64,000 nucleotides of DNA from Podarcis melisellensis (lineage: Eukaryota). The translations under genes were made by a program, and so were the position numbers. The stretch is from assembly GCA_964234715.1 (NCBI GenBank), contig OZ174276.1; one strand, 5' to 3'. The notes beneath the pieces were generated by a model. It was not told the DNA's origin. It searched no databases and saw nothing but the letters and a program-made list of their open reading frames with translations. Positions 1 through 64,000 of this stretch are shown piece by piece; position 1 is the first letter of the stretch; each line of letters opens with the position of its first letter.

Positions 1-1807
1 CTAATTAGCAAATAAACTACAAAAGATCCTAATCACAGTTCTTCCAGGTCAAGGCTGGTTTGGACCTTAGAATGCATTCATTTCCCAGAAGCAATTGATG
101 CAGTGGTATTTCCCTGGTAAATTTCCAAGGTTGTGGGAAGCAGGGGTGGGAGGTCTGGAGCACACTTTCTGTTAGTTGTGAGACTGAGGCAAGATGGAGG
201 ATAGCCTAAGAGGATCCAACAACTGTCCAGGACACATTTACCACATTTGCTAAACTCCTTCAAATATCAGAACAACAACAAAAAAGCAAACCCATTTACA
301 GACAGCTCTGCATTACCTTTAGCCATCATCCAGTGAGTGAGGAGAAATGAGGCTGGACCACATGGTTATGCTATTGTGATAGATACTATTGGCTGGCAAT
401 CTCACATCCCCAAATGGACCTTTTCTCACTTTTTTGTTACATTTGACATAGAATAATGAATCAGAGACAAGTTTAGTCACATTTATCAGATGGGATGGCA
501 GTGTCTTTGCACTTTATAATCTGGAGCAAATATTTCTGTGCTTTTTGCAGTCATTTTGCCGCTCTGAAACTCTCCAGCTCCTCACAGAAAGAAATGTGTT
601 CTCAAAGACCTCAACAGGTGTGCCAGGCTGGCTCTGAAGCGGAGCTATCTATCCGTGTGCTCCTGACAGATTGTTGCTTCCAAAGCATCATCAGTATTGA
701 TTCTCTATAGTGGTTGCAACAAGCTGGTCTGGTGCTCAGCCTATCAAAAGGAAACCCCTTCAGCCTCCACCCTTCCTAATTTTAGCTTTGTCAGCTTGCC
801 AGCAAGTTTCTACAAAAGATGGGATGCTCATAGTAATCCACTGTATTTGCATGTTCCTCTCCCAATAACCAGAGAAAGTTTAAAGGCCCCAACCTAAGAG
901 AAGCCTGAATCACAGAACACACAGCCACCTTTGTTCTGCTAATCACTGCAGACACATTCCAGCCCTTATCAACTAGTGAATATTAATAATTCATAGAGCG
1001 CCTAAGAAGATTACATCAGCTTTCTGACACATACCACACATACCATGTCCTGTTGTGCCAGCCATCTGTCACTATCTCAAAAGCTGAAGCAACAGAGAAG
1101 GATTTCAAGTCCCATCCCTCCACAGGTTTTTTCCTCTCAGTCTCAGTCTAAAGAGCTAAATACATGCTTTACTGTAGGTTGGAAATGTTCAAAACCTTTT
1201 CCAGACAATTAATTGCCAAAGGCGGAAACCAACTTTCCAGATTGAAACAAGGTCACACCTGCCATTTACTTCCACTCAGCATCCCATAATTACAAATCAA
1301 AGAAACGTAGCAGTCAACAAAGACAGAGGCATTTCACGAAGAGATGCTCAAACATTCCAGGCCATCTCTTGAACTGTTTAAGAGTAATGGTGGTGGCCGA
1401 GAAGCTGCTGTACCCTGAGCATGGCTGGCCTGCCGCGATCCTTGTATAAAGTGATCACAGAACAATATTGCCTCTGCATATCTTGAAAACAATTTCCACA
1501 TTTTGTGATCAGGCTCCCGAAGCGAAGGAAAATGCACGACTCTCCTCCCTTTGCCTTTCTTCCACGTGGACACTTGAGGCCCATGTTGACAGAATATCAG
1601 ATGTAGAAGCCCACATTTTGCATAGTACAGACAAGCAATACAAAGCAAGGAATGGGAAGGCCAGGAGAAGCTAAGCTGCCTTCCAAGAATTAACAGGACC
1701 CAGGAGATGTTAGAAGGAATGCCATTTTAAAAACAACAACAACACATATGATTAGAAGGACCACCCCTCCCGCGCTGATTGTAGGTAAGAGGAAAGAGAG
1801 CACTCAC

Positions 1808-1855
1808 CTCCCTGTTTACTTCTGTCAAGATAGATTGAAACCCTTCGGGCCAGAC
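1808..1855 (-). CDS. RPTOR: Putative RPTOR cassette exon ('28b'), 48 nt, (G)LARRVSIYLDRSKQG
   Basis: Acceptor ctgtcttctcacag, donor GAG|gtgagt; length divisible by 3, open in phase 1 matching exon 28; long pyrimidine-rich upstream tract with branchpoint-like motifs. No transcript evidence. Confidence 0.72.
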
Positions 1856-2932
1856 CTGTGAGAAGACAGGGATTAAGGGGTTGATGCTAAGGGTAAGTTG
1901 GTCAGCCAAAGCAAAACAAATCTTAAAAAAAGGATTAGGAAAAGCAACCCAAAAGGAACAGAAAAGAACACAGTTAGAGAGAAGCAGTAGCGGCAGAGAG
2001 GCCTCCATTCAGGGAAGGAAGGAAGGAAGGAAGGAAGACAAGTAGGTTGATCACAGCAGCCATCCTAGGAAGCCATTAGCCATGAGGAGGAAAGCAAGAC
2101 CGGTCTTCTTTTGCTCATGTGCACAAATCCCACTCAGAAGGGCCCTGCTATACTCTATCTAGAATGAAAGGCACCTCGCTGTCAGTGGAAGAGTGAGAAA
2201 TGAAAGCTGCGCTCCAAATGACCCCTCACCAAAGAAAAACCTACAAAGAAACCCAACACCCTGTGAGGGGAGAGGTGAATCCAAACAGCTAAGCGATGTG
2301 CTGCTCAGGCCTCACTGAGCCACCAGCTCAGCTGTGAAACAATACAGTAGGCAGCACACTTCAATGATTTGCTAATGAGCACTCATTCAGAGAGGAAGGA
2401 CAATTTACAGAGGACTCTGCTCAAACAACTGTTTAAGTGGGGGAAATTAGCAGTACAAGGGGATTCATTTGAAGTCATCAGGAAGAAGGCTGGATAATGA
2501 GAGGAGCTGCAGGGTGGCGGCAGCAGCTCAGTTGTTAAGGACAGGGCAGCTTAGGCACATGCTGAGCCTAGCTGCCCTTGGTTTGCCCAAGGAACTCTAG
2601 AAAGAGAACCTGCTTGACCTTTCCCAGGGCAGGACTTGCAAAGGCCACTCTCAAACACCATGGCTCACCTTTAAAACAAGCCCCAAAACTGGCAGGAAGT
2701 AAAGCAGTGGTGATGGATGCCCGCAAAGAGGTCAGAGATGCACTAGTTGGAGGTGACAGCCCATTCTCTCCATTGTAAGGCATCACTTGCTCTGTACGGT
2801 AGTCTGAGAGCACCAGCCAGAGTCCTTTATTTATTTACATTTATATGCCACCTTTTTTCTCCTTGGCTAGATGGACTGCCTATCTGACCTCAGGGAAAGA
2901 TGTTCCTTATGCTGTTGCTTTTCCTTTCTCTT

Positions 2933-3162
2933 CAGTGTGGTGTAGTGGTTAAGAGCGGTAGTCTCGTAATCTGGTGAACCGGGTTTGCGTCTCCGCTCCT
3001 CCACATGCAGCTGCTGGGTGACACTTCTCTGAAGTCTCTCAGCCTCACTCACCTCACAGAGTGTTTGTTGTGGGGGAGGAAGGGAAAAGGAGGTTGTTAG
3101 CTGCTTTGAGACTCCTTAGGGTAGTGATAAAGTGGGATATCAAATCCAAAACTCTCTTCTTC
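2933..3162 (+). mobile_element. tRNA-derived squamate SINE with (TTC)-rich tail (Squam3-like)
   Basis: A-box TGGTGTAGTGG, degenerate B-box, gctgggtgac core and tcttcttct tail. Family name tentative. Confidence 0.72.
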
Positions 3163-5501
3163 TCTCTTCCTAATTCTAACTGGTAATACACAGGATGTGG
3201 TTATGCTGATGTGAACTACCATGTCCTTCCCCTACCAGTCTACAGTCTGACCTAGGAGCCTGCATTATGCTTTCTGTTAAACCACTCATCTTAAACATCC
3301 TCTTTGTAAAAAAGAAAAGAAAAAGGTCACTCTGCCTATTCCATGTGAAACCTCGCATGCAATCTACACAAACCAGGACCTTTTGAAATAGTGTCTGAAA
3401 CCACAAAACGGACACCTGTGGGAGTAGCATCCTCTCAGGAATCACCTTGAGACTGTAACCTACTGAAGCACTAACTTGCACAAGGCTTGCCCTGCATTTA
3501 TATCTTTCACATTTCCCCATGTCACCCTTCTCACTGGTTCAACTGCAAACAAAACCATCTAAAAGAGAACCACTCCACACACAAAGAAAATCCTGGAGAA
3601 TTAAGGGGCTTGCTTAGTCCTGGTCCATCTCTTGCTATGAGGAACAGACCAAGTCAGAATGACAAATCTGCTTGGCCAAAACAGCCAAGTGCTGAATTTA
3701 TTCGGATGTTCATTTCAGCAACTGCCCCCACCTCCTTCGGAGTGGTACAATATGAACTGCGCCTGCACTATTTCTGGTGGTGCCTGGGTGCTTTCATTAA
3801 AATGGTCATTATATCAACACCAATTCAGCACCGACCTAGAGCTGACTCATAATAATGTGCATAGATTCTGTGGTTCCCTCCACCCCCTGCCTGATTCTCT
3901 AGTGCTCACACAGCTGTTCTAATCTTCACATGATCCAAAATATTACGACTTTGCATAATGTGAAATTTGCTCCTGTCTTTCTTAGACCTAATCCTTTAAC
4001 TTTTAGATGGACAGTGAATGTATTTGGTGGATTTAAGCCAGGAAAGGGCATAACCAATGCTAAGGAAAAAACCTGTTTGCTGTTGCAGAACAAAGTCAGT
4101 ACAGAGCTGAAGCCTTTGAGTTTCCTATATATAGGCACATGAATGTTTTGCTGGAGAATTACACACACTTTTATAAGATTCCTTTCCTTCCATCCCTCTT
4201 AATCCACTCCAGCCTGTTCTTCACAAATGAGAAAGCTTGCACAAAGAGGTCAGGTCCACCCACTCCTTTAAGTGTGTCCTCTGCTCCTGCTGTTCATTCA
4301 ATCCCCTTGTGAGGTCAGTGACCCATTTTTCATCAAGATGATTACATCACCAACTGAGGATTAGAAGATGGAGGAGAAAGATGGAGGAAAAACAACCAAC
4401 AGCAAAGGATGCTAAAATTCAGGTATCATTCCACTAGCATGTAAAAAGAGGAAGGAAGAGGAAGCACCATACAGAAAATCGAGGCCACAAGCACAATGGT
4501 CTCAGAGAGACAGGAGTCAGATTACAGCCCTGTGCCAAACTGCACCAGCAGTCTCCACAGCAAAGGCCAGCACTTCTAACAACAATCTCATTTCTACAGA
4601 GGACTCATTTAATTCACCCTGCACCTTTGCACAGAGTGAATTTAACTAACCCTCTAATTCCCGCAGCAATATGCATAGGTAGTAACAAAATCAAGGACCG
4701 AAAGAGAAATTTAATAGTTCTGTAAAGGAAGCACAATCACTCTCCCTTAGTGCTGTTTCTTATTCACCGAAATAGTGAGGAAATTACCGGGAGAAAATCC
4801 AAGCCATAGTGGAAATCAGAAACAACAGTCACAAGGGACCTGGGCAACTCTTCTCTACAGAAATCATTTGCTCATGCTATAGAAAAGTGTGAAAAGGGGA
4901 TGACCAGGAACAGCTGATCTTTACTATCAAAAAACAAACCATTGCCCATTACCCAGACTAGGCTGCATCTGTAAATCAATGCTTCATGGGTATATTTTTT
5001 ATGTCAACATGTTGGTTGGCTCTGCTTTCATTACTCTTACACATTTTATTTTTTTATGATGCCTGAATGTTATTTAAAAGGAGTTGTTACATGGGCAGGT
5101 TTTTCTTGTCTTCTCATCTTTTGAACTGCAGCCACAGACAACAGCAGTGGCAGACACTTCAAAGGAAGAGCCAAGGATACAATTGGATTTGACTGCACAC
5201 ACCAGCCTCTGCTGGAGTCCAAGGGTTAAGGCAACATTTTATTGAACTGAATCAATGAAATGCCACTTCTCTTCAGCCTCAAACTTTTTTTTTTGTTGTG
5301 ACTCAAAACAATAAAAATGAATTATTTTAAGAGAAGAGATGATAGCTAAACAGAGTATATTTTTAGCCAAAAACGGTCACTCTCATTCAGAATTTATAAC
5401 AAAGGGCTTATAGGCTATTAACATCAGAACTGAGGTATCAGAGTACATAAATATATATCAAGTTGTGTCCATGTGATAGCCTTATCTTAAACCTTTTAAA
5501 G

Positions 5502-5638
5502 CAGGATTAGGGAACCTGTGACCCTGCAAACGTTGATACACTACAACTCCCATCATCCCTGAACCATTGGTCATGCTGGCAGGGGCTAATGGGAGTTGAA
5601 GTTCAACATTAACTGGAAGGCCACAAGTTCGTCACCTA
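5502..5638. mobile_element. Palindromic hAT MITE
   Basis: ctacaactcccatcatccctga...tgggagttgaagt core; TSD (t/c)tttaaag. Confidence 0.72.
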
Positions 5639-5655
5639 CTTTAAAGGAATTACAC

Positions 5656-5778
5656 TAAGGTTACCAGATTTTTTTCAATGAATCTGGGGACACCTTTCAA
5701 CTTCAATGGATTTTGTATGGGGACTGATTTGTAAATCCAGGGACTGTCCCCGGGAAATGGGGACGTCTGGTAACCTAA
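5656..5778. mobile_element. Short hAT (Blackjack-like) non-autonomous element
   Basis: TIR aggttaccaga/tctggtaacct, 8-bp TSD aattaca(c/t), gggac/gtccc internal motifs. Confidence 0.7.
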
Positions 5779-6183
5779 AATTACATGGGTTAGAAAACTA
5801 CATTTCCAGTTTAACTTACTGATTGTTGAGAGAAGCAATGCATTGGCTATCAGACTATGAGTGTCTTAGACGAATATTTTCAAAATTTAGTTATGAACTT
5901 TGCTTGTCTATTTTTGTGAAGCAAAATGTAACACAGGATTTATCCCACTTTCTTTGGACTTCAAAAGCCAGCTCTCAAATATTATTGCCAGCGTTGGACA
6001 CAGTATCATTAATATCAGCCTCCAGCAAACTGGTGCCCTCTACATGTTTTGCACTACAGTTCCAATCACCCCTAAGCCTTGGCCACACTGATTGGGGATG
6101 ATGGGGTTGGCTGCTTTATACGTATTCAATTTAAATTAGCCTTTTTGCTTAGTGCATTTGTACTTGAACTATTTGCTAATGTA

Positions 6184-6187
<4 letters not shown>

Positions 6188-6225
<38 letters not shown>
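6188..6225. repeat. (TG)n microsatellite
   Basis: Seen directly. Confidence 0.95.
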
Positions 6226-6226
<1 letters not shown>

Positions 6227-8106
6227 CACAAACCTTACAAGTATGCTAAAGTTAAGATAATTTCTTTCTAGATTTTCTGACTGCAAATTCTGGATAAATT
6301 CATTGGTTTCGGTGGGGATAAGTAATAAAAATAACAGAAAAATGGGAGAAGAGTGTGTAGTGGAGCATAAGGAAGTCTAACAAAGTTCTAATTTCTCCTA
6401 CGATGACTAATTCAGTGCTTGTTTTGATTGATACACACACACACACACACACACCACGCTAATATTTTTGGTGTGCCTACTTTGCCCCAAGCAGCACATA
6501 TTAAGTCTACCTACTGGGTAATCCAGCACTGGCTATGCTGATTCTCAAATATGTGCTTTCAAGATGCTTTAGGGTGACATGTGCTTAATGAACATCAAGT
6601 AAGCTTTAAAGCTTGGTAAAGGGACTGTGAAGACAAGACCTGGAGAGATCAACAAGATTTGACTTTGGTACTCTACTCTCCACCCAAGGCAGCAGAGGGA
6701 ATACAAGAACCGCAAGATAAGCATCTTTTAGCTGCTTCCCCATTGCTCTTATTGACAATATTCCTGTAAATGGCAGGATTTCACTCACAGCAATGTTTAC
6801 AGCAGACATCTAACTTCCCATACTTTATGATCGGTTCTGTGCACATTACAGAAGCTTGGGTTTGCAGCAGCTGCACCTCAAATTTCAGGCTACCTGGCCC
6901 AAAAGGAAGAGGAACAGAATCACCGTAATATTCTTTCCATGGAAAGAACCAGAGGAAGGTCTGTCAAAGTTTTAAGATCTGAGTGAGGCATCGTCTGTGA
7001 ATTCCAATGAATAGCTAGAAGGCACATTATACAGGAAAAGCAGGGCAATGTGAGGGAGGAAGAGGACATTAAAGGAAAACATGTAGGCAGCGCTACTGAA
7101 ATGTAAAATTCTTAATGTTCAAAGGGCAGAGATTTTTATTTTGACGTGTCAAACCACTATCACTTACTAGCTATGCCAGCACAAATATTTTAAAGGGAAT
7201 GCAAAGTGCTGGTTTAGCAACAGGAAGTTTTCGAATAAGCGGTTGTCAGGCTTCAGTGCTGAGATGCACAGGTTCAGAAATGAGAACTGTCAGAGCATTA
7301 ATGACTCCTCGTGTCTTGGAAGCAGAGCAAGTATCCTTCATTATCCCATCTGGTATAGTGGTTTTTTTTGGTCACCTAACACTGCACCTCAGTCTCTCAG
7401 CCGGGCTTGTTAAGTGATGGGTTTCTTGTTGACACCTAACCCTGCCTGGATTCTCAACATGTTCGGGACACTCAAATCTATCTGCACTACCATCTTGTAA
7501 ATGTGACGTTTTCACTTGACTTTCCATCCTCCCTCCACAATGAACAGCAGGAAATACTGCAAGCGGTGTGCCCAAGTCAAGGCAGGCTGAGCAAGGTAAT
7601 ATGGGAAGCATGCAGAGCTGGGGCAAAAGGGAACAAGCAAACAAACAAACAAAAAAAAGGATAGTGGCAAGAGGTGAGTTTTTGGGGTAAAACCCCAAAG
7701 TGAGAGGAGGAAACCAGCTGCAATAATGAGTCCAAGGAAGGGCAGTGCTTAGAAAAGCCTCACACAACAATTCTCTATCTAGAAGCAAAAAAGTTAGATC
7801 TGACCTCCAGTGATGAAACTCCAGCGCAGTCCAGGAAGAGAACTCACCTGTACTCCTCTGTTCAGCACTATGAAAAAGATTGCATCTATTCCCCATCTGG
7901 CATCTCTGCTTAATCTTACATTTATTATTTGTTTTTAAAGTATTGCAGGGCAGAAATTTCTCACCGGCTCCATCAAGACCAAAACATTGTTAACAAGGTA
8001 TTACTATAGACAGTGAAGACCACTCCATGTTACCTAACCCTGTTCCAAATGATGGCAAACTACTTTTGCCCCTTCAAATCTAGATAGAATGCTAGGTCAT
8101 ACCTAC

Positions 8107-8211
8107 CGCGTGTTGTTGGTAGCATGTCTGACAAGCCCTGCCAGGCCGTTACCATCTCTGGGTTCTTCTCCAGGTCAGCAAAGTTTTTCCACACCCTTAT
8201 AGCACCATCAT
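8107..8211 (-). CDS. RPTOR: RPTOR coding exon (~exon 28), 105 nt, (D)DGAIRVWKNFADLEKNPEMVTAWQGLSDMLPTTR
   Basis: Acceptor ttcaag (AAG), donor gtaggt; ends in phase 1. Confidence 0.97.
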
Positions 8212-10472
8212 CTTGAAGGAGTGACAGAAAGAAAACTATAAGGCAATTCAGCTCAGAAGGGTAATTTTGATTTTGAATTGGACGATCGCTGGGTGCAAAT
8301 AGCATCTTACTGTGTACTCTATGCTGTCCATGAATGTAACAGTTCTGCAGCATCCACACAAAACTGCTCTCATCAAAATGCCACCCCACATTTCCCCCCA
8401 TTTAATCTGGATTTACCTGTTCTGTGGAAATTCTGATAGGTTAAAAAAAGGAGAGGAAAAACAATCAATCTGGATTAAATAGGGGGAAATAATATGGGGT
8501 TGCATTTTGATGAGGATGAGACTGTATGTGCCCTGCAGGAGCAACACAGAGTTTCCAATAACTGCAATGTGGAAACACCCACTGAGAGTTATATTACAAG
8601 AAGAGATGGGGACTGGATCTCCCATTGGTGTAACAGTAGCCACTAAAGGCAGGGGGAAAGGATCTAGGTTGCGTTGCAGCATTAAGGTAGGTAGGTTAAA
8701 GTTTTATCCATGAAACACTTTCCTAAGAAATATTCTCCCAAACCATTATTTGCCCTATGGGCAAAACATATAGGTACCATACAGGAAGCTCCTTTTGATT
8801 TTAAATTAGAGGCACACATTATGACAAAACTGGATAACATGTAATATAAAGATTGTGATGGCTTTCTATTTTATTCATTTCCTCGAAGTGTTCTTTTAGT
8901 GTGTTTTCCCCCTGAAAATGAGCAAGGATCTTATGAATGATTCTAGCCTGGCATGGCAATCTTTAAGACCAGTCTGCTTGCAGCACCTTATTTCTCCAAA
9001 CCTTCATCTTATTTGTTGCTCCCTCTTGTCATTCAGCAAACATTTCCCCCCACTGTTTATGGGAGTAATGCTTTAGCTGTATCATAGTCCGTTGGCCCAA
9101 TTTTCCTTATTAAGTCAAACACTACAGCAATAAAAAAAATCCAGCTGTTTAAGGAAACAGGGAAAACAGCACTTTATGCTGCTGCTGCTACAACAGCATA
9201 TAGCAGCACATGTTTTATTAGTATATATACTTGAGACTAGACAGGAACATTGAAGATGCTCTAATCTAAAAATAGTACCGTGCTCACTCCCCACCATCCC
9301 CATATCTATCTGTAGAGGGACTACTGAAATGGAGGTATTATAGCAAAACATTTCAGCTTCCACTTTCTTCACCAGCTCTCATATAAATCAAGGGTGCTAT
9401 AGTCAAGGTGGTAAGATGACTACAGCACTCTTTGACTGACACGAGAGTCAAAGGGAGCCACAGAAGGCAGAAGCCAAAACATTTTGCCTTAATATATCTG
9501 TTTCAGTAGTCACTGTAATAAATAAATGGGATTAACTGTATCCTTCCAAGCAAATTTGTCTGAAGTGCTGTTTTGATGCAGTTTTTTTGTTTTTTTAAAG
9601 TCTCTGTCTCTCTAAATTGGTGATAGCAGCAGTATTCAAACATGGTTAATGAAGATAGACTCAGTAGTTCAGCTTCTTCCTGCTTGTTATGGACAAAGCT
9701 TTATTCATTAACTGTATCATATACTTAGTTCATGGGAGCCTGGAGTTCATGGGAGCCTGGAGTCTTGCTTATGCACTCAACATTAGTGTTGTTCACTAGC
9801 ACAACAATGATATGCTTAGGAAAAATATGCTGGGCAATAGACTGCACAAAATAATGCTGCTTTTGGAAGGGATTGTCACATAGCACAATATTCCTGAAGA
9901 CACACCCTGCAAGAATAATGGTCTCTGGAGATTACTTTAACTGTTAACCCGGCCTGAAGTCCTATGGAGCAGAGGATTACTCTGGAGTTGTGATGGCCAA
10001 AGAAAGTGCACAGGGGTTAAAACTGGTGGTTAGGATTCCTGACGTCAGGATGAGAAAAACTGGTATGAGGGAACAGGCTAGTGCTAGACTGTCCCGATTC
10101 CCAAAGCTTTTTCCGAACTTGGGATGAAATGAAGGTGAGGGCAACAGACATGGTGAGAGACAGCTCACAGGGAGATTCTCAAACAGAGAAGCTCCAGTGT
10201 GCTTGAAGAGTTTTGTGAGTGACTCAATAAGTTTGTTGGCAGGATGCACTGAAGAAAGTGCAAAATAAAAGGCTATGGAAGTTTTCACTCTTGGTTCAAA
10301 AAAATACAACCTTTATTAAAAGGTGGTCCCTTTACTAAATCAGATGAATAAAATAAGGAAGCATGTATAACAATACACCTCTGTGTGACTGAAATGCAAG
10401 ATGAGGTCCATAGACAGAACAGAAAACACTTTCTTAGCCCTCCCTTAAAAAAAATAATGAGGCCATACCCAC

Positions 10473-10597
10473 CTGTAGCAGTCAGGAGCAGAGAATAGTC
10501 TTGTCCATTCAGATATTCCATGGCGGTGATCCTTGTGTAGCGTGGGTTCCCATTGTGAAAATAGTCCAGCTTTTCTCCCTTTTCCCAATCCCAAAAA
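10473..10597 (-). CDS. RPTOR: RPTOR coding exon (~exon 27), 125 nt, (C)FWDWEKGEKLDYFHNGNPRYTRITAMEYLNGQDYSLLLTAT
   Basis: Acceptor tcccag after a poly-C tract, donor gtgggt. Confidence 0.97.
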
Positions 10598-10939
10598 CTG
10601 GGAAAGGCGGGGGGGGGGGAGGGAAACAAATAGGTAAGTTGGATTCAGGTTCCAAGTGGATTTAAGTTCCCAGGATAAAAAAAAAGTTATTCTATACACT
10701 GGCTCCAAACCAAATGTATTCCTCCAGCCCACCCACCCCATTTTGAGTATTTAACAACTTTTGATTAATGTCTCTTCATTACACCTCCGGCTTCCACAGA
10801 GAAAGTAATAAGGCTGAAATTCTATTAGCAGGGTCTGTAACAAATCCAGGCACAACAAGATGACTGAATGTATGAGGCTTTTGCTTAGCAGCAAGAACAG
10901 GGCACCAGCTCAAGGGTGTTTAAAATGCCAGTGCCTTAC

Positions 10940-11054
10940 CAGATGCTGTCCTTGTCAGCCACCGCTATACATGGGGTGAATGGGTGAAACTTGACCACTG
11001 ACGGCATGCCAGGGTTCCTGTTCAGGAAGATTTGATCATCTAGTCGTGAAATAC
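10940..11054 (-). CDS. RPTOR: RPTOR coding exon (~exon 26), 115 nt, (G)ISRLDDQIFLNRNPGMPSVVKFHPFTPCIAVADKDSI; WD40 start
   Basis: Acceptor ccctag, donor gtaagg. Confidence 0.97.
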
Positions 11055-11099
11055 CTAGGGGGAAAAGGAAGAGAGAGAAAACATGAATAGTGGTATCAG

Positions 11100-11530
11100 G
11101 ACCTCTCAAAATGCCAGCCACCCTGAGCCCTAAGACTGGCAGGAAAGGTCCTATCAGTAGGACTGCCAATATATGCTGTCTGAGTGGCATTAACTCATGA
11201 GAAGGCCTTCTCCTGCTAGTGGTTTTCTCTTTGTGGAATGCCCTCCCTCGGGAGGAACATCTCCCTCCCTCATTAGTAACTTTCAGTAGGGACTTAAAAA
11301 TACTCCTGTTTACCCAAGTACCTGATTGCTGAAAGACTGTTCATGGCAAATTTAAAATTATTAAGCTGTAAGGATATGTGATTGCTTTATGTTTTAAAAT
11401 ATTTTAAATTGCTTATAAATATGTTTTATTTTTATTATATTGTTTTAGCACTTTGGTGTGTTTTTTGTTTGCTCTGGGTTCCTTTGGGAGGAAGAGCGGG
11501 GTAGAAATGTAATAAATATTCATAATCATA
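11100..11530 (+). mobile_element. L2-type LINE 3' end fragment
   Basis: ggccttctc...tgtggaatgccctccct motif, T-rich 3'UTR, gaagagcggggtagaaatgtaataaat tail. Boundaries approximate. Confidence 0.55.
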
Positions 11531-13608
11531 AAAAATAAATTCTGATACGCAAGACTACATTGAATGTACATAATTTAGTATTCTGCAAAGGAGGTTCTTG
11601 AAATATGCTATGCCTGGTCTCCTCAAATTAAAGGAGGGAACCCACCCTGTTTCTGTCCAGGCTATCTTTATTTGTCCTCGGTCCACACAGAAAATGAAAA
11701 CATCACTCAGCAAGTGCCCAACTGTTGTACTTGATTCCCTCCTGCATTACATGTCTATTTTCTGTGTGAGAGCACAGGGGAAGACTGCCAAGTTGTCTTC
11801 ACTGTTTGATAGCCTCTCCTGACATTGCATTGCATTCCTGACAAATTGGAGATATCACAAATCTTTTCAGATTTTGATAGCAGCGCTCTAAGGAGGTTAA
11901 GACGAGAGCAGATTGGATTAAGCAGGCAAAATGTTTGTGCCCCGTTAAATACTTATTGCACTATGCCAATAAAGGCTGAATGGGCAGGTGAAAAAAGAGA
12001 TACGTTTACAATATAATGCGCAACTACGATAAGAGCCGAAGTTTCATTCTTAAATAGGGCTCAAAGCCCCCAAATATTAATGGCAAGTTCACACAAGAAT
12101 ATCATTTTCTGGAGTTCAGGTGTAAAGCAAATCTGACTATATTCTTGTGACAAAATGTTTTTTGCAGGTAAGTGGAGGCAGATTTCCAAAATGGACAGCA
12201 TCAAAAAAATCCTCCAGTGTTTCCACCGCTGCTAAGAGTATGCAAAATAAAATTCTGAAACTGGCATCCTTAACTGTTTGCAGAGTTGTATGCATTGTTC
12301 CTTTAAATTAAAAATGTAAGGCTCTCTTCTCTGCTGACTCAAGCCTACTAGGTCTCAAAGGACTGAGCTATATGTGAGAGACAGACCATCTCTCTCGACA
12401 GATTAATATTTCACACTAATCTTTCCCCAGCTGACATCTGTAGACGGAAAGTCCCCCCAAATTTTCTCATCCCTGGTGAGAGCAATCTTGAGTCACGCTG
12501 AAAATGGCAGTATAGGTGAACAGCACAAATTTGCTCTTATTCACTGGCCAACCAAGCTGCAGAAAGAGTAGAAATGTCAATTCTAACCACAGCTATGCAA
12601 AATTAAGGGGCCACTTCAGCAAGATACAGGGAATTCAAATATCCTCTGTCATTAAACAATAAAGCCCACGGCCTGACTGCCGCCTCGTAAATGAATAAAG
12701 AGTTATAAATAAGCAAGATGCGCTTTCAGTACAGCACTGAATATATATGCTGATGAAACGTGAGTCCAATGTATATGAAGGGAAAGAAGCTGTAAGTGTA
12801 AAAGAGGCCACACATAAAAAAGCATTGCAGAAACATGACAGGATATGAATAAACAATCATTTATGGGGCCCCATAAAACCAAAGGATACTGAAACTCTTT
12901 AGGTGCCTTGTGAATGTGAAGGGGATACAGCAGACTCTTGCAGATCACAAGCTAATTTGCTGGAAACCCCAGCAGTATTAGACACCTATCAAACTCTGAC
13001 GCTGCTCTTTGGAGAAGGTGAAAATGCTGGCATTTCGCCTGCAACTCCATCTCTTGTAAACAAGCTGCCGCATCCATCTAAACTCTACTGGAAGGAAGAA
13101 AAGCCTGGCTATGTTCAGCAGCATATGTTCAACGTCTTTGAGCAATTCGTTTTATCTCGAATATTTTGCTTTTGGTGGGGCATGCCATTTCTGACTGTCC
13201 AAAAGCTCTGCTACTAGCATTCAGTGTTAGCAAGCTTCCTTGGTAGACACATGTTTCACATACGCACCCCCCACCTACCCCCGGAATCTCACCTTTAGAC
13301 AGCAGCAATAGAATTACATGTGCAGATTTACTTACATTTATGCACAGATCTTAACATGGGGATAAGGATTACTGAGCACGCACACACAATCAAAATATGC
13401 ACATGCTTCGAATGTCAGTGGGGAATAGCTCAGCTACAACATGCACATTTCCTGGGTTAGGGAGAATTAGCTAATTAATTCTAACCACTACTAAACTAAT
13501 GCACCCACGCAACATACGTGCAAAGAGGAGCATGTACACAGGACGCAAGAGGAGATGGGGTTGGAGGGCAAGTGTCCTGCTGCTGAGAGAGACACATTAG
13601 TCTTCTCC

Positions 13609-13611
<3 letters not shown>

Positions 13612-13670
<59 letters not shown>
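13612..13670. repeat. Compound (TG)n(TCTG)n microsatellite
   Basis: Seen directly. Confidence 0.95.
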
Positions 13671-13868
13671 AACTCTCTCGGCTCACATTAAAAACCAGAC
13701 CTTGGTGATGCAAAGTGGCATGAATGTAGTGAAAAGCTGACTAAAATACCTGTTGAAAACACAGGCACACAATAGGAAGAAGGGGCTACAATTTGTAGGG
13801 AAAGCACCTGCCACCCCAGGAAAACAATATAACTGGAGCACACTGAAACTCCTGGGTTAGTCAGGAAA

Positions 13869-13931
13869 CAGTCAGGAGCAGAGAACAGCCTTGTTCATTC
13901 AGATATTCCATGGCAGTGATCCTTGTGTGGC
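13869..13931 (-). repeat. Intronic partial duplicate of RPTOR exon 27 (source 10479-10541)
   Basis: 58/63 identity by direct comparison, same orientation, no splice sites; flanked by imperfect direct repeats. Confidence 0.93.
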
Positions 13932-14275
13932 TCCTAAATTCCTGGGTTAGGAAACAGTGGGACAACCACAAATCATACTGGCAATATCGGAGCAGAGTGT
14001 CTCCCAGACTCTTGTAACTAGCAGCCTGCTGACTTCACATGCATGTGCTTTGCCCAAGGAGAAAAAGACTAACTCTCAAAAGCAAACAACCCCATTACAA
14101 CAAAACAAGCTGAAGTTGTGAGCAGAAGCTCACACTAAAGAGGTCAACACTGGCCAAACAAATGGTTTATGAACAGTGTTCTTCTTCATGGCCCCATGTA
14201 AAGAGTGGATAAGCATTCTCCTTGGTGCCAGGAGACGTATAAAGTGGGGTGGGTAAGGGAGAAAAAGTTGACCAC

Positions 14276-14381
14276 CTTTTTGGATGATTTTCTGTGCTTG
14301 CTTTCGAACTCTGGCATTGCGCAGAAACCGCCACTCCCTTTCTTTGCGGACCTGGCTCTCCAAATCATGTTCTTCTGGAAT
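14276..14381 (-). CDS. RPTOR: RPTOR coding exon (~exon 25), 106 nt, IPEEHDLESQVRKEREWRFLRNARVRKQAQKIIQK
   Basis: Acceptor tggcag, donor gtggtc (weak); overlaps ORF 14130..14453. Confidence 0.96.
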
Positions 14382-16409
14382 CTGCCAATTAAATAATAAT
14401 AAAAAAATGAATACAACAGGAGAATGGCAAAGAAAGGCTTCTTGCGATTCCAAATGCCTGCTAATTTCAACCAGAATAGGGACCCTTCAGCCCATGCAAT
14501 CTGACCAAAACCAGCAAGGGGCAGATGAGGTTTTTCTGTTCTTATACACTTCATTACCTTCTGAAATGCACATCATCCACCACTGGGCCCCAGGGCTATC
14601 AAGTGATCAAAACCTCAGTTGTTTCTTTTAACCAATTAAAATAAATATGATAAAATGTCTACACAGGCAATCTAATGCAGATAATTTTTCATTGACAAAT
14701 GACAGGGAATTCAACTGGAATGCACTGCTTGAATGCAGATGTATACATAGATCAATTGCAAAAATGATATTGGCAATGAAATCCACTCACTCGGGACATT
14801 TATTTTAAAATGCACATTTTAAGCCTATGGCTGATAAACCGTATCCGTTATTTGACAAATATTCCAAAACCTATTCTTTACTCACTCTTTTGAAAAGGTC
14901 TATTTGTTTTTGTCTTGTCTCATTCAGGCTACAAGTTCTCACAGAAAGCAAATGAATACCCCATTTTCTTAAACAGCAACGTAAATTTATGAAGCTCATA
15001 TAAATGGCTTGTCACAGCAGATATATTTGAATCTTGTGGCTGCTGTTACGAACCCGCAAGCTCATCCCTAGTACAGGACCATTTTTACACTTGTCTCCAA
15101 GGCTTTCTTCTGTTTAGATGGAAGGAGTGCAACTTCTGCATAATTCCTTATGAATAAAAGGCTCCATAAAGTATGTGGCAGGGAAGTGTAAACACAGAAG
15201 GTATAATTCAAAATTGGAGACAACATGTGGAGATCCTGTACTTCTTCCTGTCAAGGGCCTGAGCAGCTAGGGGATCGTAAAGATTCTGCCCCGTTATTTA
15301 AGGAAGCAAGAACACTCAATTGCAAGAAGTTGATGCTGCTCATATTTTGGGAATGGCTGCTGAAAACAATTAGGCAGAAGTGTAACGGCATGAAAATGTA
15401 CATATTAAATGTCAAATGTGAGTTGGCTTTCTGTGCAGAGAAAGGTGTACTTTGGATTTTCAGAGCCAGGCCTGCAGTTTTCAAACCAAGCACTCACTCA
15501 GCTCAGCTGTTTTGCTTTCATGACGACATCCTTTGAAATTATTATTCATGCCATGATGAAAATTCTGCTGATATAAAACAGTGCTGCTAATCAGTTGGTA
15601 CTGTAGCCTGAGAGACCAGGCATTGGTTACCACTGAGAAAAGGGGCATGGTAGCTGTTAAATTTGTTCTAGACCAATAGGAATTCAAGGAAGAACATTTC
15701 TTTTAGATTGGTTATCAGAACCTCCCAGTTCACAACAGAAAGACATATCAATAAAGACTGAAAGGGCACACTTAGTCCCTATCAGTCCAGAAAAAAAAGT
15801 ATGCCAAATAATATTGCCATGCAAAAACAATTTGCAGCAGCCCAACCTCTGGAAACAAATCACAACAAGATTACAAAGCTAGACAGCATTTATTTTATTA
15901 TTTTAAAAATAATAATTCTCCCTCACTCTCCCCAGTAGTTTTCTTTGGCAACAATCCAAGGTTTGTTAGATGGAACATGAGAAATGAACAGCAATGTACA
16001 GCAATAAGCAAACCCAATATAAAATACATTTAAGTATATTCAAGTGGAGAGAGATACTTTGATAAAAATGTCATTTCAAAGGAATAAATTGGAAGAAAAT
16101 CTTAAAGGACTCTGTATCAAGAAAAGAAGACAAGGGGCATGTACAGAATCTAAACATTACCAGTTGGCATCTAGCATGGCTTTTGTAAGTATGGATTAGG
16201 AAATGCTTGGAGTTAGACTGTGCATATCAGAAGCTGGCTGCACCAAAGTGCCTTCAGCACATTTGTTGTGTTGGCCTATGGTGCCAAATATGTTCTTGAG
16301 CGTTGGCCTTTGTTTCACCTTATCTGTTCTACCATGCCAAATTATGAAAAGGAAGAGCTACATGGTTTTCTCTATATGGTTATTATATGAGGCAGTATCA
16401 CATACATAA

Positions 16410-16770
16410 GGGACGCGGGTGGCGCTGTGGGTAAAACCTCAGCGCCTAGGGCTTGCCGATTGCATGGTTGGCGGTTCGAATCCCCGTGGCGGGGTGAGCA
16501 CCCGTCTTTCGGTCCCAGCTCCTGCCCACCTAGCAGTTCAAAAGCACCCCTAAGTGCAAGTAGATAAATAGGTACTGCTCCGGCAGGAAGGTAAACGGCG
16601 TTTCCGTGTGCTGCGCTGGTGCCAGCTCGTCAGAGCAGCTTTGTCACGCTGGCCACGTGACCCGGAAGTGTCTCCGGACAGCGCTGGCCCACGGCCTCTT
16701 AAGTGAGATGGGCGCACGACCCTAGAGTCGGACACGACTGGCCCATACGGGCAGGGGTACCTTTACCTTT
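16410..16770 (+). mobile_element. Sauria SINE (longer subfamily), full length
   Basis: tRNA-like head GGGACGCGGGTGGCGCTGTGG...GGTTCGAATCC, (ACCTTT)n tail, 14-bp TSD tatcacatacataa. Confidence 0.93.
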
Positions 16771-17639
16771 ATCACATACATAAACAGACAATAGGTTGCA
16801 TCCAATGAAGTTGTTCCTTTACTGCAAGGAATTTGGAGCAGAGAATGTCTTCATTTTATGCCGGAAACCAGATGAGGACCAGGGCATTAGCTTCCTGATC
16901 ACAAGCTTCCATACTGAGCAATGTACCAGAGCAAGCTGATATACTTTGTCACTTTGCAATGAAACTTCTCCTTTCTTAACTCCCCCTCCCTGTGTATCCC
17001 CCACTTCTATTCTGGTGGTTCCTCAACTTTCTGGGACGGATTTGGGAAAGGAGGGTGTGTAGAGAGAGGAGAGGGAGGAGAAGTTCTGCTGTACTAGCAG
17101 AACAGGACAGCTTCATTGGGTACAACTCAGTATTTTGGGCCTCATACTCTGGTGAGCTGTAGTGGAATGCGCTGATGAACAGGACTGACCCACAACATTT
17201 TTGCACCCGAGGCTAACCATAAAAAGGTGCCCCTATCCCCACCAGGGGAGAAGGGTGGGTGAAGATCTGCATCAGAAACACAGATGGAAGGAAGATCTAC
17301 ATGAATATCTGCTTCCTCTATGGCTCCTGCCACCTGAGACGGTCGCTTCACCCTGCTTCATGGGTAGGCTGGTCCTGCTAGTGAACGATGTTGCTAAAAC
17401 CAAGGCAGTACTTGGTTCTAGAAACTCGAGAGAGGAATGGAATAAACCATCTACACACACATGGGAGCAACCTGAGATCAGTACATGTGCAAATGTCTCA
17501 ATTAGTGGCCAATTATCAGCAAGGGATTAAGAGTGTGATCCGAAATAAGTGATTTAGCAATAACATTAATTCCTTTCCCAGAAATAAGGACTCACTAGAG
17601 CATTTGCATTTTTTCAGCTTAGGTGACTGGGTTACAAAG

Positions 17640-18740
17640 GTGGGGCAGGATGGAGACTTATAAAATTATGCATAGTGTAGAGGAAGTGGAATGAATGATA
17701 CTCCCTCTCTCATAACACTTCAAATTAGAGGTCATCCAATGAAATTGACAGGCACAAGATTAAAGATAAACAAAAGAAAGCACCTTCACATCATGCAATT
17801 CATAATGGCTTCAATGGCTTTATATGCCTGTTGTTTTTGTCCATTGAGTTTTCTTGGCAGGGATACTGGAGTGGCTTGCCGTTTCCTGCTCCAGGTGGAT
17901 CACATTTGGTCAAAACTCTCCACTATGACCTGTCCATCTTGAGTGGCCCTGCACGGCATAGCTCATAGCTTCTCTGAGTTATTCAAGCCCCTTCGCCATG
18001 GCTTAGTATACATACTAGTATACATACTTCCATACATACTTAGTATACATACTTCCATACATAGTAGTAGTGATGTATGGAAGTGAGAGCTGGACCATAA
18101 AGAAGGCTGATCGCCGAAGAATTTATGCTTTTGAATTATGGTGCTGGAGGAGACTCTTGAGAGTCCCATGGACTGCAAGAAAATCAAACCTATCCATTCT
18201 GAAGGAAATCAGCCCTGAGTGCTCACTGGAAGGACAGATCCTGAAGCTGAGGCTCCAATACTTTGGCCACCTCATGAGAAGAGAAGACTCCCTGGAAAAG
18301 ACCCTGATGCTGGGAAAGATGGAGGGCACAAGGAGAAGGGGACGACAGAGGACGAGATGGTTGGACAGTGTTCTCAAAGCTACCAGCATGAGTTTGACCA
18401 AACTGCGGGAGGCAGTGGAAGACAGGAGTGCCTGGTGTGCTCTGGTCCATGGGGTCACAAAGAGTCGGACACGACTAAACGACTAAACAACAACAACAGA
18501 TGGCTTTAAAAAGACAGGACAAATTTATTGAGTGTTAGGACTATTAACAGCCATTAGTAATGAAATCTACTGCGATCTCTACCTCCTGAGGCAGTAAAGG
18601 AATTGTAAACCAGTTTTTGCTGTTGGGGGGCAATCAGTGGAGGATGGCTGTTGCGCTCATGCCATACTTGTGGGCTTCCCAGATGAAGGATGATAGACTA
18701 GATGAACCATTGGCTCAATCCAGCAGGCCTATTCTCACAC
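17640..18740 (+). mobile_element. Degraded CR1-type LINE 3' fragment, interrupted by the Bov-B insertion
   Basis: agaggtcatccaatgaaattg...aaaagaaagcac...atggcttta|aaaagacaggacaaatt resembles CR1 RT 3' ends. Boundaries approximate. Confidence 0.6.
17823..18499 (+). mobile_element. Bov-B (RTE) LINE insertion: 3' ORF end at 18070-18498 plus an inverted upstream segment at ~17829-18000
   Basis: Peptide MYGSESWTIKKADRRRIYAFELWCWRRLLRVPWTAR...RRRGRQRTRWLD is typical of the Bov-B C-terminus; (CAA)n tail; 9-bp TSD atggcttta. Confidence 0.9.
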
Positions 18741-20219
18741 TATGTTTGTTCTCTCCTTGCGGTCATTTTTTTTGACTTTAGAAAAGTCTTTCTATAGTAA
18801 ACAAAAGACAAGCTTTTGTTCTGTTCTATTCATTTCTATGTGGGTCTCCCAGAGGTGTGTGGGTGTCTGGAATAGTGTTACATGATTAGGATCATGACAC
18901 ACTACAGATTTCTAACACCTCTTGGCTTCCACTCAGACAGAAACCAATTACAATTCAGAAGTATCCCACTGAGCAGTGCCATGTGAAAGCCAATGAAGTT
19001 GTTCTCCGCTTTATCCATATCAAGATGGAAACAGTCAGCAAGGGGTTGTGGAAATAAGGACAGAGGATGGATTTTCTCCTTGCAGCAATAAATAATGTTA
19101 TAGGGAGATCTCTGCTGGTTTCACAGTGATGAAACAATTTCCTAAGGGGCTAAATCCTCCATCAGTTGAACAGAGCCAGAGCCACTGTGGAGCTGAGGTG
19201 GGCAACCTGTGGCTATTGAGGCTAGGGTGTGAGTGTATCTTTTTGTTCATATGTTGCCTGCATTAAACATAAAAGATCCTAAAAGTTGCAGTCAGACACA
19301 GGGGCAACACCAATACTGCACTTCCCCGACTTTAAATGTTTTCAGAACTCTTGAGGTGGGAGTGGGGCTGGATTTATGATTACCTGAGTATTGCTGTTAA
19401 GTATCAGTTAAAGCCCTACCAGCAAAACACTACACTCTTTTCTGAAACAAACCTTGTTCTGCTTTTCCATAAATCGAACACTGACTGATGCCAATGATTT
19501 GTAATGCCACCAGTGAGTGCATAGAAGCATAATGCCTATTTCTCAGGGAAAGAATGTTCCCTTCCACACCAAACCTTACAGAAATTAGGTGTACTTGCAG
19601 CCCCTTTCGCATGTATTCCTCACAAGAGCATCTACTCAGTCACCCTGCCTGCTGCATGTGTTTCCTAGCAGAGTCTTGGCATAAGGATCTAGGCTCTCTC
19701 TCCTATCTACATTTAGTTCACATTTCATGGTGTGTGTGTTTAAATGCAGGCAGCTGAAATTCTCAGAAGGCAGCAGGAACAAAACAGGTTTCTTTACTCC
19801 TGAATGTGCCACGTGCAGCATTTTCAGGAGACTATTCCACATAACTCTAGAGAACTATATAGATTGTAAGAATGTCAAGCTCAGCTAGATGAACTATGGA
19901 ATAACCAGGAAAACAGCACAGCTGCAACTGATGGCATATACCAATTTTGCTCCTTGGATATGTGCAGTGCTAGCTTTTGTTTCATAGACACTAATTATTG
20001 TTCAGTGTAGCGTTAGGATTTATTTATTTTTAACTATCTTTGGTGAAGAACACCCTGTAGGATACAGCATGTGCGGTGTCCATGAAACCTCTGTTAACAG
20101 GCTCCCAAATCGACTTTTTATGCAACATGAGCAAAATGCAAAAGATAGTGGTAGGTAGAGAAAGAATCAAGCATAAAGGTATACTGCACATCCCTTGGAT
20201 GGGATTTTTAATACTGGAT

Positions 20220-20330
20220 TCTAGAGGTTTTTAAGCAGAAGTTGAATGGCCAAATGTCATGTATGATCTAGATGAGATTCCAGGACTAGATGACCCTCAG
20301 GGTCCCAACTCTACAGTTCTATGATTCTAT
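20220..20330 (+). mobile_element. CR1 3' terminus fragment
   Basis: ggactagatgaccctc...caactctacagttctatgattctat octamer-repeat tail. Confidence 0.65.
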
Positions 20331-21280
20331 ATGGAATCACAGGTTTTTCCACTGGAAGCACAGGTCTCAAACTCCTCCTAGAAAAGCAGTTTGGGGGAGG
20401 AAGAGTTATGGGGCGGGGAGCAATGGATGGTGAAAGAGTGATGCACTATTGTTCCCCATAACATTTCATTTTTGAATGCCAGGCTGTAACTGTGGCCAGG
20501 TGGCGTTTGGATTCATAGAGTTCACCAGTATTATGTAAAAACTGCCAATACACCTTCCCAAAATTGGATAAGCATTTTCTAATGTTTCCTGAATTAGAGC
20601 CAAACCTTTGCGATGGTATGCTTATATTGCTCGTGATGTCTTGTCATGAACAAGACCTGCCTTTGTGTGTGAGAGAAAGCAAGCAAGCAAGTGGGGATGA
20701 GCAATTGTGTGGTAGGAGAGAAGGGAGAAGAAGAGAGATGGATAGGAGAGTGGAGAAGTAGTGAGTGGACTCATGAGAGATTGTGGGGATGGTGGTGGAA
20801 GGGCAAAGAAAGGAGATGGTTGAGGGAGAGGATTGTGCAGGGGAGGGAAAGATGGGCAGAGACAGTGTGAGGAGCAGATTCACCCTTGATTTGGGCTATT
20901 TGTGTACATGGGTATTTAAAATCAACCACAATGCTGGCTGAAGGTTTCTAAGGTGGCAATCCTAAAACTTACCTGGGAGTAATCCCCACAGAACAGATGG
21001 GGCACACTTTTGAGTACATATGCATAGGAGCAGACTGCAGACCAAATTCTATTTCCAAGAAAGCAAGTCAAATGATGGGACAGCCCTATGAGTATGATCT
21101 GTGAGATATCAATCCACCTGTTTTATTTCAAACATCTCAGCAAAATTCAGTTCCGGGGGAAATGCTATAACTCTTCAATATTAGTGGTGATAGGGAATAT
21201 GAGGTAAAAATGAACACGTTATATAGGATTGCAGTAATTTTAAAATATGGATAAAATTCTCTTACTACCCAAACCCCTTT

Positions 21281-21284
<4 letters not shown>

Positions 21285-21348
<64 letters not shown>
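21285..21348. repeat. Compound (TA)n(CA)n microsatellite
   Basis: Seen directly. Confidence 0.95.
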
Positions 21349-23804
21349 ATGTGCTGGAATGTGCCTCATATCTATGGTAGTAAATAGTTATTGCTGGACA
21401 AATCTCTCTCTAGAACTGTGTTGTAGTTCTCCATTCAGCAACAAGTAATTATTCAAAGCACTCCAAATATTCTTAAACCTCTACTTTAAAAAAAATCAAA
21501 CTGAAGTACTCACACTAAAAACACACACCCTGTGTGCACAGAAAGATGCATTTTGATTGGCCATCTGGAGTGATTTATTAGATTAATAAGGCACCACTCT
21601 GGCGAACAGCTATTCTCAGAAAGTAGATAAATGTTTTTAATAATCATTGGGAGTTAATATATTACCCACTCTGAATGGTAAAATAAAGATAGCATTATCC
21701 TAATTCTTTTATTTTTAAAACATCTACGTACTGTTCTCTAGACTTGGAAACAAGCACATAGAAGTCAGTTTGGCCAAAGTAGTTGGACCAACAGCTTGAA
21801 GCTAATTAGTAATTAAAGTAGTAACATTTCCAAATGTTTCAATGCCTGTATAGCTATGGGTATCAAGAGAAAATTAATTGCATTTGTGCTGTAGTTGATG
21901 AAGTACCAAATATTTTATTACCTGGCAAATTCTCTTGGTGGTTCAATTAAAAAAAACCCCAAAAAAACTGGGGAACTGCAAATCCACCTGTAAAACATGT
22001 TGTGATTAAGAAAAAAAAATTGCTTGAATATAGAGCCAGTTAGTGTTTTGCTTTGATGACCAGTAGGGCTCTTGGGTATACAGAAAAAACATTGACAGAG
22101 ATCTCAGTAACAAGTTTTATGTTGTTGTTTTTTTTAAAAGGGGGGTGTCAGCCATTGTTTCTTTATTCCAAAACCCAGGTGTAACCTGATACCTGCAGCA
22201 CCTAGCAGAAACTAACTCAGTCTGTAATTTCAATCTTGGAATAGAAATGAAATGCTGATCACGTGATTAAAACATGCAGTCTAATTTTTGTACTTTTAAA
22301 TCTTGTTTCCCTTGCCCCCACCTCCCATTTGGATACCACCTAGCCAGATGAAGAGCTAGAACTAAAACTTAGCTCACTAGTTCGTGATATTTTGGCTGGT
22401 GCATATAAATGCTGGTTTTGGAGAAATACATGGATTATTCACATGTCCATTCTGGGCCTCCTGGAGGCACTAAGCGCACACAGGTCTGTTGGGTGTCCGT
22501 GTCTTTGTTACTTCACAAAATATTTCTCCCCCAGAAGGCCCAGTAAGAGCTATGTGTGCTCACTACCAACAAGGTAGGTTACTGTAATGAAAAGAAAAGA
22601 AGCTGGAATAGAGGACTGAAAATGGGATCAGCTAACATAGGCCCTCAGGTACATATCCCCACTCCCGCCCCCCTTTGCTGAACTCTTCTGTACATATCAT
22701 ACCACACAGCTCTGGGATTTGTTGTGTTGAAGCATGAAAATAGAGGGCTTCACACTCACACAACACCCACCTACCCACCATACAACTGTATATGAAGTTT
22801 CAGGGCTAGCTTGGGAAAAAAAGCTCTCTCAACCCTGAGCCTATAAAGTACAGCACTATTCAAAATGCACGGCAATATTTTGTTTAGTTGTTCGCTGCCA
22901 CTTGTTATCTTATTATGCCCTCCTCTGTTTGTTCATTTTTTAGTAAGCATTTTCTGGAGCAGTAGCAGTGGCTGTTCAGTGCCTTACACTGCTGCACTTT
23001 AACATTTTTGAACCCAAGACCGCAGTCACCGATTGCGGACATGAACCAACAGCCTTTGCCGATTTGTGGCTCCACAGAAATTTAGGGGGAAGCTTATCTT
23101 GAACCTGGAGGTTCTATATTGTCATCCATTGATAAGACTCATCCTCCATGAATCTGCCTGTTCAAGTGGTTCTCAAAGCACTGGGGAGGGGGGCACGTTC
23201 AGCGGACCAGTTAATACCACCCCCTGACAACTCAAAGTACATACATAATTCTTATTTTAATAACTGTAGTCTTGCCTATCTAATGCGATGAATGTGCCTG
23301 CTTCTTGCAAGCAAAGTTATATGAATTCATTGCAAGACATATTTCAGCCTTTTTACATTACCCAGCATGCAAGAAACCTATTGTACTGCCTATAGGGAGA
23401 CATTTATTTCTGCTCCCTCTTCAGCTGACAGACTGTGCATAAAATACTGTAGCAGAGTAATTTTGGAAGATATACATGTGTACACACACACATACACACA
23501 CAGGTGCAACACAGGAAGTTGTCATGCCAGTATGAATTGGCATGAATTTCTGGCAACTCATCGCTATGAACACAACCTCTAACTAAGAACCTTACATCCA
23601 GAAACTTGTGCTACTTTGGATGGATGCTCACAATTCAAATTTCAATTGCCTAGTCTAATTCATTAGAACCTTCAGCGTGTCTCCTTAGTTTTGTTCTATA
23701 AATGCATCTGTGATGCATGAGGATATGTTATTATGGGGGCGAGAAGGGTGCTTTTTATGTTCTTGTGATTTTAAAATGAGGCCAAAGAATACCAGCCCTT
23801 GAGT

Positions 23805-24600
23805 TTCCTGAGTTCTAATTCAGATTGCAGAGACCTGATGAAGGGCTTTGACCTTATCAGGTGAAAAGTACTCTTCACACTGCTCAACAAGATAGGATGC
23901 CCATCTAAGCGCCACAAAATGGCCATGTCCTTCCACGAGAACATGTGTGGCACAATCCAGTATGATGCTTCATCCTCAGACACCTTCCCTTTAAAGAGCA
24001 GTATGAAGGAGGGCTGTGTTCTTGCCCCAACTCTCTTTGGCATGTTCTTCCCTCTGTTGCTCTTCTATGCCTTCAGCTTGACAGAAGATGGAGGGGGGGG
24101 GGGGTCTGTTCAATGTGGCATGTCTCCACACCAAGACAAAAGTGTGGCGGGTTCTTATCTGAGAGATGTTGTTTGCAGATGACGAAGACTTGAGGAAGCT
24201 CTGCAGAGACTCATCAAATGTTTTTCCAAGCCTGCATGGAGTTTGGCCTGACCATCGGCCTGACATCTTGGGTCAGGGTCTTGCTAGCACACCATGCACC
24301 AGCATTTCTGACCCCAGGCTTGAGGCGGTAGACAATTTTGTTTAACTGGGCTCCACCATAACCAGCAACCTTTTCCACTGATGCTTTCCACATGCGCTGT
24401 ATCAGGAAGAGCCAGGGGTACCACATGGCAGGACAGTCTCAAAGATGTGTTGTTCCAAGGTTACCTTCCCAGCATGTTCACACTTCTGTCTCAGTGATGT
24501 CTACACTAGATTGGTAATGTCCACAGATGAAAGATGGCAGGACCCCCAATTCTATGGGGAATTGGCTTCAGGCACCAGGGCCATTGGTAGACCAACTCTG
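23805..24600 (+). mobile_element. Degraded RTE-clade LINE reverse transcriptase fragment
   Basis: DLxKxFD-like and (G/S)xK(Q/E)GCVLAPTLF motifs (ORF 23919..24182), LFAD-like motif, frameshifts and deletions. Confidence 0.8.
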
Positions 24601-26177
24601 TGTTGTTCTCTACAGCCATGGCAAGCACTGTAACTCTCTAACAGTTTGACTCCAATGGCACACTCTTCCATTCTCCCTCAAGACATATGGATGCCAATGA
24701 ATTCAGATTGTAGATAAACAGCCTGGTGACAAATGGAAACCCCAAAGATGCATGAAATGAAGCAAGGTCAACTCTTGGTCCAAGAAGATTATGTGACTTG
24801 CTGACCTCCCTCCTGGATTAGAAAGCTTTTACTTAAGGCAAAATGTTCCAGTGTTGCTTCAACATTAATACAGCTAGAAACAGCAGAGTGAGACACCAAC
24901 AGTTATGCCCTTGCTGTTGAAAAGCAGAGGCTTTAATTACACAGCAAGCAAAAACTGGCATTTTTAAAAAAAGTTTGCTGTTGATCTCCCTCTGGGACAA
25001 CAGACAGGCAGAATACTTAATCACTGCTACTCTCCCAGGAAGCTCAAGTGCTATCTGGATCAGAGAAAAATTGTTTGTTAACCCTCATGGCACACAAATA
25101 AAATATGAACAGAACGTTGCTCAACATAGCATGTGAGCTGAAAGATTGTGCTGTATTTGGCCTACATTCCTGTGCTCAAATCTTGAAACCACCCCAGCCC
25201 AGCTCTCTTCTTCAGCCTTCCCACTTCACCTTGCTTGTGTGTAGGTTAGATATAATGTGCAAAATGCACAATGAAGGTTTGGCATTTTCGGCAACAGACA
25301 GAGGCATAGCATTAGCTTGCTCACGGTATTAGATGTAAATTCCAGAATCATGAATTCAGCACTGCCTCTTTACTGTGGAGATGAATAGAAGCATGATGAG
25401 AGGGGAGGGAGCAAGTTTTTCTTTGAACACAAACCTCTGTAGTAATTAGCAAGGAAAGATACAAAAAACACAGCTGTTTGCAGCAAGTATGCAGACAGCT
25501 GCTTAGAAGCTGTCCTTCCCTGTACCATTGTGATGATTTTGGTGTCATTATTATACATAATTTATAGAGCATTGTTTGGCATACAACCCACCTCTCATTC
25601 ATATTCTGTGAGGCAGGCTGCTATTATTCCTGTTTTTACTAATGGAAATACAGGCTGAAAGGTTGTCATCCAAGGTCCATGGCTGAATGGGACTAGAGCC
25701 CTCATTCTCGAGGTCCAGAAAGCAGACTGAATGACTTGCACTGTGCAATAGTTGGGCTCTTTCTCATGAGGTTTTCTTCATTTTTTAGTTTGTTTCCTTC
25801 TTGGTGGGCCATCAAAAATGGCTGGGGAACACTGCCTCCAAATGCCTTGTTTACAGGCCAGTTCATCACAGGGGCTTGCCTACCCTCCCTCCTGCAAACC
25901 ATCTATCACTTTTACACCTTCTCTGATGTTGCTGCGACATTTCCTCCCTTACAGTCTTTCTCTGTCCTGGTGTCCTCTTACTCTTTGCTGTCCTCCTTGG
26001 AATTTTCTGCCAATTATAAAAGGGAAACGGTCCCTTCCAGCTCATCTCCTTTCCAACCCCCCCCCCAACCCCATCAATCCACCTGGAAGCTGGCAAGCAC
26101 AAGGAGCCAAACTGCCTTGTTGTCTTTCCCATACACATGGTATAGGATTTGCTGCAGCTTTCTATTGAATGCATATA

Positions 26178-26532
26178 GGTAAAGGGTAAAGGGACCCCTG
26201 ACCATTAGGTCCAGTCGTGGCTGACTCTGGGATTGCGGTGCTCATCTTGCTTTATTGGCTGAGGGAGCCGGCGTACAGCTTCCGGGTCATGTGGCCAGCA
26301 TGACAAAGCCGCTTCTGGCGAACCAAAGCAGCGCACGGAAACGCCGTTTACCTTCCCACCGGAGCAGTACCTATTTATCTACTTGCACTTTGACGTGCTT
26401 TCAAACTGCTAGGTTGGCAGGAGCAGGGACCGAGCAACAGGAGCTCACCCCGTCACGGAGATTCGAACCGCCAACCTTCTGATCAGCAAGTCTTCGGCTC
26501 TGTGGTTTAACCCACAGCGCCACCCGTGTCCC
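26178..26532 (-). mobile_element. Sauria SINE (shorter subfamily), full length
   Basis: Reverse complement of the head at the right end, aaaggt tail at the left; 12-bp TSD attgaatgcata. Confidence 0.93.
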
Positions 26533-28427
26533 ATTGAATGCATACTTGATGGTAAATTTGGCTTACATTTTCTGTGAATTCTGTGGCCTCCTGCCTGGTG
26601 TGCTTCCTGCACAGTGGGGCAGCTGTGGTAGTGTGGAAGGCACAAGATTCCTCTGGTGGGTTAGGCTCAGGGGACAGCATATGTGAAGCTTCTGCCTTAG
26701 GCTGTATGAGCTCAGGACCACCAGCCTCAGATTATATGTGTTCCAAACCACCAGCTTTGTGCCCCGTGAGCTCTGAATCACCAGCTTCAAAAACAATGGC
26801 TTTCGGTGAATATGTGAGCCCTAGGAGAGGAGATTGCAGCCACTTTGCTCCTCACTGGTCATTCTGCTGCTGCAGCTAAGCCATGGCTTGGCGTGTCTAC
26901 TGAACTTGAGTATATGGTTTATATCTCTCCAGACTAACCATGAACCAAGGTTTGCCCTATGGTTTATAGCTCATGGGTTGACTAGGAGAGCTAAACCATG
27001 AGTCCAGGTCTGGAAAACACACTATGTCATGCTCAGTTCAGTGCAGCACAGCAGGAAAACAACCAGGGAGGAGCTAAGGGGCCACAATCTCTTTGGGAGT
27101 CTGTGCATTTGCACTAAGCCACAAATTGGCTTATCATTAGGTACAGAGGATGTGCAAGTCATTTTACTTTCTACTATGACTGCTTGATTGTAGGCAACAA
27201 AGCTGCCCTGATAACATAACCTGCTCCATGCCTGAACTAGAGAGTGGCTGCCACACTAAGTACCCAGAATCTTGTATGGTAGAATGGGATCCCATGGCTG
27301 TGGAAAGAGATCTGCCATCCTTTACGGTGTGCTGTGTATGTGGAAAGGGAGCCTGCAATCCTGTTGATCCACATATAGGTTCTTGCTACCACCCAATATG
27401 GCCCATTATACCTTTTTGCAACAAGTGGCACTACAAACAGGGCTAAGACGGAGGCCCTAAACTGTGTCATGATCAAGAGAGCCCATAGCATTACCTCCAA
27501 ATGTGTACTATTCTAACAGAAAAGACAATGAAATAATTTATATTTGAATTTATACTGGTACATAAGTGCGGATGCAATTAAATACTAACAAACTATCCTG
27601 CAGTATTCCTGTTTCTATATAATGTACCCTCTTAGCACATATGATTTGTTTTTAGAGCAGCACAAGAGCCGTTAAACATGCAGTCTATCACTTACTAAGT
27701 GGAAGAGTCCACACAGCATCTATTGTGTGTGTTCTGCACATAACACAAAATGTAAAACACTTTCTTTCATGATTTTTTTTGAGAGCACAGCCATGGATGT
27801 CACCCAATGATAGCTGATTTATAACCACAGTATGATAAATATGGTACTAAACATATTATTGTCACATCGGAACAAAAATGTATGTTCTCTGTGTTTCAAC
27901 AGATCATAAAAACTTTAGAAATCTTTGGGGGGGATTTGTATGTGTGTTTTGTATTTAGAGGCCCCTCATAATCTGAGCCCTAAATTGTAGTTTACTTAGC
28001 TTGTGCATTAATCCAGCACTGGCTATAAACATATGTAACCTCTGACTTTCATGCCCCATGCCTTTCTTCAGTTTGCAGCACAATCATAGGGTTCCAATGG
28101 CAGGACTCTGAATGTGGCAGAAGCAGGGGCATGCTTATGAAAACAATGAGTACAATACAAACCACCACTCCCCTTCCACACACATGTATTATTTTCCTAC
28201 TGCTGATAAAACCATACGGGATGGATTCAGCATGAGCTGGGAAGTGTTAGCTAAAGCACAAAACTGACAAGCAGTTACAAAGCATTCTGTGAATGAAGCC
28301 TGCGATATTTATCCATCTGCATGCCAGGCTATTACTGAAGAGAAGGAATCAATAGCTGCTGGGTGTTTTTTGTGTGGGTGTTTAAAATAAATAAATAAAT
28401 GCTCAACTCCTGGAACAGAAAGTAAAT

Positions 28428-28429
<2 letters not shown>

Positions 28430-28477
<48 letters not shown>
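28430..28477. repeat. (AG)n microsatellite
   Basis: Seen directly. Confidence 0.95.
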
Positions 28478-28480
<3 letters not shown>

Positions 28481-28632
28481 GACCATGAATGAGAACTTGG
28501 CAGTGTGAATATGCATGTGTGTGTGCGCGCATGTGTGTGCATGTGCAAACAGTAATTTGATTTTTAGGGTGAGGTGCATTCAAATGATTCTGCAATTCAA
28601 AAAAGGGCTTATAGAAGAAAGGCAGACTGTAC

Positions 28633-28743
28633 CTTCATCACCGGTTGAGCAAAATACTTGGCACTCCAGTCGCAAAACCCTGTCTGCATTGTTGCTGACA
28701 TGAAGTTTTTATGCCCCACGGTATCTTCGGCATCATCAGCTGT
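28633..28743 (-). CDS. RPTOR: RPTOR coding exon (~exon 24), 111 nt, TADDAEDTVGHKNFMSATMQTGFCDWSAKYFAQPVMK
   Basis: Acceptor ggacag, donor gtacag; phase 0-0. Confidence 0.96.
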
Positions 28744-28910
28744 CTGTCCAGAGAAAAGTGAGGAAACAAAGGTACACGTGCTTCAGTTACAGTACCTGCA
28801 CATCTGGTTTCTCTGAGTGTATATCACATCAACCACAGTAGGATGTCACCATCCAATAATAGTCTATTGGAACAACCCCGCGCCCCGCCGTCAAATCAGG
28901 AGATAGCCAA

Positions 28911-29116
28911 GTACCTCTAGTTATGAATGCATCTGTTTACTAACGCTTCAGGTTATTAGCTTCGCTAACCCGGAAGTAGTTGCTCCCGGTTGTAAACTTT
29001 GCCCCAGGATGCGAACGGGAGGTGCCATTAGCGAAAGTGCGCCTCAGGATAAGAACAGTTTCAGCTTAAGAACAGACCTCCAGAACGAATTACATTCGTA
29101 ACCAGAGGTACCACTG
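28911..29116. mobile_element. Tigger/pogo-like MITE, left TIR truncated
   Basis: Right end TTCGTAACCAGAGGTACCACTG+TA; left end GTACCTCTAGTTATGAA. Confidence 0.75.
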
Positions 29117-30865
29117 TATATTATTTCTGAAGCAAATCATGGGGGAATGTGGCCATATTTTGCTCTCAAATATTACATGCCACAGAAGTTGCTATGCCCT
29201 GTAATAAAGTATCTTGTAAGTATCTTGACCATTTCGGTAACACTAACTAGGGGAAGCACTTCTTAGGGTTGACAACCTTTGTATCTTTCTATGTGGTAGA
29301 TACCAACATTCTCCTGTGATCCTTTTCAAGGGCAACGTACACTGTTAAGCTCAACCAAATAAAGTCAAGCTCTTTTCACAAACACAAGTACAGAATGCTG
29401 TTAAAGAGTCACACAGCCAGGACTGAACAAAGTAGCTGAGGGAGCCCTCCAATCATATTTGCAGTCATATATGCATACTACTGAAAATGGTGGTGAAAAA
29501 TATATATGAAAATGCTCATTACATTTATATATGCCACTGTCTTCGAAGGTTTTCCCTGCTCTATTTCATTCTCAGAGCAACCCTGTGAGGTTGCTTAGAT
29601 TGTAAAAATTGGCAAAAAAAATCTTACTGTGTGACCTTGGGCAAGATTTATTTATTTTTGCCAATTTCTAAAATTGATTTTCTAGGTCTTAACCCAATTA
29701 TACAAATTATTTCCAAATGAATACAATTTTGTTTAAGTGACTTCCCATGTGTCATTCTTGATGTGTCCTTGTCTTCTGATGTTACTGCTTTTACAGCACC
29801 CAGTGAGATTTAGGAATGAGTGGGAACTGAAACTGAATCTCCCCAGTCCTAGTCCAACATTCTAACCACTAATACACCATCCTAACTTTTACCAGCTTGG
29901 TTCCTCAAGCTTTACAGTATTTTCTATGAAAGTTGCTACCTATGCCACGTGGCCAGGTGCTATTTCCAATTCTACCACTGCCTATAAGAAAAGACAACAT
30001 TGACACATGTTTCCAACTATGCAAATAGGAGGTGAAAGGGGGTCATAGAAGAATTCCAAAGATTTCTATAATATTATAATAAGTAATAAATAAATTTAAG
30101 GACTATGTGCTGTCCTAAAATGCTGTACGTATTTGTTTGAAAGAACCATATGAATTTAGGCCTTTGTAAGGAAATACACACACACACTGGCCTAGTGAAA
30201 AGTATATTAATGCTGTCTAAGAGGCAGAGACCTGTATTCTCTAGGGTGCCGATTTTAATATTGAACAGGGCACCTGTGTCTTCAGTAGAAGTATAAAAGG
30301 GAGAATTTCAGAAGGTGAAATGACACCAAAATGACAAGAGAAACTGGCATGTCCACATTCAAATATCCTTTCTATGAAAATACTACAGAAAAAAGAAGCC
30401 CGCTTCTAAATTGCATCTGGTAACCTGAATGGCTCCTGAGACATACGGCTGCAAGTGTTCCCCCTCATAGTCAACACTGCAGAGAGACAGAGCCCAACTG
30501 AAAGATCCCTGACATATGTACCTATCTCAAAAAGGTTTTAAAACACTAAACCACAGTGTTTATTCTGCAAGCTATAAGTTCACACAAAAGCGTAGCGCAT
30601 GAAGAAGCCTTTCTCAAGATGCATTAACAGAATTAGGTTACAAAAGGAAACCGTATTTTCAGGGAGAAAAATTGCATGCCATCAAGAATGGCAAAAATAT
30701 GCAGTGAGGAAGAGAGGCTGGAAAAGATTGTAGGCATAGTATCACATTTCTAGCTGCCAGAGATTTTTCCTGAATCACATTATTATACTAGGTTATGACT
30801 ATCGTATCTGAAGGACTGCCTTCACTTGTATTTTCTGCTCAGATTGATCAGCACCAGAACTTGTA

Positions 30866-31190
30866 AAGGTAAAGGGACCCCTGACCGTTAGGATGACTCT
30901 GGGGTTGCGGTGCTCATCTCGGTTTACTGGCCGAGGAAGCCAGTGTACAGCATGTGGCCAGCATGACTAAGCCACTTCTGGCGAACCAGAGCAGCACACG
31001 GAAACGCTGTTTACCTTCCTGCCGGAGTGGTACCTATTTATCTACTTGCACTGCATGCTTTTGAACTGCTAGGTTGGCAGGAGCTGGGATCGAGCAATGG
31101 GAGCTCACCCTGCTGTGGGAATTCGAACCGCTGACCTTCTGATCGGCAAGTCCTAGGCTCTGTGGTATAACCCACAACGCCCCCTGCATC
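30866..31190 (-). mobile_element. Sauria SINE (shorter subfamily)
   Basis: Homologous to 26178-26532 with small deletions; TSD cagaacttgta. Confidence 0.9.
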
Positions 31191-31618
31191 CAGAACTTGT
31201 ACTTACATTTTTTTTCTTGCTGCATTTGTCACTGTATAGTGTAAAGGACTGAAGGACTCAAGCTATGAAGCTCACCAGGTGACCTTGGGCTAGTCACTAT
31301 CTCTCTGCCTACCCTACCTTCACAGGTCATTTCAAGGATAAAATTAGGGGGGGCAATTTTAAAAATCTGTTATATGCAATAAATCTGTTGCATTTATTGT
31401 CTTTTGTTTTGTTGTTAAGTCACATGGTGTTGTTGTTTTTTTATTTTGATTTTTTTTAAAAGCTGTAAAGCTAATAACAATAAATAAATATCTTATTTGT
31501 ATTGCCAGGATTACAGGAAAATTAAAGATGACATAGCAAAAACTGGAGAAGAAGCAAAACAAATGTGAGTTATTTCAGGGACTGGAGTACAATGAGACAG
31601 GGAAGACTATGATCTTAC

Positions 31619-31802
31619 CTGATCTGGGCCCTTGTCAAACATTTTTCTTGTCCTAGGAAACTGGTGGGAGTGTGGAGTGTATTGCACCCCCATGTTGCCC
31701 ACATTTGCAGGTCTTACAGATGACAGGTCCCGGTTGACCGGCTGCTTTGTCACATCATTAGTCAAGCTGGAGCTACTGGTGCTGGTGGTTGGTGGAGATC
31801 CT
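31619..31802 (-). CDS. RPTOR: RPTOR coding exon (~exon 23), 184 nt, (G)GSPPTTSTSSSSLTNDVTKQPVNRDLSSVRPANVGNMGVQYTPHSHQFPRTRKMFDKGPDQ; Rag-binding claw
   Basis: Acceptor ttctag, donor gtaaga; phase 2-0. Confidence 0.97.
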
Positions 31803-32950
31803 CTAGAAATGGGAAATCAAATATGGGTGGAAATATTGCTGTACTGGATATCGTTTTACCAGCAGAGTATGAAATCAGACTGCTGCAGAAGATGGCCTTT
31901 TGCAACTACAAATTTAAGTTTTCTCTGTCACTTTCCACTTTATTTATTCTTGTGGGTGAAGCCATTCTGTTTTTCAACACTAGGTGCTTTTCCACCCCAC
32001 CCCCAAGTGCTACCAGTTGGCCTTTGGCCAGTTGAGATTATAAAGGGAAAACTGTCATTTGAAATTAATGTTGGAAATCCCTGCGGAGGCCTTGATGCAG
32101 CAGTTGTAAAATCATGTCCCTCTATCTGCAACCCTTCTCTGATGGAAGGGTTACTAAGCACAAATGAAGAACGTATGTTCTGAGAAACTTTTTCCACTTC
32201 TAATTAGTACCTAAAAGCCATGCATTATATTTGGTGCATTATCCCCTACCCCGCAATCTCACAATCTGGAACTGAGTCAGACCATTCATGTGACTGGCAA
32301 CTGGCAACAATTCTCCAGGGTTTCAGACTGTGGTCTCCCAGCCTTATTTGGAGATAACCAGGGCCTGAACCTAGGAGCTTGCGCAGTCAAAGCAGATGCT
32401 CTACTACAGAGTTATGGTCATTCAAAAACCAAGAAAAAGTGTGTATCCTATAATGTCTGAAGGGTAGCATTTTAAATAACTGAATATAAGTTTTAGGAAA
32501 CAGACAATGCAACAACTTCCCAATACATTCTCCTAGCCTCAGGGAGGGAAAAACCATTTGTGTCACATTTCAGACATTATAGGATGAGATCAACACTTTT
32601 TCCAACACAGAGATTAATCTCCTCCTTTGATGGCTTCAACAGAGTTACGTAGGACACTGTATATGTCACTTCTGACTAACTTTTGGCAAAGGGATTTGAA
32701 AGCATCTCTAATGTGGGATGAGTCAGGGTCAGTTTAGAGGGATACTTTTGCAGTGTTGCAGCCTTCATTGCAAGGATTGTCAGATCAGTTTTACAGAGAG
32801 AGAAATTTGTCCTAAATTGTCCCCTTATGTGAAATATACCATAGCTTACCTCTCCAGACAGCTGAATGTCTGCATGGCACACAGATACACACTGCTCCTT
32901 AAGCACAAAATCAGCTATGAATAACAAGGGATTTAAGATGTAGTACTTAC

Positions 32951-33054
32951 CCCACTTGGTGTATGTGCATGCCCTTGTTGGTAGGACTGGCTGGGGCAGA
33001 CTGTGTGAGGGAAGAAGTATCAAGGATGCGCTGGGGGCGGGCATTTACCGTCGC
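32951..33054 (-). CDS. RPTOR: RPTOR coding exon (~exon 22), 104 nt, ATVNARPQRILDTSSLTQSAPASPTNKGMHIHQV; S863-equivalent phospho-cluster
   Basis: Acceptor tcctag, donor gtaagt; phase 0-2. Confidence 0.97.
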
Positions 33055-33234
33055 CTAGGAAAGAAAGAATGGAAAAACTGAGAAAGAACAAATGCCAATC
33101 ATAGGAATAAAATTATTTTTACCACCAGGAATAACCTTACTGAACCTCAATATCAACGGTGGGAAGTGGAAGCAGTCTTCAGCATTGCTATAGTATTGCT
33201 ATACAACTTAGATATATGCACTTACGACATAAGG

Positions 33235-33355
33235 CAGGCATGGCCAAACTTGGCTCTCCAGTTGTTTTGGGACTACAACTCCCAACATCCCTAACTAACA
33301 GGACCAGTGGTCAGGGATGATGGGAATTGTAGTCCCAAAACAGCTAGAGGGCCTG
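33235..33355. mobile_element. Palindromic hAT MITE (GGACTACAACTCCCA...TGGGAATTGTAGTCC family)
   Basis: Hairpin body, CAGGC/GCCTG ends, 8-bp TSD acataagg. Confidence 0.82.
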
Positions 33356-35378
33356 ACATAAGGGTTCATCTGATGCCTATTAATAGAAGGTTCCTAATTC
33401 ATATGCAAGATATAATATGTTAACATTCGCATTGGTACTTTGGGGGCAGGATTTGGCAATGGAAAACAGGCAAATGAGGTTACCTTTATAAAATAAAAAA
33501 CTCATTAAAATGACCAATCTGACCAAAATGCCCAACTTGAACTTGATGCCTCAGCAAAAGTCCCTTCCAATATACTGTGGCGACAGAAACTAGAACATTC
33601 AAATCTGCAAACAAATGGACAAATGGTGCTTTATAAAAGTAGCTTAACCCACCTGAAACCATAGATGGAATAAAATTCCCTCTGCGTTCAGGGGAGAAAA
33701 ACTACTTTCTGACCTCATAACTGGAGGCACTTCCCCCCAAATTCACTTGAGATACTGAGCTGGCGTGAGGTAATAGATGCTGAGGCAATAACTTCAGAAT
33801 CAACAGCAGCAATAACTTTAAAACCAACAACAACCATAACAACAAAGAAGCAGGAAAATATGTGCAGCAGCTCTTGCAATTCCCAAAAGGTATTCAGATA
33901 AGCTTCTTTCACTGCCTTTAGAAATCTTAGATAAGGGAGAGATGGGAACAGCAGGCAAAGAAGTGTGAAAAACCAGGCTTCTTATTCAGCAGACACTTCA
34001 CTTATAGGGGTGTGTCAAATCCAAAAGAGACTGAAACTATGACCATTAAGATCTCTGCAGTTTACACAAAAGGTGTAAAGAGCCACTGACAAGGCATTTG
34101 GGAACTCGGGGAAATAAATAGCATGAATCGCAGGCCATTTTCCAATTGTACCTGCATTTGCACTTTACACCCAAAATTGCTGGGTGCAAACTGGATGATT
34201 GCAGCAGCCGTGCTTGAGGGCACATATTGCCTCTCTCCTTCAGATTTCACCTTGTTGAGCTGGCCTTTTGAGGCAGTTTTCTTCTCTCCTCCCCAGCTCA
34301 TTAGGAAAAGGTTCAAGGCCATCACTAGCACTATACCCTTGATCGGGGAAATTGCAGTTGATGTAATAACAGCCACATCTATAAGAGTGAGAAGCTGCTG
34401 CTGGAACAGCCAGCGTGACAGGTTACATCTTGGGATCAAATTAGCTCTCCATCATGTCTTAGATGGCTATGGAATTTGTGTAGCAGTAAATTATATTTTT
34501 GAAACCCTTATTGCCTAACGCTTATTCCCCTGCTGATTCTCTTCTGTTGAGGACATGCAGTTATTAAAACCCAGAACCTTTATATGGTCTTCTAGGACCG
34601 GACAAAAGATTCTTCTCCATCTGACCCTCATCAATGGTGTAGGCTAGTTTCTTCACAGGGAACCTGCAAGTCACACCAGAACTGGAAACATACTTTATGT
34701 TTCCCAATATTCCAAAGAAATACTCAAAGGCTTTTAGTTATAGGTTAAATCCAGGATACATCCATATATTGTTGGACTCCATGGTCAAAGGTCAGGGGTG
34801 GTTGAAGCTATAAAGCTGTAGTCTAGCAACACCTGGAGGGCCACAGATTAGCTTGCAATACGGAAGGCACTTATGTTAACATAGGAGGAAACAGCTTTCC
34901 TTCCTTCTCTGCAAATAAAACTGACTTCAGGAAGCTAGGAGACCTTTTAGGGAGGCTTTTCAGAGGACAGCTTTCTGCAGCAGGAACTTTGGATCGGAAC
35001 TGAAATATTTAGCATTAATAACAATATTGTTAGGACTCAAACAACAGTATTTGTCTGTGTTTGGTGGTACACAATACTGAAAGAAGAGAAGATGTTTAGG
35101 CCCCTAAACTGTTTGCCCTAACACCACAGCCAAGATGTACAGCAGCTTCTGAAGCAATACATCCCTTCCAGTAGCTCAAGGCCTTGTTAATACTCTTGTT
35201 ATATATTCTGATGTCAAAGGTTTGCAATCTTGCTAATCTGGAGGGGAAATCTTTTGACATGCTAGTTTGGAATTATTCATAGGAAAGAAGGGGAGACAAA
35301 TGTATGATTGTATATATAATTAAAGTAGTTTGTAGGTAGTCCCTTACAGCTAAATTTAGAAACTTAAAATAAGGAAAA

Positions 35379-35736
35379 GGGATGTGGGTGGCGCTGTGGG
35401 TTAAACCACAGAGCCTAGGACTTGCTGATCAAAAGGGTCAGTGGTTCGAATCCCCACGATGGGATGAGCTCCCGTTGCTCGGTCCCTGCTCCTGCCAACC
35501 GAGCAGTTCGAAAGCACGTCCAAGTGCAAGTAGATAAATAGGTACCGCTCCGGTGGGAAGGTAAACAGCGTTTCCGTGCGCTGCTCTGGTTCGCCAGAAG
35601 CGGCCTAGTCTTGCTGGCCACATGACCCGGAAGCTGTACACCGGCTCCCTCGGCCAATAAAGCAAGATGAAAGCTGCAACCACAGAGTCAGTCACAACTG
35701 GACCTAATGGTCAAGGGTCCCTTCACCTTTACCTTT
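35379..35736 (+). mobile_element. Sauria SINE (shorter subfamily), full length
   Basis: Head, B-box GGTTCGAATCC and ACCTTT tail; TSD ttaaaa(t/c)aaggaa. Confidence 0.92.
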
Positions 35737-38700
35737 AAAACAAGGAAGGTTGACAGCCTGGGTAGACAGGGCCAAGGAACACAAACTCTTTAGTGTGCCA
35801 ACATGTACACTGCCATTGTGTATATTTCAATTCTACCCAGAAAGAAAGTTAATTCATTGAACAGAGCCAAACCTTACTGTTTGGTGCATGTGTAGAGTCA
35901 TGCAGCTAATCCTAACTTTCAATGCAAGTCCACATTTTATTAGCTTCTTAAAAAAGACAGGCAGGGCAAACTTAAATGAACATTTTGATGTGTTGATGAA
36001 AAGTTTCCATTTTTACCATGGTAATTGGCCTTGCAATGCTTCAAGATAAAAGTTCACGTGATTTAGGAGTGAGTTTTGGATTGATGGGTGTTTAGTGTGT
36101 ATCATACTTCATGTGATGGGCAGCATTCTATGTTGTTTGGGGTCTGCTATGCCAGTTATATTTTATAATGGACCAATGGCTGTATAAATAAAGCTGACCT
36201 GATGCTTCAATATCAAGTGTATCATACTTCACATCTTTTCAGGAACATAGTAAGTAGGAAGCTCTGCTAGAAACGTTCTGGAGTATTCATACCATCATTC
36301 CAGGTGCTAAAATATAACATAATATTTTTACAACCACATCAAAATAGTTGTCCCACTGGAAGCCCTCTGTGATGAATGAAATTTGCTCAACAGCAAAAGC
36401 ACAATTCAACCTATGCTGAGTTGTCAAATCATCCTAAATTTTAAAAAGCAGAGATGAGAGATAAAGGTTGTATGGTCGGTCACTATAATGAAATGCCATA
36501 AAACTAGAACCTAGGCAACGATGTAATGTATGAGATCTATCATGACTTCAAAAGGGTAGATTCAAGCACAAGCTGCAACCGTTTATGAAGTTTACTTATA
36601 ATAAACATATGAATCGACACTTTATAATGAACCTTTGCTGACCTATCACAAGTGCAGATATCCTGTCTGCTCAGCAATACCAGTAATCATCACGAGGTAA
36701 ACACAATCAATGCTCAATGTTATGTCAGCACTGTTTCATGGAACACGCAAGAGGTCACTGCAACAGTTCCTTTTACTATATGATAACTGTCAGTTATGTA
36801 TCAAACACTTAGGTTTCCACTGCATTTCCCATTCCACCAAAGAATGCTCAACAACACCCTGCCAAAAAGCGTAGCCATTTTCTGTTGTCTTCTTTATGGA
36901 GCCAAGAAAATGCATAGTACATTCTGGGATGTGATCCAGAAATTCTTGTGTGAGCAGAAAACATCTATTACCACCAGGTTAAAAGACTATCTGAACAAGT
37001 ACGCCAAATGTGAAATGCCACAATTTATTTATTCTACATGATGTTGTAAAAGCTCAAAGAGTAGGAGACACAAAGGATGAATGGCAGGTGAATAATTGGC
37101 AGCAGCTAAAATCCTTGGCCACAAAGAACACTTTCTGCTCCCTTTACTATTTCCCAATCCCTGGTTTCTGCAGTCACACATATTAACCTTATCATATTTG
37201 CAAATTCTAAGGCCATCTGGACTTGAGCTATCCCAAGCTTCTTTGACTGTTGTGGGACATGGCCTCTCCCCTTCCAAGTCTGAGGACCTGCAAATTGCCA
37301 TGGGTTTTCCTTAGCGATATAACCACAAAGCATTTGGGTTGTGTGTGTGTGTGTGTGTGTGTAATTTATTTGTAAGCTAAGGAAATGGTTCCCTCCAAAA
37401 TATGGTGATGTATATTGTATAAAGTATAAAGTATAAACAGAAATGCAGGTTGTGGTGTCCAGAAATATAATGAATTTTTTATTTACCTGGTGATGCTATT
37501 CAAAGGAAATACTGCCCATCCATAATTATGATGAAGAAGTCACAATATGACTCCTCTTCCTCCTCTTCCGCCTTCAGAAACAAATAGCACATGTACCTAC
37601 CAACCATATAAAATGTGGTACTGCCTGGACACCTCAGCTTCTATCATATCAAGTTTGGAGAGAAAAGGCAACTTTGACAGAGATGGTAGATAATATCACT
37701 ATTCATTGATTGCTGTCTGAGCTCCCTTTGAATGAGCATATATAACCACTTATTGGAAGACCTTGCTTCTAAGCCATGCCAATGCCACTAGTTCCAAAAT
37801 GATTTAAAGTATTATCATACCAAACCCATTAACTGATTTGGCAGCAGCAACTGTATAACCAAAGTGAACTACGGGAAAAGCGAATCATATGGCTGAGTAG
37901 TGCTTCCTGTTATATATCATCTCTATATATTTCCTGGAAGTTGGGAATGGCATGGTCCATCATAGATCCTGTCCACCTTGCAATTCTGTTATGCCACACA
38001 TGAAAGTACATCAGCTTTAATTCCAAGATGTGCAAATAGCCAGAGGCATCATTGAATAATTCTATTATTATACTGGTTGAAAGGAAGAGCTGTAGAAAAA
38101 TCACCATGGGAAAAACTCACCACCTTACAATGATGATGACTCAATCTGCAAGCCATGCTTGCTAAATCACCTTGTTGCAAGAAAGGATTACCCAGAACTG
38201 TCATACTCATACTCTATTGTATCTAAGTAGCAGAAACCTGGTCTACAGGTAAGTGCACTGTATATGTGCATGCATACTGTTGATACATATTGTTGATCGC
38301 TTTATCTTATGAATGTAAGTGTAACAATGATACGAGCAAGAACAGAGATTTAAAATATAAATCTCCCCCTTCATTCATTTTCAGTATCAGGTACGAGATT
38401 TTTCATTCCTTATGCTTAAATTCGTCTGGTACAGTGTCGTAAAACTACCCAAAGAGATTTAGCCAATCAGCTGAGATTAATCAGTGGGTCATGGGTGCCA
38501 GTAAAGAAACATTTTAAAAGAAAAAATAGCACTGTAAGGAGAACAACAGGTTTAAACAGGACACCTCTCAGCGCACTAAGATAGTGACATCTCTCATAGA
38601 ACATTTAGCCTCAAGTTCTTGAGCTACATTGTTGGAATGAATAATCAGCAAGAGATCTCACCTCATGTTGGACTGGCTCATGTTTGTTTGTTTGTTGGAG

Positions 38701-39813
38701 CAACCAGAAGGGCTTGAGCCAAGAACATAAGAAAGACAATATCCAAATAGCTCCTAGCTACAATCTAGAGAGTGATGGGGGTAGTATTTTCAAGAGCAAA
38801 TTTTATCTAAATGTTTAGGTAGTGCTTTGTTTGTGGTAGAAGATTTGTTATCACAAGTGATTTCCAAAACAGCCCAGTTATCAACACTATTTGAGCTAAT
38901 AATTCCAAAAACAGCAGTGATGGCAGCCTCTGGAGTGAAACACACATCATCCTTGCAAAATGAAGAATAGCAATAATGGTGGTGCTTTCAATCCATACAG
39001 GAGAAGTGAGGAGTGGGATGGGGTGTCTGCATGCTGACTCACATGTACTAGATCACCTGCACTGGGCAGCAGTTGTGGCTTCAATCTGCAATCCAGTCTT
39101 ACTCTCACTTGCATAATCTAAATGAGTTTGCAAAGAAAATAACCAAAACCGCAAGTCAAATTTACTAGCTAGACATTAAAGGAAAGCCCTATCTACAGGG
39201 TTATTCATGTTACATAATTCAGTTTCTTCTAATAACTGCTACCTTCCTGCTAGCAATTGCCTATTACGCTCTTCTGGAGCTGTTTGAGCATCTACTCTCC
39301 TTTTTCTTTCTCCCCTCAGAGGGCAGAGTTGCAGAAGGCGAAGAAGGACAAAGTTAAGAGTTAAGTTTCAGCCCCTCCACAAAAGCAGAGCTGAACTAGG
39401 ATGAATAGCTGTATATTGTGTTTTGGGGAAGGGGACTGCTACAGGAAATCAGAATAAGTTTATTAATGGGATTAAGGCACATTCAGTCTAATAACATAAT
39501 GCATAATTTTAAAATTTCCCCTTCCCCTCTGTATGACCTGTACCTGATTTAGACTGCAAGTTTGTTTGTTTTTTGGCAGGGTGTGGAGAATTAACTATTT
39601 CTTTTCATTTTAAGTGCTATTCCTCAGGCTATAGCTCTTTGATTAAAGTAGACTATAAATAAAAAGTAACAACCAAAATAAGCAAATTTATGTGAGAATC
39701 TATTCTACAAGCTCTCACTGACTGGTAACATCATTACAGAAAGCCTTCCAAAAGGAGAAGTGCAGGAGCCACTTATTTATAGTTTGTGAAATCTTGAGAA
39801 CTCAATAGTTTAC

Positions 39814-39932
39814 CTTGTAAGCAATGCTGTTGAGCACTTTCATAGCCAAGTCCGAAACATCTGGGTATGGGTCAGCAGCCAAGTGTAAGAGGACTCTCCA
39901 AATCTGTGTGTAAACACTGTTGAAAGAAACTC
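39814..39932 (-). CDS. RPTOR: RPTOR coding exon (~exon 21), 119 nt, (G)VSFNSVYTQIWRVLLHLAADPYPDVSDLAMKVLNSIAYK
   Basis: Acceptor ttctag, donor gtaaac; manual translation. Confidence 0.97.
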
Positions 39933-41124
39933 CTAGAAGCAAAAGGGGAAAAAAGAATGTATTTCTGAATTAAATCCTATGGCCAATTTATCATATTATA
40001 TACTGATCTTATAACTGTGACAATGTCCCAGACTCAGTATTATTATTTACGGTTATTATTTATATAACAGCATCAGGATATATGCTGGTTTGCATATATT
40101 CACAGGCAAAAGATAAATCCCTGCCAGAAGGAGATTACAATCTCTTTAATTAATGAGTATGCTTTCAATTTACTACTAGACATAGAGACTCAGAGGTCAA
40201 ATTATAAATGCTAATAGAGTCTAGTTGTATGACTGGTAATGATTCCTGGACATGTTATTTTACTTGAATATGAGCACATTAGCAGTCTCAAATAATCTAC
40301 AACCCAGATTTAGACTGTATTTCAAAACTGTGACAGGATCTTTGAAAGCTGAGCTCTCTTATTCATTTAAGATAGATGCTGTAATATGATGACAATGGTT
40401 TTTTTTAAAAAAAAACCACACACACCAACAGTCATAACTAATTGCTAATGAAATGGTACTGTTATTTCCCCAGGAGAATATGAAAAACAATACACACTGG
40501 AAAGAAAATCCCTCCCATCAGTATTGTGATTGCACCTAACATAATTTTTACACAACGTTTGGGGCAAAAGAATCACTTCTGATAGTTTAGTTGTGAACTT
40601 TTGCCCAATGACTTAGTCAGATGTGTATGGATTAGTTAAATGGGTCAGTTTCCTTTTTGACAGGAAAAAAAGCTTTCAGCCTTACTTCTTGACTTTTCAC
40701 TTGCTCATGCAGATCAAATGATTGTTTGATTGCCTGACACACAATGGATTTAGCAGTACATGTTCTAGCAAAACTTAATATTAGCTCCTCTTCACCATGT
40801 TGCAAAGGTAACCCTTTTCAAACTTCATGGTCCCATCCCTTTTCTGTATTTACCCAGGTGAGATGTGTGAGATGTTGGGGAGGAAGCCACTTCAATTACT
40901 TCAGATTGTAGGTAGGTTACAAATAAATGTACAAAGAGCGATATCCAAACTAAGTCATAATCAGATAAGATCCACTGAAATTATCCATTTGTTTCAATGG
41001 GTCTGCTCTGAATAATACAGATAATCATCAAAATGTAACAAACTACAGCCTGGCCATTGCTGCAACCATGCACAGAAGCATCTAAGCATCTCTTCCCATG
41101 CTTCCTAGTCCACCTGGATACAGC

Positions 41125-41259
41125 CAGGATTAATGAATGTGGTGTCCTCCAGATGTTTTGGACTGCAACTCCTATCTGTCCCAGGTAGCATGGTCAATAT
41201 ACAGGGATGATGGGAGTTGTAGTCTATATTATCTGGGAGGGGATGGTTACCCCGGCCTA
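41125..41259. mobile_element. Degraded palindromic hAT MITE
   Basis: ggactgcaactcc...gggatgatgggagttgtagtc core. Confidence 0.65.
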
Positions 41260-44200
41260 ACTTTTCCTTTGCAATGTGATACCAAAATCTTTACATTCCC
41301 CTGTTTAAAACTTGCTCACTTGCTTAGAACTTGCTCCACCAACTGTGTGAAGAGACTTTTTGTTTAAAGGTGCCCAGCTTGCTTTAGCAGTCATGGACTC
41401 TGACTGAGTGTGGGAGACAGAGGTTCCACTGAGCTGAATCAGAGGAGGACAACATGATCTTCTTGGGCTGTAGAGGTACTGGCGCAATGGGCTTCTCTTG
41501 CACAAATGCTTCTTAGTATGTAATCTGGGGTTGGTCCTGAGAGCAATTCACTCTCCCATCTTGAATCCCCAGCCTCATCAAGCTGAATAAGGGGAGTCTG
41601 ACCCCAGGGTCATGACAAAGCTCAGCTTTGGCTAGTATCTTCTCACTTAGTCTAGAACTTTCTGCACACAATTTGTATCTTTTGTTGTGCCAGACTTTGA
41701 GATCATAGAACAAACCTGACTTTTGGCACGTGTGTTCTGGAAGGCACAGGAAAAAATGATGAAAGTCAAGAAGATGCCAGCTGTCAATGCATCAGGCAGC
41801 TTGTACCACCAGGAGAGCTCTCTACAGCCCTCTTCTCCCTGATCAGCATTCTGCCTCCTGTGCTCTTAGTTCTGTGCAGAAAGTTACATAAGGACTTCTG
41901 GGAAATCTCAACTGTTTGAGATTCCTTTTAAAGTTCATGAAAGACCAGGGGTGAGGTGGAGAAGGAATCTGTGTTTCAGTATTCCAGCACTCTGTACTAA
42001 CACACACCAGCACTCTCTTATGACAGAAAAAGAAAGAGCGAGCTCACACAAAAGACTTGGTTTTAATATATCTGATCTTTTTTTTAAAACGGAATTCACC
42101 ACTGCAATTCCTCATTCACTCACTCGCTGAGGAGAACAGAGGGAATTTCTATGAAGATTTTTTTGACTCATTAGAAAGTGTACCCCCCTAGCTCCCTATA
42201 CATTATTTTATTTTATTCCCCCCCCCCTATGAAAGGATTGCTCATAGCACTGATTCACATGAATGACGCATCCAAAATTGCTTCGTGTCAAGCTTGAACC
42301 AACTGAGTCAGTGTGCTGATGAAAGGAAATACTAGCAGCAGGGGGGGTGGGGAAGCTTTTCTACTTCTGCATAATGGAGTACAATAATAAATAAAAAAGG
42401 GATGCAGAAACAAAGCACGAGGAAGGAGTGTTATACGCTGCAAGTTCATCTAAAATGACAGCTCTGTAATTAGCTGGGCCAATTCAACACTGGTTAAATG
42501 GACCTTGCAGTACAGAGTTGCAAAATGATTCCTTTTAGCAATGAACATGGGAAGTAAATTGCCTTCTTCATTGATAGTTTTTGGTTTTTATTCAGATATG
42601 CATGGCTCTTCATTCAATTTAACAGCCATGATTAGGGCAGTACAAATGGTTTACATCTTTCTGCCTCACCACCCTAAGTACTGAAAAGGGCATGGCACAC
42701 AAAAGTTGAGATAGCTGTGCTGTCATTTAATTTCCCACCAGTGCCTGGCTTAGTCAGAGATCAGAAGCTGGAGGAATCCAACACTGCAGTCCCTAGTTGC
42801 ACAACAATGGATGGGGCCAAAATTCAGAATTTCCTCCATTCTAATTACAAACTAACCCAAGTTTGTCTTAGCCCATAATTAGCTTGCCTAAGTGTCAGTC
42901 ATCTTCATATTCACTGCTGCTTTCCTACCACCCCAAATTTACTGAGCTGGGGAGAGGGGAGAGAAAGGGTAGGTAAATTGGAGCTAAAGAAAGCTAGGGA
43001 CACTGAAGAACCCACCTTTAAGTTATTATTGTGACCCTGCAACCCGGTGGAGATTAAATCAAGTTTAATTTCTTGTCTTGATGGTTTGAGCAGGGAGGAA
43101 TTAAGAGCTACAGATCCCAGCATTCTTGGCAACACAACTGTGTCATCAGGAACAAAGTGAGAACCTTTTCATATGCCAGTTTACCTCCTCTACACATACC
43201 CCTGGTAAAACTGGGAAAGGCCACAGGGAAAACTAGAGATGGTGGGAAGCAGGCAAAGATGGTGGGAAGCATGGGACTCAGTGAGAGTGAATAGCCATAT
43301 GACATATGTAAAATAAATTTTATAAAAATCTACCAGCTATTATTTCTTTTACTATTTTGTTGTGTTAACTAATTTGCTCTTTTATATCATGCATATTTTG
43401 CCAACATGGCAGGCAATTAAAGTAGATTAACCAATTTTTTTATTATTTATGAAAATGGTGTCCTGACCAATCAACCAGCACATTTATTTATTTAACTTAT
43501 TTTATTTTTAAGTGCAAATGTAAAACCTGCTGATAGCAAGTGCCATCTTCAATGAGGTACTCCCATTTATGCCACCTAAAGTGTGTACAATTAATTTACT
43601 AAGATTTGTTTAATTGGGTGATACACCCGACATTTCATCTGGTTTAAAATGAGAGCACAAATGACTTGTTAAATCTGCATATGAGAAAAGCAATCTAAAT
43701 ATGCATGCTTGTGGCAACACACATCATTTTTGAAAAGTTCCCCACTTTTTCTTAAGCCTAACCATTGTGCTGTAGTTGCTAAAGTGCCACACTAGGACCA
43801 GGGAGACCAGAATTAAAATCTCTGCACAGCCATAAAGCTCCCTGGGCCAGTCACTCTCTCTTAGTGTTATAAACCTTTAATGGAATATTGTGTGAGGTTA
43901 AATAGCAGAAGAGGAAACTGGACAGTGGATACTGACTTGAGCTCGTTGGAAGAACAGCAAGATATAAATGTAATAATAATAAAATGTAATAAATGTTATC
44001 TTTCCTCTCCTTTGCATCTCATGTTTTACCTTTTCTTATCCTAGCCCTACAAAGACCATAACTTCACTCTCTGAACAGTTACATTATTCTGTAAATAGCA
44101 TTATGTATAGGTGGATTCCTAAGTACACTGCTTATAACTCCCGTTTCCCCATCAAATCAGGCAAACCCCAGGCTTGATGGATCCTGGAAGTTTCAGAAAA

Positions 44201-47200
44201 CTCATTTCCAAGGCAAACCACATTTTGCTTGGATAATTGCATTAGCATAAAAGCACAAATACAGTATGTTCAAGATGAGAAAGGGCTAAAAATGGGATTC
44301 AGATATCATTTGGATATGTAGCAAAAGGTAGACCTAAGCACAAAATTTGGTGGAGTTGCAGTGTTCTAGAGAAGCAAAATACCTCAGCCTGACCCACTTA
44401 TCGGAGTGCTATGGCCTCACATAGCCTGGAAGTGGGGTGGGGGAGAGGATTGTTAAAATGCATGCATTTGCAGAGGAGAAGCGAATTTATGCCTATTGTG
44501 CTAGAACAGGGTGAGCAGAAGACAGATCAGGATCTAATGGTAGATCACTGTGTGATTTGAAGTAGATCAACACAGATTTCTGACCTCCAGCTGTTTTACA
44601 AAGATGACAACAGATTGACTCCTTGCCCTTAAACTATGTTGAAAGAATGAAGAAAGCTGGAAAGGGGTGTGTGTCTGTGTGGGTGGGTGTGGGTGTAACC
44701 AAAATTGATTTTGGTGTAGATGTATTGTGAGCTCAGTTCAGTTCTGAAGCTCTAAATAAGTTCCTGGGCTCAGAATTATATAATTCTAAGGATATTTATT
44801 TTACAGCAGACTGTTGCAAAATTCTAATTCGTTGAAGCATTCAGCTGTGATGTCAGGGTCAGGAGGGTTGGATTCACCCCACCCCACCAACTGCTATGAA
44901 ATAACAATAAATTTCACATTTAGCAGCATAACAAAAGGTGCATATTAAGAAATGATAATAAACAGATTGCAACTGAGAGAAAAGGCCCCATGCACGAAAG
45001 CATCAAAAGGCTTTGAACATATGAAACTGCCTTATATGGAGTCAGAAGACTACCGCTCTGTCTAACCCAGTATTGTCTGCTTTGCATGGCAGTGGTTCAC
45101 TGAAGTCTCAGGTAGAGGGCTTTCTCAGTCTTGTTGCCTGAGACCCTTTGAACCAGAGATGCCAGGGAAGAAACCTGAGAACAGATGCATGCAAACCATG
45201 TGCTTTACTATGGAGGTATGGAGCCATTCCTCACATGCTTTTATCTCCATCCTGCCCCTCTCTATGCATAAATTATTACTTGTTCAATATTGCCTTTCCC
45301 CGCTCTTCATATGCTGAAGGGACTCTACGGCTGACCTGAGAATTAGTCTAGGCTAGTCAGCTACTTGCCATGAGCTAAAAAAAGCTAACTGAATCCATGA
45401 AGGTGCCCTATACAGAGCCAAACACTGGCCCATCTCAAGAAAGGATCCAAAACTCCATCACCGCACCAACCACCCATAACCTTCACTTCCATTAAGACTC
45501 CCAACAGAGATAACATACCTGGAAGCCCACTTGACAACAATGGAGTGCCATGCTCCAAGTTACTTGCCCTCCATTAAGAGGTTGGAGCTTGGGCCTATTT
45601 GGATGGGCTAAGACTCTTGTTAGATAACATCCCTCTTCCCTGGGAGTTTGCCTAGGGAGCTATTGGGAACAACCTGATCCAGCCACAGATACCCAGGAGT
45701 CTATGCTTGCTTCTTGCTTCTCAATACTGCCTCATATCCCAAGCCAGTCTCCTCTAGACCTTGTTCATCACCCAAAATGAGCTCATAGTCTACCCTGAAC
45801 AGTACACTGCCAACTACACAAATGGTGTCACAAAGAAAGTGCAACTTTTCATTGCCTAGAAATCCATAATAATCTTACAATGTTAGTGTCAATTATGTGT
45901 AAGTGGTCTGAGTCCATCTAGCTCATGAAATTCTTATTGTGGCCTTTGGTCCTGAACAGGTTATCCCCCTCCTGCCCAGTGTAATTGAGAAGAAATTTAA
46001 ACAGGAGAGAATGTGTTGGAGTTGACAAGATTCTGAAAGTTTACATAATCTGCCATTCAGGTCAACTCAAGCGCAACCCTATGGACCAAGTTCAGGTTTC
46101 TTTTTTCTTTTTTACCATTTCCTTTAGGATGCAGCAGAGGCAAGGCTGGAAGATGCATTTGAAAAAGGAAGGAGGAGAAAAAAGAAATCATGGAGGAAGA
46201 AGAAAAACCCTGGCCTTAAAGAGGTAAGTGCTGAAAGTAATGGGATTCCGTGTAAGTTATGAATTTTAAACACTTCCATAAGCTATGTCGTTTACAGCTG
46301 GATATGAGCTGTTCCTGTCTGAATATGAATGAGGAAGGCACTAGAGAGCTGCTTTTGTGCTTCAAGATGCTCTCACTCATCTCATTCCTAGGCTATGTTT
46401 TTCAGCTGTGCTCTAAAACTCTTTTAAGACACATGTAAATAACAAAATATGCACCTCTTTACATTAGCAGAAGACTATGGAGAAATACCCACAGGAACTG
46501 AAACAGTGGGCCATTTTACAGGGCTGAGCTAAAGTTGGGCCCCCCCACTTTTTAGAGAAACTCTTATCCCCCTTCAAAAACTATGCCTTTTCAGCAGGCA
46601 GGGCTCCAAATAAGCACAAAGGCAATGCAAATATTTCCTGTCCTCGCTTACTTGGCTTTGCAATGTTATCATGTAGCCAAATTTAAATGGCTGTGTGACC
46701 ATTTGTCATCATCTTAATGTGATCGATGATTAGTTAGAATCATAGTCTAGGAGCAATATTGTGCTTTATGCTCTGGAACGGTCTGTGTGAGTTTAATATC
46801 CGACCAATTCACTCTTCCTTAAAAATCTACATTACTTTAGTCTTGGGACTGGGATGATTAACATAGCAAGCCTGAGTAATTTAGCTACAACAAACAAACA
46901 ATCCTACAGGAACCAAAGCACTGTAATCCTGCCATGCTACTCTTACAAGAAAACAGACATGGAAAACTGCCTTACACCTGGGTCAGACTATTTGCCCGTC
47001 TAGCCCATGGTTTCCCAAGGCCTCAAGTTTTACAACTCAGCCTTATAACAGGAGGTGCCAGGTACTGAAACTAGGGCAGGGCCAAGCCAGTAGCACTTTT
47101 CTTTCCTGATCTGGGTGGTCTGACCTATTTCCCCCTTTTCACCTCCACATAAACACAGGAGCTAAGTGTGGACGAAATGTCTGTGGCACAAGAGTTAACC

Positions 47201-47524
47201 ATGTCCATTATGATGCAAAAGGAGCAGTTGTTCTAATTGGGTGCTTTCCTGTCCTGCCCAGACAAAGACTGGAAATGAGGTGAGGTGGGTGTAAGAGGGA
47301 AGGTTGTAATGGTAGTGGAGGAGAAATAAGAAAGCAAGGTACAAGAATTCTGTCTCCATCCCAATCCCCGCTCCTCTTTGCACAAGCTCCATGGATCACT
47401 TAGTTAACTGATGCACAGATTCAGACTGAAACATGAATACAACTGGCTTCATATAGAGTTCTCCATAAGCCCTAGAAAACAGGGCAACAGAAACTGAAGT
47501 AACAGTCAGCCCCACTCTCTAGTA

Positions 47525-47721
47525 CAGAGCTTTCCAAACCTTTCATGTTGGTGACATACTTCCTAGACATGCATCATTTTGCGACATAGTAATTCAGTTT
47601 TACTAGCAAACCAGAGGTTAAACTAATGCCTTTTAAGAGATACGGACACACATTGTGCGACACACCTACACACTGCAGCCAAAACACTAATGTGTTGTGA
47701 CACACAATTTGGAAAGCTCTG
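47525..47721. mobile_element. hAT (Charlie-like) MITE
   Basis: Perfect 14-bp TIR CAGAGCTTTCCAAA; imperfect 8-bp TSD ctctagta/ctcctgta. Confidence 0.78.
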
Positions 47722-48114
47722 CTCCTGTATATTGTAGCCAACATAGATGTTACTATCAACAAGGCAGTGCATCAAAACTAAAGTCAAATATAAACACCCA
47801 GTTTTCTAGGTAAGAATGCTGGAAGCAGCTGCAAATTCCAATCAACGTTTGGTTCTTTTGCTGGGATTGTTAACCATGGAAAATGCATCATCCCCTTTCA
47901 AAAAGCTGGCACACTCTCACACACAAATGCAGCTGTGTCATTGTTCTGCATCCACACAAAAAACTTCAAACAAATTTCCCATCTCCTTTTGTCAGGTTGC
48001 TGTCCACTCACATTAAGAGACTATGTGCTGTTACAAAGTACTCCTCCTCCTCAAAGCTTTCCTACCATACACTGCAGAATAGAGATGAGGCGGCTTGGAA
48101 ATGTGCAGGCTCAC

Positions 48115-48273
48115 CTATCAGTGAATTCAGTGACGAGTAGGAGCTGACTCTTCTCATCTTGTCAATGGTCTCAAAAGACAGGATATATTCTTCGTTTTCA
48201 GGACTGCCCAAGGTGCTACTGGCACTGCTGCTGGTGCTCAAGTTCCCAGGGGAAAAGGCGACAGAGCTCCCAG
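48115..48273 (-). CDS. RPTOR: RPTOR coding exon (~exon 20), 159 nt, (S)GSSVAFSPGNLS...KMRRVSSYSSLNSLI; contains the S791/S792-equivalent PKA/AMPK sites
   Basis: Acceptor caacag, donor gtgagc; overlaps ORF 48062..48469. Confidence 0.97.
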
Positions 48274-48772
48274 CTGTTGAAGACAAAGAATAAGTACGGA
48301 AACATTGAGAGAAGCAAGTGTGCAAGGACAGTATTCCTTGGAGTATCAGTGTACAGCAGGAATTCTCAAACTTCCGAGTACACTGACCCCTCGATGTGCC
48401 AATAAAGTTGTCATTGACTCCAACCCAAATTCTTCGGAACGTAAATGAAATAAAGTCAAGAAATATCAATATATGATTAACATTTCTTAATCATCCATCA
48501 CCATGACCATAAATCATAAAATTGATGTATTGTAAAATTATCTTATTAAATATAGAGATTCATCATTGGGAAGGGAGGTGTACTCTGTAAATGCCTGTGC
48601 CTATATTTCTGAGGCTCAAAGCTCTCAATTAATTTTTTGGCATTATGCCTCGTAAACTTCTTTTTCACTCCTAGGCCCTTTTCTTGACCCCCAGGTCTTC
48701 ATTCATTTCCTGCATGATTGCATCAACCACAGGGTGTCGGTATTGGCGGCTGTGGAAAATCTTGCTCTAGAG

Positions 48773-49265
48773 CAGTGGTTCCCACTTGGTGGCCTGCAGA
48801 CCCCAGGGGGCCCACATAGGAGGTCCATCACACATACCCACCAACATACCCACCAATGAGATGTCTGGGACATCCCATTTTGGGGGGCCGTGCTCTCATG
48901 CAAGAGCACTGAAAAGGATAAACCAAGAACTCTGGCCACAAGTTTCAATGTAAGGATTAACTACTACTCAAGAGTTGAAAAGAAAAAAACGTATATATTC
49001 TGCAAAGAATGACAGTTTAAAGCTAATAGTAAATTTAAACGCAACGTGTGAGTACAATAGTTTTAAGATAATGTGCTTTTTGGTGCTGTGCTCTTGCATT
49101 GGTTACATGACTCACACGTGAGCACGTCCCTGTTTTGCACTAGAGGGTATGGTGGCACCAATAACATATCCAAAACTACCACAGAGATGTCAACATTTCA
49201 AAGGTCCATGGCTTGGCTTTTGAAAAACAGGGTGTCTGCAGTACAGCGCTAATTAGGAACCACTA
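48773..49265. mobile_element. Possible old hAT-Charlie element
   Basis: CAGTGGTTCCCA start after ctctagag; taggaaccacta end. Confidence 0.45.
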
Positions 49266-49822
49266 CTCAAGTTATGGGAAGAACAACCCCAAGATATAAA
49301 GACAGGCTAGTTTAATATCTATTTAAAAAAAACAACTGAGTACACTGGAAATTGCAAGCAGAAGGGGGCTTACTGTGCTATTCTTCCATCTTGCACTTGC
49401 AAAAAGCTAATCCTGAGGGTCAGAGGACCCTCTAGAATGTGATGGGTGCATTTCTAGAGGAGGGGGAAATCACCCCAAATCACATGGAAGCATCATGTGA
49501 ACTTCCCTGTCCCCTTTCAGCACCTCCCACGTCCCTTCCAACCTTGTTTTGGAGGATTCCCTGACCCTCTTAATTGGCCTTTAACATGGGGCGGCAGTGG
49601 GAGGAGAGTGAGAGGAGGCGGGAAAGTGCTCTTCTGTGAATTCTCTTCCACTCATGTTTTACGGATCTAATCCTGCATCACATCACTTAGGTACGCCGTC
49701 CAAACTTTTATAGGCACTGAGTCGGTTCATTATTGCTGTGGTTGGAAGCAATCATATGAGTAAGCTTTGCATACATGCATGCAGAGAGTAAATGATAAGA
49801 GAATCCTGAAAAGCAAACTTAC

Positions 49823-49963
49823 ATTCTTCATTCAAACTGAGATTCTGCAGAGACTTATTCAAATTCCGTACTGTCGTGACTGCTCTTATATTCCCGTAGG
49901 AGCTGACAGAACGGAGTTTTGGTGTGCAGGGACTGTCTCGCACTGGAGTCAGGCTTCCACCTT
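49823..49963 (-). CDS. RPTOR: RPTOR coding exon (~exon 19), 141 nt, (E)GGSLTPVRDSPCTPKLRSVSSYGNIRAVTTVRNLNKSLQNLSLNEE; contains the S722-equivalent AMPK site
   Basis: Acceptor ccatag, donor gtaagt; phase 1-1. Confidence 0.97.
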
Positions 49964-51262
49964 CTATGGAGACAATATTGTTATTCATTTCCTACCCCAT
50001 TCTCCTAACACCCAGGAAAAGGATCACAACTTTCTGTTTTTAGCATGATTGTGGCCTAATATTATACAAAGTTGGGCTAGGCCTTGGTAGTCCATAAATG
50101 GAGACGAAAACTAACTACTGCAAGTACTCTACTTTGGCATTAGGAGAATACATCCTCCTGCAAACAAGACCTAAATCTGAGTTACTGTTTCTATCTGTTC
50201 ATTTTAGACTTTGCTGACCATGTGCTGTGCAGGCTCCATTAACTCTAATGGGACTAACATGACAATCCAATTTAAAGGAATGTGGCGGGGTGTGATGGTG
50301 AGGTGTGAGGCTAGTTAACTTTTCTGTAACAAAAGGTCAACCAAAGCTTTAGGGTCCTCCCGCCCCCAGCCAAATGCTTAGCTGCAGGAGTTACAGTATA
50401 CTACGAGAGCCTGGCATTTCAACTGTTTTCCTCCTTAAGAGAGATCCAAGAAGCATTTGTGCTGTATAAAAGTTTTAGAAATTCTGTGCCAGATATAGCT
50501 GGGTCTTGATGCTGGAGATAAGATGCTTCTTGTGCATTTTATTTACATAATAGCTTTAATTTATCCTGAGTAAACACGTTATTATTTTATTCAACGGCAA
50601 CAAGAAAGACAAGGGAATGGGAAAGTAGGTTTTCATATTTTTTAATATAATCCACTCTTTCAGACAAAGGCGCTATTGAATTACTCATTGCAGGGAGACA
50701 ACTGTATTTTCATCTAAATTATCTGACAGGAGAGGTTCCCAAGTCCCCAGAGATTATCCAGGATATTTAATATTTAAGATGACATTTCACGAGATAAAAG
50801 GCCAGCAACAATTTATCCAGATTTCTGTATTTCCCAAATTAAGAAGAATGTACAAAGAGAAGGAAGAGAAGAGGAGAAGCGATAGAAAACACTGACCCAG
50901 TCCACATGTCACAGTAAGAATAAACCCTAGCTTCATATCAAAGTTTGCTTAGAATAAAACAAACCATGGCTCCTCGTTTGGATGCAATGCTAAAGCAGGG
51001 ACTGTGGTTTGTTGCTCCTGCTTGTGCTAGGGGAGAAGTGAAGTGGGAACTATTTGTCCTTCCACAATAAATCTTTAATCTACCATGATGTGTGAATGGA
51101 GCCAATATGAAGCCCTCATTTGACCTTCACACACAAAATCAGGGGTTTTTTTGGGTGGAGGGTTGCCAAAAATATGTGATTTAGCCAATAAACTGCCCTC
51201 CCTCATAGAATTACCTTCCACAGTTTTATTATAATTTTTTAATAAAGAAAATGATGTATTAC

Positions 51263-51380
51263 CTGGAGCAGCTGGTGATGGCAGTGCATAGTTCTTTTCT
51301 TCTTCCATAAACTGCAAGGCAACAGTGCAGAAATTGCTTTCATACTGGACCACAAGGTGACTCAGTGCAACCACCAACTC
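51263..51380 (-). CDS. RPTOR: RPTOR coding exon (~exon 18), 118 nt, ELVVALSHLVVQYESNFCTVALQFMEEEKNYALPSPAAP
   Basis: Acceptor ccctag, donor gtaata; overlaps ORF 51075..51377. Confidence 0.97.
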
Positions 51381-51715
51381 CTAGGGAGAGGGCAATGGAG
51401 GAAAAACAGACTTCTGAACACTGTGTGCATGTGAAATAACTGACAGCAAAGAACTTGAATCACTGCAAAAAAACAGGGAAGATCTCATTCACCTGATAAT
51501 ATAACGGAAAAGCAGACACCCATCTGCAAGTCAACGTTCCAGGACTACTCAAAGAACAATGTTTCGGGTCTTGAAGGCAAATAAACAAATTGATGCAGTA
51601 ATCTCCACTCCAAATTCTAAGGTTAAGCCAATATATTTCTGAATTTAACCTAGCTAGTCCAGGAGCAAGAGTGCTATTGAAACATTCTGTTCACAGCTCA
51701 GTGTATCTTGTAAAG

Positions 51716-51832
51716 CAGGGAGGAGGACCTGTTACTACGACTCCTGCCGTCCCTGACCATTGGCTATACTGGTGGGACTGATGGGAATTGGAATCCAACA
51801 ACATCTGGGCTGTGACAGGCTCCCCATCCCTC
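51716..51832. mobile_element. Degraded palindromic hAT MITE
   Basis: actacgactcc...ccctgaccattggc...gatgggaattggaatccaacaacatctgg. Confidence 0.6.
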
Positions 51833-54800
51833 CTGCAATCATTCATTGGGTTGAACATTTTGACTTTAAAGTACCAACAGCAAATATTATCAATCCTCAA
51901 AATAGCATATAGCAGTACTTTACAAAGTTCCCTTTTGTGAAAATGCAGCGGAAAGATTCTAAATTATTATTTATTCTTTTTATTATTATTACTATTTGTT
52001 GAATTTATATACCTATATCTGGAGGTCTATTTTGTAAGCAACTTTAAATAAAGCAAGCAAGAGAATCAAGTCCCTGTGAAAGCAGCCTTCTGACAAAATT
52101 AATATCCATTTGTCACCTCAAGTGGGGACGAGGGCACTTTTTATACTTGGCTTTGTGAAGCATTGATTTTTCCTTCACTTTAGTGTGACGATCTTAAGAA
52201 AGCTGGAACATTTGACTCCAAAGTGAATTCTTTGCAATGAAAGATCTTTCATTATTGGCTACTCTCTAACTTTTTGATGCAGCCGAGAATTGTCAAACTG
52301 ATCTACTGCTACTGGAAGAACTGAAGGGGAAGGGAGAACATTGTGCCATTCTTCTCCGGTCCATTCAAGCTCCTCTGTAGGACATAATGAATCATAAAAA
52401 GGGCAAGGTTCTTGTGTGACCTCCTGGGTCATGGTCCAGACCTTAAAGCCTTGCCAACCTTTTCTATGATGATTCCAAGAGTTACAGAAATAGCATGATG
52501 CCCTGTTAGAAATGCATAACTGTTCACTGTGGTTCACAGTCAGCTCAAAAAAGAAATCAAATCTGACATTGGTCAAGCAGAACCTTGGTGGTTTAGGGGG
52601 AACACAACCTGCTACTTATTTTCTGTGAAAAAGTCAAAGATTTCTTGGTGGGAAATCTTGAATTCTGCAAGACTAGCACGGAATTTTATTTATTCTATCA
52701 AAGTCTCTTATTGTTGTTTAGTCATTTGTGCAGAAGGATCAGAAACTTACCAAGGCATTTTCTAAATAGCCCTACACAGTGCTACTAATGTCCTATTTAC
52801 CCAAACAGAGGCTAGAAAAGATGAAATGCATTTTGCCTATTATAAATTTGACAAGACTAGGCAGGAAGCTCTGGTCACAATGCTTCTCAGTGCTATCAAG
52901 TGACTGATGTGCTACTGCTCTAAAGTGGAAGGTTAGGAAAAACAATCTTCAAGGGACTATTGTTTCATCTCAGCCCTCTCCCCACCAACCCATTATGGAA
53001 AGCTCTTTGCTGAATAGAACTGTCCTGTTTCCCTCCTGCACTTGCAAAACTCAACCTTCTTCCTCTCGGAGGGCTGCCACATACTTCTTGTTTCCAGTAA
53101 CAAATTAATATTTCATATTTAATTTGGTAGATTGTAATGTAAGACTCTGCTATCAAAAGGGTGATAAATAGGAAAGGACTACAGAGACAAAACGTGGCTT
53201 CTGTTTCGGGAGGAAGTAGCAAGAGCATCAAGAAATTCTGCAAAGTGTTGAGGTCTTGGAGAGAGAGGCCAGGCCAGCTATTCTCATTTCCCTGTCCTCT
53301 TTTTTTTATGCAGCAGCTCCAAAATGAAAGTAGTGACATACAAGCCTGACAGCTCTCTGCTGACAGATATCACTTTCCTTTGGCATTCAGCAGCACACTT
53401 TTCAATGATGGATATGGTGCCAGGTCTAAAATAATCCTTTTCTAATGCCTGGTCTTTCATTATTTTGTTATGCAATGCCCTTTTTCTGTTGCAAAGGGAT
53501 TTCTCATACTGTACAGCAAATGAAATGCCATATTGATAAAGGCCTCATGCCTGGCCCCACTGGGCAAAATGAAGCAGCCTGACGTTCAGGTCAGACAAGA
53601 AAAAGCATTTTGTGTTTCAGAGTGATGGCCCCCGGGAGCTGGGATGGTAAAGGGATCCATGGCGTGTATGCCCTCAATTCAAGGTCAACTCCCCCCACTG
53701 ACCCTATACCACCTCTTGCAGCAAGTGTTCTTTATCACACTCTGGGTGATGAAGTTAATTTTATTTCCCCCAGGACAGGGAGAAAAGCAGAACAATGTTA
53801 TTCTTCAGGCTGAAAACAGAAAGGCGAGTGAAAACTGAAATTTATGTAAGCCTCTCAGGAAACGGAGAGACAAAACGATTGACACGACAGGGCTTGTGAT
53901 TCAAAGAAATTGCCAACAAACAGAGAGCCAGTAAGACCTGCAGGAGTGCAAAAACTTTCCCTGTTTCTCGCATTGAGGAAATGGCACTTGCTTACATATG
54001 ATGAAGCAGTCTCAGTCTCAGCAGCCAAAGATTCACATTGGCTAACTATCCCCCCCAAAAAACCATTCTGATGAAGAGAAGATGTTAAAACAAGGAAAAA
54101 CCAATGAGAAGTGGCCACGTGGGAGGTAAAATGGGAAGCCTGCTGTGTTATCAAATTACTGTAAGGATTCTACTGGCACAAAGATCTAAGAAGACTTGCC
54201 TGCAGAAGCAGCAGTGTGCAAAGGCTGCACACCACAAACAAAAGCCAATTCCAAAAAAACAAAGCAAATTTTAGGACAGATAGCCATTGCCACTGCCACA
54301 TGTACACAAAGTATGCATATTCATCCTCATTAATCTCTCAAAGAATGGCCTAGAGAGTGCCAGTTTGCGGACATGCCATGTTTTCTTTATTGCGTAATGC
54401 TGCCAAAACAGAATTTCAGAGCTAAGGTCTTATAATTGTGCTCTTTTTCTGCAGAGTCCATACCAGACGTACACCCATAATGTTGTGGAATAAGAGGGCT
54501 AGATTTAGACATCTGGGAATCCTAAATTACCCTGCGATTATAATACACTGTACAAAAACAACTCAAATGCCCGGTTTTAGAATTGTATTTCAATAGAACA
54601 GATATTAAGTAGTTTCCCCTGACCTGAAGAATCCCTATGGAATTTCTAATGAGGAAGGGGGAAACTTAGCAATATTTTATTATTGTTTGCAATTAACACA
54701 GCACTTTGGAGCTAAAATAATTTATCTTGAAGGCATGCCACTATTATTTCCACGTTATCAAACTGAGGCTTACAGTGAGTCCACAGTTGATCTTATATTT

Positions 54801-55350
54801 TAACCTGGGTTTTCTCTTCAATACATGAAATAGTTATTGGGCTATTTCTGAAGACTATGCGTCTTTTGCCATTTAATGTTTGGCAATAGTCATGGGTGCA
54901 AGGATTCACTTTGTAATGATTTAAAGCTGTTGTCATTCAGGGCCTCACATGTTCATGACCTGCTCAAGGGAGGAAAAAGGAAACCTAAGCACAAATTGCT
55001 AAGGGACAGTCTGAACAGATCATATAAACATAGGATGAAGCTGCTGAATAAGGAATCTGATCATTGGTCCATTTCGTCCAGTATCGTTTACTCTGATTGT
55101 CAGAGGTTCTCTGATGTCTCAGGCAGTGAGACCCACAGCTCTGCTAATTGGAATAGGCTGGAGGTTAAAACTGGAACATTCTGCATGCAAAGGATGTGCA
55201 TTATCACTGAGCTATGGGTTTTCCATGTTTTCAGTAAATCAAAGTTTTGAACAGCTGCAATGAACTATAAAGGTCCGTGCAGACAGGACTAACAAGCTGA
55301 GCAGTAACACAGGGGCTCTAGCACCTACCCCTCCCAACCCCATGTTATAC

Positions 55351-55491
55351 CTTTCGGACCATGGGACTTCCATCGTTGATGAGCTGAGCCAGCATCATGG
55401 CAACGTTGTGATCAATAGTGGTAGAATGATCTGTCCGCTCAGCCGAATTGCCTACAAAGGTGCCAAGGGCAAAGACTGCAGCACAGCGAAC
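55351..55491 (-). CDS. RPTOR: RPTOR coding exon (~exon 17), 141 nt, VRCAAVFALGTFVGNSAERTDHSTTIDHNVAMMLAQLINDGSPMVRK
   Basis: Acceptor ttttcag, donor gtataa; manual translation. Confidence 0.97.
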
Positions 55492-56392
55492 CTGAAAAAG
55501 AAACATAAATAATCTCTGTCCAACTTAAACTCTTAGCATACACTTTGTCACTTGCATGTTTTAGTGCAAAGATGTCATAAGATAACATATCCATCCTATT
55601 GGAAAGGACTCCCAACATTAAGGACACATCTAGTAAGTAAATGCAGACATATGAGAACTATGTTTTTTCCACATGGCCAGTAGACCCTCAACACATCAGC
55701 TGAAATCTGCAATAGTTAACAGATTACAGGGCTGCAATAGTTAATAGAGTAATAAGTTAGTATAAGCTTTAATCAAATAAATTAACTGGGCAGGTATTCA
55801 TGGGATTTTCCTTCTCTTCTACCTTACAGTCCCCCCAATCTGCAAAATCAGCTCCAGAAAACTGAGAAATCCTCTGGAGTGGATTTTGGGCATGTACGGG
55901 GAGACAAAGACCAGAGGTTCTATTGCACCAACAGATTTCCATTGCATAAGAAGGCAGACATCACTGGATGTTGCCTAATACAAGTATTCATAAAAACTAC
56001 AAGTGGTGAGTGTTCTTTTAAAAGAGGCATTCTGTCTTTTCTCTTACATAGAAGGGGACATATATTAAAATATGACATCTGCTACAATGAAGAAAGCTTC
56101 CTTCAGAATTACTATTTTTACCCATATATAGAATTAATTACTAGATAAATCACTCAAAACTCATGAAATTAATTGACTAAGATTTCTTTTAATCATGTTC
56201 ATGCCTTATTAGTTAAGAGCTTCATAAATTAAACAGCCTTTGCAGCTGTTTCATTAGCCAGCCACTTTAATGGTTATTTGAATTGTTTTAAAAGGTGTTT
56301 TATATTTAATTGCTGTACACTTGCCCACATATGTTACATGGTGGTACAGAAAAACTTTCATCAATAATTTGTTTTTTAAAAATGAAAGAATA

Positions 56393-56650
56393 CCGTATTT
56401 TTCGCTCTATAAGACGCACCAGACCACAAGACGCACCTAGTTTTTGGAGGAGGAAAACAAGAAAAAAAAAATCTGAATCTCAGAAGCCAGAACAGCAAGA
56501 GGGATCGCTGCAAAGTGAAAGCAGCAATCCCTCTTGCTGTTCTGGCTTCTGGGATAGCTGCGCAGCCTGCATTCGCTCCATAAGACGCACACACATTTCC
56601 CCTTACTTTTTAGGAGGGGGAAAGTGAGTCTTATAGAGCAAAAAATACGG
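56393..56650. mobile_element. Tc1/mariner (Tc2-like) MITE
   Basis: TIRs CCGTATTTTTCGCTCTATAAGACGCAC / GTGAGTCTTATAGAGCAAAAAATACGG, TA on both sides; internal 35-bp palindrome. Confidence 0.88.
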
Positions 56651-56763
56651 TACTTTCAAAGTTTAGTGTTGTGTACCCTGATCAGATCAAGTAATATAGG
56701 GAAGTTGTTTTGGGTAGCTAAGGCAAGCACATGAACCACTGTCTCCACTGGATGCTGTATTAC

Positions 56764-56955
56764 CTCTGGGATTGGATCAGAGAGAAGGCTGTAGAGCTTT
56801 TCATGGGCACTGTCCCTCACACCGCACCACCTTGCAGAGTCAAAATTCTGCCAAATTCGCCCCAAGCAAATAGCCACCCACTGGCGCAGAAGAGGATGTG
56901 GATCATTGAGCTGCTCCAGGCAAATGGCAATCAAGTTCCCTTGAAGACAGGCTTC
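56764..56955 (-). CDS. RPTOR: RPTOR coding exon (~exon 16), 192 nt, EACLQGNLIAICLEQLNDPHPLLRQW...LLSDPIPE (HEAT/ARM)
   Basis: Acceptor ttatag, donor gtaata; overlaps ORF 56656..56934. Confidence 0.98.
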
Positions 56956-57135
56956 CTATAACAAAGGGCAGAGCATGATATTTTAACACGTTATTTGCCG
57001 ATAAAACAATTCTAAGGAAAACAACTCTTTTAGAGCAGCATAGATGCATGGGGTAAGGTCCCTAACATTTTTATTCAAGATTATTAAGGAGGTCAGATGT
57101 AGAGCCATCCACACCATTCCTCAACTTTTACTCAC

Positions 57136-57201
57136 CTGACCGGTATTGTAGTTGTTGACAATCACTGCCAGAATAAAAGCTGTCATCGTCCTATGTTCAG
57201 C
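57136..57201 (-). CDS. RPTOR: RPTOR coding exon (~exon 15), 66 nt, AEHRTMTAFILAVIVNNYNTGQ
   Basis: Acceptor ttttcag, donor gtgagt; manual translation (too short for the ORF track). Confidence 0.97.
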
Positions 57202-57272
57202 CTGAAAACACACACAAAAGATTGAGGATTAGATAAAATAATAATATTACCTTGAATATTTCAAGGTAAAGA

Positions 57273-57315
<43 letters not shown>
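57273..57315. repeat. (TAT)n microsatellite upstream of the exon 15 acceptor
   Basis: Seen directly. Confidence 0.95.
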
Positions 57316-57317
<2 letters not shown>

Positions 57318-58610
57318 AAAATCCTTCCTGCTGGAACTTGTCTCTTTTGACACTGAGGGTTCTCAAAGGTCTCCCTAACTTAACAATCCAAATTAAATAA
57401 AATAATGAAAATGGCCATGAAAATGACTTAATCTCATTTGCTTGTATGACTGCCCTTTCAAACAGAAGCGTGTAAATTCATTTAATTGTGGGTTCAAGCT
57501 TTCTAAGGGTACAAAGGTGGAAAGTGCTTTTAACTTTAAATCACAAAACACAACGTCTGCCACAACAAATAGACAGACATGTTTCAGACAAAATAAAAAG
57601 GTTGCACAGGATTTGCATCCTTCTCTAAAAGAATTCTGAAATTTTTCTGTCATCTCTACCTCTCCATGTGTCAAATACCTTTTGTGCTTCCAATACATTT
57701 AAAGAACTATATAAACATTTCCCAAAGACAGTACATTTCACATGCAGTGTGGGAAGACTGGAAATTATTTTGTATGCCATTTTATTTTCCCTTAAGTGCA
57801 AGATTACAAAAATAATAATAGAGAAGAGAACAGTGCCCGACTGATTCATGCTAGCAACAGTAGTGAAGTTTTTAAAAAATACAAAAAAAAACTACCAGGG
57901 CCCTTACTGCAACATTATTTTTCTTTAACAGGCTTAAAATACATTTATTGACAATAAATAACCCCTTTAGTTCATTTATTGTGGTTTCTTTCACAAGAAT
58001 AAATTAATACTGAGCAAAAGAAAAAGGTGTGCAATTTAAGATTCTTATTTGATTTATGTGCCCCACCTTGTAATAACGTAAGAGTAGCCCTGTTGGACAA
58101 CATCAAAGGTCTATCTAGCCCAGGTTCTCATTTCCCAACAGTGGCCAACCTGACCTCCCCGGGAAGCCAAAAAGCAGTGAATGAAGATAATGCCCACCCC
58201 ATCAATAACTGGTATTCAGTGGTGTACTTCCTCTGAATATGGAGGTTTCATTTAGTCATTATGGTTAATAGCCACTGATGGACCATGAATTTATCTAAAC
58301 CCCTTTGAAAGTAATCTAAGCCTTTGGAAATGAAGTCCACAAATGCAGTGTGTGAAGAAATAGCTTCCTTTTGTCTGTCCTGAATATACTACCAAACCAT
58401 TTCATTCCTTTAAGGAAGAGGGTGAAAGTGTCCTCTAACCATTTTCTCCATGCTACTCATCAACAGGACAGTTGCATGTTACAACTTTGTGTAACTTCTA
58501 ACCATCTACAAAATCAACAGCATGGCTGCCTCATAAGTGCAGCACATGAACCAGCGTAAGTTCTAATCAGAGAGGTGGGATGGTGGTGAAGACTGATTAT
58601 TTGACCTTAC

Positions 58611-58685
58611 CGGCATGTAGGGATCTGCCAAAACAGAAAGGAAATATTTGTGACCATTGTCCTTCACAAGGTCGGCTTGGCATGA
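58611..58685 (-). CDS. RPTOR: RPTOR coding exon (~exon 14), 75 nt, SCQADLVKDNGHKYFLSVLADPYMP
   Basis: Acceptor ttttcag, donor gtaagg; phase 0-0; peptide matches Raptor. Confidence 0.97.
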
Positions 58686-59418
58686 CTGAAAAACAAGACA
58701 GATGGGGTGGGGGGAGAGAGAGCAATAAGCTGAAGATAATTTATTTTTAGTCTTCGAATGATTTCCACTTAGTTCATCAATTGCACGTGTACAGAGAGTC
58801 CTTGAAAGCAATAATCAGGAAGCCAGTTATACAGATAACAACTCAGCTTTGGCTCATTCCGCCTAAGCAATGTACTGGGAGTACAGCCATCTGCAAGCCA
58901 GGGGTAGAAAGAAGCGACATCTCCCAGACTACATAACTATACTTATTCTGTAACTGACAAAATTCGGGGTCTTCCTGTTTCTTTTATGCTTCCTTTGACT
59001 TTTATGCTAAACACAGCCACGGGGAGAAGGGGAGTGACTTTAAACTTTCCCTTTCAGCAGCTACCTTGGGAACCAGGTGGCTCATTTGGCATTGGCATTC
59101 TTCTCTGTTCTCTGTATCTGATGAGGCAATTTGAGATGGATATGTCACAAAACTCTGCTTAAAGAAACTTGGTCTGTTCTGAAAACTCAGGAAAAGCTGT
59201 CTGGAAGATGCACGTGCATCAGTGATACGCAGATGTTGCTCCCCTCTGCATACGCCTCTCACCATAACACAGATCTTGCAGATGTTCTGGTCTAAGCCCC
59301 AAGGACAGGCACAGGGATTCAGTTTATTGCATGAAAGCAATTGTGCCATGAATGGTAGAATTTGGCTTCCAGCAGTTTTCTAGCCAGTATGACAACAGTG
59401 TTGATTAAAACTCTAAGA

Positions 59419-59555
59419 CAGGGATGACCAACACAATGTCCTCCTGATATTGTTGGACTACAGCTCCCATCATCCCTGACCACTGGCCCTGCTGGCTGCA
59501 GCTGCTGGGACTTGTAGCCTAGAAGCATCTTGAGGGCATCATGTTGGCTTCCCCG
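59419..59555. mobile_element. Palindromic hAT MITE
   Basis: Same family core; 8-bp TSD ctctaaga. Confidence 0.8.
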
Positions 59556-60891
59556 CTCTAAGAGCATTTGCTCTGCCCTTACTTACTGGCCTTTAACATT
59601 TATTTAGAGTGTTCCATTCTTCCTTGGCTTCTACTAATGGGCTTTCTGCAAGGAGGAAGAAGTACCTAACTCAGCTTGGGTGAGTCAATGACAATTACAG
59701 CCAACAGTGAATGCAGCTTGTGCCCAATGAACCATGATTTAACTTATTAGACAAAAACTTGCCAATATTTTGACAACTATAAAGTACTCTATTTAGTATG
59801 CTCACAACAAGGCTGTAGAATTTAGTTGTTTATGTCATATCAAACCCACAACGGTATGAGCAGCGAGCATTCTTCCTAAACCGCAGGATTCCAGATTTCT
59901 GTTCACAGACCCTTTGTGAAATATCAAGTGATATGACCAATCCAAACGTAACCTTTCTACAGCATGTTCCTCAATGCTAATTATTCCAAATGTTCTACTG
60001 TGTAGAAAAATGTGGAGGAAATAAGAAAAGGGCACAAGTCACTAATAAAAAGTCTTCAGACTCATGTTTGGTCCCCTAAAGGCCACTAGGTTGAGAAGCA
60101 TGGTGTTGTAGCTATGAGATAAAACTGTTAAGCTGGGACCTATTGCCAGACGAAAATCATCTCAAAAGCAGGCCGAGCCAATGTCAACAAAATGCTAATT
60201 TACAGAGTGAAGTTGAAGCAACGGCTGCAAAAACACAAATGTCAAATCATGGCAGGGTTGTGTCTTGGATAAACTCCAGGAGGAGGAGAAAGGCATACAG
60301 GAAAGAAATGACAAAATATGGAGAGGAACTTCAGGATCAAGGACACAGAAGCAGCATACAATCTTCTAGAGACTGAACTAAACCTAATAGCATGTGTTTT
60401 GGCCTAATACACAGGGATGGACCTAAAATCCTTTCATACTGTGACCAAGAAACATAAGTTAGGATGGCCCAATGTTGCTAGGAGAAGGTTTGATTCTTAA
60501 TGACTGGTGTTGGCATGGTGGGAAACAGGTTAAGCTCCCCCACACAGATGGAGCCCCTGATTCAACCCCTTTTATTCATTTCCAGTATAAATGAATGTTT
60601 CCCAGCATTTTGCTGTGTCTGATAATAAGGAAATGACATAGCCCAACTCTCCTGATAAGAGAATAATTCCCTTTGAAAGTGAGATTTCCCCACGTTTCAT
60701 ATTGGATGCCAATTAGATGAGAATCAAGCAGGCTGGCTTTTAGTGCTAATAAGGCTCATTAGCAACTGCTTCTTGAAACATTGTGCACTTGCATGTCAGT
60801 TTAAACATTGGGGATGACATATTAAGGCCAGAAAAAGAGGATGAACGAACACACGCACACGTACATACATACATTTATATGAAAGACTAAA

Positions 60892-61260
60892 GGGACGCAG
60901 GTGGCGCTGTGGGTAAAACCTCAGTGCCTAGGGCTTGCTGATCGTATGGTCGGCGGTTTGAATCCCCGTGGCGGGGTGAGCTCCCGTCTTTCAGTCCCAG
61001 CTCCTGCCCACTTAGCAGTTCGAAAGCACCCCTAAGTGCAAGTAGATAAATAGGTACCGCTTTATAGCGGGAAGGTAAACGGTGTTTCCGTGTGCTGCGC
61101 TGGTGCTGGCTCGCCAGAGCAGCTTTGTCACACTGGCCATGTGAACCGGAAGTGTCTCCGGACAGCGCTGGCCCCCGGCCTCTTAAGTGAGATGGGCGCA
61201 CAACCCTAGAGTCAGACACGACTGGCCCGTACGGGCAGGGGTACCTTTACCTTTACCTTT
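60892..61260 (+). mobile_element. Sauria SINE (longer subfamily), full length
   Basis: Closely similar to 16410-16770; (ACCTTT)3 tail. Confidence 0.92.
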
Positions 61261-62819
61261 AAAGTGACAATAGGTAGAGAGAAGAGAAAGGAAGGAAGCT
61301 GACTTTGCTTTGAACTCTCTCCAGTGAGTTCTGCAGGATGCTAAACACCAGGTGGGTAAATAGTAACCATTCTTTATTCCTGATTGAAAATGCAAGAAGG
61401 GTGGGGGTCAAACAAAGCGGGTGAGAGAGACAAAGATTCAAGAGAATAACTACATTGTTCAGGTAACTAAAGCTGCTTGTTGCAGACAGCTGCAAAGTAG
61501 GAGAAAATGACTGAAGCCAAGCTGTATGTATAAGCAGGCTTAACTCTTGCTGAGGATCGGGGTGGGGCTTGCTGCTTCCAATGAATGGTTATTTTGGGCT
61601 CTCTTTAATACTGATGCCACTTATTTGTCCAGAAACTGGTTACTACTTCCACCAGATTCCACCAGTATTCTGCCTGCCTGAGGAAAACAGACCCTGCAGT
61701 GGAAAACTCTGGTGATAACATTGAACATTAATTTGTACTCTTAATATGATATCTGTGGGGGGGGAAATACTGAACGTATATCAGCATCAATGGCATCTCC
61801 CTCCTTTAAGGAATCATGACATACCAGTAGAAACAGAATGGTGGCAAGCTTGCTATGAAGGTGGTATGAACTGCCAACGTCTGTGAGCAATTAAAGTCCT
61901 CTCTGCACGCAGAAGAGGGCAGGTAACTATGGGCTTTCATTATCAGCTGCATATTTCCTCCCTCAGCAGGGAAGAAAAAATATGAACCTTGTGATGCTGA
62001 AACACAAATCTGAGGGTGGCGCATACCTACTTAATCTCAAGTATAAGATGCTAGATTCATCATTGAAGGGCACAATCTAAAATAAAAGGGTGTTGGGAAC
62101 ATTTTGTTTGGTCACAAGATCTCACTTTTCCCTAAAATTCTACTAGTGGGATTTTTCAGTAGTACATTATTACACAGGTTAAAGAGTCACCATCTTCCCT
62201 TTTGAAAACCTCAGTATACTTATTTAAATGGGCATTGACATTAATGCAGTAAAATACTGAGCAGTTGCTCTTTTACTAATGTGGTTATTTCTATCTCTAC
62301 AATAAGCATCCCACTGGCACCATTATTACATGGAGTTTAAATTAACACTAGTTAACTTATGTACTGTCAGGAGCTGGATGGTGATGGTCAATTATACTAT
62401 CATTAATGAGGTGATCACAGTTCTAAGTTACAACTCCTTAATTCCAGTGCCTGCAGGCTAGCAAAGGATATTGTTTATATTTGTCTATCTATGGCCTTAA
62501 GAAAGAATTCTTAAAACAAAAACAGGAGAGCTGGAAGATCCAGTGGTCTGATTTCAGCTGCCCAAACATTCTGATTATGTAGGAAAGTTATGAATGAATA
62601 CTATTGGGAATTTAAAAATGTATTATCCACCCAATCTAAACCTGATGTTAATACATGTTCATTACTTGATCTAACATACCTTTACAATGACTTAATGATT
62701 GGCACATCACATGATTACTCCCATAGGATGGTCAAGGGAAATTTCATTCAAGATTCCGCCCCCCCAGCTCATTAATATTCCCAGTAAAAATTGGCCTAGC
62801 AAAAGTCCCCACAATACAA

Positions 62820-63050
62820 ATTATTATTATTTTATTAATATTTATTAAGTTTGTACATAGCCCTTCATCCAAAGATCCCAGGGAGGCTCCCAACAGAAAA
62901 ATACAAAATGAGAACACAAAATACACAATAAAACAAAAACCAAACAAAACCAATAACCCACCTCCCACGAACACATTTTAAAAGCCATAGAATGTTAATC
63001 AGCCAAATGCTTGGTTGAAGAGAAACTTTTTCACCTGGAGCCTAAAAATA
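62820..63050 (-). mobile_element. L2-type LINE 3' end fragment
   Basis: (tta)n followed by gcccttcatccaaagatcccagggaggc, typical of an inverted L2 tail. Confidence 0.55.
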
Positions 63051-63122
63051 TGTCACAAAGGCCCCACAAAGGACTCCAATCTCGATTACTTAGCTTTAGA
63101 AATTCTGCAGGACCACAATGAA

Positions 63123-63272
63123 AGAATCATAGAATGGTAGAGTTGAAAGAGACCTTGAGGCTGATCTAATCCAGGCCCCTGCAATGCAGAAAAATGCAGC
63201 TGTCCCGTATGGGGATCGAAGCTGCACCTTGGTGTTATCAGCACCATGCTATAACCAACTGAGCTATCCAGG
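63123..63272 (-). mobile_element. tRNA-Ile-derived SINE with a CR1-type 3' tail
   Basis: Minus strand reads GGATAGCTCAGTTGGTTATAGCATGGTGCTGATAACACCAAGG...TTCGATCCCC, then ...caactctaccattctatgattct. Confidence 0.75.
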
Positions 63273-63429
63273 TATTCCCAAAAACATTAGCTGGGCCCTG
63301 AGGTACAACCATGTGAAATTAAGTATACGCTGTACAATCTGAAAAGGATTATGTTAACCTGGTAGTTCTGTCTAGCAACCCACTACTACTAAAACCTCAC
63401 TGATATTTTAAAAATATTTCAACTGTTCC

Positions 63430-63605
63430 AAGTGCTTTCACATGTAATCTAGTTGTGATCCGTACAACAAGCCCATAAGGAAAGTCAGTATTGCTGTCTT
63501 CCATATTGCAGAAGGTGGGACTGAGGCTGAGAGATAGTGATTTGCCTAAGGTCACCGAGCAAGTTCACGGCCGAGGCACAGTTCTTGGCTTGGCCACTAC
63601 ACTGC
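63430..63605 (-). mobile_element. MIR/CORE-like SINE fragment
   Basis: gactgaggctgagaga...gatttgcctaaggtcacc core. Confidence 0.5.
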
Positions 63606-64000
63606 ACTGAAATACACTTTTAGCTTTCCTCCACTTTCTTCCTTCTTTTTCTTCTGTCGCACAGATGTGATTCACTGCAGCTAAACAATTAATCACTACA
63701 TCTATCTTTCAGTCAACACACCAAAACAACAGCTTCTCATGATTGCCTACAGCAGCTGGGATAATGCTTTCACTTACATTCAAAGGACATTCCCCTGCAG
63801 CCATTGTTACCTGACATAAATCTTTCAAAATGACTAGCTCTGGAATGCCATGGCCATGCAAGAAACATACCCATAAGAGCCTAAACCTTAAGGGATAATT
63901 GCTACTGGGCTGTTAGGCAACAGACCGTGTCCTATGCCCCTCCCAGCCCCCTCCTCTACTTTTAACACACTGCATTTCATTCTTTGTCACACTATGACGG

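Follow-up and report, generated by a model that had tools for sequence, protein, structure and literature searches.

Does the intron that follows exon 28 of the Raptor gene (RPTOR) contain a small coding exon in lizards and, if so, what would its residues contribute to the protein? Raptor is the substrate-recruiting, lysosome-docking subunit of mTORC1 and is among the most studied signalling scaffolds. The question is raised by a 64,000-nt stretch of Podarcis melisellensis DNA (contig OZ174276.1; hereafter the window), in which an earlier note had proposed, from the letters alone, a 48-nt in-frame cassette exon that adds a kinase motif to the Raptor WD40 domain.

RPTOR lies on the minus strand of the window, and with gecko Raptor as a tblastn query residues ~498-1124 were found in 14 exon-sized blocks running from 58703 to 8105. 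The RRVSS motif equivalent to S791/S792, which the earlier note had mentioned, was found in squamate Raptor, and its exon is at about 48313-48065 here. Exon 28 (8211 to 8107, minus strand) encodes ...DDGAIRVWKNFADLEKNPEMVTAWQGLSDMLPTTR and the first base of the next codon; its whole codons are identical at 34/34 positions to residues 1090-1123 of human Raptor in solved mTORC1 structures. The 3' end of this exon reads ...ATGCTACCAACAACACGCG/gtaggt (...ACACGCG/gtaggt), with the donor at 8106-8101 and one base left over, i.e. phase 1. An intron of 6251 nt (1856 to 8106, minus strand) leads from there to the cassette exon (1855 to 1808, minus strand), which is 48 nt long and frame-preserving, with its acceptor AG at 1857-1856 and its donor GT at 1807-1806. 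The minus strand reads ...ccctgtcttctcacag/48 nt/gtgagtgct in this region, giving a cacag acceptor and a GAG/gtgagt donor. In the phase set by exon 28 the cassette is open and reads G-LARRVSIYLDRSKQG-G with the split codons, a net gain of 16 residues, and the cassette peptide is GLARRVSIYLDRSKQG. The coordinates, splice sites, phase and open frame given in the earlier note were correct in every element when read on the minus strand. Exon 29 (GAGMVVDWEQ...) was not found within the window.

The cassette is flanked on both sides by conserved intron sequence. The upstream block (1856 to 1981, minus strand) holds a polypyrimidine tract, a candidate branch point (cttaat, about -22 to -17; ctgac in the related contig L001) and the shared blocks TTTCTAAK, TTTTAAG and TGGCTG, and the C/U-rich tract of about 150 nt with ctctaac, cctaat, gctgac and cttaat that had been described 5' of the cassette is present. 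The downstream block (1754 to 1807, minus strand) comprises the donor GTGAGTGCT, a C/U-rich stretch and a G-run. A (CCTT)n microsatellite (2002 to 2047, minus strand) lies 5' of the upstream block, marking its edge and falling outside the functional unit; it is absent at the matching position in Gekko and in contigs L004 and L001.

Evidence that the cassette is spliced into RPTOR came from the assembled contigs of run X1, which originates from a related lizard. A 90-nt contig of depth 16.3 matches 1807-1856 without any difference and then departs from the genome on both sides; depth is 2-4.5 in adjacent pieces of the intron from this run. Its 28 overhanging letters have a single match in the window, on the plus strand at 8108-8135, precisely where exon 28 ends, and the other 12 letters, when reverse-complemented, read (G)GA GCA GGG ATG GT, which encodes G-A-G-M-V, the start of exon 29. 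Because the overhangs are the end of exon 28 and the start of exon 29, the contig represents a molecule in which exon 28, the cassette and exon 29 are joined with the predicted junctions exact, including the junction 8107 to 1855. The in-frame joining that had been proposed was therefore seen in this contig, which is presumed to be RNA-derived. The search for spliced contigs covered 1400-2400 of the window, and the span from exon 28 to the cassette is longer than this search could take in, with the result that a junction would be visible only as an overhang. It should be noted that RNA support in lizards consists of one 90-nt contig, found in a single run that is presumed to be of RNA, and a DNA retrocopy is formally conceivable as its source. 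Two raw RNA-seq runs carrying the species label of X1 (X23 and X24) had 0 reads on 1400-2400 and thus provide no test of splicing.

We compared the cassette with sequences from other species to determine whether its reading frame and splice sites are conserved. In a named assembly of Gekko kuhli (L003), exon 28 is followed about 7 kb on by an exon which encodes the identical peptide and differs at one synonymous base. The peptide is also identical in three reptile- or bird-like contigs, L001, L004 and L009. L004 was the sole match of a degenerate-peptide pattern scan of JGI metagenomes; its exon is identical at 48/48 positions, and its alignment to the window spans only 239 nt (1754-1991). In L009, from Logan, exon 28 and an intact cassette with a single synonymous change are separated by 3.9 kb, and this contig aligns lengthwise to L004 and L001 at about 69-75%. 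The exon of L001, also from Logan, shows six differences, all of which are in third positions and synonymous. Across the four sequences included in the count (the window, Gekko, L004 and L001), 7/7 substitutions were synonymous in the predicted frame, compared with 1/7 and 0/7 when read in either other frame (P about 7e-5), and the codon-pattern check suggested by the earlier note was in this way borne out among relatives. Identity between lacertid and gecko was 92-100% over 1981-1781 vs 72-76% in the alignable remainder of the intron.

The cassette was also found outside the reptile-like sequences. An automated partial UniProt model from the salmonid Hucho hucho (A0A4W5N6E9) reads ...LLLTATDDGALRIWKNFADQRNPEMVTAWQGLSDMLPTTR-GLARRVSISLDRSKGQG-, i.e. 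PTTR-GLARRVSISLDRSKGQG, joining exons 27-28 to a version of the cassette whose length, inferred from the protein, is 51 nt. This peptide keeps 14/16 of the cassette residues, and the earlier suspicion that automated gene models of non-mammalian vertebrates might already include the exon was well founded. L008, from an ENA metagenome assembly, contains exon 28 followed after 3.6 kb by an intact exon of 48 nt, bounded by AG/GT, which reads GLARKVSIFLDRSKQG, with two conservative replacements in addition to synonymous changes. The AG acceptor and GT donor are kept in Gekko, L004, L009, L001 and L008, the length is always a multiple of 3 (48 nt, or 51 in the salmonid) with no stop, and the conserved peptide core is G-L-A-R-R/K-V-S-I-Y/F/S-L-D-R-S-K. 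Judged from these comparisons, the cassette peptide is evidently under purifying selection as a protein, and the cassette, being present from teleost to squamates, predates the split between ray-finned fish and tetrapods.

Open segments between an AG and a GT are abundant in introns, and a single 90-nt contig makes up all of the RNA support in the clade, both of which would suit a chance pseudo-exon or noise from splicing or assembly. However, both junctions of that contig are exact, splice sites and frame are intact in five independent DNA orthologues, the peptide recurs in a teleost model and every scored substitution is synonymous, and we therefore give the idea of a pseudo-exon or noise almost no chance of being correct. 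The earlier note would have been abandoned had there been neither junction reads nor conservation; on the first count the junctions in X1 were found to be exact and on the second the orthologues were found to be conserved. The cassette is a genuine RPTOR exon which gives rise to an uncharacterised isoform.

Protein databases contained very little of this sequence. A search with the cassette ORF against a set of 5.8 billion proteins returned one genomic ORF and nothing else, and the Hucho hucho fragment, when the search was restricted to the cassette region, matched only itself. A carp contig (L002) contains 8 kb 3' of exon 28 without the cassette and also without exon 29, making it uninformative on loss, and another contig (L005) stops directly after exon 28. 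We also found three gene models which read through the exon 28 donor into the intron and are truncated mis-annotations of RPTOR: KAL8163449.1 from Gekko kuhli (P0016), which ends in PTTRVTSG; A0ACB8EKE6 from Sphaerodactylus townsendi (P0015), which ends in PTTRGRAKW...; and KTF90488.1 from Cyprinus carpio (P0044), which ends in PTTRGLLSD....

Selection on the peptide does not account for all of the conservation. The exon DNA is identical at 47-48/48 positions among the lacertid, the gecko, L004 and L009, synonymous sites included, and since these sites are almost frozen, part of the constraint is on the RNA and not on the peptide. Near-frozen synonymous sites and flanks in several lineages amount to an added RNA-level constraint, as is usual for regulated exons, to go by the alignments. 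Inclusion is probably regulated, because the intron flanks are strongly conserved, C/U-rich tracts lie on both sides and there is a G-run downstream. It may also be tissue-specific, as the earlier note supposed. The G-run is common to all five orthologues at about +30 to +45 (1771-1761 in the window, +37 to +47), as are UGCU motifs upstream of the cassette. A PTB-like UCUU is present at -11 in 4/5 sequences, and the lacertid, the gecko, L004 and L009, but not L001, have further copies downstream (+8 to +18).

Conserved microexons of 51 nt or less, among them those regulated by RBFOX and PTBP1 (PMC4317164), lengthen surface loops of signalling proteins by a few residues. The cassette resembles them in being 48 nt long, a multiple of 3, and placed in a surface loop of an interaction domain, with conserved flanks and neighbouring C/U-rich (PTB-like) tracts, and it falls within the size range of the microexon programme (51 nt or less with conserved flanks). 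It differs from them in that GCAUG is missing from the 200 nt downstream in all five sequences and no UGC lies near the 3' splice site, the nearest copy being at -58 in 4/5 sequences and, in L001, at -39. The flanks of the five orthologues contained no RBFOX or QKI site, and the cassette is at most a putative member of the neural microexon programme.

Such strong conservation raises the question of whether the block is mainly an RNA- or DNA-level element, i.e. a regulator of splicing or expression or an ultraconserved element, from which the exon is occasionally included without a role for the protein. The near-identity of exon and flanks in the lacertid, the gecko, L004 and L009 would fit this, as would the many small runs, from seven organisms, which hold just the roughly 180-nt core. 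These comprise 14 small contig sets that contain about 14-23% of the words of window 1500-2300, and in run X5 an unspliced contig of 492 nt matches 1750-1929 alone and diverges on both sides. The region 1750-1929 behaves like an ultraconserved locus and was perhaps caught by sequence-capture data sets. A possible hairpin points in the same direction: within 1812-1871 (minus strand), the 3' end of the exon (AGAAG..ACAGGG) could pair with the polypyrimidine tract CCCTGTCTTCT, and L001 has changed both sides of one pair, from U-A to C-G, which is one compensatory change. Such a hairpin could mask the acceptor, although the evidence is too little for more than a lead. Yet the fold of the cassette region is ordinary, being no more stable than shuffles (z = -0.15), and L008 breaks 2/5 pairs of one stem. 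The divergence that does exist also respects the frame, with 6/6 changes synonymous in L001, two conservative replacements accompanied by synonymous changes in L008 and 14/16 residues kept in the salmonid, and the length is always a stop-free multiple of 3 (48 or 51 nt). We consider it highly improbable that the block is mainly an RNA- or DNA-level element, and favour a coding exon which carries an additional constraint on its RNA.

If the exon is coding, it could either be optional or always be included. A constitutive squamate exon would agree with the splice sites, which are near consensus, and with the fact that the included form was the only form inspected in X1. Against this, the annotation of the gecko Paroedura picta lists the canonical, insert-free Raptor of 1335 aa as isoform X3, and the stub of exon 28 in the X1 contig, 29 letters long, ends about where a 31-mer assembly graph would break if exon 28 were followed by several sequences, a hint at the presence of other forms. 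Constitutive inclusion in squamates is very unlikely in our estimation. Canonical forms without the insert occur in many fish as well. In the search with full-length Raptor, the best 120 of 836 matches were all insert-free, which is due to the fact that the insert lowers the score. We continue with the cassette as a probably optional exon.

We also examined contigs that resemble mammals. L006 and L007 both hold exons 28 and 29, their exon 29 having the LLMSSG signature of named mammals and presumably differing from that of human Raptor, and no recognisable cassette was found in the exon 28-29 intron of either L006 (2.58 kb) or L007 (about 1.07 kb). A candidate cassette relic in the L006 intron scored no better than shuffled sequence and was rejected. 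L010 (Logan, SRR25058269), which is probably mammalian and has pieces of intron in common with L006, contains a 47-nt frameshifted and heavily substituted homologue of the cassette at 3085-3150, with AG and GT kept. Its donor GTGAGTGCC is intact, one base is missing and there are many replacements. This homologue would shift the frame if it were spliced in, and may be a relic or possibly a poison exon. The longest annotated Raptor isoform of the bat Rousettus (isoform X1) has 1332 aa and is without the insert. From these contigs, it seems that the cassette has decayed in at least some mammals; a possible exception is L008, which is similar to the mammal-like group in its donor region. L008 and L010 might themselves be human. 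As the cassette is missing or frameshifted in mammal-like contigs, its function would be dispensable in at least some lineages. Its absence or breakage in the mammal-like sequences examined may be why the field has overlooked the exon, and points to zebrafish, chicken or lizard cells as systems in which to study it.

To place the insertion on the protein we used an AlphaFold2 model of the gecko WD40 region (residues 991-1335), built with 42 aligned Raptors (pLDDT 84, pTM 0.86). The model, which lacks the insert, has 28 strands forming seven four-stranded blades. The insertion point, R1123/G1124, falls in a solvent-exposed, low-confidence loop of 14 residues (pLDDT 65-71) running from strand D of blade 2 (EMVTAWQ) to strand A of blade 3 (VVDW), so that the position on a propeller loop proposed in the earlier note is also where the structure model puts it. 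In standard WD40 topology the D-A loops form the top face, from which it would follow that the blade 2/3 loop is on this face. Blades 6 and 7 are joined by the second long and flexible D-A loop, YYDGFMGQRVGA, which includes F1296/M1297; these are the two most flexible loops in the model. An insert at the identical site was also seen in an older Raptor model of the brachiopod Lingula anatina (UPI00078A42C6, P0003; residues about 840-890). This insert has 50 residues, reads PSTR/GLVSELAMASPLKRSRSFGG.../GSGLVLDWQQ and also contains a basic Ser motif, and the current model, XP_013383806.1, is without it. Such an insert would stem either from an optional exon that arose independently at the homologous intron or from faulty annotation.

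By inclusion of the cassette the flexible blade 2/3 D-A loop would be lengthened by 16 residues, and the longer loop would represent a regulatory handle exclusive to the cassette isoform. The added peptide contains a basic Ser motif, and the RRVS-hydrophobic motif announced in the earlier note is read in the predicted frame. RRVSI is found in the lacertid, Gekko, L004, L009, L001 and Hucho and RKVSI in L008, both being of the PKA type R-R/K-x-S/T-hydrophobic. Every orthologue also has L-A-R-R/K-V-S, with a hydrophobic residue at -5 and a basic residue at -3, which belongs to the LxRxxS class. Kinases of this class include AMPK-related kinases, PKD, CaMK and Chk1, and the proper AMPK motif has a hydrophobic residue at +4. 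The cassette Ser has Asp at +4 and Leu at +3, in disagreement with the AMPK rule for +4. The earlier label of a PKA-type site is correct insofar as RRxS-hydrophobic fits, but it is too narrow, as LxRxxS fits equally and one orthologue has RKVS; the motif alone cannot name the kinase.

Raptor already has a comparable site at S791/S792, of which S792 is the AMPK site. The two are alike in belonging to the same protein and having nearly the same motif, RR(A/V)SSY vs RRVSIY, whereas the S791/S792 site is constitutive and located in the disordered linker before the WD40 domain and the cassette site is probably optional, on a propeller loop and predicted from sequence. Ser791 is phosphorylated by PKA at an RRXS motif (PMC6529218, PMC10691799). 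The Ser of L-A-R-R-V-S-I would most likely be phosphorylated by a basophilic kinase, either of the PKA/AGC type or of the LxRxxS type (AMPK-related, PKD, CaMK). Its phosphorylation would give an extra input to mTORC1 bearing this isoform, resembling the RR(A/V)SSY site at S791/S792.

The cassette may also act at the protein level without phosphorylation, as a 16-residue basic and hydrophobic loop which provides a binding surface for a membrane or a partner on the face of the so-called FM finger. The loop has a net charge of about +3 and the hydrophobic residues L, V, I, Y and L, and its hydrophobic positions are conserved equally with the basic ones. Through its FM finger (F1296/M1297), the RAPTOR WD40 domain makes contact with the lysosomal membrane, and this finger is required for full mTORC1 activity (PMC12448111). 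The WD40 domain is apical and makes no contact with mTOR (PMC5205667). The FM finger and the cassette loop are both long flexible D-A loops of the same propeller and, by topology, of the same face. However, the FM finger is constitutive, hydrophobic and between blades 6 and 7, with a membrane role established by experiment, whereas a membrane role for the cassette loop is speculation. In addition, the two loops are about four blades apart, on roughly opposite rims, and phosphorylation is the better explanation for an invariant Ser in a textbook basophilic motif. We regard a binding surface without phosphorylation as unlikely, and it should also be noted that binding and phosphorylation are not mutually exclusive.

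Taken as a whole, the best explanation, in which we have good confidence, is that of an ancient optional RPTOR exon which inserts into a flexible loop and carries a putative phospho-handle. The phospho-switch part by itself is a tentative proposal to which we would give somewhat less than an even chance. A more elaborate version, in which the basic and hydrophobic loop is switched by phosphorylation, lies beside the FM finger on the side of the propeller that faces the membrane and tunes the docking of mTORC1 at the lysosome, as an ancestral second input from cAMP or energy kinases which has been kept in fish and sauropsids and lost in most mammals, is improbable. If it were true, part of vertebrate mTORC1 regulation would be invisible in mouse and human models.

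In literature searches we found no paper on a Raptor isoform with a WD40 insert or on an RPTOR cassette exon, and the paper on PKA and Raptor mentions no isoform. The cassette is already contained in at least one automated gene model (Hucho hucho), and in the literature found its function is undescribed. A peptide of 16 residues which is almost unchanged from teleost to lizards and which includes a copy of the PKA-Raptor motif argues for an unstudied regulatory layer of mTORC1. Gene annotations should list both forms of RPTOR, and phosphoproteomic searches in non-mammals should add the isoform-specific peptide.

Alternative forms of RPTOR are not limited to this exon. RAPTOR_v2 is a human splice variant without exons 14-17 and, like the cassette isoform, is an alternative form which alters the scaffold while leaving the N-terminal caspase-like domain untouched. 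The two differ in that RAPTOR_v2 skips four exons of the HEAT/armadillo region, whereas the cassette isoform includes a small extra exon in the WD40 domain. A second optional segment, at residue about 876-941, was observed among the Raptor isoforms of otophysan fish (P0181 vs P0180, P0192 vs P0193 and P0120 vs P0119); it consists of 13 residues, TSHRSKRSSSPSS and variants, and is a basic and Ser-rich segment within the Ser-rich linker.
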